Shown here piece by piece: positions 1 through 64,000 of a DNA stretch of 64,000 nucleotides. Source of the DNA: the human T2T-CHM13v2.0 reference genome, Homo sapiens; NCBI RefSeq assembly GCF_009914755.1, contig NC_060945.1. The stretch is one strand, 5' to 3'. How positions within the stretch are numbered: position 1 is the stretch's first letter; every line of letters starts with the position of its first letter. The position numbers were made by a program, and so were the translations under genes. A model generated the notes under the pieces. The model had not been told where the DNA came from, did not search any database, and worked only from the letters and a program-made list of their open reading frames with translations.

Positions 1-118
1 GTCTGATGTGGCCTGACTTACTGTTGAGACAGGTTTTTTTCCCAGGTGCCTTGCTTAGCAAAGATTTTGGTTGTGTGGATTTTGCTGTGTTTGGATTTTG
101 GCTATGCCCTAGTCCTAC

Positions 119-454
119 TGTTGTAGGATTTTCTCCTTAGTTCACCTAAAAGCCAGGTCCTTGTCACACAGCCATGAAATATTAGGCTCACAGACACTTT
201 AAAGGGTGAGAAAAATGGAATTTATGGGGCAAAAAGGAAAAAATGGGAAACGGACTCAGCAGAGAGAGAGTCCTGCTATACATGCTTCCCTCCTCACAGA
301 TTGAATCCCGGTTTCCACCCGGGAAGAGGAGGGGTCAGCCTCCTCCCCACTGCAAACGGTGCAAACTTCTGTGGCTCCACCCCAGTGCTCACTCTTCCCA
401 GTGTGCAGGCTGCCTGAAGCTTCTCTGTGGACCCCTTTCCACTTGGCTGTCTCA
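119..454 (-). mobile_element. ERV1 solo LTR, MER61-like
   Basis: TG...CA termini (tgttgtagg...ggctgtctca); 4-bp TSD CTAC at 115-118 and 455-458; resembles recalled MER61 consensus. Confidence 0.75.
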
Positions 455-814
455 CTACCCTTACTGATCACTATGAGAGGTAGCGCCCTCCCTTGCATTG
501 TCTCCCGTGTGCGTAACTCTCTGCCACCTGCCACTCCCAAACTGACAGTGTAGGGATTAACTTTTTGGGTCATACTATTAACTCCTCAGTGTGAAATGAA
601 GTCAGACCAACCATTCATTGATTCTCTTCCTTGTAAAGCTAAAGATTCACACGATAAAAACAAACAAAAACAAAAGACAAAGAACCTAAACTCTCTGTAT
701 GGGCCCTCTAAAGACCCTCCCTAGTGGGAACATTTCACTCCTCACCCCACTGTCAGGTTTGCCGCATGGCTTACTTTGGATTAAAAAAGGTGAGCAAACT
801 TTATATTCTACATC

Positions 815-1100
815 CAACAGAAGCTTTCGGAGCCATCACATCACCCTTCCATTGCTTTGTATTCCCTCTGCCAAAGACTAACAATATCCTAAATAAGGGC
901 TGCTTCTTCCACTGAAGTCCAGAAATGAATCAGAGCAACTGTCCTGCAATGAAATTTAAAAAGAAAACAAAAAACAAAAAAAAACAGAAAACCAAAACCA
1001 AAACCAAACCAAACAAACAAAAAAACTGTGTTATTATAGATTACTAAAATTTTTGGAGTCATATGTTACCACACATAACTCAGCCAACACTGCCTAATAA
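815..1100 (+). mobile_element. MaLR LTR 3' part, MLT1K/J-like, interrupted by an A-rich (CAAAA)n tract
   Basis: cagaagctttcggagcc...ccctctgcc...; ends gttaccacacataactcagcc...ctgcctaata, like MLT1 termini. Confidence 0.55.
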
Positions 1101-1129
1101 ATCATATTTCTCCCTAACAACACTTAAGG

Positions 1130-1292
1130 AGACAGCATGTTATAGTGGGCTCACTGGCTACCTGTGTAACCTTGGACAAGTTACCTAATCTCACTGCACC
1201 ATCTGTAGCATTGAGATAATACCTACTTCGTCAGGCTGTTGTAATACATAAATGAGTATATAATAAATGCTTAATAAATGTTAGCTGCTGCA
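1130..1292 (+). mobile_element. MIR SINE fragment
   Basis: MIR core ctgtgtaaccttggacaagttacctaatctc...aataaatgttagct. Confidence 0.7.
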
Positions 1293-1542
1293 TATTACAG
1301 TTATTCTTCAACAGCATTGATTTTATCCTAATCCTGTGTATTCAGTATCCAGCAGAGTGTCCAAATCCTATAGTACTCCATCTAGGTAAATTTTCCAAAT
1401 GTCTTTAATTGACTATTTCCTTTTGGTTAGTCTCCTCATATGGCCCCTTTCATCGGCTTCCTTTTGCCATCAGTTTTTTCTCTTTTCCCTTTAAACTAGC
1501 AAAGACTTTATAACATATATTTAAACAGGATCCAAATACCTT

Positions 1543-1913
1543 TGATATGGTTTGGCTGTGTCCCCATCCAAATCTTATCTTGAATTGTAACTTCCATAAT
1601 CCCCACATGCCAAGGGAGGGACCCAGTGGGAGGTAATTTAATCATGGTCGTGGATTTTTCCCGTGCTGTTCTCCTGATAGTGAATACATCTCACGAGATC
1701 CGATGGTTTTATAAAAGGCAGTTCCCCTGCACACGCTCTGTTGCCTGCCACCATGTAAGATGTGCCTTTGCTCCTCCTTCGCTTTCCGCCATGATCGTGA
1801 GGCATTACAGTTCCACAGCCATGTGGAATTGTGAGTCCATTAAACCTCTTTTTTTAAGAAAATTACCCAGTCTCAGGTATTTCTTCATAGCAGTATGAAA
1901 ATGGACTAACACA
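1543..1913 (+). mobile_element. THE1 (THE1C-like) solo LTR
   Basis: tgatatggtttggctgtgtcccc...ggactaacaca; 5-bp TSD ACCTT at 1538-1542 and 1914-1918. Confidence 0.9.
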
Positions 1914-2559
1914 ACCTTCAGAATATTCAGCTCATCTTCACTTAATTCTCTGAATTTTGTACTTTCATATATTTCAACCTGTTCTTTGCCTTAAACCAAA
2001 CTCCAAATAAATAATTTTATGTACCAAAATTTCTGCTCAAAGAACATTCTAGGACATAGTATGCTCAATTTGTAAATACTTAGAAATACCTTAAAAGGTC
2101 ACAAGTTATGGTGGCAGAGTCTCAAGGAAAACCCTTTTTAGAAACCATTCTTTTCTACTTTCATGTTCTTAAGGGTGGGGAATAATCTTCTTTTCTGTTT
2201 TCTCTACATGAGACAATTATACAAAAAGACAACCTTTGTTTCTTAGAAATCCTATAACTTTTGTGTCTTTAGTTTCTTTATAGCCTTCTATTTTTCCCAC
2301 ACAAAACAACTTTAATCATCTGTGACACTGATTTTTATGGCAACCCATTTTCCTGGATTCTATAAACAGAGACACAGGCTTTAAATTACCAAAATCACAC
2401 TGTTCAAAAACACCTCATTTTTCAAGGCAAGAAAATAAAATAAAAAGTTCTTTCTCAAAGTCAAAACAATTCTTTTCTGCTCAGCTTTCTAGATGCCTAA
2501 GGGCTTTTTGGTTGTTATTATTCCCTGACTTTCTAGCTATCCACCTGACCTTCAGCTTC

Positions 2560-2720
2560 TCTGTCAATCCAATTGGTTCATTATTTCCTTGCCAAAATCA
2601 TCTTCTTAAAATTTAAATTTGATCATTTTACTTTCTGGGAAAAAAACCTCCATATGCTCTCCAATAGCAATAGAACAAAGGCCAAATTACTTTGCATAAT
2701 CCTAATCACTATCCATTTCT
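2560..2720 (+). mobile_element. L2 3'-region fragment
   Basis: atcttcttaaaatttaaatttgatcat...aacctccatatgctctcc resembles the L2 3' consensus. Confidence 0.5.
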
Positions 2721-2951
2721 TTCCTAATGCCCCTTCTTCACCACATTCCTGTGATGTCATCTACTTCCCCTTCTCTGGCCTTATCCCACAGCTCCTTTCC
2801 AGTCTCCTCCTCTTCATTCTAGACCTATGAATGTAGACATGCTCCACAAGTACATTTTCAACCTTCTGCTTTTCTCTCTGGATATCCTCTTCCCAGAGAG
2901 CTCAAATGTTCCCAAGTTGTCCCTGATAATACCTCCAAACACCACCTTGAG

Positions 2952-3272
2952 CAGTGCTACCCAACAGAAATACGTCAGCTGCAAACAAAAACTACACATT
3001 TTTAAATTTTCCAGTAGCCACATTTAAAAAGTAAGGAGAAGCTGATGAACTTATTTTAATCATATATTTTATTTAACTGAATATATTCAAAATATTATGA
3101 TTTCAACATGTAGCTAATATTCTTAAATTGACATATTTTACATTTTTTAACTGTCTTGGAAATGGATGTACATTACACTTACAGTATATCCCAGTTAGGA
3201 TTAGCCACATTTTGTTAGCCACAGTCTTCAATGGCCACATGTGCCCAATGGCTACCATATTCAACAGTGCAG
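2952..3272 (+). mobile_element. MER33 (hAT-Charlie) DNA transposon
   Basis: cagtgctacccaacagaaat...tagccacatt...ggctaccatattcaacagtgcag; ~320 bp with degenerate TIRs. Confidence 0.85.
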
Positions 3273-4009
3273 ATCTAATGCTCTAAACACTTTCTCAAAG
3301 TATGCCTTTGGTAACCCACTCAACATCTACCCAAGAATGCCCTCCCAGCACTTCAACCTCCAGGTCTAAAACAAAATACATTTCCCTCCTACATTTCCTA
3401 GTGCCTCACAAAAGCACCAGCTCCCCTTCCTGACTTCCTTGTAGCTACCAGTAGGCCCAAAAATATACCGATATTTGGGTTCTATAACTATTGAAATATT
3501 GAGGAAGCAGAAGGAATCTTTCAGGTCATCCTATCCAACCTCTAGGATTTTCCTCTACAGAGTGGTTTCTAACATATGGCTAAAGCTTCTGTGAGCCTCC
3601 TGATATTGTAGGCAAAATGTCCATACCTGGATTTTTCTGGCAAAAATGTATCTTTAGCTTTAAACAAGAGTTTAAACACCATGACCCAGGCTCAGCTCTG
3701 CCTCTTCTCTCTTCTGTAACGGCCACACCCAATTTATTACCAAATCCTGATCACTCAACTTTCCTGATCTCTCTAATGCAAACCTACTTCTCCCTTCCCA
3801 CTGCCACTGACTTAGAATTATGTGCATATTTCTTGGAGTGCTTTAGCTACGAGAGCAAGAGACTCTGCCAGGGATCAACAGGGCCAGTCTGCTATTAGCA
3901 AAAGAGCAGCTATAGCATAATCACACATGAATACCCATAATAGATTCAGCTAGGCCGAAAAGATTAGAAAACAGAATCAAAACCAGGGCAGCAGGAAGAT
4001 GAACTCTGA

Positions 4010-4777
<768 letters not shown>

Positions 4778-4934
4778 TAAAACAAATTTATTCAAAAGAA
4801 ATACACTTATTTGAATCTGGGCTAAATATGATAGATGAAATGGTAATTTAGAATGTCCAAGCTCTTCTCAATAATGTAAGAAATCTCTCTTATAGCACAC
4901 ATTAATATTATGACTTAAAGGTCCTTTTCAAAAA

Positions 4935-5185
4935 ACTAAACAACAAAATAAAAAAGGAAGAAATTGAGGGGAAAAGGAAGGGAAGGAGAGGAAAAAGGCA
5001 GAAGAGAAGATGGGAGGGAGAGAAGGTAGGAGGACAGAAGGGAAATAAGAAGCAAGAAGAGAAAGGAAGGAGAGAGGGATAAAATGAGGTTAAAAAAAGG
5101 AGAGAAGAAAAGTAAGAAAGAAGAAAGGGAGGAAGGAGAGAAGGAAGGAAAGAAAGAGGTAGAGAGAAAAAGGAGGGAAAAACAC
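4935..5185. repeat. GA-rich low-complexity polypurine tract
   Basis: ~250 bp almost entirely A/G. Confidence 0.9.
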
Positions 5186-5912
5186 ATCTCAAATCACGTT
5201 AATATAGTAGATGCAATGCTTTATTAATCGTGTAGAAAATTAGATCAATTAATCATTACTTTTCCAAGTGTAATTAAAATATTAAATTATTTTGCTTGCA
5301 TTAATCATGGTTAGTGAAAAGCTACTAACACCACTTTTTCTGTAAATTTTTGTTAATAAATCTAGGGAAAATGCAGTTATTTGGAAAAATTAAACAAAAG
5401 CTTTTAAGCTGAAGGATTATAATTTGAAATTCTTTGCACCTGTGATTCTTCCAAAACAGCTGGAAGATGGGATCTTTGTTGCCCTCATCTTATTCTGTGT
5501 GTGCTGTATGATGCAATGATGAGGTTCTCTAGATTCTGAAGTCAAATCTGGACTCCAGAGGGGAATCTGGAATTTTCAACGTTTGCTAATAGATAACATA
5601 AATACAACTCACTCATTCAGTCTTATTGCTTAGCAACAGCAGAAAATGCATCTGGTATGTGCCTTGCCCTTAGTAGTTCAATACTCATATGTGAAAAATT
5701 ATTATTTTTTGTGTTTTGGAATATTGCTAATGAACTACAGATAAGGCAGAGAGTGTAATGAAAACAAAAATAAAATGGAAATATATAAATAAAAAAACAC
5801 AAATTACCATTTCTTTCTGTAAATCTTTGTACATTTGGGGGAAATCTATATTTGCAGGAATTTGGAGGAAAAATCAACATGAAACAAAGGTTTTTCAGGT
5901 GTTCATTAGAGT

Positions 5913-6030
5913 GTGACAGGTAGGGCTCTCTGGAAGAAACAGGGAGGTGGGGTTTGAGGTCACAGCCTATGAAGGGAAGGGAGGGGAAGCAGGATTATGC
6001 AGAAGCCACTCTGGGATGCAGGTTCCTCCA
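5913..6030 (-). mobile_element. ERVL LTR fragment (LTR16/LTR33-like)
   Basis: tgtgacaggtagggctctctggaag...gggaagcaggatt resembles old ERVL LTR ends. Confidence 0.4.
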
Positions 6031-6036
6031 AGATGA

Positions 6037-6336
<300 letters not shown>

Positions 6337-6357
6337 AGGGGACATTGTTTTTAAAAA

Positions 6358-6640
6358 GTTAAAGGATACAAAATTAAAAAGCTAGATAGGAGGAATAGGT
6401 TCTAGTGCTCTACACTACTGTAGGATGATTATATTGAATAATAATTAACAGTAGAGTTTCAAATAACTAAAAGAAGGATATTGAATGTTCCCAATATGAA
6501 GCAATGATAAATGCTTGATGACAGATATGCTAATTACCCTGATCTAAGCACCATATATTATATGTATCAAAATATCAATATGTACCCCACAAACATGTAC
6601 AGTTATTGTGTGTCGATGTTAAAAAGAAAAAAGAAAAATA
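6358..6640 (+). mobile_element. L1MA 3' UTR fragment
   Basis: aaggatacaaaatt...gataggaggaata...tatgctaattaccctgat...A-rich end. Confidence 0.85.
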
Positions 6641-6742
6641 GTTTGGATGGATCCTCAAAATGTTCTATCTCATTCAGCTTCCATAAGTGACATTTATTAA
6701 AAGTTTTTGATTAAAAAGGAAACTTTTTATGAATTATGATTG

Positions 6743-7208
6743 TGACAAAGATTCTGTGCTTGACCAAACTTTGGTCCAGCTTGTGAATGTTCTCCGAGGC
6801 CTATCTGTGCACTTTCTTATAAAACACGGTTTTAGAAGAACCCTGCTAACTTTAGCAAGAACCCTCCATCCTTGATATCTGATCAGGTTCCTAACCCTCC
6901 ACCATCCCCCAGATGATATCTGATCATCCTGGTCTATCCTCAGCAAGAATCTAATTAGTTCAGTTTGGCCAGAATCCTGCTTACTCCTGGTGTTATTTCT
7001 TAGCAATTTTTCATGCATGACTCCCGCCTTGCACCTTGGCTATAAATTCCCTCTTGCCAATACTGTATTTGGAATTAAGCCCAATCTTTCTCCCCACGGA
7101 AAAATCCCGCTGCAATGGTCCCCATATTATAATGGTCCTGGATAAACTGCCTGTTTATTTGAAGTATGGTAGTACTTTAAAGTGTCATTGAGTTTTTTTT
7201 CTTTAACC
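6743..7208 (+). mobile_element. MER31A-like ERV1 solo LTR
   Basis: tgacaaagattctgtgcttgaccaaacttt...gatatctgatc repeats...ttctttaac. Confidence 0.8.
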
Positions 7209-7460
7209 ATTATTAGGGAAATACACCAAAATGTTAACATTGGTTGTATTTTTTCTGCTTCTATGTACTTGTCTTCATTTACCTGTTATCAAGAGTAAGC
7301 ATGTATAACTCTTAAGGAAGTTATAATTATACAATAAAACCCAACACCAAAAGGGGTGAGACAAGTGTTTATGGGGCAAAGAGTGTGAAATGAGAAAGTT
7401 TGGATCTAAAAAATTAAAAATTAACAATGGTTTATTTTGATTGACTGGAATTATAAATAA

Positions 7461-7794
<334 letters not shown>

Positions 7795-9886
7795 TAGAGA
7801 GGAGTTATTACCTTTATCATGGGGAAAAAAGCAAGTCCTTCAAACACTTTTGATTTTAAAATATATTTAAAATATAAAATAATGAACCTGGTGGAGACGT
7901 TAACCTTGGGTAGCTGACACAGGTACTTCTCCAAGGAGAGAAATAAACAGTTGACATAGCTTTAAGTCTTCCTAAACTCAGGTTGCAATAGGAGCAGTAC
8001 AGTTTGCTGAGAGGGACAGTGAACAGCAGTATTCGGAATAGAGGAGCGGCCTCCAGTACAATGACTAGTTAGAGGTTCTTTCGGGGATTCTCAGGGTTTC
8101 TGAAAGTGGAAATGCCTCTTCATCTGGAGCACTTTTGAAAGGGACCTCGATCTATCTTTCCTCCATGCAGGGGGCTTTCCAAACACATCATATGAAAATT
8201 ACAGCAAGTGGCATCTGTCCTGTTAACATCCCTCTCCCCATGAGTCATTCAGGTGTTCATCACACCCACAGACCCTCCACTCACACCACCATCTCCCACC
8301 ATCAAAATTATTCGTACCAGTGTGACTAGAGGCCTGCTGGATTCTCCCCTCATCCACTCAGAGGATGTCTCTTAGAAACCATGCCAAGCAGGGTGCGAAC
8401 CATCCAACTCCAAGCAAAGCCTGTGCTGCCGCAACTCTGCCTCACGGACTCAAAGACTGTCACTGGTGGTCACAGAATTAGTCAACAGGAACTTGACTGT
8501 ACTGGGGGAAGTTTTCCAGGCCTCATCTCATCTCTCAGTTCCAAAGAGCTAATCTGAGAAATAAATTAAACCTTTTACAGTATTGCTGCTGTAAAATCAA
8601 AAGGAAAATCATAAATGTTGTAGAAATTGCAATCTTGATGCCATTTAAAATGCCATATCTTTTCAGTCAACGCAATGCCTAGGTTATATTTTTCTCCTTT
8701 AAATCAAGTAGGCCACTTAAAGAGATAATCTGAATATGAATACATTCTACATTATAACACAGAAGAGATAGAGATTAAATGGATTTTTAAAATTTTAGAA
8801 ACTTGGAATGAATTGATTCCATAATATATATATATCTCCTTCAGAGAATTATTTTACTTTAAAATCTCCAGTGAAAGATATTTGAAAGCCATCTTTGTTT
8901 TTATGTATATTTGAAATTTCTGATTGATTTTGCAATGTAATCTTTTAATAGTCTTAGAATATATTCCATTTTTTAAAAATCATTTCTTTTGTTTCTGAAT
9001 TTAAGATGTATAATCATCTTATAATTGTATAAAATATTCTAAAAAGCATTGCAATCTAATATCCGATTTTACGGAATTAATTTTTTATTCTATACAAACA
9101 GAGTCTTAACTAATTTCAGGGAGAATGATCTGTTTGTAATTTAACCTTCAAATTAAAATCCAACTAGCTATAAGCTTTTAGATGCCTGCCTCATAGGGAA
9201 TGAGATATTTATGAGGGAAGTCTAATGGTTAAGTCCTAAAGTCTTCCCTTGGAAGAAGGATAAAAGGTTTCTAATCATTGAATTTTTAAAAAATCATTAA
9301 TGAAGGTATTAACTGGACTAAGGCATAAGGGGTAAAGAGTGGCCTTTAATGAGATTTGAAGACTTGTTCTAGAATATATGTTTTGCCAGAATAAAACATG
9401 TATCTTCTGATGGGATTTGGAAAGGTAGCTACCAAACCAGGGAAAAGAGTCCATTGGAGAGGGGAGAATGGAAACACTTCTACCTGGCGCATGTAGGGTA
9501 CAGGTGGGTATGGAAGGCGCGATATGCGAATATAGGGTTTATCCCCAGGCGTCAAGGTACATGAGAGGTGGGAAACAGTGCTCAGCACAAGTGAGTGCCA
9601 TATACTGTTTATTCTTAACAGGTCAAAAGACAACAAGAATGTATTAGGCAGCAAAGGGGTATTACATCACTCTGAGTAACACCATGTGTGTTAGAGCTGA
9701 CTATTCTAGGTATATTTGTAGCCACCCTTGGTGTAAAAGATTTTTTTTAATTTATTTATTTAGGTATGGTTCATTGCCCATTTAAACTTAAAGCAAATGT
9801 AATTTTTGGCAATCTATTTCCCTAGTTTAAATTTGTCGCTGTTGATTTGGTGAGAGCCACTCACAACATAGATGAAAAGGCATATG

Positions 9887-10273
9887 GCCAGGCACAGAAA
9901 GACAGACACTGCATGATCTCACTGAAATGTAGAACTAAAAAAGTCGAACTTATGGAAGCAGAGATTAGAATGATGGTTACCCAGGGTTGAGGGCAGAGGG
10001 GAGAATCGGGCAAAGGATACAATATTTCAGTTACATAGAGGGAATACGTTCAAGAGATCTACTGTACAGCATGATGACTAGTTAAAAACAATGTACTGAA
10101 TACTTGAAAATAGCAAAGAGAGTGGATTTTAAATTTTCTTACCACAAAAAAAGTTTACTATCAGTATGCTAATTAGCTTGATTTAGCCATTCTACAATGC
10201 ATACATATTTCAAAACATCATATTTTATACCATAAATACATACAAATTTATTTTCAACTAAAAAAACTAAAAT
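9887..10273 (+). mobile_element. L1MA (L1MA9-like) 3' end
   Basis: gccaggcacagaaagac...ttcaagagatcta...gcttgatttagccattc...A-tail. Confidence 0.85.
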
Positions 10274-11440
10274 AGCATATGGGTTAACACAAATTATCAT
10301 TTAAGGCGCTATTTAATTGAAGCAGTTATTTCATCTAGGCTTGAGGCATCACTGTATTCTAAAAATGAATGGTTTCAAGTTCTAGATCCACACACTGCTG
10401 GCTTAAATAAAAGTCTACATGGGGACCTTGAGTGTAACAGAAGAGCAGCAGACACAGAGGGCCTGAGGGTAAGATACAGATAGTGGGAGAGAATAAGCAG
10501 GCTGGGCCAAGGATTAGCTTTTATCCGTGACCTCCAATTACAACTGATTATCTGCGTTGTGACCACAGAAGAATGAAAATTATTTGCAGTTAGAATCAGG
10601 ATCCATGAAGTTACACTTTATGTTCATATTTCTGAGTATAACATTAAATATATTTATTGCTCTTTTCTCCTACAAAAGGGGAAGTGACCCCCTTTTTAAG
10701 GACCTGCTTAAAAACATACAAAAATCCTGGGCAACTTTCTTGGTGTAGGAATTGCTTTATAGTAGTCGAACAGAAGCGATTATTCCATTGGTAATTCTGC
10801 ACCCAGACAAGCTTGATATATCTATTGAGGACATATGTAAAGTAAAAAAAAAAAAAAAGTTCTCATATAGTCCTCAAAAATGCTAATTGAAATAAATTTG
10901 TACTTTCCTTGGGCTGGATTTATATTAGAACATTTAATTTCAATTAAACAGACAACCTTTAAGTCATGAGATAGCTGAATAGAACCCTCCAGCAATTATT
11001 CCCAAACAGGAGCACCAAATTGAAAAACTACTCAAGCAAAAAAGCACCTTCATAAAAGCCAAAATCAGGTGAACGATCACAGTACCTGATTCTGACATCA
11101 TATCAAGGAAAGAGGCACCGATGGGGTTAGGAAAGGCAGGCCTGCCCTGTATACAGCACTTCTCCCTTACCCTCCAGCAGCAGCAAGTGGAGGGAGAATC
11201 TGTGTGCCTGGGGGAGGGAGAACAGAGTGACTGTGGAACTTTGCATTGGAACTCAGGGCTGCCTTGTCACAACGGAACACAACACAAGCCAGTGCTCACT
11301 TAGCTGAATTCTGAAGGAAACACCAACCCCAGCCAGAGAGGAACGCTGTGTCCCAGTGGTAGGAGTTTGAGACCCAGCTAGCTCTGCTACCAGCTGACTA
11401 CAGGGGCCTGGGGCCCAGGATAAATTTAAAAGGCAATCAG

Positions 11441-11738
11441 GGCCGGGCGCAGCGGCTCACGCCTGTAATCCCAGCACTTTGGGAGGCCGAGGCGGGCGGA
11501 TCACGAGGTCAGGAGATCAAGACCATCCTGGCTAACACGGTGAAACCCCGTCTCTACTAAAAATACAAAAAATTAGCCGGGCTTGGTGGCGGGCGCCTGT
11601 AGTCCCAGCTACTCAGGAGGCTGAGGCAGGAGAATGGTGTGAACCCGGGAGGCGGAGCTGGCAGTGAGCTGAGATCGCGCCCCTGCACTCAGGCCTGGGC
11701 AACAGAGAGAGGCTCCATCTCAAAAAAAAAAAAAAAAA
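11441..11738 (+). mobile_element. AluY
   Basis: Diagnostic ggctaacacggtg and agaatggtgtgaacccggg; TSD aaaaggcaatcag at 11428-11440 and 11739-11751. Confidence 0.95.
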
Positions 11739-13015
11739 AAAAGGCAATCAGGCCACAAGGGTTTCACAAGGACATTCCTGGTGCTGTGCTGAGCTTGAAG
11801 CCACTAGGCTTGATTTACCTACAACCCAGTGAAACACCAGCTGTGGTGGCTAAGGGATTGTTTGTGTCAACCTCTCCCCCAACTCCAGGCAGCGCAGCTT
11901 TCAGCTCCAGGAAAAACTTTTTCCACTTGCAGAAAGGAGAGGGAAGAATACAGAGGACTTTGTCTTGCAACTTGGGTGCCAGCTCAGTCACAGTAAAATA
12001 AACCACAAAGCAGATTCTTAAAGCCTCTGATTCTAGGGCCCGGCTCCTGGACAGCATTTCTAAACCTGCTTGGGCCAGAAGGGAACCTGCTACTCTCAAG
12101 GTAAGGACCCGGTACTGGCAGCATTCCCCACTTGCTGATCAATCGTCCCTTAAGCCTTAAATCAGCATCCGCTGTAGCTCGGCAGTAGTTGCCACAAGCT
12201 TTGGGTGAGACCCAGTGCTGTGCTGGCCTCAGGTGTGACCCAGCATAGTCCCCGCTATGATGTCCAAGGGACTGCTCACATCACCTCTCCCCCAGCTCCA
12301 GTCAGCCCAGCACAGAGGGAGAGACTCTTTCTGTTTGGGGAAAGTGAGGAAAGATAATGACAGACTTTGCCTGGTAATCCAGATAATTTTTCTAGATCTT
12401 ATTCAAGCCCACCAAGGCAGCACCTCTAGGAGTCTGTAAGAATTACTAAGGTACTGGGCTTGGAGCAACCCCTAGTGTGGATACGGATGTAGTGACCAAA
12501 GACTTAGATCACAACACTCAATTCTCTTTGAATACATGAAAAGCCTTCTCAACAAGGACAAGTCCAAACAAGCCCAGAATGTGATGATTAGAATAAATCT
12601 TCAGTTCCCAAATATCAATGAACATGCACAAGTATTTCCATAAAACACATGGAAATTAAATAATATGGTCCTGAATGACCAGTGAGTTAATGAAAAAATT
12701 AACAAGATAATTCTTAAAAATCTCTTAAAACAAATGAAAGTATCACATACACCTATGGAATACAGCAAAAGCAGTCCTAAGAAGAAAGTTTATAGCAAGA
12801 AGCACCTACATCAAGAAAGCAGAAAAACTTAATGTGCACCTAATGATGAATCTTAAAGAACTGGAAAAACGAGCAAACTGAACTCAATATTAGTAGAAGA
12901 AAAGAAATAAGAAAGATCAGGGCAAATACAACTGAGATTGAAATTTTTAAAAACACAAGAGATTAATAAAACAAAAAATTGGTTTTTTGAAAAGATAAAC
13001 AAAATCAACAAACCT

Positions 13016-13456
13016 TGTGATGTTTAATACTGAATGTCAACTTGATTGGATTGAAGGATGCAAAGTATTGATCCTGGGTGTGTCTGTGAGGGTGTTTCTA
13101 AAGGAGATTAACATTTGAGTCAGTGGACTGGGTAAGGCAGACCCCCCCCCTTAATCTGGGTGGGCACTATCTAATCAGCTACCAGCATGGCCAGAAAAAA
13201 AAGCAGGCAGAAGAACATGAAAACACTAAACTGGCTTAGCCTCCCAGCCTACATCTTTCTCCTGTGCTGGATGCTTCTTACCCTCAAACATCAGACTCCA
13301 AGTTCTTCAGATTTGGGACTCAGACTGGCTTCCTTGCTCCTCAGCTTGCAGATGGTCCATTGTGGGACCTTGTGATTGTGTGAGTTTCTTAATAAACTCC
13401 ATAGATATATATATATCCTGTTAGTTCTGTTCCTCTAGAGAACCCTGACTAATACA
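13016..13456 (+). mobile_element. MLT2A1 (HERV-L) LTR acting as 5' LTR of a chimeric provirus
   Basis: tgtgatgtttaatactgaatgtcaacttgattggattgaaggatgc...ctagagaaccctgactaataca. Confidence 0.9.
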
Positions 13457-15020
13457 GATATTGGTACCAGTAGAGTGGGGCACTGCTGAAAAGATACCCA
13501 AAATTGTGGCAGTAAGTTTGGGGTTGGGAAATAGGCAAGGGTTGGAACAGTTTGGAGGACTCAGAAGAAGACAGGAAAATGTGGGAATGTTTGGAACTTT
13601 CTAGAGACTTGCTGAATGTCTTTGCCCAAAATGCTGATAGCAATATGGATGGTAGGGTCTGGGTTGAGGTGGTCTCAGATGGAGATGAGAAACTTTTGGG
13701 GAACTTGAGCAAAGGTAACTCTTGTTATGTTTTAGCAAAGAGACTAACAGCATTTCGCCACTGCCCTAGAGATTTGTGGAACTTTGAACTTGAGAGAAAT
13801 GAGTTAGGGTATCTGGCAGAAGAAATTCCTAAGTAGCAAAGCATTCAAAAGGTGACTTGGGTGCTGTTAAAGGTATTCAGTTTTATAAGGGAAGCAGAGC
13901 ATAGAAGCTGAGAAAATTTGCAGCTTGACAATGCAATAGAAAAGAAAATACCATTTTCTGAGGAGAAATACAAGCCACCTGCAGAAATTTGCATAAGTAA
14001 CAAGAAGCTGAATGTTAGTCCCCAAGATAATGTGGAAAATGTCTCCAGGGCATGTCAGAGGTCTTCACAGCAGCCCCTCCCATCACAGACCGGAGGCCTA
14101 GGAAGAAAAAGTGGTTATGTGGACCGAGCCCAGGGTCCCCCTGCTGTGTGTAGCCTAGGGACTTGCTGCCCTGGTTCCCAGCTGCTCCACCTGTGGCTTA
14201 ACGGGGACAATGTAGAGCTCAGGCTGTGGCTTCAGAGGGTGCAAGCTGCAAGACTTGGCAGCTTCCACATGGTGTCGAGCCTGCCAGTGCACAGAAGTCA
14301 AGAATTGGGGTTTGGGAACCTCTGCCCAGATTTCAGACAATATATGGAAATGCCTGGATGTCAGGCAGAAGTTTTCTGAAGAAGCAGGACTCTCATGAAG
14401 AACCTCTGCTAAGGCAGTGCAGAAGGAAAATGTGGGGTTGGAGTTCCCACACAGTATCCCTACTGGGGCACTGCCTAGCAGAGTTGTGAGACGAGTTGTC
14501 CTCCAGACCCCAGAATGGGAGATCCATTGATAGTTTGCACTGTGTGCCTGGAAAAGCCATAGACACTCAACACCAGCCCATGAAAGCAGCCAGGAGCGAG
14601 ACTGTACCCACAAAGCCACAGGAGCAGAGCTGCCCAAGACCACAGTAACCCACCTCTTGCATCAGCGTGATGCAGATGTGAGACATGGAGTTAAAGGAGA
14701 TCATTTTGCAGTTTTTAGATTTGACTGTCCTGCTAGATTTCAGACTTGCATGAGGCCTGTAGCCCCTTTGTTTGGCCAACTTCCCCCAATTTGGGACAGG
14801 TATATTTACCCATTGCCTGTACCCCATTGTATCTAGGAAGTAACTAACTTATTTTTACAGGCTCATAGGCAGAAGGGACTTGCCTTGTCTCAGATGAGAC
14901 TTTGGACTGTGGACTTTTGAGTTAATGATGAAATGAGTCAAGACTTTGGGGGACTGTTGGGAAGGCATGATTGATTTTGAAATGTGAGGACATGAGATTT
15001 GGCAGGGGGCAAGGGTGGAA
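13457..15020 (+). mobile_element. THE1 internal region (THE1A-int-like)
   Basis: ttggtaccagtagagtggggcactgctgaaaagataccc...; MaLR ORF remnant EDSEEDRKMWE; purine tract 15001-15020. Confidence 0.9.
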
Positions 15021-15387
15021 TGTTATGGTTTGTCTTTGTTTCCCCACCCAAATCTCATCTTACATTGTATTCCCATAATTCCCACATGTTGTGAGAGGGT
15101 CCTGGTGGGAGATAATTGAATCATGGAGCCGGTTTCCCCCATACTGTTCTCATGATAGTGAATAAGTCTCACAAGATCTGACAGTTTTATAAGGAGTTTC
15201 CACTTTTGCTTCATTCTCATTCTCTCTTTGCCTGCTGCCATCCATGCAAGACTTGACTTGCTCCTCCTTGCCTTCTGCCATGATTGTGAGGCCTCCCCAG
15301 TCATGTGGGACTGTGAGTCCATTAGACCTCTTTTTCTTCCCAGTCTCACATATGTCTTTATCAGCAGTGTGAAAATGGACTAATACA
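15021..15387 (+). mobile_element. THE1A LTR (3' LTR)
   Basis: tgttatggtttg...ccccacccaaatctcatc...aaaatggactaataca; followed by AACCT. Confidence 0.9.
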
Positions 15388-16488
15388 AACCTTTAGCCAG
15401 ACTATGGGGAAAAAAGGGAGAAAAGTCAAATAAATAAAATTGAGATGAAAAAGAAGACATTACACTAAAACCACAGAAATTCAAAGAATCATTAGAGACT
15501 ACTATGAGAAAATGTATGCCAAAAAATTTGAAAACCTAGAAAAAAATGGATATATTCCTAGATACATACAACCTGCAAAGATTGAACCATGAAAAAATCC
15601 AAAATCTGAATAGACAAATAACAAGTAATGAGATCAAAGCTGTAATAAAGTCTCCGATCAAAGAAAAGCCCAATACCTGATGGATTCACTGCTGAATTCT
15701 ACCAAATATTTGAAAAACTAATACCAGTCTTACTCAATCTATTCCAAAAAATTCAAGGAGGAGGGAATACTTCCAAACTCCTTCTATAAGGCCAGTATTA
15801 TCCTGATACCAAAACCAGAGAAAGGCACATCAAAAAAAGAAAACTGCAAGCCAATATCTCTGATGAATATTGTTGCAAAAATTCTCAACAAAATACTAGC
15901 AAACATTTTCAACAATACATTTAAAAGATCATTCATCACGACCAGGTGAAATTTATCCCAGGGATTCAAGGATGGTTCAACAGATACAAATCAACTGATA
16001 TGATTCATCATATCAGCAGAACAAAGGACAAAAAGTATATGATCATTTAAATCGATGCTGAAAAACCATTTGATAAAATTTGACATCCCTTCATTCATGA
16101 TAAAAAAAAAAAACTTGGTATAGAAGGAACATATCTCAACATAATAAAAGTTATATAAGACAGACCCACAGCTAGTACCATACTGAATGGGGAAAAACTG
16201 AACACCTTTCCTGTAAGGTCTGGAAGACAACAAGGATGGCCACTTTCACCGCTGTTATTCAACATAGTACTGGAAGTCCTAGCTAGAGCAATCAGACAAG
16301 AGAAAAAAATAAAGGCCATCAAAATTGGAAAGAAATAAGTCAAATTATCCATGTTTGCAGATTATATGATCTTATATAGAGAAAAACCAAAAACCCTAAA
16401 GACCACAAGAAAACTGTTAGAACTGATAAACAAGTTCAGTAATGTTTCAAGATACAAAGTTCAACATACAAAAATCAGTAGCATTTCT

Positions 16489-16753
16489 TTTTTTATATTT
16501 TTTTTAAGACAGAGTCTCACTCTTGTTGTCCAGGCTGGAGTACAATGGTGCAATCTTGGCTCACTGAAACCTCTGCCTCCCAAGTCGCTGGGATTACAAG
16601 CATGTGCCACCACACCTGGCTAATTTTGTATTTTTAGTAGAGACACAGTTTCACCATGTTGGTCAGGCTGGTCTCAAACTCCTGATCTCAGGTGATCACC
16701 CCGCTGGCCTCCCAAAGTGCTGGGATTACAGGTGTGAGCCACTGCACCGGGCC
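16489..16753 (-). mobile_element. Alu (AluSp/Sq-like) with internal deletion
   Basis: 19-bp TSD aaaaatcagtagcatttct at 16470-16488 and 16754-16772. Confidence 0.95.
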
Positions 16754-18105
16754 AAAAATCAGTAGCATTTCTATATATCAACAATGAGCAATCTGAATAA
16801 GAGATAAAGAAAATATCTCATTTATAATAGCTACAAATAAAATAAAATACCTAGGAATTTACCAAAGAAGTAAGAGATCTCCACAATGAAAACTATAAAA
16901 TATTGATTGAAGAAGTTGTCTATAGTTCTTCATGACTTTTAAAAATAATAATAAATGTAGAAATTGAAGAGGACGCACAAAAAATGGAAAGATGCTCATG
17001 CTCATGGATTGGAAAATTTGATATTGTTAAAATGCACATACTACCCAAAGCTATCTACAGTTTAAATGCAGTCACTACCAAAACACCAATTCTATTCTTC
17101 ACAAGGAAAAAATAATTCTAAAATTTATATGGAGCCATAATAGAGCCTGAACAGGCGCTATCCTGAGCAAAAAGAACAAAACTAGAGAAATCATATTACC
17201 TAACTTCAAATTATACTGGAGAGCTATGGTAACCAAAAGAGCATTGTACTGCCATAAAAACAGATCCATAGGTCAAGGCAACAGAATAAGGACCCTAAAA
17301 ATAAATCTATCCATTAACAGTAAACTCATTTTTGACGAAAGTTCCAAGAACATGCATTGGGAAAGCATAGTCTCTTTAGTCTCTTTAATAAATGGTGCTG
17401 AGCAAACTGGACAGCCACATGCAGAAGCATGAAGCTAGACCTCTATTTCTCACCATATATAAAAATCAAATCAAAATGGATTAAAGACTTAAATCCAAGA
17501 CCTGAAACTTTGAATCTACTAGAAAACTTCACGAAAATCTCCAACTCATTGGTCTGAGCAAAGATTTCTTGAGTAAGGCCTCAAAAGCACAGACAACCAA
17601 AGCAAAAATAAATAAATAATAAATGATAATAGGTAAAACAAGTTAAAAAGCTTCTGCATAGCAAAGGAAACACCAACAAAATGAAGAGACAACCTGCAGA
17701 ATGGAAGGAAATATTTGCAAACTACCCACCCGACAAGCAATTAATAACTAGAATATATAAGGAGCTTAAACAACTTGATAGAAAAAAATCAAATAATCTT
17801 ATTTAAAAATGGGTGAAGAATCTAAATGGACATTTCTCAAAAGAAGACATACAAATGATCAACAGGTATTGAAAAAAAGGCCAAATATCACTAATCATCA
17901 GACAAATGCAAGTCAAACCTGCAATGAGATACCACCTTACCCCAGTTAAAATGGCTTTTATATAGGCAATAACAAATGCTGGTGAGGATGTGGAAATAGG
18001 GGAAGCCTCATACACCACTGGTGGAAGTGTAAATTAGTACAGCCACAGTGAAGAATAATCTGGAGGTTCCTTCCAAAACTGAAAAAGGAACTACCATATG
18101 AGGCA

Positions 18106-19422
18106 GTAATATCAGTGTTATTATAGTCTGTGTTTTTCTGGGTACTTACTATTACCAGTAAGTTTTGTACCTTAAGGTGATTATTTATTGTTCATTAATG
18201 TCCTTTTGTTCTCATTGAAGTACTCTTTTTAGTATTTCTGTAGGATGAGTCTGATATTAATGAAACCCCTCAGCTTTTGTTTGTCTGGGAAAGTCTTTAT
18301 TTCTCTTTCATGTTTGAAGGATATTTTTACCAGATATACTATTACAGGATAAAAGTTATTTTCCTTAAGCACTTCAAACATGTCATAACACTCTTCCCTT
18401 CAGGGCAGCAAGGTTCCCCAGGCCCTGGATGGGTCCTGAAGTGCAGTCCAAGAGTCAAAGACTAGAGTCAAAAAACATAGAAGTCTACAGGTAGAAGTCT
18501 ACCTGGTATTCTATTGTGACTGAGCTGACACTCAAACCACAAGATGCAGTCCTTCCCACTTTTCCCTCCCCTTTCCAAAGGCAGAGGAGCCTCACTCTGT
18601 AGCAACCACCACCATCACTCCTGGCCATAAGGAGTACTGCCAGACTACCACTGATGTTCCCTTAAGGCCCAAGGGCTCTTAAATCAGCTTGCAGTAAATG
18701 CTGCATGGCCTGGGACTCACACTTCAGGGCAGTAGGCTCCGCTCTGGCTCAGGGCAGGTCCAGAAATGCCATTTAAGAGTCAAGTCCTGGAATCAGGGAC
18801 CCCAAGAACCCACTTGGTGCTCTACCCTGCTGTGGTAGTATAAGTATCTGAAGCCAGCAAGTCTCAGACATTCACCAAGTCCCTTGATTTAGAATATGGG
18901 TATCACTGCTTGTTATTCAGAGCCCAAGGGCTCTCCAGTTAGCAGGAGATACATGCTGCCAGGGCGGGGTCCTTCCTTTCAAGGCAGCAGCTTCCCTTCT
19001 GGCCCAGGGTGTGTCTAGAAATGTCGTCTGGGAGCTAGGGCCTGAAACAGGGGCCTCTTGATTCTGACCAGTGCCCTATCCTGCTGTAACTGACCTGGTA
19101 TGCAAGATGAAAGACAAAGTCCTCCCCACTCTTCCCTCTCCTCTCCTCAAGCAGAAGGCAGGCGTGTCTTTTGGAGCTGTGAGTTGTGCCACCTCTGGGC
19201 TAGAGGAGGAATAATGCCAGCACTCCCTTGGCTGCCCCAGCTGGTGTCTCAGTATGTCACATGCCCCTCACAATCCACTGTCTCTGGGCTTAGTTTAGCC
19301 CTAGGACTTGCCTATGAGTCGCACTCCTTAAGGCCTAGACTCCCTTTCAAGTTTACTTATGGACTAAGAGCACTTTGGCCCTTGATGGGAGGTTTGCAGG
19401 CACTCAAGTTTGGGATCAGCAC
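18106..19422 (-). mobile_element. Inverted L1M segment (ORF1 end fused to 5' UTR)
   Basis: 18110-18395 is reverse-complement ORF1 C-terminus/inter-ORF; 18395-19420 is reverse-complement L1M 5' UTR repeats (ctggcccagggtgtgtctagaaatgtc). Confidence 0.8.
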
Positions 19423-19424
19423 TT

Positions 19425-20730
19425 TGGAATCAAATTAAAATGGATTAAAGTCTTAAATCTAAGACCTCGAACTATGAAACTGATAAAAGAAAACATTGAG
19501 AATCTCTCCAGGACACTGGGCGGGGCAAAGATTTCATGAGCAATACCCCATAACACAGGCACCAAAGCAAACATGAACAAATGGGACTGCATCAAGTTAA
19601 AAAGCGTCTGTAAAGCAAAGGATACAATCAACAAAGTGAAGAGACAACCCAAAGAATGGGAGAAAATATTTGCAAGCTATTCCTCTGACAAGGGATTAAT
19701 CACTAGAATATATAAGGAACTCAAACAACTCTGCAGAAAAAAAAATCTAATAATCTGATTTTTAAAATAGGCAAAATATTTAAATAGATGGTTCTCAAAA
19801 GAAGACATACAAATGGTAAACACACACATGAAAAGGTGCTCAGCATCACTGATCACCAGAGAAATGCAAATAAAAACTACAAGGAGAGATTATCTCACCC
19901 CAATTCAAATGGCTTATATCCAAAAGACAGGCAATAACAAATGCTGGCTAAGATGCGGAGAAAAGGGAATCAATCCTTGTACACTGTTAGTGGAAATGTA
20001 AATTAGTACAACCACTATGGAGAACTGTTTGGAGGGTTCCCAAAAAACTAAAAATGGAGCTACTATATACTCCAGCAATCCCACTGCTGGGTATATACCT
20101 AAAAGAAAGAAAATCAGTATACCAAAGAGATATCTGCACTTCTATATTTCTTGCAGCACTGTTTACAATACCTAAAATTTGGAAGCAACCTGAGTGTCCA
20201 TCAACAGATGAATAGATAAAGAAAATGTGGTACATATACACAATGGAGTACTTTTCAACCATAAAAAAGAATGAGATCCAGTCATTTGCAACAATGTGGA
20301 TGGAACTGGAGATCATTATGTTAAGTGAAATAAGCCAGGTACAGAAAGACAAACATCCCATGGTGGGATCTAAAAATCAAATCAATTGAACTCATTGACA
20401 TAGAGAGTTGAAGGATGGTTTATGAGAGGGTGGAAATGGTGGTGAGGGGTTGGGGGGGCAGGTTGGGGTGGTTAGTGGGTACCAAAAATTTAGAAAGAAT
20501 GAATAAGACCTACTATTTGATAGGACAGTAGGGAGACTATAGTCAATGATAACTTAATTGTATGTTTTAAATAAACTTAAATAATGTAATTAGATTGTTT
20601 GTAACTCAAAGGATAAACGCTTGAGGGGATGGATACCCCAATTCTCCATGATGTGCTTATTTCACATTGAATGCCTGAATCAAAACATCTCGTGAACCTC
20701 ACAAATACATACGCCTACTATGTACCCACA
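19425..20730 (+). mobile_element. L1MA2/3-like ORF2 C-terminus and 3' UTR
   Basis: [14 protein letters not shown]2 remnant; 3' UTR ends ctactatgtacccaca. Confidence 0.85.
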
Positions 20731-21400
20731 GAGGGTTGAGGAGGATGTGAAACCCTTATACACTGTTGGTAGTATTGTAAGTTAGCACAGCTATTTTGGA
20801 AAACAATAAGGAGGTTCCTCAAAAAACTAAAAATAAAATTACCATATCATCTAGCAAACCCACCTTATATGTATATGCCTTTTTTAAAAAATAAAATTAT
20901 GTTATTTGTGACAACACGGATGGACCTAAAGGACATTATGTTACATGAAATAAGCCGGACACGGGGAAGCAAATACCATATGATCTCACTCATGTGGAAT
21001 CTCAGATAGTTGAACTCATAGAAGCAGGGAGTAGAATGGTGGTTTTACAGGCAGGGGATGAAGGGATGGTGTGGATGCGGAGAGTTAATAGGTACAATCT
21101 TTCAGTTATATAGGAGGAATCAGTTCTGGTGTTCTATGGCACAGTACAGTAACTATAGTGAATATTAATAACTTAATATTAATATTAAGGTATTTTAGAT
21201 TTCAAAAAGCTAGAAAAGAGGATTTTCATGACAAGGAAATGATAAATACTTGTGATCAATATGCCAATTATCCTGATTTGATCATTCCACTATGTATGCA
21301 TGGAACATCACATTGTATCCCTCCCATAAATATACACAATTATTGTCAATTTAAAATAATATAACACTTAAAAAGACAAAGAAATTTAAAATAAATACAA
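20731..21400 (+). mobile_element. Third L1MA 3' end fragment
   Basis: ORF2 tail plus 3' UTR (taggaggaat...cctgatttgatcatt) and A-rich end. Confidence 0.8.
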
Positions 21401-21843
21401 TAACATGGTAAGACCTGTATTTAAAGTTCTGGTCCAAATATATGGCAATGATTTTGATCATTACAGATGTTACTACAAACATTCAAACTGATACCTACTG
21501 AGAAGCACTCTAGGCTAAGTGGTTTGGAAATTCTGCATCCCCCAGAATGCTTCAATGCTTCTGATGAAAGCCCTGATATATGGGATTCCTGTTGTGAGAT
21601 CCTAGGTGAATAATCCTAACTGCAGGACTAATATTGGACATACTCAGAGACAGACTTCATAAGGCCACCCTCACTTTTCCACATCAGGTGGAAAGAGAAA
21701 AATGAAATTATTACCTTTCAAAATATTTGTCTGCTTGAATTATTTCACTCTTACCCTTAATAGTAACACCAACTATAATTTACTTGCTCCAGAGACAAAA
21801 TCAGGTCTTCACATATCCTTGAGGCAACTCTATGTGTTGCATG

Positions 21844-21879
21844 CACACATACACACACACACATACACACACACATACA
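21844..21879. repeat. (CA)n/(CATA)n microsatellite
   Basis: Read directly. Confidence 0.85.
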
Positions 21880-22548
21880 TTCTTTGCTCAGCCTGTTCAT
21901 TATTTTATTATCTAACCCTTTCATTATTTCATTGCTCTCCAACTTGGGGACACTTTCAAGACTGTCAAGAAGTTACTGACTTCTGAGTCTTTATTATCAA
22001 AGCAAATGAAATAAACCATGGTTTCCTGCCCCTGACACTTCACCATATGGTATTGATGCAGTGACTAGCCACAAAATGCCAGATGGCCCCAAGATATCAG
22101 TTATTCAAGAATAACATCATACCCACTCAGAATACATGTATAACTCCTCCCAAAGGGTAGTATTACTCTTAATTATAAATTCCTTTATCCAGTACTGAAG
22201 ATATATGTCCAAAGCCTAGGACATACTTGTCTAAATATTTGGACATTTAGAAAAGCAATATTAAATTCTCATCATATTGTGTTGTGTCACTGAAAATACT
22301 GGTGTTAGAACATATCCCACAGGTGTCTCGGGGGTTGGTAAATTATCTTAAGGCTCATGTGGAGAGGATATCTAGTAGAGAAACTCCCTGGAGAATAAAA
22401 GCACTTATAAATAGAAAATCTCCTTCCAAATGGAACTCATCCATGTTGTTCATCTTACATAGCTAGATCAGGAATGTATTTCTATGAAGGCACTGACTGA
22501 AAGTGGAAATCTACCAACCCGTTAATTGATTTTTATATTGAATAAAAT

Positions 22549-22991
22549 TTTTTACCATAACTATTTTTATTACAATAATTAGGAGCAGTACAGTTCATGA
22601 CAAAAATATTACAGATCTCAGATCGCTTCACAGCATGAAGTTATTTTAAATGCTTATACTCTTATAAACACTTAAAAGTTAATTTTAATTTAAGAATGGT
22701 CATTTTTAATGTTTGATATGACCAACATTCCTAATTTAGCACAACGAAATGATGGAAAACAACTGGGTCACACTGCGTGTGTCCCACCAAAGAAAAAAAA
22801 AAACAAAGCACAATGTACAAAATGTGCATGTTTCTATTGACAGTATATGAAAATAGTTAAAATACATGTTACAGGTAAACATGTAATATTAAGAAATAGT
22901 ACTAGTAAAAAGTTGGCATGCAAAAGAAAATGCAAAAAAAATTCAACATGGCAACACAAGACAGTAGAATCGAAAACTTTTGGATAAAATA
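22549..22991 (-). pseudogene. 5'-truncated processed retrocopy of the terminal KRAS 3' UTR
   Basis: The minus strand matches my recollection of the KRAS mRNA end (…gaaacatgcacattttgtacattgtgc…ggaatgttggtcatatcaaacattaaaaatgacca…tttttgtcatgaactgtact…aataaaaatagtta). AATAAA at 22571-22566; short tail; 17-bp TSD at 22532-22548 and 22992-23008. Confidence 0.85.
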
Positions 22992-25140
22992 TTTATATTG
23001 AATAAAATATTAACATAGTATATGCTACACAACTTTGCACAAACCTTCCAAAAGTGATTTTATGTCACTGAGAAGTGACCGAGAACCTTGGACAAGAATC
23101 AATATTGATTTTCCAGGAATATTCCAGGAGAAAAAAGTCTGGGTTGAAGTAATTTCCTTTGTAAGATGAACGGCAAGACCCATACGACCATATTAAAATG
23201 TTGCCACTACAATCTCAGAATTGTGATTGCCAGACACTAACATTTCTGCCAAATAATCTAAATTTTGGTTAGTTAAGCTACAGGAATTTGTACAGAAATT
23301 TTTTTTCCAAGACATGAAAATGAAGAATGCAAATGAATAAAAATGTACTGAGGTGCATTGCTGGAGGAAAATAGCCAAAGTGAAATGACCGATATAGGGT
23401 CTTTATCAATTTACAATTGTATAGCAAGTTGTAAAGTAATGCAATGTATTGTCATTGTCACCAGTTGTTGAATTATAAATTATTTTTCCCTAAAGTTCCC
23501 ACTTTCCCTTTCCTATCTATTCAGCCAATTCAGGCAAATAGTCCATTCTGAGTTATTTCCTGAGGATGCAGGTGTGACAGGGTAGAGTGCAAAAAGGAAA
23601 CTTCCTCTAAGTCTCTGATTTATATGTTTCCAAAATCTTAAAGCTAAAAGGGGTTTATTTTTAGGGGCAAAAATGAATTTGGGAGGAACCTATCAAGATG
23701 TGAACAGGAAGGGATTTCCCCAGAAGGCTAAAAGCATAGGGAATAGCAGAAGAAAAACAAATTAAGGTGGTTTAGAGACAGAACATTGACTCCACTCTCC
23801 AAATTAGAATTTCAGTGAAGGAGCAAGATACCAATTTAGTATTAAAGCCAGAGAATAAATTTGGATATTTGCCCCTCTTCTTAGATAATAAACCCCGAGA
23901 AGTGATAAAGCCCCACATTCCATATGAAGGCAAATAGGGTCATAGATAAGTCCCAGGATAAATCCTTTGCCAGAGAATAGCATGGAAGAAATGGAATGAT
24001 GCCCCAGTTTTCAAGCATAGCATGAAAGTACCAGAGTGATCCATTAGACCTGAAGTCCAAGGTAGACAAGAATGAGAATTGTCTTGACAGTTTACTGCAT
24101 GGATTGGTGAGCAAGGACCAAGTGGCACCATGGAATGGTCAGCAGATATCTGTGTGGACAGATGGCTCAAGGACAAGATGAGTCATGCAATACCTCACAC
24201 TTACATAAGTCTCCCTTGAACTTAAACACAGCCCAGGGAAAAGAGAAAGAGTTTTAGTGTCTGATATCCTAGGGAAATGGAGGATTCAAAGAAAAATTCC
24301 ATTAATACATAGAAAAATAATGTTTCTTACACACCTGGTTTAGTTTGGACTGAGATTTGTACCTGTTATGATAGAAAATATAATTACCATTTATAATCTG
24401 AATTACAGGATATGAGTTAGCTTCCACATATCTGATGCCCAGATTTTCCTAATATGAACACAGTTAAACTTTCCTACATGATATGTGGACCCAACATATC
24501 TTCCCTCACATATGTTCTGTAGCTTCATATATTTTGTTCACCGTGTGCATTTCACTTCTCTTTTATTCCTGATTCTCAGAACAACTGTTCTGTGCAAAGC
24601 ATGACAGCATAAAACCTCTCTGTCCTTCAAGGCCTGTGTTCTATTAAGTCTTTTATATGAACTATCATTTATTGTACATCAACCATACCAGGAACTTTAC
24701 AAGGACTACCTCTTCTTCACAAACATAAAAACATTCAAATTCAGCATCATAATCCCCTTTTTACAGGCAGAAAGCATGGGCTTGGAAAGGCTAAGTAACT
24801 CCCTTACTTTGGTAAGGCAGGCAAGCTTCAAAATCTTTTCTATTTCTAAACCTCCAGCCCAAGTTGATTTTTAGATGGTAACCTTTTGAATGTATTGTCC
24901 ATTCTACCCAAATGTCTCCATAATACATACTACTTAATTTTCTTTTTTTACTTTTTTAAAATCATACAACTAGGCTCTTGTCCTAGTCATTATTTGTATA
25001 TTAAATTTACCTTTTAAGCCAAATTGGAAATCATCAAAATTCACAGATGAGGCATCATTTAGGAAAAACTTTTTCTCTATTTTTAACTTTTTGCAAAATA
25101 CTATTGCTCTTCCAGAAATATTTAAGCTTGCCATGGTCTC

Positions 25141-25367
25141 AAGTGGTAGTTGAAAAATGAAAACACATGGACACAGGGAGGGGAACATCACACATGGGGG
25201 CCTGTCAGGGGGTGAGGGGCTAGGGGAGAGATAGCATTAGAAGAAATACCTAATGTAGGTGACGGGTTGATGGGTGCTGCAAACCACCATGGCACGTATA
25301 TACCTATGTAACAAAACTGCACGTTCCGCACATGTACCCCAGAACTTTAAGTATAATAATAAAAAAG
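25141..25367 (+). mobile_element. L1PA (L1PA7-like) 3' end
   Basis: acacatggacacagggaggggaacatcacac...gcacatgtaccccagaactttaagtataataat. Confidence 0.9.
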
Positions 25368-25439
25368 ACATTTTTTTTCCTCTTTTCTTCTAGATGCTTA
25401 CACTATCTCTCTTCTTGCCCCGACAACTAAGATTTTTAA

Positions 25440-26330
25440 GAGTGGCTGCATTCCCTGTAGTCTCTAGCTCACCTCCTATTCACTCCCCACCCCGCTGCAA
25501 TCTGGTTTTCTCTCACTAAGCCACTAAGGGCTCTTTGTGATGTTACCAGTGAGCTACTTGCTGCTAAACCCAATGGACACTGATTGGTCTTTATCTAATT
25601 GATTATTGTGACACAAAAATATAACTAAGGAGGAAGAAGAGAGATTATCTGCCTTGAGCACTTTTTCCATAAGTGAAACATTTAAAGCTTTATTATTGAA
25701 GTAATATGTTCACATAACCAAGATAGTTGTCAACACCATGGTGCAAGGAAATAAAAGGAAAGAGTGTAAAAGCTAAATAGCAAGACCCAGAAAGAAGAGA
25801 GTGGAGGTATTACTCCTTTTTGAACAGCGAGTTCCCCATTACCTAATAATGGCCACGCAGGACATGCTGCATTGATAGAGGAACTTGGAATCCTCTTCTT
25901 AAACACTGTGTCCCTTGGCTCTCAGGCACCTCTCAGCCCCACATCTTCCCCATGTACCACTTCCATTGCCTGGACCTCTGTTATCCCAGAAAATTTCTAT
26001 TAGAAATCCTTCTAATTTCTACTCATGTTTCAAGTCTTCACTTCATATCTCCTCATCATAGAGGGCTTCCATGATTCTCCAGGATTAAATTCCCCTTGCT
26101 TTAGACAACTTTACAACCTCTTTTGCAATGCTCATCACAGTTGTTACCACTAATGAATTATTCAATAATATTGAATATCTGTCTTGGCTGACTGTGATCT
26201 TCAGGAAGACAAATGGAGATCATCTTTCATGTTCACTGATATAGCCCTAGGGCCTAATAGAGTGCCTGGCAAATTATAAATGCTTGATGATTGTTCCCTG
26301 CATTGTTGAATTGAATTGTGCTGAATTGAA
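25440..26330 (+). mobile_element. Degraded L2 fragments
   Basis: ctgcaatctggtttt...gctaaacccaatggaca; 3' end agagtgcctggca...gttgaattgaat. Confidence 0.6.
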
Positions 26331-26388
26331 ATTTTCTTAAACCAATATTTCTATCACATTTTAGAAGGTGCATTTGCAATATAGGGAG

Positions 26389-27172
26389 TGTCTTGATCAG
26401 TTTGGGCTACTGTAACAAAATACCATAGACTAGTACTTAAACAACAAACATTCTTGAGGCTGGAAGTCTGAGATCAGGGTCCAATCATTGTGGGATTCTA
26501 ACAAAGATCCCCTTCTGGGTTGCAGACTTCCAACTCCTCAATGTATCCTCCCATGGTGGAAAGAGAGCAAGAGCTCTCTGTCCTCTTCTTATAAGGGCAC
26601 TAATCCCATTTGTGAGGGCTCCATCCTCATGACCTAATTACCTCCTGAAGACTCCACCTTCAAATACCATCTGTGTTAGGCCATTCTTGCTTTGCTATAA
26701 AGAAATGTCTGAGACTGGATACTTTATAAGGAACAGAGGCTTAATTGGCTTGGAGTTCTACACGCTGTACAGGAAGCATGGCCCTGGCATCTGCTGGGCT
26801 TCTGGGGAAGCCTCAGGGAGCTTTTACTCATGGCAGGAGGCAAAGCGGGAGCAGCCTTCTCACATGGCCAGAGCGGGAGCAAGAGTAACAGTGGGGAGTC
26901 GGGGAAGGTGCTGCACACTTGTAAACCACCAGATCTCACGTGAACTCAGTGCGAGGGCTCACTTATCATGAAGGGGATGGCCCAAGACATTCCTGAGGGA
27001 TCCACCTCAATGATCCAAACACCTCTACCAGGCCCCACCTGGCCCCATGTAATTGGGAATTATATTTCAGTATGAGATTTGGGTGGGGACAAATATTCAA
27101 ACTATATCACCATCACATTGTGGGTTAGATTTTGAAATACAAATGTTAGACACAAACATTCTATCCATAACA
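26389..27172 (-). mobile_element. MLT1A-like LTR split by an MST insertion
   Basis: tttgggctactgtaacaaaataccatagac...aatcccatttgtgagggctcc...ccataaca. Confidence 0.8.
26672..27109 (-). mobile_element. MSTB-like solo LTR
   Basis: tgtgttaggccattcttg...aaactatatca; TSD CCATC at 26667-26671 and 27110-27114. Confidence 0.9.
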
Positions 27173-27294
27173 GGGAACATTGAAGGAAGGAGATTATTAT
27201 GATGGTAAATGTCTACAAGTTCTGTCAATAATGAATAGTCTACTGAAGAGATCTTACAGAAGAAAAAAGCATTTAAAGTCTATCATATGTGTTT

Positions 27295-27570
27295 ATTAAA
27301 GGGCAAAATATTTCTGTTAGATAGGAGGAATAAGCTTTAGTGATCTATTGCACAGAATGGTGATTATAAAAAACAATTAAAGAGTAGATTTTAAATGTTC
27401 CCACCACAAAAAAATAATGAGTATGTGAGGGGATGAATTTGTTAATTAGTTTGATTTAATCATTCCACAATGTAAACAAATATCAAAACATCACATCAAG
27501 ACCCCATAAATATATAATATATACCAATTATTTATAATATTTGTTAATTAAAAATAAAGTTAAAAAACAT
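27295..27570 (+). mobile_element. L1MA 3' UTR fragment
   Basis: gttagataggaggaataagc...tttaatcattccacaatgta. Confidence 0.8.
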
Positions 27571-27584
27571 TTTAAAGACTGCAT

Positions 27585-27800
27585 AGAGACAATTGAAGAA
27601 CTTTTTCTAAAGCCTATATATTAGATAATGGTATTATATCAATTTTAAATGTCTTGAGTGTGATCACTGCATTGTGGGTTTGAGGAGAATCTTCTTGTTC
27701 TTCTGAGATACTCATTTAAGTATGTAGGAGTGAAGTGTCATGAATAAGGAGTGAAGTGTCATGCAAAGCTAAAGCAACTAATTCTCAAATAATTGAATTT
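27585..27800 (+). mobile_element. L1ME 3' UTR fragment
   Basis: tattagataatggtattatatcaat...ggagaatcttcttgttctt...gaagtgtcatg. Confidence 0.6.
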
Positions 27801-29434
27801 AAAACATGCGCATGTAAAATAGTAAATAAAGCCCATCGTACAGAAGAGATACTGGAAGAGATTTGCTGCATAAGACAAAACTAGAACACAGAGGAAAAGT
27901 TCAGCTCCATATAAGGAATGACTTTAACAATCAGAAGCTAACAAAAAAGTGGCATCCATTTTAATAAATAAGAGCAGTCCCCCCACCCCGCCCCACTCTG
28001 CTCTAGTGGAGACAAGCATGATCTTGAGAAGGTATTTTCTCATTGAACAGGCAGTTGTAGAGTATGAATCCTATGGTCTTTCCACCAGGTTAGATTTCCT
28101 TTATAAGTGAAGGAATAGTAGAAACTCATATTCACCCTTCTTTCCTTTAAGCTATCCCAAGCATAAAAAGTTGCATAGAGAAAAGTTGAACATGAACTCC
28201 ATAGAAAAGAACTGTGTTTAACACACACTGTTGTCATGTTTTTTTGTTCTAATAGAGAATAAACTTGTCTTATGTTCATTGTGTTTTCAGTTAAGGTTTG
28301 TTTGGTTGATTGATTGGTTTATTTGTTTTTTATTATCTATAGATGTATAATCCATGCAAACAACTTAGCATACTTTGCTCTTCCTTCTGAATTCTCTAAC
28401 CCAAATTTGTACTTCAACTAGGAACAGTTGCTCAACAAACATGAACATGTGCTTGCTTATTGTTTGGTGGATAACCTTATTATTCAAAAATTCAATAAAT
28501 ATTTCTATGGATGTCCAAAGTTTCCAGTCAGTTCATATCCATTGAGACATGGCTGGTAGCAAAAACTAGCTTGTCAAACACTTTAGAGAGGGAAAATTAA
28601 TTTTTAAACAAAATCATGAAGCCATAATATTAGTTTAACTGATATTAGGATTCTGGGGTTAAACACACTTTCTGCATTAGTAATCACTCTATTTCACTTT
28701 CTTTCTGTCTGGCCTTTCTTAATTCTCATTACCAGGGGAAAAAACAGTAATTTTGTGAATACTGCGGCATTTGGAATTAAAAATAATTACACAAACAGTT
28801 TTCCAACAGCACAGAGACAGTATCTGAACTGAGACCTTTTTTCTGCATGCATTACTTCCAACATTACTTTGTCTTTCTCTACCATTCAGCAATATAACAC
28901 ATACACACTTTTTTTATGAAGAGAATCAAAACGTTTTCTTTTAAGAAAAGTTATTTTTCTGTTTTTAGAAAAGTTTAAAAAGCCCACTTGAAGGGGGAAA
29001 TTACTAAATTAAATTTGATATGAACAAACATGCCAAATAATAGCATAATTATAATTATTTTCTCCCTTTTGGTACTCATTCTTTAGACTACAGAGTATTT
29101 TTATTCAATTTTTCAATGTAGTACAGAGATAGACCAGACGTTGGGAAATACATAGGGAAAGTAAGTGAAAAGACACATATCTAACAATAAAGGGTAGAGA
29201 GATGGAAGTATGGGTTGGGATATGGTAGAAATCAGGGCAGGAGAAGGCACCATCCCTTCTACAGCCAGAGACTTTGTGGTTCATGGGTAGCCTAGATCAA
29301 GTAACCAGACAGTGAGAGTCTGGTCAGAGCCCAGTGATCCTCTACAGCTCTGAAGATTGGTTAGATGAGTGGCACACTTCAAAGGCTCTAATCCCACTCT
29401 ATCTTAGAGTTCTCTAACTTAAATACATCAGACA

Positions 29435-30875
29435 TTCTCACTACTGGAAAAATGAAGTAGATGTATTTTTCCCCATTCCTCCTGCTCTTCTCCCAACTAC
29501 GAGTTAAAGAAAAGAAAAAAAGACACTAGGACATTATATAAAAAACAGACATAAGAAGACTTTGAAATGTGGAAAGAAGAATGCAGGCTGCCTAGGGACC
29601 TCGGGACCCAAGGAAAGACATAGTAGTGAGTTTTCTAGGCTTCTGTTTCTTTGGGTTTTCTATGCCTCATCTATCCCAAGTCAACAATCCAGAAATACCA
29701 ATATGTATGGGCAAAAAAAAAAAAAAAAGCCCAAAGAAAGCTTGCTCTTATTATCCAAAAAAGAGCATCCCGGAAAGATAGAAAATTTTTAGAAAATAAG
29801 CATTCTACTCTAGCCAGGCACTATAGAAAATAACTGTATGCTCCCAAACAAAGGCCAAGTTGGGCACCTTTGCTAACTCTAATGAGGCACCCCAAGCCTC
29901 CCACCAGAGTGATATCAAAGAAAGCCCAGATGGAAGCAGAGGTTTTTATGATGCCAGGCAATGAGAAGACCTCACCTTCATCCCTGAGGTGTTGGCAGGG
30001 AGGCTGGACTTCCAGCCTCACTCCTCAAGTCCCCACTAGCTTATCAACAGAGGAGGTCCAGAGGAAACTTAGAACAAGCTCAGTGGTAAAAAGGACATCC
30101 TTGTCTCATAGTGACAGTGGAGCCACTCCTGCCTCTCCATGCCAGGGTGATGTCACAGAGAACCAGGGAAAAGCCTGAAGTCTCCTGCCCATTCAGCAGT
30201 AATAAGAATTGCCTATCTTCAGGAGTCAACAGAGGCTGACTTGGGAACTGGGACTTCAATACTTGTAGCCCCACCTGGAAATAAGGAGACAGTGCCCCTT
30301 TCACCCACCAAAGCATTACCAGAAGAAGACTGTTATACCAGATCAATAAGATCCAGAGTCTGATAATACCCTAAATGTCCAGGTTTCTATCAAAAATCTC
30401 TTATACTAGGAACTGGGAAAATCTCAACATAAATGAGAAAAGATAATCAACAAACACCAACACCAAAATGACACAAAGGCCAGGAATATCTAACAATAAT
30501 TTTAAAACAGCAATTATAAAAAAGCTTCAATAAACACTTATGAATGTGTTTGAGACAAACGAAAAACAGAAAGTCTCAGTGAAGAGATAGAAGATATAAA
30601 GAAGACCCAAATGGAAATTTTATAATTGAAAAATACTATACCTTAAAAAAATTAATGGATAGTCTCAACAGCAGAATGGAGAGGAAAAAAGGATCAGTGA
30701 AGTTGTAGAATAGGACTTTTCCAATTTGAACAACAAAGAGCAAATCGACTGGGAAAAAACTGAACAGAGCCTCAGGGACCTATGGGACAATCACCAAATA
30801 TCTAATATCTGTGTCACTGATTAGTCTCAGAAAGGAGGGAGAAAGAGATTGGGTCTAGGAAAAGTATTCAGAGAG
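29435..30875 (+). mobile_element. Old L1M (L1MC/MD-type) 5' UTR and ORF1 remnant
   Basis: ORF1-like ccaaatggaaatttta...ctcaacagcagaatggag...gaacagagcctcagggacctatgggac. Confidence 0.7.
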
Positions 30876-30931
30876 AGTCTGAAGATCTCAGCAATACTAG
30901 CTCCCTGCATTTCCCACCCCACACATCCTCA

Positions 30932-31333
<402 letters not shown>

Positions 31334-32915
31334 AGATTTTGATAAAGTGTGTATGAGTTTAAAACTCCTTTTCTGACCCTAAAAATTTCCCAGTTCACTT
31401 TCTTTTATTCTGGTCCCTGACCATGATGCAAACCTGAGAAATCCACCAGAGACATAAAGTGGAGCTGTCAGTAGGACTGCACCCCAAATCAGGCAGTCTA
31501 GGCTGTGTTTGACTGTGGAGGAGAGGGAGGCAGGTGGGGCCACTCTGACCCGCAGATTTTATGTCCCGAGAAGGAGCAAAGAACTCTGCCACCATCCTGC
31601 TTCCTCTAACAAAGCCCCTGACAGAGCAGTCATGAGTAATGCTTCGACCTGGAGACCACCTAAGAATTTTATCTTTAAACAGTTAAAGAAGAGCTGTGAT
31701 TTTCAAAGTTTCTGCCAATCCTTATATTGTTAAATGTGCATTGCCAACCCGCAGTTTGTTTGAGAGAACATTTTATTGGGACTTTTTGTTACAAAAGGCA
31801 ATGTCTAGGGCAGAGTCTGGAATGAGAAGGTTGACACAAAGGAAGCTAAATAGCTAAATTGTTCCATTTAACAAATGATCGGTAAGTTCCACATGCAGTA
31901 ATAATGTGTGTTGTAAAAAGGTTTTGTCTGAAATGGGTGGGAGGTGAATTTAAGGACTTGAAGAAAAGGGGGAAAAGACTGTGGCACAAGAGAGCAGACC
32001 CACAAAAATAGTAGCAGGCCAGGAGCCAAAAAAAAAAAAAAGCATAAAAAATATCAGTCCCCTAAAGCAGAAATGGCTAATGAACTTAGGAAAGGTGATT
32101 CACTTATTCTATTTGAGGTCGTTTCCTTATTTGTGCTACATGACCAAACCTTCAGGTAAAGTAAATTCTCTGTTACAGCCCTGAGTTAATGATACAGAAG
32201 GTTTTGAAGGAAAGGTACTCCTTTCTGGCTTGGAATGAATTGGTATAGGCAGGAGACAGGTACCAGGAGGATAATAGCTCCAGAGCTAAAGAAAGTGATA
32301 TAGGAAATGGATACTAGGAAGTTTGTCAAATGGGAGAATATATAAGCCAAGAGCATCTTGTACCCACTTCTTTTCACTCATTGACTCAGGGAAATACGAG
32401 AAAGGGTATTAGTCAACTGCATCACTTATTGAATTTGTGGAAGAAGGGCTCATTTATTGAATTTGTATTTGAAAGGACAGCGTAACCTCAGAAGGCTGAA
32501 TGACTTGGAGCTACTTGGCTCACAAATTTCTTCTTCCTGAATATTTTTGAAATCTTGCAACTTACAGTACTTACCATTGAGCATCCCAAAGATTTCCAAG
32601 TAGATGTGGGGAACCTTGTCCCTTAGGGTATGGCATGAGTTTGTGCATGTGTTCTGCTCAGGGTTCCCTGTCAACAAATGAGACAAATACAAAAATTACA
32701 TAAATCTTGCCTAGTAAATAGAGGGAAGATATTCTAAGACAATGACAATTAAAAAAAAAATAGTCCGTCAAGTTGTCCTTGGCTGGACCTAACCATCAAT
32801 GAGAAAATGCATGCACAGGCTGGGAGGAAAATCATATTACGTGTTATGTGGAAACAAAACAGAAAAGTACTGGCCTTATTAGGTTACCACTTAAGAACCC
32901 TGCCGCTTAGGCTGG

Positions 32916-33391
32916 TGTCTTGGTTTGAGTCTTCCCCATAGCAGAGCCTAAGACAAGGACTTAGACTTGGGGGCAAGTGGTTTATTTGGAAGGAGATATC
33001 AGGAAGCTGAAATAAATGAGCAGAAGAGTGAGAAGAAGGAAAGGAAACATAAGGCTGTGTTATAAATGTGGGTTTTTTCTGCCGGGCCCTCTGAGAAGCA
33101 AACCAAACGCCCTGCAGTCATCCCCTTCCACCTCTCCCACTTCTGGCCAAAGACAAGAGGCTGAAAATTTTCTCCAACAGCTTCCCATTGTCCTTGGTTA
33201 ATGATTGCCCAAGGACAAAAATCCCTGCCTCTTCCAGTGTCCTCTTTCCTGAGCCAAATCCCAGGAAAACAGGAGATAGCTGCCAGCAAGAGATGAGTCT
33301 CTGAACTCTGAGAGATTGTCCACTGACACAGTGGCTGAAATCAGTAAGGGGCCGAGAGGAAGAGATGCAAAGTACCAAAAGCATCTGCCAC
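32916..33391 (-). mobile_element. ERVL LTR (LTR16-like)
   Basis: tgtcttggtttgagtcttcccc...gcagagcctaagacaagga...gcaagtggtttatttgg. Confidence 0.55.
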
Positions 33392-33885
33392 TGCTCAGCG
33401 TTGAAAGTGGCCATACAAGTTCACATGGTGTCCTTGTTTTCAGTTCCTATGTACTTGTAAGTGGCAGCCACAGAGTAGAATTCAGACTTCCTGTCTCCAG
33501 AGAAGTGAAGCTTTTCTTCTTCATCATGCCTCCTGCCAAGAATTCAACCTTCAGCAAATCAACTCATCCACTTTTCAATTGCATCATGATGAGTAGGGTT
33601 GAAAGATAATATCTGTCACCACCCTCAAGAAGTGTGTAATTCACTGATAGAAACAGACATATAAAGAGATCGATTTTAATAGCATAGTGAGGATGAGAGA
33701 GGTACATACACAGACACAAGGCACTAGAAAAAGGCAGAGATGGCTCCCTGAGCCCAGCCTAGAAAGTGGAACACAAATGCCTGAAGGGGGCGTTACAGGT
33801 GCATAGAAGAACATGAAAAAGACCGTAGTAAAAAGCAAACCACCATGCTGTGTGCTTCTGTTTTTCTCGTTTGTTTCTTCCAACT

Positions 33886-34100
33886 GTTTTTGAATTGACA
33901 AATAAAAATTTTATATATTTATGGTGTACAACGTGGTTTAATTTTATGTGTACATTGTGGAATGGCTAAATCAAACAAATTAACATATGCATTACCTCAC
34001 ACTCAGTAATTTTCAAGTATACAGTATATTGTTATTAATTATAGTCATCATGATATATAATAGATCTCTTGAACTTATTCTTCCTGTCTAACTGAAATGT
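33886..34100 (-). mobile_element. L1MA 3' end
   Basis: attgacaaataaaaatt...aatagatctcttgaacttattcttcctgtctaactgaaa. Confidence 0.85.
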
Positions 34101-37100
34101 TCCTCCAACTTTTGGAACTGATGATAGCTTTTTCTTCACAGTTTTTAGGTGTAATAACTTTCACGTTTCATCCCATGAAGACAGGCTATTTCTGTCTTTC
34201 TTATTTCTCTACTCCCACTACAAACTTAAGAGACTCTCCATATTTGGTAAATGATTTAAAGAATGAAGGAAGGAGTGATTTTTATAATCTCTTTAAATTC
34301 TATAACCTACAAGAATATTAGGATCATTTCTTATTAGAAAAGACAGATTCATCAATTGGTGGCAAACATGAAACCCAGGAGGTTTCACACTGTATCTCTA
34401 AGACACTTAATATTTATCTTCCCTGAAACCATAGGGAATTGATGTTCCAGAAAAAAAATCATTTTACGTGTGTTTTTGTCATCTAAAAAGTATGTTTTGA
34501 GTAGTTTATTAGAATTATTTGGATATTTATGAATATTAAGGCTTTATTCATCACAAACAATACGGAAATAAGGGGAAATATGAGAGTCCCTTTGCTTCTC
34601 TCTAAGTTTTTAGCCTCTTCTTGAATATGTGCCCATGGTGCCTGGTGCCTGCAAGTGTTTTTTGTGAAGGTGGGTGGTTTTGATGCCCTGCTCATGGCAT
34701 TGGCCGTTAATTGAACCTGACCTTGGCAAGTACTGTCGACAGTAACAGTAGCTTGTCTACATTCCCAATTCAACAACAGCCATGTGCTTTAAGGTTATGT
34801 TTTTTATTTTTACTTTTAATTTTGTATACTTTGGTAGCATTCAATTTATATGTCTGAATTATTTTTTAATTTAAATATAAACTAGTATATCAGTTACTTA
34901 TCCAAAGGAATAATTCTTGGTCTATTTTTAAAGCATTTTTGTTGAATTTGTGATAGATTGGTTCAGACACATCTATAGTTAAGAGGCTTTGGTTTAGTTC
35001 TGAATTACAGCAGGAAGTTGCAAAATACTATATAAGCTCAGGAAAGTAGTCTATTTTCATGGAGCAAATTTCAGCTAGCCAATTTTTCTAGAACAGTCAA
35101 CTTGAAGATTTCATCCTTTCCACAAAAACTAATTGATTATCTACTATGGGTCAAACATTGTGCTACATGTTTATTCCAAATATCAATAGGTTCAAAATTA
35201 AATTTGCTATTTATATTATATTGGAAAACATTTTGAAGCTTCATAATGTATGCTAGGTCTATAAATATACTAGAATGAAGGACAGCAATCAGTCAGCATG
35301 AAACCATTCTTTTTGTATTCTACAGCTAACTGAACAAGGAAGGAAGAAAAGTGATGTCTGAGTTTGCTAATATGTTACATATCTATGAGCACCAGAAATG
35401 AGGTCTAATAGTTAACAATTTATAAATCAAAGAAAGATTTATCCTGGGAAATTGATTTCTATTTGAACACGAATGTATTAATAAAAATTCTGATATAAGT
35501 AGAATAGTTTCATATTTACCAGTATCTTGGCATGGTCCCTTTAACCACTCTATTTTTGATTATTTAAATTAAAATGATAAAGAGAAAGGGAAAAGAGATA
35601 GAATATTAAGAAAATTACCACTGGAATAAAGACGTTTGAATAGATTTAATTTAAATGACTTTAAACCATTTTAGAGAATTATTCTGGTCTGATTCATTAA
35701 TCTAATATTATTATAAATGATTACATTAATTTTATTAAATCCTTTTTATCAACAATGTGATCAACTTGGTAGATAGATGAAGAAAAACACAAAAATCAAA
35801 TCTAACTAAGTTCAAAGTTGTGACCAGAACCTAGTCATGTCAGTTATTTATAATCATAGAGTTTGAGCTTAGGAAATAAAAATATAGTTATGACCTTTAA
35901 AAATTGTTATGGAAAATATCCTATCTCACCAATTTCTCTCTTCTTAGTATTCCCTTATAGCCATTTTTTTCTACTTTGCATTATTTTAAGCTTTTATGTT
36001 TTAAGTATAGATGAGCTTTTTTATTTACCAAAAACTCTCCTTTCTGCCTCAAACACCTTTTTCTCTGTGTCTCTTTCTCTCGTTCACTTTTACATACACA
36101 CATACCACACATGCAGTCTTCTTATTTTCGGTCCTATAATCAATGAACCGTGAAACATTTGTTCTTTGTCGCTTCCCTTTTTCACTTTTTAGAAAAGGAA
36201 TATTATATCTGTTTCTACATAAGAAAGTCAGTGGAAATTTGAAGTAAACTTCTAGATGACTATCCATAGTATACAGTTTTTTAATATCAAGAAAACCAAA
36301 GCACATGTCAATTTTATGCCCCTAATTATTCAAAGTTTGCCTTCACTATACTTATTCCAAATGATAATTGTGAAGAAAAAGCAGCATTTGTAGCCTTTCT
36401 TCTCAATGATATTGAACATACCTTTTATCGTGGAGCTGCTGGAGAAAAACAGTAGAATTCTCCTGTTGTTGAATCAAAATCAAATTCCATTTTCCAGAGA
36501 TTGTTTCATATTTGTTCCTAAAATAATAATGACAGCTCCTCACATCCAAATAACATGCAGAAAAATATATACATGCAATTGCCAGGAAGAACTAAAAATT
36601 TTTTCAAAACCTTTCTGGGTTCTCTAATTTCTATTTAGAAAGTCACTGAAGTGGCAAGACTTCAAATAAGGAAATTCCCCACTGATTGTAAGTTTTGTAA
36701 CTTATACTGGATCAGAGAAGCCTGAAGAAGCTGGGATCCCTGGGGACGCACCCTAGGAGGTTATCTCTTCTGCAGTAGTGACTTTCCTCTCTACATAGAG
36801 AATGTTCTATAGGACTGACAAGCCCCTATGAAAATAACTTGGATTTTAGATATCATAAAAAAGTGCGATGCAAATCCTCTTCCCTTCTATTCTTTCTATT
36901 CCTAGCTTCATGGAATCAACCTATTTCCAATCATTTTTCTCTACAATCTTGTAACTTTAACTATAAAAGGAGACACCATCCCATTGTTTATTTTGTGTTT
37001 ATTTAGAAACTTCTATGATTTCTAATTATTTACAAGGAAAAGGAATCACTCTTTTAAAATATGCAGAGTGTAAACATAAAGGACAATAAGAGAGAGAAAG

Positions 37101-37734
37101 GAGACACAATATCAAGAAACGCACAGCTGGAATAAAAATATCTTGAAAAGAATGAACCTGTCTATAATTATGCCCACTTCTTCTGTAGTTATTTAAAGAT
37201 TACCCCATGAATTGAAAGAGGAAGCTTAGGTGATTCATTACAGTAAGAAAAAGAATAAAAAAACAGAGTTATGCTAACTTTCTTTTGGGTCTCCCACCTT
37301 CTACATCTCAACTACTACCTAAATGTATATCACAGCATCATTAGCCTGGTCTTGTAATTCACAGTGGCCATCTTCCCCCACTCCGGGAGGACTTGATCTA
37401 TTTAAAATGGGCTTCAGCCTTTCCAAGTTCTACCTCTTTTTACTGAATTCCTTGGTGTTTCCAGTATAGAGACAACAGAGGAAATACAATGGGTTCAAAA
37501 GCCAGATACATATTTTCCCAACTGTAACTTCCATGAATCCCACAATCCCCAAAGTATAAAACCCACATTCACACCTTGTGATTCTTGCAAGTGACTCCCA
37601 TCTGGGAATAAGGTGTGGGTAAAGATGAATGAGAAGAACTTAGCAAGAGTCAGGGCTGTAACTTCACTTGCTTTAGAGGCAATGCCAATCATTGGTATCT
37701 GGTCACATATTTGGTATTTAATACACTTATTTTT

Positions 37735-38196
37735 GTTTTTTGGTTTTGGGGTTTTTTATGATTAATTCATTTTATTTTATTTTTTTAATTTGTCAATTTT
37801 TTATTTAAATAGGTTTTTGGGGAACATGGGGTGTTTGGTTACGTGAATAAGTTCTTTAATGGTGATTTCCAAGATTTTGGTGCACCCATCACCCAAGCAG
37901 GGTACACTGTACCCAACATGTAGTCATTTATCCCTTGCCATCCCCTACCTTCTCCCCTAAGTCCCCAAAGTCCAATGTATCATTCTTATGCCTTTGCATC
38001 CTTATAGTTTAGCTCCCACATATTAGTGAAAACAACGATGTTTGGTTTTCCATTCCTGAGTTACTTTACTTAGAATAATAGTCTCCAGTTCCATCCAGGC
38101 TACTTTAAATGCTATTATTTCATTCCTTTTAATTGCTGAGTAGTATTCCATGGTATATCATTCAGGCTGGTTCCAAATTTTTACAATTGCAAATTG
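37735..38196 (-). mobile_element. L1PB1-like truncated insertion
   Basis: aataggtttttggggaac...aagtccccaaagtcc; TSD taatacac(t/a)tattttt at 37719-37734 and 38197-38212. Confidence 0.9.
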
Positions 38197-39679
38197 TAAT
38201 ACACATATTTTTGATAGAATAAAGAAGTGAAGAAATGAAAGTACAGTAGCAACACATCAAATAAAACAGATACCTGGAGGCATAAATATGGCATCTTGGA
38301 GACACATTTTTTTTTGGATAGACTAAGATAAAACATTGATGCTGTTGACTTGTCTCAGCTGTAAGTCAGCCACATCTGGCCCTCATCTCTCTCTTGGCAA
38401 AATTTCTGCTAAACTTTATTAGTTTTCAACTTTTCTCTTGTTAATGACTTCAAATTTTTCTCATTATTAAATAATTTAGTATAGTGTCTGATCAAAATCC
38501 TTCTTTGAATTGTGATAGAGAAATCAAAGTGAAAAAATAAAAGTCATTTGCAAAATCACTGTGGTGACTCAGCTGTCGAAAATAATTCAAACTGGACTTT
38601 CGATATACTAACATATAGCCCCAAATAGTATCAAAATTATTATTTGACCACCGGAAGAGGCCTACTAAGTATCCCTATCCATAATAGAATTTAAGTCATT
38701 TCTTAACCAGAAAATACACAAAACAAGTCTATGTACTGAAATTGACCTGTATACTAAGTAGGAATAAGGAAATTTAGTCCTTTTGTTCAAATCTATGAAA
38801 AATTGCTTCCTTTTTGGGCGGATCTGTTCCAAAAAGTGTTTTGTTTGACTTTACCAAATCTACCATTTGTTTGAGATTTAGTCTGGATCTTTTCAAATGA
38901 AAAACATGAAAGTTTAAGAAAGCTTTGCTCAATACCACACAAAGCAAAATATTTCTTCAACATAGAATTTACTACTCAAGCATTTTTTTTCTAGTTAACT
39001 GCACAAATCAGATTTACTGGATTTTAATGAAAGTAATTATATTAAGAATTAACAACATTCTTCAAATTGTGGCTCATAAAATGTTTGCTAAATACCCCAT
39101 TTAATACTTCCATTGAAAATTTCCTATTCATTTCTTAACCAGAGTTACGGAGAAACACATTAAATTATATTAAGTTCAAGTGCCAAGTAATTAACAAAAA
39201 AAAAAATTTGTTTAGTATGTCTGTTTTATATGACCCTCAATATTTAATCATTTAAATCTCACTTCTAATTATGTCTATTAATATTATTAAACAAACTTTA
39301 GCCTGACAATAAATACAAATTCCCAAGTAAGTATTAGACCACTCTAGGGTATAATAGTATTTCTAATCTGATGTTTACCTATGTTTTGTTTTTCATCTAC
39401 AACACTGACTTTTTTTTTAAGTGGACACAGTAGTTGATTGTGAAGTATTTGAATGTCACACAAGAAATATAAATGTGGGTGCTGACCTCAAAGCACACAG
39501 AAGCTAGGGATGATAGGGTTTTCACATAGTTTAAGGCAGATTCTAATCTGAATGGTACAGCCAAAAAATAATTTTTTTAAGGGTAGAAGTCTTTGTTGAC
39601 TGAAAAATAGTTAAGCTCAAAAAAAGGGTGAAAGTCGACCTTATCTACTGAAGACAATGAGACAATGACAGGAATTCTA

Positions 39680-40330
39680 GGGGTCCCATATTTGCAGATA
39701 CGGAGGTTGGGTACGAGTTAAAAGGTCACAACACAGATGTAGATGTGATGCTTTTCATCATCAAAAGCATGGTAAAAACTCTAAGTAGATAAAACTCTGT
39801 GAAGGGATTGGTGTAAAAAGGAGAAGAGAAAGCTAAGGACCAATCCTTGAGACACTCCAATGACTGTGATGTAGGAGGGAAAAGCGGGACCCGTGAAGAA
39901 AAGATTGAAGATGTTGTGGTGACACATAATAGAAGAGCAAGAAGTTTTTCAAAGACGAGGTTCTCAAGAAAATCACATGCAGCTGAATGACCCAAGAGGT
40001 GGAAGATTTTAAAAGGCCATTTATTTTCACTAGCAATATGTCACCAATGAGCCATTTCAGGAGTCTATGTTCCAGTAGGCTAAGATTCAATTTCAAAGTT
40101 TACAAATAAAATGAAATGAAAAAAATGAGAGTAAGCATAGACTACTCATTATAAGAGTTGATCATGAAAAGAAATAAATTTTAAGTTTATTAAATAGGTA
40201 TCAATATCCAAAGAAAAACGTTGATTTCTTTAAGGCAAGTGATCCCTGGGCATGACTGGTAACAAGAAAGAATTTAAAAAGGAAAGACTGAGGACCCTAA
40301 GAAGAGTGGAGTGTGGCAAGGTGTGGGAGC
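39680..40330 (-). mobile_element. L2 fragment
   Basis: gagaagagaaagctaaggacc...gacactcca...cacatgcagctga resembles reverse L2 ORF2. Confidence 0.55.
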
Positions 40331-40404
40331 AATGTCTGAAAAGCCACAATCAAGGATGTGTCCCAAAGCAGAGAAGAAAGGTTGACTTTTAAAATTAGAA
40401 TAAA

Positions 40405-40635
40405 AGTAATACTGGTTAACATTTATTGAGCAGTGATTATTTGCACAGAACTGTTTAAATGCTGAATGTACATTATCTCCTTAACTACTTATGAAAACCT
40501 TACAAGGTAGATATCATCATTCCCACTTCCCCTACAAAGAAAGTGAAACCAAAATAAATTAATTCCCCATGATGTCCTAGAAAGTGTGAGGTGGTGTCCA
40601 AACACAGACCTATCTGACTCAAGCTCATGCACTGA
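40405..40635 (-). mobile_element. MIR
   Basis: aacatttattgagca...aaggtagatatcatcattcccac...tctgactc. Confidence 0.75.
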
Positions 40636-41149
40636 AAATTTCTGTTTCTGATTCATTGCTCAGTGTCACAAGGTGTAAGAACACAATTCTAACTTTGTTT
40701 GAGTGGTAGAAGTTATGTTCTTAAAGCTAATATACTAACATATAATTTGAACACTCACAGCTTCTGAAACTGAAAATACACATTCTTCATCCAATGTTTG
40801 CTGTATAGTGTATGCTCAGAGGGGACTCTGAAAGTGGAAAGGGATAAATTCTTACTCCTAGGGCAATTCCTTCTAATGAGGAGAAATCCCTTGATTTCCT
40901 TGGGTGGGGTACACAAACAGAGAAAGATATTAAATAAGGCTTATTTTTATAATTTTATTTCAAGGAGAAAAAAAAATCTCTTCTACTATGCCACCTCTTT
41001 TGTGAATATTGGAGTGGTGTATAAACCCTGAACTTACGCCTCTCTCCTGAGCCAACTCTAACCACACTAAGCCCTATCACCATGAGGAGGTGATAGGGCT
41101 TTTTTAAATAACTTTTTGAGGAACAAAAGTTATTAAACTGAAGAGAAAT

Positions 41150-42310
41150 GTTATCTCAATCATCATTCTGGTGCTAAATCCAAAAGATTCTTTTCAGACT
41201 TTTTCACTTCTCTGTAGAATATGAAGCTGCTCCTCATCCCTTCTAGTCGTTCTCACCTCCCTTTGTTTTATTGACTATAGTCATTTAATAAATCTACATG
41301 CTTTTCACATACTTTTCACAGGCTCCTCTCCTCTACCCACCCTCTAAATGTTGGAGCTTCTTTGCTCATCTTCTCCTTTCTGTTTCTTCACACTGTCCCT
41401 AAAAGGTCTCTTCCTCTCTACTGACTTGAACTACCACCTCTATGCTGATGAGTTCCAGAAGCATATCTTTAGCTTGGACCTCTCTGCAGAGCTCCAGATA
41501 CATATGTACTATCCTAAACCTCCCTCTCTGGGTGTCCTGTAGAGGTACCCCATCATTTTCACAATAAACTGTTCCTCCTGTATAGCCATTCGTTTGATCA
41601 AACACTCAGTCGAGACAGAAAATTAGTTATTACCTTTGAGGGTGTTTTCTTCTTTATTCATCTCCTCTTCACATTCAATTCAACCAGTAAATTCAGTAAA
41701 TTCTGTTCTAAGTATTCCTCAAATCTTCTCTTCCTCTTCATCCTAATGATCACTGTCTTATTTCAGGAGTCATCTTTTCTTGCATGGACCAGTTTTTAAC
41801 AGAAAACTCTGGTGTCCCTGCCTCCAGTCTTGGTCACTTCCAAATCTGATCTGCACATGGCCTCCAAAGTGATATTTCTAAAATTCAGATTTAATCATAT
41901 TACTCGTATTCATAAAATCATCAACATCTTCCCATTGATTTATAGAAAAATTCAATCTGTTAAGGGTGCTATAAATGATGCCATACAAGGCTCCTACCCT
42001 TTACTCTCATCCTCAATCACTCCCGTATTTTCACTCTAGGTCCCAACTTTACAAAAATGATGTGTTGTTTCCAGAATGTGCACACTCCCTGCCCAATGAC
42101 TGAAATATGGCTGCCCTCCATCACTGTGGGTTGCCTGTTACTCCCCCACCACAATTACCTTCTCCAGAATGCCTTGTCTCATCCTGTCAACCCAGCTTAT
42201 GTGCCTTCTCTATAGCCTCTTAGAGTCTATACTTTCTTTCATTGTAACCTGCTCGGTTTATTACTAACAGGTTTACCAGTATCATTAGAATCTCAGTCAC
42301 TTAAAGGTAA
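41150..42310 (+). mobile_element. L2 (RT remnant to 3' end)
   Basis: taccacctctatgctgatgag encodes a YADD-like motif (HLYADE); downstream L2 3' motifs. Confidence 0.75.
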
Positions 42311-42324
42311 ATAATGGTATCTGG

Positions 42325-42580
42325 AAGCAGTAGAATATATTAATTAAGAGAAGCAGATTTGGAACAAAATAAACGTGGATTTGACTCCCGAAACATCCAC
42401 TTACTTAATAATTGTTTATGTGCAGAGGGGGCCAGGTAGGTTCATGTCTCTGAACTCTAGCCTCTGTATCTATAAAATATACCCGATCATACCTTCTTCT
42501 GAGTGTTTTTTTTTTTTTAGGATTAAAATGAAATAGTACATAGTAAGACCTTGACATAGTACTTGAAGCATGTTAAAATG
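42325..42580 (+). mobile_element. MIR
   Basis: taagagaagcagatttgga...ggatttgactccc...ggattaaaatgaaata. Confidence 0.6.
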
Positions 42581-45174
42581 ATATTGTCTTATCCCATTTT
42601 GCCCAACATGTAGCCACCTAGCTACTACATCGTAAGTATTTAGAAAGTACATACATTTGTTACCAGTGCCCCATGATAGCAGTGCCTGATGAAGTCATAA
42701 TGCAATGGAGAGCAAATAGAACAAGTGGAGTCTTCTGAATCCTAATGCACTTTACTGATTCTAGAAAGAATAAATGAGAGGCTATGCAAAATCTCAAGCT
42801 CAGCTAAGGAATATATTTTGTTGAAGGTTTGTGCTTCCATTTTATGGTGATTGGAAAGGGACTGAGCTAGAAAGAAACTGAGCTAGAAAGGAGCTCAGTT
42901 CCTCTCCAATCATCACAAAAATTTACATTCCATAGTATGCAACATCTTGTCAGGAAAAACAAATATAATCCTTCACATGCAATCTTTGCTCACAATTATG
43001 AGATACTGTCTTTATGGGTCTAAATCAGAAATACTGTCTTCTTACAGACTCTTGATGTGATCTGTGCTCATCCTTAATCCTTGGTAAAGTTCCAAAATGG
43101 CTCTGGATCCTACTGACATCTGTTACTAAGGATAATGCATGAAGGAGATGAAGATATCTGTTCTCAATAAACAGAGAAAACATTACTAAAGAAAATGTAG
43201 ATCAATTTCAGATCTCCTTATCCATAGATAAGGAAATGCAAGTTATTAGAGACCTATGAAAAATTGCTGTTCAGACATAAAGATGCATCTTTTTATTTCA
43301 GATCTTTACCACTTAAGTTTAGCCTAGTATTTTTTAAGGCCAATGAAACAGTTGGTGAAAAAGAATAAATGCATTTGTGATCTCCAGTGTGTTCTCTCCA
43401 TTCTAGCAAAAAAAAAAAATTCCAAAAACACTTGTTCATACAGCTACAAGTTTGAGGCTTTTCATAGGAAATAAGATTTGAGGTCTAGACTAATTGATTT
43501 TATAGCTTCACAACTGAATTTTGTAATGTAGCCACAGGTCCATACACAGCAGAAGCTTAGATTAATCCTTTCCAAAAATAAAAGGAAAAAATCCATGTGA
43601 ATCACTTCTAAATGCCTCTGTATTGCAAATGAATGATGTTTGGGTGTGCATTTATACTACTTGTCTAAGATAAGACCTATTTAACAAGATATAGTTTATA
43701 CCTCATTAAAGCAACATCTACTTCTCTTGCTTGGTTACTGGTCTTTCACAGCCAGTCCAATTGGCCAATATAAAATACACTTCCATTCTGAAACCTAAGT
43801 TCCACAAGAGAAAGAACATTTTTCTTTTTAAGTAGATGTATTTCATTATCTTTAAGAGTTTATATTATATACATGACATTACCCCCATTTAATTTTTGTG
43901 CTGGTCAGGGATTATTCAGTGATGAAAAAAGTTTTCCCAAATGAGGGCAAATAAAAACATTTTTGCTGGAAGACTATAAAGGACAACTTCATAGACATTC
44001 AAAAGTGAAAAATAAAATACACCCAGACCTCTTATAAATATATTGGGAACTGGAAAATCAGAAACTGAGATCATCTCTCTTAATTCACATGATTTCTCAT
44101 CTCCTTCTCACTAGTACACTTTACCTCCTGATTTCTGGTCCAATCCATTGAACCCATTTTTTTCACTCAATGTGAGTAAATGTCATATAAAAGGTTGCAG
44201 GAAGATGCTGCTTCAGGCCATTTTCTCTAAAAGAGACTTGTAAGTACAGAGGTCATTGAAGTTTCATGAACTTCTTTATCCTTTTTGATCAAGTAGCAGA
44301 TTACCTCTAACTAGTCCACAGCTTCCACATGGAAGATGGACAAACATATAGAAATGGGGAAGAAAGAAGAACCAACACACTTGTCAGCAAATTCAACCTA
44401 AGTCAGCCTCTTTTCAATGGGCTCATGGGAAATGAAGCATTTCCTGGGACACAGAGGAGGGAGAGAAAAATCTCCCATTATTGGGGATTGAACCATAAGA
44501 AAATGTTGTTTCATGGCCCCAAATGGCCAAATACCAACATATTATGTGATCCAACTAAATCACAATGGTATAATCAAACAAGTTATTCTGATTATTACCA
44601 ATAGAGACACTAAAATTTTGGCTGTGTATTAAACCCTCTTGCTTTTCACATCTTCTCAATGTATTTATTTTATAGCACATCTGGAACAATCCTTTTATTT
44701 ATTAATGAAGATCGTCTCAATTGCCAAAGTCTATATTTTTCTTCCACTTAATGAAAAATATCCAAAGTTGCTGGTTATGGGCCCATCAGAGATTATTTTC
44801 TCTTAATCATATTTCATTTAAAAAAAACTAGTCAGTTCATTTTTCTAAAAAAAAAATGCATGTTCAGAAAAAAATACAATCACTGAAAGCCCAAATTTCC
44901 AGTACAATTTAATAACAAAAAAGGACGGAGTGGAGTAGGATAGTCACATGGTTCCTGTTATCCACCCCCAAGCTTAAGAAACAGGGAGGTCTAAAATGTA
45001 GTGTGGAAGAGTAAAAACAGCATGACCTGCTTTCAGTTCCAAGTTCTTCCTTCTACTGATTGTGCAGTCTTGGGCATGCTGATGAATCAAATCAACCTCT
45101 CTGGCTGCACATGGAAATTGAGGAATGAAAATACTTCTGAGGTAGGGTTGATGTGAGCATTGGTTGAGACAATG

Positions 45175-45745
45175 CCTTCATTTGTTGAGTTTCTGTTATG
45201 TGCCAGCACTTTACTACAACAGAGATGCAATAGTGAAGGAAAAGAGAAACACAAGCCCTTTAAGACTTCTTGGCATTTCTGATCTGACAGGTGGACACAG
45301 ACAATAATCAAAGGATTATATGAATAAATCCCAATTATGGTAAATTCTCTGAAAGAGAATAGTGTCCTGAGAATGAGGGGTGGGAGGGAGAGGGGCAAGT
45401 AAACAGAACAGATTGTATGGCCAGAAAGCATATGATTGGACCAAGGAGAACACAAAAGACCTGTGTAGCTAAATGAGGAGAAGCTAGATGTGAAATGGGG
45501 CGTAGAAATTAGGGTCCAGAAATTAAAACTTTACCGTAGATTTTCTGGGACAATAATTTTTGAACTTTACTCAATAAAATGACAAACAATTCAATATTTT
45601 TAAAGAGTAATGATACGATGAGGCTTGAAATTCAAAATGCCAGCCTTGCTACAGTGCAGATAAGAAATTAGAAAAGGGTCAAAAGGATGCAGGAAGCTAA
45701 TCTATTGATCCAGGTGAGGGACATGGCAACCTTGAATCATGTACT
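45175..45745 (-). mobile_element. L2 3' end (host of the two large L1s)
   Basis: ttcatttgttgag...tatgtgccagcact...atccaggtgaggga. Confidence 0.65.
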
Positions 45746-45761
45746 GGAAAAATGATGTCTT

Positions 45762-51824
<6,063 letters not shown>

Positions 51825-51959
51825 TTAACATCTTTTACTCTTCCTTTTTTAAAAAAAAATCTCTATCTCTCTATGTATGCTATAGAGAAAACATTTTTGT
51901 ATTTCCTTCAAATTCCCTAATTCTCTTTTTAATTATGCCCAGTCAAGTTATTATCCTGT

Positions 51960-52484
51960 TGAATTTATTAGATCAACTATAAGAAAAAAAAACTAATGTA
52001 TTGATGTGTTGGGTTGAATGTGGAGAATAAAGGGAAGGGATAAGAGCTAACTCAAAAGTTTCAGGCTTTGGAACTAGATACAAGTTTGAAACACTGAAAA
52101 AGAACAAGATGTGTGATAGGAGGCCTTGGAGATTGTGATATTTTGGGGGACATGTTGAAAATGGGATGTTTCTGAGACATACAAGTGGAAGAATCAACCA
52201 GGCACCTAATTATTCATGTCTGGAGCTCAGTAGGAAAGCCAGCACTACAAAGACAAATTGTGAATTCTATGATGTCTTTGTATTAACTCAGGCTGTACAT
52301 GAAAGTGTAAAGAGATTTCCTAGCAGGGAGAGCATAGAGTGTGAAGAGGAGAGACAAAGATTGAGCTCGACCCAGGAAAGGACGGAATGTGCAAAGGAGT
52401 CAGAGACAGAGCATCTCAGGCAGTAAGAGCAAACCAAAAAACAATCATGATAAAAATTCATTATTTTAAAAAGGAGACTGTGGC
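51960..52484 (-). mobile_element. L2 continuation between the two L1s
   Basis: ttttgggggacatgttgaa...gagacatacaagtgga...gtctggagctcag...ggagtcagaga. Confidence 0.7.
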
Positions 52485-55400
52485 TACAACCACCACTAAC
52501 ATTTCTTCCTCTGCTGTCTCCACATTGTAAAAGGAACATAAACTCAGATTGCCCCAGAGCCGTGGTGGGCAGTTCAGGAGTGCCAAGCTGGGCTCTACAG
52601 CCAGCACTCAAGTGGGAGAGGAGCCTACACTCAGAGTATTGAGAGGGGCATGGCTGCAACTGTGAGAAAATATAAGGAAGCCACATGACTGAGCAAGAGC
52701 CCACCAACTGATCAATACACCTAAGTACCACCTACTCGATCACACCTCAAGGCTTCAACACCAAAAATACCTCATTAACAGACTCCTTTGAGAAACCAAA
52801 GACAAAAAGTCAGCTACAAATAAAGACCCTGCACAAAGGCTCAGCTCCATGAAAACACACAGAAAAGAAGTTTATTGACTGTATCAATCTACACTACAGT
52901 TAAAGGAACACCCACATGCAGAGATGAGAAAGAACCAATGCAAGAATACTGGTAACCGGTAACTCAAATGGTCAGAGTGTCATATGTCCTCCAGATGATT
53001 GCACCTGTTCTCCAGCAAGGGTTCTTAACCCTGTTGAGCTGGCTGGAATGACAGTATTCAGAACATAAATAGAAATGAAGATCATCGAGATTCAGGAGAG
53101 TGGCAAAGCCCAATCCAAGGAAACTAAAAACCACAATAAAATGATACAGAAGATGAAAGATGAAATAGCCAGTATATATAAGAACCTGAGAGAGCTGACA
53201 GAGCTGAGAAACACACTAAAAGAATTTCACAACACAATTACAAGTATTAATAGCAGAACAGACCAAGCTAAAGAAAGAAAATTAGAACTTGAAGCCTGGT
53301 TCTCTGAAATAAGACAGTCAGACAAAAATAAAGAAAAAACAATGAAAAGGAATGCACAAAACCTCCAAGAAATATGGAATCGTGTAAAGAGGCCAAATAT
53401 ATGAATCACTGGCATCCCTAAAAGGGACGAGGGGAAAGCAAACAACTTAAAAAACATATTTTAGGATATCGTCTATGCAAACTACCTCACCTTGCTAGAG
53501 AGGCCAAAAGTCAAACTCAGGAAATACAGAGAACCCCTGCAAGATTCTCCCCAACACACATAATCATCAGAATTTTCCAAGGTTGAAATGAAAGGCAGAA
53601 TGATAAAGACAGCTAGAGAGAAAGGGCAGGTCACCTGCAAAAAGAGAACACCATCAGGATAACAGCAAATCTCTCAGCTGTAACCCTACAAGCAAGAAGA
53701 GATTGGGAGCCTATATTCAACATTTTTAAGGAAGAAATCTTCAACCAAGAATTTCACATCAAGCCAAACTAAGCTCCCTAAGCAAAGGAGAAGTAAGATC
53801 CTTTTCAGATAAGCAAATGATAAGAGAGTTTATTACCACCAGACCTGCCTTACAAGAGATCTTGAAAGCACTAAATATAGAAAGAAAAGACCACTACCGG
53901 CCAATACAAAAACACTTAAATACACAGACCAGTAACACTATAAAGCACAATACAAACAAACCAGCATAGTAACCAGCTAACAACACAATGAAAAGATCAA
54001 AACCACACATGTCAATACTAACCCTGAATATAAACAGGCTAAATGGCTCCATTTAAACGGTACAGAATGGCAAGCTGGATAAAAAGGCAAAACTCAATGG
54101 TATGCTGCAAGAGACCAATCTCACACATAATGACACCCAAAGGCTCAAAATAAAAATAAAAAAATGGAGGCAAATCTACCAAGCAAGTGGAAATCAGAAA
54201 AAATCAGGGGTTGAAATCCTAATCTTAGACAAAACAGACTTTAAATCAATAAGGCTTTTAAAAAAAAGACAAAGAAGGGCATTACATAATGTAAAGAGTT
54301 CAATTCAACAAGAGTTCAATTCAACAATTTAACTATCCTAAATACATGTGCACCCAACATAGGGGCATCCAGATTAATAAAGCAAGTTCTTAGAGTCATA
54401 CAAAGAGACTTAGACTCCCACACAATAATAGAGACTTCAACATTCCACTGAAAGTATTAGACAAATCATTGAGGCAGAAAATTAACAAAGATATTCATGA
54501 CCTGAACTCAACATTGGACCAAATGGATCTGCTAGACCTGTACAGAACTTTCCACCCAAAAACAACAGAATATACATTCTTCTCATCGCCACATGGCACA
54601 CACGCTAAAATTGACCACATAATTGGACATAAAACAATCCTCAGCAAATGCAAAAAAAATTATACCAAACACACTCTTGGACCACAGTGCAATAAATATA
54701 GAAGTCAAGACTAAAAAAAAAATTGCCCCAAACCATGTAATTACATGGAAATTAAACAACATGTTCCTGAATGACTTTTGGGTACATAATGAAATTAAGT
54801 CAGATGTCAAGAAATTATTTGAAACTAATGAGAACAAAGCTACAACATACCGGAATATCTGGGATACAGCTAAGGCAGTGTAAAGAGGGAAGTTTATAGC
54901 ACTAAACACCCATGAAAAAAAGTTAGAAAGATTTCAAATTAACAAGCTAACATCACAGATGAAAGAATTAGAGAAGCAAGAGCAAATCAATCCCAAAGTT
55001 AGCAGAAGACAAGAAATAACAAAAATCAGACCTAAACTGAAGGAAATTGAAACCAAAAAACCCTTAAAAGATCAATGAATCCAGGAACTGGAATTTTGAA
55101 AAAATTACTAACATAGAGCACTAGCTAGACTAATAAAGAAAAAAAGAGAATAAATCCAAATAAACACAATTAGAAATGATGGAAAGGATACACCACTGGC
55201 CCCACAGAAATAAAGATAACCATCAGAAACTACTGCAAACACCTCTACACACACACACTAGAAAACCTAGAAGATATGGATAAATCCCTGGAAACATATG
55301 CTTTCCCAAGGCTGAGCCAGAAAGAAATCGATTCCCTGCACAAACCAATAATGAGCTCTGAAACTGAATGAATAATAAATAGCCTACCAAGAAAAATAAA

Positions 55401-58062
55401 AAGGACAAGATGGATTCACAGTAGAATTCTACCAGATGTACAGAGAGAGCTGGTACCATTCCTACTGAAACTATCACCAAAAATTGAGGAAAGGGGACTC
55501 CTCCCCAACTCATTCCATGAGGCTAGCATTATCCTGATACCAAAACCTGGCAGAGACACAACGAAAAAAGAAAACTTCAGGCCAATATCCTTGATGAACA
55601 TTGATGCAAAACCAACATCCTTGATGAACACTGATGCAAAAATCCTCAACAAAATACTTGTAAACAAAACGCAGCAGCACATCAAAAAGCTAGTCTACCA
55701 CAGTCAAGTAAACTTCATCCTTGGGATGCAAAGTTGGTTCAATGTACACAAACCAATAAATCTAATTCATCACATAAACAGAACTAAAGGAAACAAACAT
55801 GATTATCTCCATAGATGCAGTAAAAGTTTTTGATAAAATTCAACATCTCTTCGTGTTAAAAACTCTCAATTCACTAAATATTGAAGGAATATACCTCAAA
55901 ATAATAAGAGCCACCTACAACAAACCCACAAACGACAGCATACTGAACAGGGAAAAGCTGAAATCATTCCCCTGGAAAACTGGCACAACACAAGAACGCC
56001 CTCCCTCACCACTCCTGTTCAACATATTATTGGAAGGTCTGGCCAGAACAATCAGGCAAGAGAAAGAAATAAAGCATATTTAAATAGGAAGAGAAGAATT
56101 AAAAGTATCCGTTTTTGCAAATGACATGTTTTTATATCTAGAAAACCCCATAGTCTCAGCCTAAAATCTCCTTCAAATGATAAACAACTTCAGCAATGTT
56201 GCAGGATACAAAATCAATGTACAAAAATCACTAGCATTTCTATACACCAACAACAGCCTAGCTGAGAGCCAAATCAGGAATTGAATCCCATTCACAATTA
56301 CCACAAAAAGAATAAAATATCTAGGAATACAGCAAACCATGGAGGTGAAAGATCTCTACAATGGGAATTCCAAAGTGCTGCTCAAAGAAATCAGTGATGA
56401 CACACACAAAAAATATGAAAACATCCCATGGTCATGGACAGGAAGAATCAATATCATTAAAATGGCCATACTGCCCAAAGCAATTTACAGATTCAACGCC
56501 ATTCCTGTCAAACTACCAGTGACATTCTTCACAGAACTAAGAAAAAAAAACTATTTTAAAATTTATATGGAACCAAAAGAGGGCCCAAATGGCCAAGGCA
56601 ATCCTAAATGAAAAGAACAAAACTGGAGGCATCATGTTACCCAACTCCAAACTATACTATGTGGCTACAATAACCAAAACAGTATGGTACTGGTACAAAA
56701 ACAGACACATAGACCAATGGAACAGAATAGAGAGCCCAGAAACAAGCCCACACACCTATGACTGTCTTTGACAAAGCTGACAAAAACAAGCAATGGGGAA
56801 AGGACTCCCTATTAAATAAATGGTGCTGGGATAACAGGCTAGTCATAAGCAGAAGATTGAAACTGGACTCCTTTTTTACATCATATACAAAAATCAACTC
56901 AAGATAAATTAAAGATTTAAATGTAGAACCCAAAAACTATAAAAACCCTAGACAACTTAGGCAATACCATCCTGGACACAGGAATGGGCAAAGATTTTAT
57001 GACAAAGACAGTAAAAGCAATCATAACAAAAGCAAAAATTAACAAATGGGATCTAATTAAACTTAAGAGCTTCTGTACAGCAAAAGAAACTATCAACAGA
57101 GTAAACAGACAACCTACAGAATGGGAGAAAATATTTGCAAACTATGCATCTGGCAAAGGTCTAATATCCAACATCTGTAAGGAACTTAAACAAATTTACG
57201 GAAAAAAGCAAACAATCCCATTGAAAAGTGGACAAAAGACATAAACAGGTATTTTTCTAGAAAAGACATACATGCAGCCAAAAAGCATATTTTAAAAAGC
57301 TCAGTATTGCTGATCATTAGAGAAATGCAAATTAAAACCACAATGAGATATTGTCTCACACCAGTCAGAATGGTTATTATAAAAAAGTCGAAAACTTACA
57401 GATGCTGGCAAGGATGTGAAGAAAAAGGAACACTTATACACTATTGGTGGTAACGTAAATTAGCGCAACCATTGTGGAAAGCAATACGGTGGTTTCTCAA
57501 AGAGCTAAAAGCAGAACCACTGTTGGACACAGCAATTCCATTACTGGGTATATACCCAGAGGAATATAAATCATTCTACCATAAAGACACACGCATGTAA
57601 ATGTTCATTGCAGCACTATTCACAATAGCAAAGATATGGAATCAACCTAAATGCCCAACAATGACAGATTGGATCAAGAAGATGTAGTACACATACACCA
57701 TGGAATACTATGCAGCTATAAAAGAGAATGAGATAATGTCTCTTGCAGAACATAGATGGAGCTGGAGGATATTATCCTAGGCAAACTAATGCAGGAACAG
57801 AAAACCAAATACCACATGCTCTCACTTATAAGTGGGAGCTAAATGAGGAGAACTCATGAACATAAAGGGAACAACAGACATTAGGGCCTATTTCAGGGTA
57901 GAGGGTGGGAAGAAGGAGAGGAGGAGAAAAAAATAGCTATTGGGTACTAGGCCTAGCACCTAGGTGATAAAATTATCTGTACAACAAACCCCCATGACAC
58001 GAGAGCTTACCTATAAAACAAACCTGCACATGTACTCTCGAATCTAAATTAAAAGTTTAAAT
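52485..58062 (+). mobile_element. Near full-length L1PA15/16-like LINE-1, disrupted ORFs
   Basis: Partial 5' UTR, ORF1 peptide (NLQEIWNRVKRPN), ORF2 peptides, 3' UTR ctgtacaacaaacccccatgacac...cacatgtac. Confidence 0.93.
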
Positions 58063-58107
58063 AGTAGAAAATCACAAAATTTAAAAAAAGAAAATAGCCA
58101 TACTTAC

Positions 58108-58271
58108 CATGCTTATGGATTTGCTGGTGTTCATACTTCTTAAGGGTAGAATATTTTAAACAATTGGGAGAGGAATGGGACCAGGTAGGAGCTTCCCTTT
58201 GGCATAGCTTCCATTCCATAGAAAAAGAAGAATCAAACAAGAAGGACAAAACACCCAATGAAGCGATCCAT
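58108..58271 (-). pseudogene. Solo exon 1 of a cytochrome P450 CYP2C gene (4-nt frameshift deletion plus TAA stop)
   Basis: Translation MDRFI/VFCPSCLILLFLWNGSYAKGKLLPGPIPLPIV*NILPLRSMNTSKSISM gives a signal anchor plus the PPGP-type motif. 164 nt versus the 168 nt typical of CYP2C exon 1. Phase-0 donor GTAAGTATG at 58107-58099; stop at 58156-58158. Confidence 0.92.
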
Positions 58272-58380
58272 TGATGTGCTTTGTGTAAACGCAATTGAAA
58301 GCTTAGAATCCAAATATTTTATGAGCACAAAGTGTAAGATAATCACCAAACATGGACTAAGCCTTTGAACTTTGGATAAA
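58272..58380 (-). promoter_or_regulatory. CYP2C-type proximal promoter remnant: TATA-like CATAAAA and HNF4/DR1-like TCCAAAGTTCA
   Basis: CATAAAA at 58323-58317, ~50 nt upstream of the ATG as in CYP2C genes; TCCAAAGTTCA at 58376-58366. Confidence 0.6.
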
Positions 58381-58504
58381 TATTTTTTAATCTTTGATAG
58401 ACTTCCATCTACAGGCAGAAATAAAAACAAAAGTCAATTTGGTATTGATCAATTGCTAAGTTTTCACTGGAAATTTCAACTAAAGGTAACTCACTTTTAT
58501 AAAA

Positions 58505-58848
58505 ATATGAACAAATTAAAACCAAAATTAGTAGAAAGAGTGAAGTAATAAAGCTCAGAACAGAAATAAATGAAATAAAGATTTTTAAATAATTTATAAG
58601 ATCAACAAAATAGTTATTTTTTGAAAAGATGAACAAAATTGACTAACATTTATATAGAATAACTAAGATAAAATTGAAAAGACTCAAATAAATAAAATCA
58701 GAGGTGAAAAAGAAGACATTTTGACCAACACTAAAGAAATACAAACGATCATAAGAAGGTATCATGAGTGGCTATATGTAAACAAAACTGAAAACATAGA
58801 AGAAATGAATAAATTTTGTTACACATACAACCTACTAAGGTTAAATTA
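58505..58848 (+). mobile_element. Old L1M ORF2 fragment inside the transduced segment
   Basis: accaaaattagtagaaag...tttttgaaaagatgaacaaaattgac...acatacaacctac. Confidence 0.8.
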
Positions 58849-59701
58849 TCCTTTCTGATCCAAAAAAATAGAATATTAAGAGCAAAAATTATGTAGAATG
58901 TCTGGGACATTTTTCATTTGGATTAATTCACTTTGAATTAAAATAACAGCAACTAAAAGTCATCTGAGGATTCAGTGATAATTCAAATTGCATTTTAGTT
59001 CTAAAGCAATTAACTTTCAAAACTCTCAGTTTTAGAAGGAAACACTATCAAATGGACATGCTGCCTAGGATGGTGCCTTTAGACGAAGGGGCTGAGTAAA
59101 CATTCGATGAATTAATACATGCATTTTGAAATTGATAGTTGCACAGACTATGTTTTGTAAACTGGAGTGTTATAATATGGGAGCTCAATGTATTCAGTTG
59201 AAATTCCTGACTTAGCTACGTACTGTTTGTATAAACTTGAACATTTACTTAATTTTGTTAAGCTGCAGGTCCTACTGTAAAAATATGGGTAAACATTTAA
59301 GTACCTCTCAGGATTTTTTGAGAAGTAAGTAGGTGGCCCACAATAAATAATTTGCATTGTTTTTGGTCAGCAGTAGGCTTTAAAAATCAAATACTATTAT
59401 TAAATAGTAAAATTATGTAAATCTGTATGCTAAATATTAATTTCATGCTTCAGTTCATTTTATTTTGTAATATTTGGATTTTAATGTCTCAACTAGTCCC
59501 CAAAGGAGTGGAATGCAAAATTTGAAGTCTTCTTTGAGTAAATGAACTGTATAAATCTCAATGTCAAGTTTGTTTAAAAAATTGAATTGCTGTGTGACCG
59601 ACAAATGTCTTGCAAATATCTTTTAGTCTTTCATTTTCCCATTTTCAGTGTTTTCACTCCTTCCTCTCTCCTCTCTGGCTCCATTTACACACATTTTAAG
59701 A

Positions 59702-59724
59702 AATAAAAGCAATATATTAAAAAA
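59702..59724 (+). terminator. Polyadenylation signal and residual A-tail ending the L1 3' transduction
   Basis: AATAAA at 59702-59707, A-run 59719-59724 merging into the TSD. Confidence 0.6.
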
Positions 59725-59736
59725 TGAGGCTGTGTC

Positions 59737-59850
59737 CTGCAGGGATGGGTGCTGCTGAGATCAGGTAAAATGAGTAAAAGGGATGCCAAGCACTTTGCCA
59801 GACACATGTTGGTCATTCACCAACTGACGCAAAACTCAATGCCAAGTGGT
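59737..59850 (-). mobile_element. L2 host resumes after the transduction
   Basis: gtgctgctgagatcaggtaaaatgag matches the L2 segment expected right after ...aaggagactgtggc at 52470. Confidence 0.55.
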
Positions 59851-60035
59851 TGAACGCTTAGCCACAGAACATACTGAGACTCTACTGCTGATCTTCCTGT
59901 GGTAAGACAGAAAGGGAAGCCCAAAGAAGAGAGTTACATGTTCCCTCCCTGTGAAATTCATCCCTTTTCAATAATCCCTCGGGGAACTGCCCAGCCCCTC
60001 ATCTGTCCAGTTTTTGGTCAGGCATGACCTTCTTT

Positions 60036-60270
60036 AACATTTATAGAGATTTACTGTCTCAGATACTATTCTAAATGCTTAAGTGTATGAAATCATTTAA
60101 CCTTTACCACAATCCCATGCAGAAGATCTAATTACTACCCCATTTTACAGATGAAGAAAATGAGGCACAGAGAGGTTAAGTTTCTTGCCCTGCATCACAG
60201 TGAAGTGGCAGAGCAGAGATTCAAACCTAGGCATTCTGATGCAAGGATTTGTGCTTTCATCATCTTACCA
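60036..60270 (-). mobile_element. MIR
   Basis: ccccattttacagatgaagaaaatgaggcacagagaggttaag core. Confidence 0.9.
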
Positions 60271-60363
60271 TCTCTGCAAAGCCTTCACCAATTGCCTCAA
60301 GCATATTTTACTGTAATTCCTCCATACTCACTTGGAATACATTTGTTTTCATAAATGTCTAGA

Positions 60364-60500
60364 GCATCACTGTCCAATAGAAATAAAATGTGAGTGATGT
60401 GAGCCACATACATAATTTTGAATGTTCTAGTAGCCACATTTTAAAAAATTAAATGGAACAGGTGAAAATAATTTTAAAGCTATACTTTATTGAACCCAAT
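60364..60500 (+). mobile_element. MER33 5' half
   Basis: ctgtccaatagaaata...tctagtagccacatt...acaggtgaaa...aacccaat. Confidence 0.85.
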
Positions 60501-60698
60501 TGTGATGTTTAGTTTTATGTACCAACCTGGCTACCCTATTGTGTCCAGTTGCTTGGTTGAACAAAAGCCTAGATGGCACAATAAAATATTTTTCAGATGT
60601 GATTAACAATTAAATCTGTATAGTAGATTACACTCCATATTGTGCATGGGCCACATCCAATCAGTTGAAGGCCTTAAGAGCTAAGACTGTAACATAGA

Positions 60699-60998
60699 GG
60701 CTGGTGTGGTGGCTCATGCCTGTAATCCCAACACTTTGAGAGGATGAGGCAGGAGGATCACTTATGCCCAGAAGTTCAAGACCAGTCTGGGCAACACAGT
60801 GAGACCCTCCCATCTCTAAAAAAAAATGTTTTAAATTAGCCAGGCATGGTGTCATGTGCCAGTTGTCCCAGCTATTCAGGAGGCTGAGGTGGCAGGATCA
60901 CTTGAGCCTGGTAGGTTGAGGCTGTAGTGAGACATGATTGTGCCACTGCACTCAGCCTGGGCAAAAGAGTGAGATCCTATTTCAAAAAAAAAAAAAAA
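60699..60998 (+). mobile_element. AluJ
   Basis: gaggatcactt...cccagaagttc and ggatcacttgagcct diagnostics; TSD aagactgtaacata at 60683-60696 and 60999-61012. Confidence 0.92.
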
Positions 60999-61023
60999 AA
61001 GACTGTAACATAAAAAATTTACC

Positions 61024-63689
61024 TGTATTATCTTTGCTAGGACTTTGTATTAGTCCATTTTCACACTGCTATAAACAACTGCCTAAGACTGGGTTATTTA
61101 TAAAGGAAAGAAGTTTAATTGACTCACAGTTCCACCTCGCTGGGGAGGCCTCAGGAAACTTACAATCATAGCAGAAGGTGAAGGGGAAGCAAGCACCTTC
61201 TTCACAAGGTAGCAGGGAACAGGTGTAGGGGACTGCCAAACACTTTTAAACCATCAGATCTAGTGAGAATTCATTCACTATCATGAAAATAGCATGGGGA
61301 AACTGCTCTTTGATTCAATCACCTCCCTCAACACAGAGGAATTACAATTTAAGATGAGATTTGGGTGGGGACACAGAGGAAATCCATATTATTCCACCAC
61401 TGGCCCCTCCAAAATCTCATGTCCTTTTCAATTTCAAAACCAATCATGCCTTCCCAACAGTTTCCCAAAGTCTTAACTCATTCCAGCATTAACCCAAAAG
61501 TCCAAGTCCAAAGTCTCATCTGAGACAAGGCAAGTCCCTTCCACACAGGAGCCTGTAAAATCAAAAGCAAGTTAGTTACTTCCAAGATGCAATGGGGGTA
61601 CAGTCATTCCTGTTCCAAATGCCAAAACAAAGGAGCCATAGGCCCCATGCATGTCCAAAACTCAGCAGGGCATTCATTCAATCTTGAAGCTTCAAAATAA
61701 TTTCCTTTGACTCCACGTCTCACATCCAGGGCATGCTGATACAAGAAGTGGGCTCCCAGAACCTTGGGTAGCTCCACCCCTGTGGCTCTGCAGGATACAA
61801 CCCCCACAGCTGCTTTCACGGGCTGGTGTTGAGTGCCTGTGGCTTTTCCAGGAGCACGGAGCAAGCTGTCAGTGGATCTACCTTTCTGGGGTCTGGAGGA
61901 TGGTGGCCCTCTTGTTATAGCTCCACTAGGCAGTGCCCCAGTGAGAACTCTGTATGGGGGCTCCAACCCCACATTTCCCCTCTACATTGCCCTAGTATAA
62001 GTTCTCCATGAGGGCTCTGCCTCTGCAGCAAACTTCTATCTGGACATCCAGGTGTTTCCACACATCCTCTGAAATCTAGGCAGAGGTTCCCAAAGCTCAA
62101 CCCTTGTCTTCTGTGCACCTGCAGGCCCAACACCACACGGAAGCTGCCAAGGCTTGGGGCTTGCACTCTGAAGCCACAGCCTGAGCTGTACCTTGGCCCC
62201 TTTTAGGCATGGCTGGAGCTGGAGAAGCTGGAATGCCGGTCACCATGTCCCAAGACTACACAGAGCAGCAGGGCCCTGGGCCTGGCCCATGCAATCATTT
62301 TTCCCTCCTCTCCTCTGGGCCTGTAATGGGAGAAGCTGCTGTGAAGATCTCTGACTTGCCCTGGAGACATTTTCCCCATTGTCCTGGCTCTTAACACTCA
62401 CCCTCTTGCTACTTATGGAAAATCCTGCAGCTGGATTGAATTTCTCCCCAGAAAGTGGGTTTTTCTTTTCTACCACATGGATAGGCTGCAAATTTGCCAA
62501 GCTTTTATGATCTGCTTCCCTTTTAAGCATAAATTCTGATTTCAGATCATCTCTACATGAACACATATGACTGTACGCATTCAGAAAAAGCCAGAATAAG
62601 CATCTTCAATGCTTTGCTGCTTAGAAATTTCTTCTGCCAGACACCCTAAATTACCTCTCTCAAGTTCAAAGTCCTACAGAACTCTAGGGCAGGGAAAAAT
62701 GCTGCCAGTCTCTTTGCTAAAGCATAGCAAGAGTGACCTTTATTCCAGCTTCTAACAACTTCCTCATCTCCATCTGAGACCTCCTCAGCCTGAATTTTAT
62801 TGTCCATATCACTATAATTTTGGTTAAAATCATTCAACAAGTATCTAGGAAGTTTCAACCTTTCCCACATCTTCCTGTCTTCTTCTGAGCCTTCCAAACT
62901 CTTCCAACCTCTGCCCGTTACCCAATTCCAAAGTCTCTTCTACATTTTCAAGTATCTTTATAGCAGTGCCTCAACTCCCAGCACCAATTTCCTATATTAG
63001 TCCATTTTCACACTGCTATAAAGAACTACCTGAAACTGGGAAATTTATGAAGGAAAGAGGCTTAACTGACTCACAGTTCTGCATGGTTAGGGAGGTCTCA
63101 GGAAACTTACAATCATGGTGGAAGGCAAAAGGGAAGCAAGCACCTTCTTCACAAGGCAACAGGAGAGAGTGGTGGGGGGAGCTGCCAAACACTTTTAAAC
63201 CATCAGATCTAGTGAGGACTCACTCACTAACATGAGAATCGCATGGGGAAAACTGCCACCATGATCCAATCACCTCCCACCGGGTCCCTCCCTCAACATG
63301 TGGGGATTACAATTCAAGATGAGATTTGAATGAAGATACAGAGCCAAACCATGTCAGGCTCCCATAACAAAACAGCACAGACTGAGTGGTTTAAACAAGA
63401 GAAATGTATTTTCTCACAGTTTTGGAAACTGGAAGTTCAAGATCAAGGTATTGGCAGGTTTGGTTTCTCCTCTGGCTTTTTTTTTTTTTTTTTTTTTTTT
63501 TGGCTTGCGGACAAGGCCTTTTCTCTGTTCAAGAACATCCCTGGTGTCCTATCATATTAGCCCCCCACCCTTACAGTCCCATTTAATCTTAATTGCCTCT
63601 TTAAAGGCTCTGTCTCCAAATACAATTCCACTGGGGGTTAGAACTTCAACATATGAATGTGGGGAAGAGACACAATTCAGTTCATAACA
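61024..63689 (-). mobile_element. MLT1 (MLT1A/B-like) LTR split by a THE1D provirus (own sequence 61024-61045 and 63357-63689)
   Basis: tgtattatctttgctagg...ccataacaaaacagcacagactg...cacaattcagttcataaca; TSD TTACC/TTGCC. Confidence 0.8.
61046..63356 (-). mobile_element. Full-length THE1D-like MaLR provirus (LTRs 61046-61391 and 62993-63356)
   Basis: Two similar LTRs (tattagtccattttcacactgctataaa) flank a ~1.6 kb internal region with MEGSEEDRKMWE. Confidence 0.92.
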
Positions 63690-63877
63690 TTGCCTGAGTT
63701 ACCAGCCTGACTCGTCTGCCCTGTGGATTTCTGACTCAAAACTGCAACATCAACTCTTACCTTAATCTTTAGGCTGCTGACACAGTCTACAAATATCAGA
63801 GTTGGCAGCCTCCATAATTACATGAGCCAATTCCTTAAAATAAATTCCTTTCTCCTCTCTCTCTCTGTCTCTCATTC

Positions 63878-63879
<2 letters not shown>

Positions 63880-63914
<35 letters not shown>

Positions 63915-64000
63915 TATATATGTAACAGGATATTATGTATATACAGATGTATATACACCTACATATATACACACATATATTATGTGTATATACACATATG
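63880..64000. repeat. (GT)n followed by a (TA/CA)-rich microsatellite
   Basis: Read directly. Confidence 0.95.

What the first reader, a model, noticed from the sequence alone, without database searches (positions are those of the whole stretch)
22532..23008. Isolated retrocopy of the last ~440 nt of the KRAS 3' UTR
Seen: a perfect 17-bp direct repeat, tttatattgaataaaat (22532-22548 and 22992-23008), flanks non-repeat DNA with a minus-strand AATAAA next to a residual tail, i.e. a retroposed mRNA end. From recall, the insert aligns along its length with the distal KRAS 3' UTR, moderately diverged. It seems to contain an extra ~20 nt (aagcatttaaaataacttca) relative to human KRAS, which may be ancestral. 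UTR-only retrocopies escape protein-based pseudogene annotation, can cross-map KRAS 3'-end reads and probes, and carry the parent's miRNA/RBP sites. With no CDS, it is apparently distinct from KRASP1.
Basis: partly seen in the sequence, partly recalled or inferred. Interest (0 to 1): 0.7.

Follow-up and report, generated by a model that had tools for sequence, protein, structure and literature searches.

The report
Old retrocopy of KRAS mRNA tail
This is a decayed copy of the last ~410 letters of the KRAS cancer-gene message, likely pasted long ago by the LINE-1 machinery into an intron of a non-coding gene on chromosome 21; it is likely functionless and is an ordinary kind of pseudogene fragment that the RefSeq gene table does not list.

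Summary
Confirmed and ordinary. The 17-bp direct repeat is real (1 of 1000 simulated sequences gave one) and extends to 20 bp with one mismatch at a TTTT/AA-like nick site. The 438-nt insert's best hit is the extreme 3' end of KRAS (E 2.6e-115). It is a 5'-truncated processed pseudogene with 2-5 residual A's, lying sense in the last intron of LINC00158. It differs from KRAS at 46 of 405 aligned sites, with no significant clustering, and is older than KRASP1; I infer stem-primate age or earlier. The extra 20 nt is real and absent from KRAS, KRASP1 and a third copy; it is more likely an insertion in this copy than ancestral, but no outgroup genome was available. The cross-mapping claim fails for 50- and 90-nt reads (0 of 123 and 0 of 109 within 2 edits). 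By-product: a younger 166-bp, 98%-identical KRAS 3' retrocopy in a GPHN intron on chr14 does come within 2 edits of 25 of 109 such 90-nt reads. No evidence of expression or function was obtainable.

The parts
22992..23011 (-). 5' target-site duplication (17 bp perfect core 22992-23008; 20 bp with one mismatch). The + strand at its outer edge reads TATT/AA, or TTTT/AA with the base of the other copy, the L1 endonuclease consensus (established knowledge).
22554..22991 (-). 438-nt 5'-truncated copy of the last ~410 nt of the KRAS mRNA; 46 substitutions in 405 aligned sites and 7 indels
22875..22881 (-). Retained match to the miR-30 seed (seed recalled), inside the KRAS fragment that responded to miR-30c in a published reporter
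22793..22807 (-). T-rich tract carrying a 12-nt expansion relative to KRAS (limits approximate)
22636..22655 (-). Extra 20 nt (net +19) absent from KRAS, KRASP1 and the chr14 copy; donor not identified
22566..22571 (-). AATAAA poly(A) signal inherited from the KRAS distal poly(A) site; same strand as LINC00158
   Evidence: annotation table
22549..22553 (-). Residual poly(A), 2-5 A's, merged with the duplication
22532..22551 (-). 3' target-site duplication (17 bp perfect core 22532-22548)

Best explanation
The insert is a 5'-truncated copy of the KRAS mRNA 3' end flanked by a target-site duplication, likely made by LINE-1 target-primed reverse transcription in a primate or earlier ancestor and likely decaying without function since. 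Shown: parent identity, duplication, tail remnant, poly(A) signal, truncation point, divergence, order relative to two younger KRAS copies. Inferred: L1 endonuclease nicked the + strand at a TTTT/AA-like site at 23011/23012, primed on the poly(A) tail of a KRAS mRNA ending at the distal site, and stopped after ~410 nt; the copy then gathered about 10% substitutions, lost most of its tail, expanded a T tract and gained 20 nt. Inferred age about 55-100 million years, from recalled primate neutral rates. It is transcribed, if at all, only as part of LINC00158 pre-mRNA intron (inferred from the annotation).
For: Duplication, tail and signal. Homology stops at the cleavage site and does not continue into KRAS downstream DNA, as for the other two copies. 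Parent identity. Transitions:transversions 33:13, K2P 0.125, no significant clustering of the 53 change events (permutation p 0.12-0.24 on 4 statistics). At both of 2 sites where KRAS alone differs, this copy sides with KRASP1, and the chr14 copy sides with KRAS. 44 sites are private to this copy or predate KRASP1, against 8 private to KRASP1, in 383 columns: ratio 5.5, 95% CI 2.6-13.5. Non-CpG divergence from KRAS is 9.8% (38 of 387); 12 of 13 local Alu copies lie 3.9-8.3% from their majority, 1 at 17.9%. Two of three recalled miRNA seed matches are lost. The hallmarks match those given for L1-made retrocopies in PMC5470649 (passages).
Against: The duplication is better preserved than expected for this age: P 0.03-0.065 for 17 of 17, 0.10-0.19 for at most 1 mismatch in 20, although the locus was noticed because of that repeat. 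It holds 4 CpGs against 1.1-2.0 expected from flank, window or parent rates (P 0.025-0.14). The clustering test has limited power (0.20-0.86 over three simulated models; a fourth model crashed). No outgroup genome, empty site or expression data was examined; neither flank gave a paralogous empty site.
Confidence: 0.85

Rival explanations
1. Same origin, but the copy has been put to use as an intronic poly(A) site or terminal exon of LINC00158, giving a shorter RNA that ends in KRAS-derived sequence and could bind miR-30 or stabilising proteins.
For: Sense orientation inside the last LINC00158 intron (annotation). AATAAA intact, three TGTA motifs within 45 nt upstream, U-rich DNA downstream. 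LINC00158 is LPS-induced and mainly nuclear in macrophages (PMC12095776 passages). The KRAS distal UTR may hold stabilising elements (PMC4914247 section 6). miR-30 seed match kept.
Against: AATAAA occurs 40 times on the minus strand in 1-32574. The best candidate splice acceptor in the insert has 16 pyrimidines in 22 nt, a level of 15 or more being reached by 149 of 995 YAG sites in the same intron stretch. The one annotated transcript has no exon here. Divergence looks neutral.
Confidence: 0.08
2. A young insertion of an already divergent KRAS mRNA from another species, carried in for example by a virus particle and retroposed by host L1.
For: Nearly intact duplication; 4 CpGs where KRAS has none; perfect blocks of 37, 27 and 27 nt.
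Against: The tail is nearly gone, whereas the younger copies keep 8 (KRASP1) and 14 or more (chr14) A's. T-tract expansion. No significant clustering. Recalled miR-96 and miR-217 seed matches lost. 67 TG/CA dinucleotides in the parent segment give ample room for a few CpG gains.
Confidence: 0.03
3. DNA-level duplication of the KRAS locus or an assembly artefact rather than retroposition.
For: No intron lies in the copied part, so intron loss cannot be shown.
Against: Homology ends at the poly(A) cleavage site and is bounded by the duplication; 9.5 kb of the KRAS locus gives no other non-Alu-like match to the window. 11% divergence excludes a mis-assembled modern KRAS read.
Confidence: 0.02

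Closest known systems
L1-mediated 5'-truncated processed pseudogene (retrocopy)
   Same: Target-site duplication, poly(A) remnant, intact 3' end, 5' truncation (hallmarks in PMC5470649 passages).
   Different: UTR only, so protein-alignment pipelines miss it (PMC2584115 passage) and intron loss cannot be tested. mRNA-based pipelines such as retroFinder align whole mRNAs and could list it (section 17); their browser track was not available.
KRASP1 (chr6 processed pseudogene of KRAS)
   Same: Same parent, same distal poly(A) site, cleavage at the same base.
   Different: KRASP1 spans the whole last exon (89% over 4770 columns) and is much younger (12 of 393 mismatches in this segment against 46 of 405). 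Separate insertion.
chr14:61129400-61129565 KRAS 3' retrocopy in a GPHN intron (found here)
   Same: UTR-only, 5'-truncated, ends at the distal poly(A) site.
   Different: 166 bp, 3 mismatches, long tail, no duplication found, antisense to its host gene.

Membership tests
L1-mediated processed pseudogene | Homology to a mature mRNA of a gene elsewhere in the genome | tested here: met
   chr12 hit E 2.6e-115, at the end of the KRAS4B last exon
L1-mediated processed pseudogene | Homology ends at the poly(A) cleavage site, followed by a tail remnant | tested here: met
   2-5 A's; the tail alone is too short to be diagnostic
L1-mediated processed pseudogene | Flanking target-site duplication | tested here: met
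   17 of 17, 19 of 20; 1 of 1000 simulations
L1-mediated processed pseudogene | L1 endonuclease-type nick site (TTTT/AA-like) | tested here: met
   Read from the sequence at 23008-23013 and 22548-22551; one base differs between the two copies; consensus from established knowledge
L1-mediated processed pseudogene | Loss of introns | not testable with these tools
   The copied part lies within one KRAS exon
L1-mediated processed pseudogene | Empty site in an outgroup | not testable with these tools
   No relative genomes held; flanks gave no paralogous empty site
Competing endogenous RNA pseudogene (KRASP1/PTENP1 type) | Stable transcript containing the copy | not testable with these tools
   No expression data; annotation places it in an intron only
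Competing endogenous RNA pseudogene (KRASP1/PTENP1 type) | Parent's miRNA sites retained | tested here: inconclusive
   1 of 3 recalled seed matches kept; 190 of 391 7-mers kept against 307 of 391 in KRASP1
KRASP1 itself | chr6 locus with KRAS coding remnant | tested here: not met
   KRASP1-like copy is at chr6:54.61 Mb; this copy has no coding part

The most novel reading that the evidence does not exclude
The insert is a cross-species retrocopy: a KRAS mRNA end from a non-primate vertebrate, already about 11% divergent and carrying the extra 20 nt, was reverse-transcribed into the primate germ line fairly recently, which would explain the nearly intact target-site duplication and the four CpGs.
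Probability: 0.03. Interest if true: 0.9.

Novelty: new member of a known kind. Interest (0 to 1): 0.2.

Why it matters
Modestly. KRAS is usually said to have one pseudogene; the genome holds at least three copies of its 3' end of three ages, which give a small time series of a strongly constrained UTR segment. This chr21 copy is too divergent to confuse 50-90-nt reads, but short oligos can match it: a published 23-nt KRAS primer matches it exactly (its partner primer does not). The chr14 copy in GPHN is the one that could mis-assign KRAS 3'-end reads. If 3'-end data showed use of its poly(A) signal by LINC00158, it would be a neat case of a lncRNA end taken from an oncogene UTR.

Tried and rejected
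Outgroups: no vertebrate relatives are held; exact scans for one conserved 22-nt block found 0 matches in viral contigs and 0 in prokaryote genome contigs, and two 20-22-nt motifs were in 0 papers' main text, so no non-human KRAS end was obtained. Paralogous empty site: the left flank gave 3 weak short hits about 450 bp from the insert, the right flank none. Donor of the extra 20 nt: exact match only here, 5 one-mismatch hits elsewhere against 1 for the reversed control; a 13-of-16 inverted match to the adjacent KRAS sequence is borderline (153 of 3000 shuffles, 102 of 3000 window 20-mers score as well) and direct look-alikes upstream score the same, so a fold-back origin is not established. 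APOBEC-type editing: rejected, G>A 9 and C>T 10 of 46. Known RNA family: 3 Rfam matches in 21500-24000, all on the CA repeat outside the insert and far below gathering. Further KRAS UTR copies: none beyond the 4 loci for the last 1.9 kb; the upstream 2.6 kb search was swamped by Alu hits (40 of 6835 candidates scored), so it is incomplete. Earlier scan notes were not available.

Full report
Observation. The two 17-mers are identical at the stated coordinates. A perfect repeat of that length arose in 1 of 1000 first-order Markov simulations of the surrounding 1.5 kb. The match extends to 20 bp with one mismatch, 22532-22551 and 22992-23011. At the outer edge of the right copy the + strand reads TATT/AA, and TTTT/AA with the base held by the left copy, which is the L1 endonuclease consensus (established knowledge). 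On the minus strand the insert ends with AATAAA at 22571-22566, then 12 nt, then 2-5 A's that merge with the repeat.

Parent. A search of the window's own genome with 22549-22991 gave 4 matches of 4 candidates: itself, chr12:25076503-25076909 (E 2.6e-115), chr6:54615012-54615407 (E 2.5e-90) and chr14:61129407-61129565 (E 1.9e-36). The chr12 match lies at the end of 4551 nt that follow the stop codon of an exon whose translation matches KRAS4B residues 150-188 exactly. The chr6 match belongs to a copy that covers the whole last exon at 89%; I take it as KRASP1, which a reference in PMC6617568 places at 6p12-p11 (passages). Homology stops at the cleavage site, at the same base as in KRASP1, and does not run into KRAS downstream DNA. 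No other non-Alu-like part of 9.5 kb of the KRAS locus matches the window.

Divergence and age. Against KRAS there are 46 mismatches in 405 aligned sites (K2P 0.125; 33 transitions, 13 transversions), insertions of 2, 12 and 19 nt and deletions of 1, 1, 1 and 5 nt. Changes are not significantly clustered (p 0.12-0.24 on four statistics), though the test has power of only 0.20, 0.69 and 0.86 under three simulated block models (a fourth model crashed). KRASP1 differs at 12 of 393 sites in the same segment and at 316 of 4089 in the rest of the UTR, so the distal segment is constrained in KRAS and most of the 11% likely lies on the chr21 branch. In 383 shared columns, 44 changes are private to chr21 or predate KRASP1, 8 are private to KRASP1 and 2 to KRAS; at those 2 the chr21 copy agrees with KRASP1 and the chr14 copy with KRAS. 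The order is therefore chr21, KRASP1, chr14. Non-CpG divergence is 9.8%, above 12 of 13 local Alu copies measured against their majority (3.9-8.3%; one at 17.9%). With recalled primate neutral branch lengths this points to an insertion before the simian radiation, roughly 55-100 million years ago. This is an inference; no outgroup was examined.

Results against that reading. The duplication is well kept for such an age: with base-specific rates from the alignment, P is 0.03-0.065 for 17 of 17 and 0.10-0.19 for at most one mismatch in 20. The locus was, however, picked because of the repeat. The insert holds 4 CpGs, none shared with KRAS, against 1.1-2.0 expected (P 0.025-0.14); the parent segment has 67 TG/CA dinucleotides that can yield CpG by one transition. 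These two points are why I leave 3% for a young insertion of a foreign KRAS mRNA. Against it are the nearly lost tail (KRASP1 keeps 8 A's, chr14 14 or more), the T-tract expansion, and the loss of two recalled seed matches.

The extra 20 nt. It is at 22636-22655 and absent from 3 of 3 other human copies, so KRAS lacked it by the time KRASP1 arose. It has no exact match elsewhere, and 5 one-mismatch hits against 1 for the control. A 13-of-16 inverted match to the adjacent sequence suggests a local fold-back, but only at p 0.03-0.05, and direct look-alikes upstream score as well. Because this UTR segment changes slowly in KRAS, I put an insertion in the copy at about 70% and an ancestral segment at about 30% (inference).

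Cross-mapping and sites. Of simulated KRAS 3'-end reads, 0 of 123 50-mers and 0 of 109 90-mers come within 2 edits of the chr21 copy (minimum 4 and 8); 8 of 131 25-mers match exactly. KRASP1 takes 73 of 123 and 34 of 109, and chr14 takes 40 of 123 and 25 of 109. The reverse primer of the miR-30c reporter in PMC3372467 (passages) matches the chr21 copy 23 of 23, but the forward primer lies upstream of the truncation point (8 mismatches at best). Of three recalled seed matches in this KRAS segment, miR-30 is kept and miR-96 and miR-217 are lost. 190 of 391 distinct 7-mers survive.

Function. By the annotation the copy sits sense in the last intron of LINC00158, an LPS-induced, mainly nuclear lncRNA (PMC12095776 passages) whose promoter loops to miR-155HG (PMC6146817 passages). 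Its poly(A) signal could end a short isoform, and PMC4914247 (passages and section 6) suggests stabilising elements near the KRAS 3' end. But AATAAA occurs 40 times on that strand in 1-32574 and no acceptor in the insert stands out. I give this 8%.

What is known. The hallmarks are those of L1-made, 5'-truncated retrocopies (PMC5470649 passages). [quoted passage not shown] PMC6278865 mentions only KRASP1 (one passage). In the listings of searches I saw no title or abstract start that describes a chr21 or chr14 KRAS copy; searches were for context. I saw listings only for most papers, the library lacks most subscription papers, and retrocopy databases and unseen supplements may already list both loci.

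Verdict. A real, unannotated but ordinary truncated retrocopy: new member of a known kind, interest 0.2. The more practical by-product is the chr14 copy, about 215 bp upstream of an exon that matches gephyrin residues 171-261.

Noticed in passing
L015:4901-5066 (G000:C14:61129400-61129565, minus): Second UTR-only KRAS retrocopy: 166 bp, 3 mismatches, tail of 14 or more A's, antisense in a GPHN intron about 215 bp upstream of a coding exon. No target-site duplication found within 60 bp or 1.5 kb; the tail abuts DNA that looks like a cut-off L1 (recalled). 25 of 109 simulated 90-nt KRAS 3' reads fall within 2 edits.
   Followed up: partly
window 38696-38711 and 39128-39143: Perfect 16-bp direct repeat around 416 bp of AT-rich DNA in another LINC00158 intron; no poly(A) seen and no other genomic match. 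Unexplained: chance or an old insertion of unknown source.
   Followed up: partly
window 16469-16488 and 16753-16772: 20-bp perfect repeat flanking an Alu-like element inserted in L1-like DNA (family names recalled); an ordinary duplication.
   Followed up: no
L014 (KRASP1, chr6) against L013: KRASP1 differs from KRAS by 3.6% in the last 410 nt but 7.7% in the rest of the UTR, which marks the distal segment as constrained in KRAS; KRASP1 has lost the recalled miR-30 seed match that the chr21 copy keeps.
   Followed up: partly
window 22003-22102: Weak matches (E 1e-6 to 7e-6) to three other chromosomes, probably an old interspersed repeat fragment about 450 bp from the insert.
   Followed up: no

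What the first reader, a model, noticed from the sequence alone, without database searches (positions are those of the whole stretch)
52468..59736. L1 3' transduction that exported a CYP2C exon 1 plus promoter (exon-shuffling fossil)
Seen: the L1PA15/16 ends near 58062, but no TSD follows its tail. Instead ~1.65 kb of extra DNA follows, containing an antisense CYP2C exon 1, and ends in AATAAA (59702-59707), a short A-run and aaaaatgaggctgtgtc (59720-59736). That 17-mer matches aaaaaggagactgtggc (52468-52484) at the L1 5' end at 14/17 positions, and the left copy follows a TTTT/AAAA endonuclease site. The host L2 breaks at 52484 and resumes just after 59736. Known: L1 read-through past its weak poly(A) signal gives exactly this L1-flank-polyA-TSD structure. 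Inference: the source L1 sat antisense ~45 nt into intron 1 of a CYP2C gene and transcribed through exon 1 and ~1.4 kb of upstream DNA. This would mechanistically explain an orphan 'solo exon' CYP2C pseudogene.
Basis: partly seen in the sequence, partly recalled or inferred. Interest (0 to 1): 0.9.

Follow-up and report, generated by a model that had tools for sequence, protein, structure and literature searches.

The report
Old L1 carrying a CYP2C exon
An ancient L1 jumping gene on human chromosome 21 most likely dragged along the promoter and first exon of a CYP2C drug-metabolism gene when it copied itself, which explains the orphan pseudogene CYP2C63P by a well-known mechanism.

Summary
A 5'-truncated L1 lies on the + strand at 52481-58061. 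It is followed by an A-rich tail and then 1.6 kb of DNA that is single-copy in the human genome apart from an old L1 fragment at 58497-58849. That DNA holds, antisense, the start of intron 1, a 164-nt CYP2C-like exon 1 (58108-58271) and a proximal promoter with a TATA box. It ends in AATAAA, a 6-A run and a 14/17 repeat of the 17-mer at the L1 5' junction, which follows TTTT/AAAAA.

L1 3' transduction is the best explanation (about 0.65), but it is not proven:
- The target-site duplication alone is weak: 3-10% of controls reach it, and about 0.006-0.016 once position after a poly(A) signal is counted.
- The final poly(A) tail is almost absent.
- Eleven poly(A) hexamers were bypassed.
- The claimed host L2 could not be confirmed.
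- No source locus or sibling copy exists in the human genome. Homology to the chr10 CYP2C genes covers only exon 1 and about 200-250 nt of promoter, so the source gene seems lost.
- No outgroup genome was available to look for an empty site.

This is a new instance of a known mechanism, of modest interest.

The parts
52464..52467 (+). TTTT just before the left duplication copy. TTTT/AAAAA fits the L1 endonuclease nick site.
   Evidence: Read directly from the sequence. The consensus TTTT/AA is recalled.
52468..52484 (+). Left copy of the putative target-site duplication, AAAAAGGAGACTGTGGC. Its last 4 nt (TGGC) also match the L1, so this is junction microhomology.
52481..58061 (+). L1 element, 5'-truncated inside its 5' UTR, with decayed ORF1 and ORF2.
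   Evidence: Boundaries. 11 of 11 other copies continue upstream of the point matching 52481. Pfam domains. Terminal branch about 0.12 substitutions per site.
58048..58053 (+). The L1's own terminal poly(A) hexamer, present as the variant ATTAAA.
58062..58089 (+). A-rich stretch, taken as the remnant of the source L1's poly(A) tail. Its right limit is uncertain (58089 to 58098).
   Evidence: 62% A over 58062-58098. 13 of 40 other L1 tails align into it.
58090..58107 (-). Start of CYP2C intron 1: GTAAGT donor at 58107..58102, then about 12 nt resembling the start of the CYP2C18 intron.
58108..58271 (-). CYP2C-like exon 1 (the CYP2C63P pseudogene), 164 nt, with a 4-nt deletion causing a frameshift and one in-frame stop.
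58272..58500 (-). 5' UTR and proximal promoter of the source gene. A TATA-like CATAAAA lies at 58323..58317.
   Evidence: Alignment. Local-alignment z of 5.6 and 6.6 against the CYP2C9 and CYP2C19 upstream regions.
58497..58849 (+). Internal fragment of an older L1, lying within the carried DNA.
   Evidence: 39 of 39 non-self hits at 72-76% identity.
58850..59701 (.). Carried DNA that is single-copy in the human genome, taken as the distal upstream region of the source gene.
   Evidence: Only the self match was found. No homology to the upstream regions of extant CYP2C genes.
59702..59707 (+). AATAAA, the presumed poly(A) signal that ended the read-through transcript. It ends 12 nt before the right duplication copy.
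59719..59724 (+). 6-A run, all that remains of a final poly(A) tail. Five of its As belong to the duplication.
59720..59736 (+). Right copy of the putative target-site duplication, AAAAATGAGGCTGTGTC.

Best explanation
Window 52481-59719 is one ancient L1 insertion made by target-primed reverse transcription, and it carries a 3' transduction.

Proposed sequence of events:
1. The source L1 sat antisense in intron 1 of a CYP2C-type gene, roughly 11-18 nt from the exon 1 splice donor.
2. Its transcript ran past the element's own weak signal (now ATTAAA at 58048). It continued through the intron start, exon 1, the promoter and about 1.4 kb of upstream DNA, which includes an older L1 fragment.
3. 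The transcript was cleaved after the AATAAA at 59702.
4. The RNA was reverse-transcribed at a TTTT/AAAAA nick on what is now chr21. The 5' end was truncated in the L1 5' UTR and joined through TGGC microhomology, leaving a 13-17 nt target-site duplication.

The result is the dead solo exon CYP2C63P.

Shown here: the anatomy, the CYP2C identity of the exon and promoter, the L1 boundaries and 5' truncation, and the uniqueness of the carried DNA.

Inferred: that all of this was a single event, the position of the source L1, and that the source gene has since been lost from the human genome.
For: 1. Foreign DNA abuts the L1 tail. A chr10-type CYP2C promoter and exon 1 sit on chr21 exactly at the A-rich end of the L1.
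2. The piece is genomic, not processed. It keeps a TATA-like promoter with z 5.6/6.6 homology to the CYP2C9/19 upstream regions, the GTAAGT donor and the start of the intron.
3. The best match to the L1 5' junction anywhere in 58040-60500 is the 14/17 pair at 52468/59720. On the left it ends where L1 homology begins. On the right it starts 12 nt after an AATAAA.
4. Only 17% of start positions follow a poly(A) hexamer in that way. Combined with 17-22 of 500 shuffles, or 2 of 21 real chunks, this gives a joint chance of about 0.006-0.016.
5. The 3 mismatches in 17 fit the L1's own age. Its terminal branch of about 0.12 substitutions per site predicts about 3.4 mismatches.
6. TTTT/AAAAA lies at the left copy.
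7. No better duplication flanks the L1 alone.
8. The features of L1 transduction insertions, as described in passages of PMC4862182, are: duplications of 4-25 bp, L1 plus a unique sequence, a further AATAAA and a poly(A) tail.
Against: - The duplication is weak on its own. A broader gapped test is not significant: 71 of 300 shuffles reach the observed score.
- The final poly(A) tail is at most 1 nt beyond the As that belong to the duplication.
- Eleven AATAAA/ATTAAA hexamers between 58062 and 59701 would have been read through.
- No source locus, source L1 or sibling insertion was found in the human T2T genome.
- The host-L2 continuity that would fix the right-hand boundary was not confirmed.
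- No outgroup genome could be examined.
Confidence: 0.65

Rival explanations
1. Two separate events. A CYP2C promoter and exon 1 fragment was already on chr21, brought by some other route, and the L1 later landed beside it. On this reading the 14/17 match at 59720 is chance.
For: The duplication is only weakly significant. A low-complexity 13/17 match to the left flank lies right after the L1 tail at 58075-58079. There is almost no final poly(A) tail. Eleven hexamers would otherwise have been bypassed.
Against: It needs the edge of the foreign fragment to coincide with the L1 3' end, 11-18 nt into the intron. It offers no mechanism for the fragment's arrival. The candidate duplication around the L1 alone falls to 9/17 over the 17-mer (my reading). 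No other CYP2C exon was seen on the minus strand in 40001-52484, in 0 of 122 pieces. That test is weak, because the exon 1 control was also missed.
Confidence: 0.15
2. Template-switch chimera. The L1 reverse transcriptase first copied a polyadenylated antisense RNA from the CYP2C promoter region, then jumped to the poly(A) tail of an L1 mRNA. One insertion resulted, without any L1 in the source gene.
For: It predicts the same final structure: L1, A-rich stretch, other sequence, AATAAA, duplication. No L1 is found beside exon 1 in any extant CYP2C gene.
Against: As I recall, known chimeric retrocopies usually have a small RNA as the 5' part. A 5.6-kb L1 as the second template would be unusual. 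It also needs an antisense transcript starting just inside intron 1. Read-through transduction is far more common. None of these points was tested here.
Confidence: 0.08
3. DNA-level duplicative transfer. A block of the ancestral CYP2C locus that already held the L1 was copied to chr21 by segmental duplication or captured during break repair.
For: No source is available to exclude it. The similarity around the duplication can be stretched to 52449-52482 against 59700-59734 in AT-rich sequence.
Against: The left boundary coincides with the L1's 5' truncation point and a TTTT/AAAAA site. The right boundary follows an AATAAA by 12 nt. These are marks of retrotransposition, and a DNA-level transfer would give them only by coincidence. 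No CYP2C homology was seen outside the block (weak tests).
Confidence: 0.07

Closest known systems
L1 3' transduction. I recall Moran 1999, Goodier 2000 and Pickeral 2000, which are listed in the references of PMC4862182. The mechanism is described in passages of PMC4862182 and in the abstract of PMC9311842 (listing).
   Same: An L1 followed by unique flanking DNA, a downstream AATAAA, a flanking duplication within 4-25 bp, and an endonuclease-type target.
   Different: This instance is very old (about 0.12 substitutions per site). The tail is almost gone and no source or sibling survives in the genome, so it is an orphan case resting on anatomy alone. The cargo is a promoter plus first exon in antisense.
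Chimeric retrocopies made by template switching of the L1 reverse transcriptase (Buzdin and colleagues; recalled, not read here).
   Same: Two unrelated transcripts joined within one insertion that has a single duplication.
   Different: Here the L1 is the long 5' part. The join sits at an A-rich tail, as read-through from a genomic L1 would give.
P450 'solo' or 'detritus' exon pseudogenes. PMC4964396 mentions detritus exons within CYP clusters (passage). The Nelson nomenclature is recalled.
   Same: A lone CYP exon with no other exon of the gene nearby.
   Different: It lies on another chromosome (chr21, not the chr10 cluster) and keeps the promoter and splice donor. It abuts an L1 tail, which points to a retrotransposition route rather than local decay of a tandem duplicate.
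The exon 1 to exon 2 fused CYP2C-like fragment at chr10:65.62 Mb (locus L022).
   Same: It is the closest relative of the window's exon: 80 of 105 positions, against 67-72 of 100 to the extant genes. They share the ending ...TCCATAA(G/C)CATG.
   Different: It has no intron 1, no L1 at its edge and no shared upstream DNA. It is therefore a separate, processed-type copy and not a sibling transduction.

Membership tests
L1 insertion with 3' transduction | L1 sequence in sense orientation forms the 5' part | tested here: met
   Searches place the L1 at 52481-58061 on the + strand, with ORF1 and RT domains in order.
L1 insertion with 3' transduction | Non-L1 sequence follows directly after the L1 tail | tested here: met
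   58099-59719 is single-copy apart from an old L1 fragment. It starts at the A-rich L1 tail.
L1 insertion with 3' transduction | A poly(A) signal lies at the end of the carried sequence | tested here: met
   AATAAA at 59702-59707, ending 12 nt before the duplication. However, 11 earlier hexamers were passed.
L1 insertion with 3' transduction | A poly(A) tail follows the carried sequence | tested here: inconclusive
   Only a 6-A run at 59719-59724, five As of which belong to the duplication. The tail may have shrunk with age.
L1 insertion with 3' transduction | A target-site duplication of 4-25 bp flanks the whole composite | tested here: inconclusive
   14/17, and the best placement found. 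Controls reach this in 17/500 and 22/500 shuffles and in 2/21 real chunks. The gapped test is not significant.
L1 insertion with 3' transduction | An endonuclease-type target (TTTT/AA) lies at the 5' duplication copy | tested here: met
   TTTT at 52464-52467, then AAAAA. The consensus itself is recalled.
L1 insertion with 3' transduction | The carried sequence matches the 3' flank of a source L1 elsewhere | tested here: not met
   No second copy exists in the human T2T genome. No antisense L1 lies beside exon 1 of any chr10 CYP2C gene. The search did detect a 78%/103-nt match, so a surviving source should have been seen. It may be lost.
L1 insertion with 3' transduction | An empty site with one duplication copy exists in a lineage that split before the insertion | not testable with these tools
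   Only the human genome is held (one search states that it has no relatives here).
CYP2C gene 5' end (genomic, unprocessed) | Exon 1 is closest to CYP2C among CYP2 genes | tested here: met
   The five best non-self protein hits include four chr10 CYP2C exon 1s at 56-59% identity, against 42-46% for the chr19 CYP2 genes. DNA identity to the extant genes is 108-113 of 164.
CYP2C gene 5' end (genomic, unprocessed) | Splice donor and intron start are retained | tested here: met
   GTAAGTATGGC follows the exon, matching the start of the CYP2C18 intron.
CYP2C gene 5' end (genomic, unprocessed) | The promoter is colinear with an extant CYP2C promoter | tested here: inconclusive
   Significant only in -250..-1 and only against the CYP2C9/19 loci (z 5.6 and 6.6). 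The other three loci give z -0.2 to 2.7. Nothing is seen over -1450..-1.
Insertion into a host L2 | The two flanks are adjacent in L2 consensus coordinates | not testable with these tools
   No repeat library is available. Pairwise searches found no L2-like relatives for 52000-52484 or 59737-60033.

The most novel reading that the evidence does not exclude
The carried 1.6 kb may be the only surviving human trace of the promoter and first exon of a CYP2C paralogue that the human lineage has lost. That gene could be of the kind macaques still keep at the end of their cluster: CYP2C76/93, which have no human orthologue, with CYP2C76 only 70-72% identical to the human CYP2Cs (PMC3035658 passages). 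On this reading the fossil promoter was preserved only because an L1 copied it to chr21. The fragment has also been put to use: it supplies the last 1.36 kb and the ATTAAA poly(A) signal of the lncRNA LOC105372753.
Probability: 0.3. Interest if true: 0.45.

Novelty: new member of a known kind. Interest (0 to 1): 0.3.

Why it matters
It gives a mechanistic origin for a catalogued but unexplained pseudogene. CYP2C63P appears in 0 papers of the searched library. It is also a concrete old example of an L1 moving a promoter plus first exon, which is the raw material of exon shuffling.

It hints that dispersed solo P450 exons can be retrotransposition cargo rather than decayed duplicates. It also hints that such cargo can preserve sequence from genes that were later lost.

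The mechanism is textbook and the exon is dead, so the result changes no general view.

Tried and rejected
1. Whole-segment genome search. It was swamped by the old L1 fragment, so I split the query.
2. Search for a source in the human CYP2C cluster. Sensitive blastn against 10 kb around each of five exon 1s, plus the chr10:65.62 Mb fragment, matched only the exon. L1 pieces near those genes are older copies (64-79% identity) at other positions.
3. Host L2. There were no genomic matches for the left flank. The right-flank hits are a MIR-like element starting at about 60034. Nothing was found against 234 kb of other loci plus the rest of the window. Rfam found only Alu-type SRP matches at 51500-51790.
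4. Other CYP exons to the left of the L1. Pfam on 122 minus-strand open pieces gave no p450 match, but the exon 1 positive control also failed, so this test is weak.
5. PDB search with the 47-aa exon piece. The only hit was CYP2B4 at E 0.94, which is uninformative.
6. A longer duplication (52449-52482 against 59700-59734). It is not significant and the sequence is AT-rich.
8. Pickeral 2000 (PMC310862) is not held.
10. Literature. CYP2C63P appears in 0 papers. Sister pseudogene names appear in 6 papers, none about their origin as judged from the listing. The terms 'solo exon', 'detritus exon' and 'P450 pseudogene' appear in 15 papers, none about this locus as judged from the listing.


Full report
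WHAT IS THERE

The window is chr21:23746001-23810000 of the human T2T assembly.

The L1.
- From about 52481 to 58061 the + strand is an L1.
- In a genome search with 52380-52900, 32 of 39 non-self hits begin at window 52478-52486 and none begins earlier.
- With 57850-58200, 27 of 40 non-self hits end at or before 58064. The other 13 run on into an A-rich stretch, at most to 58098.
- Pfam finds the three L1 ORF1 domains in open pieces at 53069-53966 and RVT_1 at 55372-56080, in order on the + strand.
- All 11 of 11 related copies examined continue upstream of the point that matches 52481, and they share that upstream sequence with each other. The element is therefore 5'-truncated within its 5' UTR.
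- Its terminal branch relative to seven relatives is about 0.12 substitutions per site. From recalled neutral rates this means an age of tens of millions of years.
- I could not test the name L1PA15/16, because no repeat library was available.

The cargo.
- After the L1 comes an A-rich stretch at 58062 to about 58089-58098 (62% A).
- Read on the minus strand, what follows is the 5' end of a CYP2C-type gene.
- There is a TATA-like CATAAAA at 58323..58317, then a 5' UTR, with the ATG at 58271..58269.
- The exon is 164 nt and ends at 58108. It has a 4-nt deletion (a frameshift) and one stop codon.
- The donor GTAAGT lies at 58107..58102. The next about 12 nt resemble the start of CYP2C18 intron 1.
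- A 27-residue piece of the exon finds the chr10 CYP2C exon 1s as its best non-self relatives (56-59% identity). The chr19 CYP2 genes give 42-46%.
- At the DNA level the exon matches the five chr10 copies at 108-113 of 164 positions.
- The 250 nt upstream of the ATG align with the CYP2C9 and CYP2C19 upstream regions better than shuffles do (z 5.6 and 6.6). The other three loci give z -0.2 to 2.7. Nothing is detectable over the full 1450 nt.
- Further out lies an internal fragment of an older L1 at 58497-58849 (39 of 39 non-self hits), and then 0.87 kb of DNA with no other copy in the genome.
- The block ends with AATAAA (59702-59707), eleven more bases, a 6-A run (59719-59724) and AAAAATGAGGCTGTGTC (59720-59736).

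THE DUPLICATION

- The 17-mer AAAAAGGAGACTGTGGC at 52468-52484 matches 59720-59736 at 14 of 17 positions.
- I scanned 36 start positions around the L1 5' junction against all of 58040-60500. This pair was the top match.
- The best match next to the L1 tail itself was a low-complexity 13/17 at 58075-58079.
- The left copy follows TTTT and ends where L1 homology starts. Its last four bases (TGGC) are shared with the L1, which is the kind of microhomology seen at truncated L1 5' junctions (that generalisation is recalled).
- Three mismatches fit the element's age: 2 x 0.12 predicts about 3.4.

Taken alone, the match is not strong.
- With the left copy anchored at the junction, 17 of 500 mononucleotide shuffles, 22 of 500 Markov shuffles and 2 of 21 real chunks of the window reach 14/17.
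- With a looser anchor, about a fifth to a quarter of shuffles do (95 of 500 and 144 of 500).
- A gapped local alignment picks the same place, but 71 of 300 shuffles and 1 of 22 real chunks equal its score.
- Only 17% of start positions in that region lie 5-35 nt after a poly(A) hexamer. The joint chance is therefore roughly 0.006-0.016.

WHAT COULD NOT BE SHOWN

The host L2.
- The left flank 52000-52484 has no match elsewhere in the genome.
- All 39 non-self matches of the right flank start at or after window 60034.
- Four of the five copies I fetched align from 60034-60038, and the fifth from 60066. This is a sharp common 5' edge, which suits a full-length MIR at about 60034-60297.
- Neither 51815-52484 nor 59737-60033 matched anything in 234 kb of other loci or in the rest of the window.
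- The right-hand boundary of the insertion therefore rests on the duplication and the AATAAA alone.

A source locus.
- 58063-58497 has one other match in the genome, a 103-nt piece of exon 1 at chr10:65.62 Mb (78%).
- 58850-59760 has none.
- Sensitive blastn against 10 kb around each chr10 CYP2C exon 1 finds only the exon (68-72%).
- None of those genes has an L1 tail beside its exon 1. The L1 pieces near them are older or differently placed.
- A source that split off at the time of insertion should now be about 80% identical. The tool did find a 78%/103-nt match and 72-76%/350-nt matches.
- The source was therefore most likely lost from the human lineage. The tool warns that only the best candidates are scored.

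Outgroup genomes. None are held, so the empty-site test could not be run.

MECHANISM

- The source L1 would have sat antisense about 11-18 nt into intron 1 of a CYP2C-type gene.
- It explains why DNA of chr10 type begins exactly at an L1 tail, why it is unspliced and includes the promoter, and why it stops after an AATAAA.
- It explains why the only decent repeat of the 5' junction lies just there.

Points against:
- The final poly(A) tail is nearly missing.
- Eleven AATAAA/ATTAAA hexamers would have been read through, six of them inside the old L1 fragment.
- The duplication is statistically weak.
- There is no source or sibling copy.

I put this reading at 0.65. The rivals are:
- an L1 that landed beside an older fragment (0.15);
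- a template-switch chimera (0.08);
- a DNA-level copy of a block that already held the L1 (0.07).

COMPARISON WITH WHAT IS KNOWN

L1 3' transduction and its marks are standard: duplications of 4-25 bp, L1 plus unique sequence, a further AATAAA and a poly(A) tail (PMC4862182, passages; PMC9311842, abstract in the listing). This would be an old, orphan instance whose cargo is a promoter and first exon.

CYP2C63P itself appears in none of the 8.4 million papers and preprints searched. The sister pseudogene names appear in six papers, none about their origin as judged from the listing.

Passages of PMC3035658 say that macaques keep CYP2C76 and CYP2C93 at the end of the cluster, where humans have only intergenic DNA. 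They also say that CYP2C76 is 70-72% identical to the human CYP2Cs. That level resembles the exon's distance from the human genes, but it is a lead only, because no macaque sequence was available.

VERDICT

It is a new member of a known kind, of modest interest.

Noticed in passing
L022:1325-1640 (chr10:65620786-65621101): A CYP2C-like fragment in which the 3' part of exon 1 runs straight into exon 2 with no intron, so it is a processed-type copy. Its exon 1 part is the nearest relative of the window's exon (80 of 105). Its exon 2 part matches the chr10 CYP2C exon 2s at 74-78%. It may come from the same lost CYP2C lineage.
   Followed up: partly
window 58364-59719 (-), signal at 58391..58386: The last exon of the lncRNA LOC105372753 (annotated 58364-62320, minus strand) ends inside the carried CYP2C promoter DNA. 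An ATTAAA lies on the minus strand 22 nt before the annotated end. The L1 cargo therefore seems to supply this transcript's 3' end.
   Followed up: partly
window 58376..58362 (-): TCCAAAGTTCAAAGG lies about 90-105 nt upstream of the pseudo-ATG. It resembles the HNF4/HPF-1 type motif that I recall from CYP2C proximal promoters. The motif is recalled and was not tested.
   Followed up: no
window 60034-60297: A MIR-like repeat with a sharp 5' edge. All 39 non-self genome hits start at or after 60034, and some cores reach 88-94% identity.
   Followed up: partly
window 51500-51790 (+): SRP-RNA-like matches below the gathering score, as an Alu gives, just left of the unique left flank.
   Followed up: no
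window 55582-55641 and 54294-54327: Two small tandem duplications inside the L1: a 30-nt unit x2 within ORF2 and a 16-nt unit x2.
   Followed up: no
chr10:95886514-95886656 (+): A lone exon-2-like CYP2C match (74%) lying between the exon 1 hits at 95.82 and 95.95 Mb. It may be another solo-exon remnant inside the cluster.
   Followed up: no
L036:8518-9151 (chr10 CYP2C locus at 95.56 Mb): An older antisense L1 piece lies in intron 1, starting about 400 nt after exon 1. It is only 65% identical to the window's L1, so it is not the source.
   Followed up: partly

What the first reader, a model, noticed from the sequence alone, without database searches (positions are those of the whole stretch)
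58099..58271. Orphan P450 exon resembles CYP2C76/CYP2C58-type N-termini rather than the four functional human CYP2Cs
Seen: the frameshift-corrected peptide CLILLFLWNGSYAKGKLLPGPIPLPIV*NILPLRSMNTSKSISM, which the ORF track misses because of the 4-nt deletion and stop. From recall, functional human CYP2C8/9/18/19 read roughly WRQSSGRGKLPPGPTPLP…SKSLTN, whereas macaque CYP2C76 reads roughly LFLWNRSYAKGKLPPGP…ISKSISM, which is much closer. Inference: the exon may be a relic of a CYP2C lineage lost or pseudogenised in humans. It probably corresponds to one of the catalogued solo-exon pseudogenes (CYP2C63P or CYP2C64P); I cannot tell which.
Basis: partly seen in the sequence, partly recalled or inferred. 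Interest (0 to 1): 0.7.

Follow-up and report, generated by a model that had tools for sequence, protein, structure and literature searches.

The report
Jumping-gene fossil of lost drug enzyme
This broken gene piece on human chromosome 21 matches CYP2C76, a liver drug-clearing enzyme gene that monkeys have and of which we found no intact copy in the human genome, and it was likely carried here by a jumping gene (LINE-1) before apes and Old World monkeys split, so it is a likely fossil of an enzyme our ancestors lost.

Summary
Confirmed: a dead CYP2C exon 1 on the minus strand (58271-58108; 4-nt deletion, TAA at 58158), the catalogued CYP2C63P. It belongs to the CYP2C76 lineage: 73-79% identical to most primate CYP2C76 N-termini versus 42-52% to human 2C8/9/18/19 and 36% to the 2C58P-like exon; 8 of 10 diagnostic sites are 76-type, none 2C8-type (the AU test does not reject the alternative, p 0.13). 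New: the exon sits in one 7,237-bp insertion, an L1 (52483-58061) plus 1,658 bp of read-through DNA (intron start, exon, promoter, antisense), between 15-bp target-site duplications at an endonuclease-type site. An unnamed ORF found with the left flank alone runs straight into the right flank, with the gap exact. So: most likely an L1 3' transduction from CYP2C76 intron 1. Gelada, colobus and siamang carry the copy. No CYP2C76 gene was found in human; a second relic (chr10:65.6 Mb) is a spliced retrocopy. An orangutan predicted protein is a full-length CYP2C76 orthologue, against a 'lacking in apes' claim. Known kinds of event; the parentage and mechanism were not found in print.

The parts
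52148..52467 (-). Left half of the old target sequence (an L2 repeat by recall), split by the insertion
   Evidence: Unnamed ORF P0126 residues 94-198 align to 52457-52148, E 2e-9 and 7e-5
52468..52482 (+). Left target-site duplication, 15 bp, starting with A's right after a T run (L1 endonuclease-type site)
   Evidence: ends where L1 homology begins (52481-52483)
52483..58061 (+). L1 element, 5,579 bp, truncated within its 5' UTR; about 9% from its family mean
   Evidence: Genome copies match from 52481 and end at 58061; colinear with the neighbouring L1 over 54046-58061; divergence
58062..58071 (+). Remnant of the L1's own A-rich tail (right edge approximate)
   Evidence: Relatives have an A tail at this point; the colobus model P0128 reads through to 58060, so the junction is shared with Old World monkeys
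58072..58107 (-). Start of CYP2C76 intron 1 with intact GT donor at 58107-58106 (left edge approximate)
   Evidence: Same GTAAGT as CYP2C8/9/18/19 exon-1 donors
58108..58271 (-). CYP2C76-type coding exon 1 (CYP2C63P): 4-nt deletion after 58256, TAA at 58158-58156; cryptic acceptor AG at 58209-58208 defines a 100-nt internal exon 58207-58108
   Evidence: cryptic exon used by siamang model P0006
58272..58323 (-). 5' UTR and decayed TATA box (58323-58317)
   Evidence: blastn homology to six human CYP2C exon-1 loci starts at 58322-58324; a galago CYP2C76-like model that reads through its UTR matches 58312-58256, 13/19, E 2e-10, and no human paralogue
58324..58497 (-). Likely proximal promoter; holds ATTAAA (58391-58386), 22 nt before the annotated 3' end of lncRNA LOC105372753 (58364)
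   Evidence: Weak promoter similarity (a profile of the human promoters found nothing); poly(A) signal
58498..58845 (+). Older L1 fragment carried inside the transduced DNA
   Evidence: 63% to neighbouring L1; the gelada model P0001 has an exon matching 58639-58607
58846..59719 (.). Rest of the transduced DNA, single-copy in the human genome; inferred CYP2C76 upstream region to about -1450; A-rich end 59697-59719 may be the decayed tail
   Evidence: Only a self-match; A-richness not exceptional
59720..59734 (+). Right target-site duplication (13/15 match)
   Evidence: Best match in 58050-64000; 3 other such matches in 657,576 positions
59735..59984 (-). Right half of the old target sequence
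   Evidence: P0126 residues 3-89 align to 59984-59722, E 2e-11; 12 nt needed to reach the left half, 12 nt present once one duplication copy is dropped

Best explanation
The exon is a dead copy of exon 1 of the CYP2C76 lineage, lying inside one 7.2-kb insertion bounded by a target-site duplication, and it likely got there by L1 3' transduction: an L1 that likely sat antisense about 35-45 bp into CYP2C76 intron 1 would have read through its own end, across exon 1 and about 1.45 kb of promoter, and the joined RNA was likely reverse-transcribed into chromosome 21 before apes and Old World monkeys split. Shown: exon identity, intact donor, UTR/TATA remnant, L1 extent, the duplication at an endonuclease-type site, contiguity of the two flanks, the copy in gelada, colobus and siamang, and no CYP2C76 gene in the human stretches searched. 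Inferred: the source L1 in CYP2C76 intron 1, read-through, the upstream 1.2 kb being CYP2C76 promoter, an age near 40-60 million years (recalled calibration of 9% divergence), and later deletion of the parent gene in the human line. It makes no enzyme; at most it lends splice sites and a poly(A) signal to the overlapping lncRNA.
For: Identity 38/48 orangutan, 37/48 marmoset, 35-37/48 for 11 of 12 catarrhine rows versus 20-25/48 for human 2C8/9/18/19. 8 of 10 lineage-diagnostic sites 76-type, 0 2C8-type, 2 neither. Tree: human+gelada+siamang copies 100/97, sister to marmoset CYP2C76 91/87. Galago UTR match. Duplication 13/15 with left copy ending at the L1 truncation point and preceded by a T run; no comparable duplication directly after the L1 (best 9/15). 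P0126, found with the left flank only, spans both flanks with an exact 12-nt gap. Orthologous copies: P0001, P0006, P0128. No CYP2C76-level match among 95 listed human hits of the orangutan protein or in chr10:95.949-96.089 Mb.
Against: The AU test on 56 columns does not reject grouping with the 2C8/9/18/19 type (p 0.134) or with the 2C58P-like exon (p 0.102); support for the wider CYP2C76/21/3 clade was 78.5/93 and 84/61. No clean poly(A) tail: 19 A in 28 nt, matched by 2 of 808 windows nearby. The source locus could not be seen: no monkey DNA was available, only proteins. Homology beyond the TATA box is weak. One search scored 87 of 247 candidates, so absence of CYP2C76 from human is not exhaustive. 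nhmmer and Pfam did not recognise the flanks as a repeat.
Confidence: 0.86

Rival explanations
1. Template-switch chimera: reverse transcription began on an antisense CYP2C76 transcript and jumped to the 3' end of an unrelated L1 RNA, giving the same single insertion without any L1 in the source intron.
For: Explains the single duplication and empty site equally; the source L1 has not been seen; a gelada CYP2C76-like model that seems to read into intron 1 shows no L1 tail there (P0002).
Against: The L1 ends exactly at its natural 3' end with an A-rich remnant, as read-through predicts and a switch does not require; it needs an otherwise unknown antisense transcript.
Confidence: 0.08
2. Two steps: a CYP2C76 DNA fragment was captured first (break repair or small duplication), and the L1 later landed at its edge.
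For: No clean poly(A) tail; 15-bp match has a 2.7% chance anywhere in the 5.9 kb to the right if position is not fixed.
Against: The match falls at the junction fixed independently by P0126 (chance about 3e-5); no duplication around the L1 alone (9/15); colobus shares the L1-intron junction.
Confidence: 0.04
3. The exon comes from the CYP2C8/9/18/19/58P group, and its likeness to CYP2C76 is chance decay.
For: AU tests not significant; 64-69% DNA identity to human paralogues.
Against: 0 of 10 diagnostic sites; 25-30 points lower protein identity; UTR matches galago CYP2C76-like gene and no human paralogue.
Confidence: 0.02

Closest known systems
CYP2C63P (NCBI RefSeq annotation given by the hub; solo-exon pseudogene naming of Nelson et al. 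2004, recalled, not read)
   Same: Same locus and exon.
   Different: The annotation covers 58102-58248 only and gives no parent or mechanism; here the parent is CYP2C76 and the unit is 7.2 kb.
CYP2C76 of macaque and marmoset (PMC3035658; bioRxiv 10.1101/2024.04.07.588379; passages read)
   Same: Exon-1 sequence type, UTR, donor position.
   Different: [quoted passage not shown]
L1 3' transduction of exons (criteria in PMC12533184 passages; CFTR exon 9 copies, Rozmahel 1997, and Ejima and Yang 2003 seen as titles in its reference list only)
   Same: L1 followed by non-L1 genomic DNA inside one target-site duplication.
   Different: Tens of millions of years old, exon antisense to the L1 with its promoter, and the source gene appears gone from the genome, so the copy outlived its donor.
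chr10:65.62 Mb fragment (L002; CYP2C61P by recall)
   Same: Also CYP2C76-type (72-74% over residues 25-77 versus 54% for a lemur 2C19-like protein).
   Different: Spliced retrocopy: repeat-derived donor joined to the cryptic acceptor in exon 1, then exon 2.

Membership tests
CYP2C76 lineage exon 1 | Higher identity to CYP2C76 than to other CYP2C | tested here: met
   33-38/48 for 13 anthropoid rows versus 17/47 to 25/48 for seven human 2C8-type exons
CYP2C76 lineage exon 1 | Lineage-diagnostic residues | tested here: met
   8 of 10 76-type, 0 2C8-type, 2 neither
CYP2C76 lineage exon 1 | Tree placement with the alternative rejected | tested here: inconclusive
   Sister to marmoset CYP2C76 (86/94; 91/87), but AU p 0.134 for the 2C8-type alternative on 56 columns
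CYP2C76 lineage exon 1 | Matching 5' UTR | tested here: met
   Galago model P0056 read-through 13/19, E 2e-10
CYP2C76 lineage exon 1 | DNA identity to monkey CYP2C76 gene | not testable with these tools
   No monkey genomic DNA or cDNA held
CYP2C58P type | Closest to the 2C58P exon | tested here: not met
   17/47 to the chr10:95.752 Mb exon (name by recalled position); marmoset CYP2C58 itself not obtained
L1 3' transduction | One target-site duplication around L1 plus extra DNA | tested here: met
   52468-52482 and 59720-59734, 13/15
L1 3' transduction | Endonuclease-type site (T run then A run) | tested here: met
   Left copy starts with five A after four T
L1 3' transduction | Contiguous empty site | tested here: met
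   P0126 spans both flanks; 12 nt needed, 12 present
L1 3' transduction | Intact L1 3' end directly before the extra DNA | tested here: met
   Genome copies end at 58061
L1 3' transduction | Poly(A) tail before the right duplication | tested here: inconclusive
   19 A in 28 nt; 2 of 808 nearby windows equal it
L1 3' transduction | Extra DNA traceable to the flank of a source L1 | not testable with these tools
   No second human copy found; monkey DNA not held
Processed (mRNA) pseudogene | Introns removed, no promoter, sense to the tail | tested here: not met
   Donor, intron start and TATA remnant kept; exon antisense to the insertion
Functional P450 gene | Open frame and downstream exons | tested here: not met
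   Frameshift, stop, and no other P450 exon in the 64-kb window

The most novel reading that the evidence does not exclude
CYP2C76 is not a monkey invention but an old eutherian CYP2C line (with dog CYP2C21 and rabbit CYP2C3-like genes) that orangutans still carry and that was deleted only in the African-ape or human line. The chromosome 21 transduction preserves exon 1 and promoter of a second, marmoset-type CYP2C76 paralogue that catarrhines lost (Phe18, Ile34, Ser47 shared with marmoset), and its fossil splice sites and poly(A) signal have been reused by the ape lncRNA at this locus.
Probability: 0.3. Interest if true: 0.68.

Novelty: new member of a known kind. Interest (0 to 1): 0.5.

Why it matters
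CYP2C76 is cited as partly responsible for monkey-human differences in drug metabolism and as having no human orthologue (PMC3035658 passages). Two human fossils turn 'monkey-specific gene' into 'gene lost on the human line', give its exon-1 and promoter sequence from our own ancestry, and make the timing testable (orangutan present or absent). It is also a clean, old example of an L1 transduction that outlived its donor gene, and it explains two catalogued but unexplained P450 pseudogenes. It has no known effect on human physiology.

Tried and rejected
CYP2C58-type and CYP2C64P identity: rejected. A duplication directly around the L1 alone: not found. DNA searches of the human genome with either flank found only the site itself; nhmmer of single flanks on 321 kb of held DNA found nothing significant; Pfam found no RT domain in the six flank translations, so the L2 label stays recalled. 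Two of the three proteins returned for the left flank (P0125, P0127) were chance repeat matches and were dropped; P0126 has no Pfam family. A profile of human CYP2C promoters did not detect the upstream DNA. PDB search gave only generic CYP2 hits. No CYP2C76 remnant in 140 kb beyond CYP2C8. The siamang model's last exon was not found in the window. blastn missed the repeat at the 5' end of L002; nhmmer and pairwise alignment found it. No duplication could be fixed around L002. PMC9252281 passages gave no usable age table, so the L1 age calibration is recalled. PMC1866355 and PMC4076266 passages added nothing. No structure or complex job was run: a 55-residue dead membrane anchor would not inform.

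Full report
Observation. The minus strand holds a CYP2C exon 1 from ATG 58271 to 58108, followed by a GT donor. It is 164 nt against 168 nt for the human CYP2C exon-1 loci, with a 4-nt gap after 58256 and TAA at 58158-58156. No other P450 exon lies in the window. The hub's NCBI table names it CYP2C63P.

Parent. A protein search with the 50-residue frame returned 7 proteins among 9 candidates, all primate: marmoset CYP2C76, an orangutan 489-residue protein, colobine and gelada CYP2C76-like models, and two near-identical copies. A wider search from marmoset CYP2C76 listed 120 of 804 relatives; I aligned 30 of the proteins held, chosen to cover primates and main mammal orders, with 14 pseudo-exons and human exons (44 rows). 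The window is 38/48 identical to orangutan, 37/48 to marmoset, 33-37/48 to the other catarrhine rows, but 20-25/48 to human 2C8/9/18/19, 21/48 to the chrX solo exon and 17/47 to the chr10:95.752 Mb exon (gene names for human loci are by recalled position and by the PDB matches). At 10 sites where the two lineages share no majority residue, 8 are 76-type, 0 are 2C8-type, 2 neither. A galago model that reads through its 5' UTR matches 58312-58256 at 13/19 and no human paralogue. In trees the human, gelada and siamang copies form a clade (100/97) beside marmoset CYP2C76 (91/87). Against: with 56 columns the AU test rejects neither the 2C8-type grouping (p 0.134), the 2C58P-like grouping (p 0.102) nor grouping with catarrhine CYP2C76 (p 0.267).

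The gene is missing from human. The orangutan protein searched against the human genome gave 95 listed matches (87 of 247 candidates scored); the highest identity, 73%, is this exon, and the cluster exons reach 72%. The 140 kb beyond CYP2C8, where macaques keep CYP2C76 (PMC3035658, passages), holds no P450 remnant. The only DNA paralogue of the exon is chr10:65.62 Mb.

How it arrived. Homology to human CYP2C genes extends upstream to the TATA box at 58322, and the donor is kept, so this is genomic DNA, not an mRNA copy. On the plus strand an L1 runs from about 52481, truncated in its 5' UTR, to its natural end at 58061, 46 bp from the exon. The 15 bases before the L1 (52468-52482) begin with A's after a T run and recur at 59720-59734 with 13/15 matches; only 3 other such matches occur in 657,576 positions, and the best match right after the L1 is 9/15. 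The independent test: a search of 1.84 billion proteins with a translation of the left flank alone returned 3 hits, one of which, the unnamed ORF P0126, aligns with residues 94-198 to the left flank and with residues 3-89 to the right flank (E 2e-11). The four residues between need 12 nt; the window offers exactly 12 once one duplication copy is dropped, 27 if both are kept. So 52483-59719, 5,579 bp of L1 plus 1,658 bp of other DNA, entered as one piece. That is the anatomy of an L1 3' transduction (established mechanism; criteria as in PMC12533184 passages). Inferred: the source L1 lay antisense near the start of CYP2C76 intron 1 and read through exon 1 and 1,448 bp upstream. The tail is only A-rich (19/28, not exceptional), and the source could not be inspected; the 58850-59725 part has no second human copy, as expected if the donor was deleted.

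Age. Predicted proteins from gelada (P0001), red colobus (P0128) and siamang (P0006) carry the copy's private residues. P0001 also matches the older L1 fragment at 58639-58607, P0128 reads through to 58060 across the L1 tail junction, and P0006's upstream exons map to chr21:23.824 and 23.813 Mb. So the insertion predates the ape/Old World monkey split. All three have Glu where human has TAA, so the stop is recent; the indels near codons 5-8 differ between the models and cannot be resolved without DNA. The L1 is 15-17% different from its 14 best-matching copies, about 9% per lineage (biased low), which by recalled calibration means roughly 40-60 million years.

Marmoset affinity. Phe18, Ile34 and Ser47 are shared with marmoset and not with most catarrhine or lemur genes; Ile34 occurs in 6 of 112 proteins read, marmoset being the only primate. 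Four of marmoset's 7 changed positions fall among the copy's 11 (hypergeometric p 0.04; ancestral states set by eye). This hints at two CYP2C76 paralogues in early anthropoids, but convergence remains possible; about even odds.

Second relic and reuse. At chr10:65.62 Mb exon 1's last 100 nt are spliced to exon 2. The 66 bases before them match a repeat (MaLR LTR by recall) whose copies continue with GT exactly at the junction in 6 of 7 nhmmer hits (individually weak, E 0.04-4; pairwise scores above all 500 shuffles for two window copies). Its start corresponds to window 58207, just after an AG, the same acceptor that the siamang model uses. So an LTR-driven CYP2C76 transcript was likely retrocopied too. 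In human the annotated lncRNA LOC105372753 ends at 58364, 22 nt after an ATTAAA in the transduced DNA; human use of the cryptic exon was not testable.

Orangutan. P0004 (UniRef A0A8I5YN29, a prediction) is 489 residues, keeps the haem, ExxR and I-helix motifs, is 89% identical to the green-monkey protein and falls in the catarrhine CYP2C76 clade (97/88) within anthropoids (100/100). The bioRxiv preprint 10.1101/2024.04.07.588379 (passages read; supplement not viewable) calls CYP2C76 monkey-specific and lacking in apes. One of the two is wrong or the orangutan model hides defects. The nearest relatives in other mammals are dog CYP2C21 and rabbit CYP2C3/2C30-like genes.

In print. No held paper contains CYP2C63P; a search for CYP2C61P, CYP2C64P, CYP2C-se3, 2C63P or CYP2C58P gave 2 unrelated papers (listing only); searches pairing CYP2C76 with pseudogene, orangutan, CYP2C21 or gene loss, and one on P450 transduction, gave nothing on human relics (listings). 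Nelson 2004, the Uno 2006 and 2010 papers, the marmoset CYP2C papers and Nelson's web pages were not read, so the parentage may be noted there.

Verdict. Real, catalogued pseudogene; parent CYP2C76 (about 0.95); L1 3' transduction (about 0.86). Known kinds of event, new assignment. Interest 0.5.

Noticed in passing
L002:1603-1345 minus (chr10:65.62 Mb; CYP2C61P by recall): Spliced retrocopy of a CYP2C76 transcript: LTR-type donor joined to a cryptic acceptor inside exon 1, then exon 2; a second human relic of the lost gene.
   Followed up: yes
P0004 (orangutan, UniRef A0A8I5YN29): Full-length predicted CYP2C76 orthologue in an ape, against the published 'lacking in apes'.
   Followed up: partly
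window 58391-58364 minus: The lncRNA LOC105372753 ends 22 nt after an ATTAAA inside the transduced promoter DNA; its last exon spans the right junction of the insertion.
   Followed up: partly
window 58207-58108 minus: A siamang gene model (P0006) splices exons from chr21-orthologous upstream DNA into this 100-nt cryptic exon and uses the old CYP2C76 donor; both splice sites are intact in human.
   Followed up: partly
P0128 (red colobus): The orthologous copy is modelled as an open 70-residue frame from the original ATG, a P450 membrane anchor alone; may be a modelling artefact.
   Followed up: no
L013 (chrX:148.99 Mb) and L007 (chr10:95.785 Mb): Other solo exon-1 copies, of the CYP2C8/9/18/19 type; L007 is nearly identical to CYP2C18 exon 1 and flanks; how the chrX copy arrived was not examined.
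   Followed up: partly
window 47500-51490 plus, then 51495-51800: A separate, younger L1 followed directly by an Alu, 1 kb left of the insertion; the gelada model's last exon matches it at 50487-50446.
   Followed up: no
one search list: CYP2C76's closest non-primate relatives are labelled CYP2C21-, 2C3-, 2C30- and 2C31-like across carnivores, ungulates, bats, lagomorphs, squirrels and afrotherians: an old lineage, not monkey-specific.
   Followed up: partly
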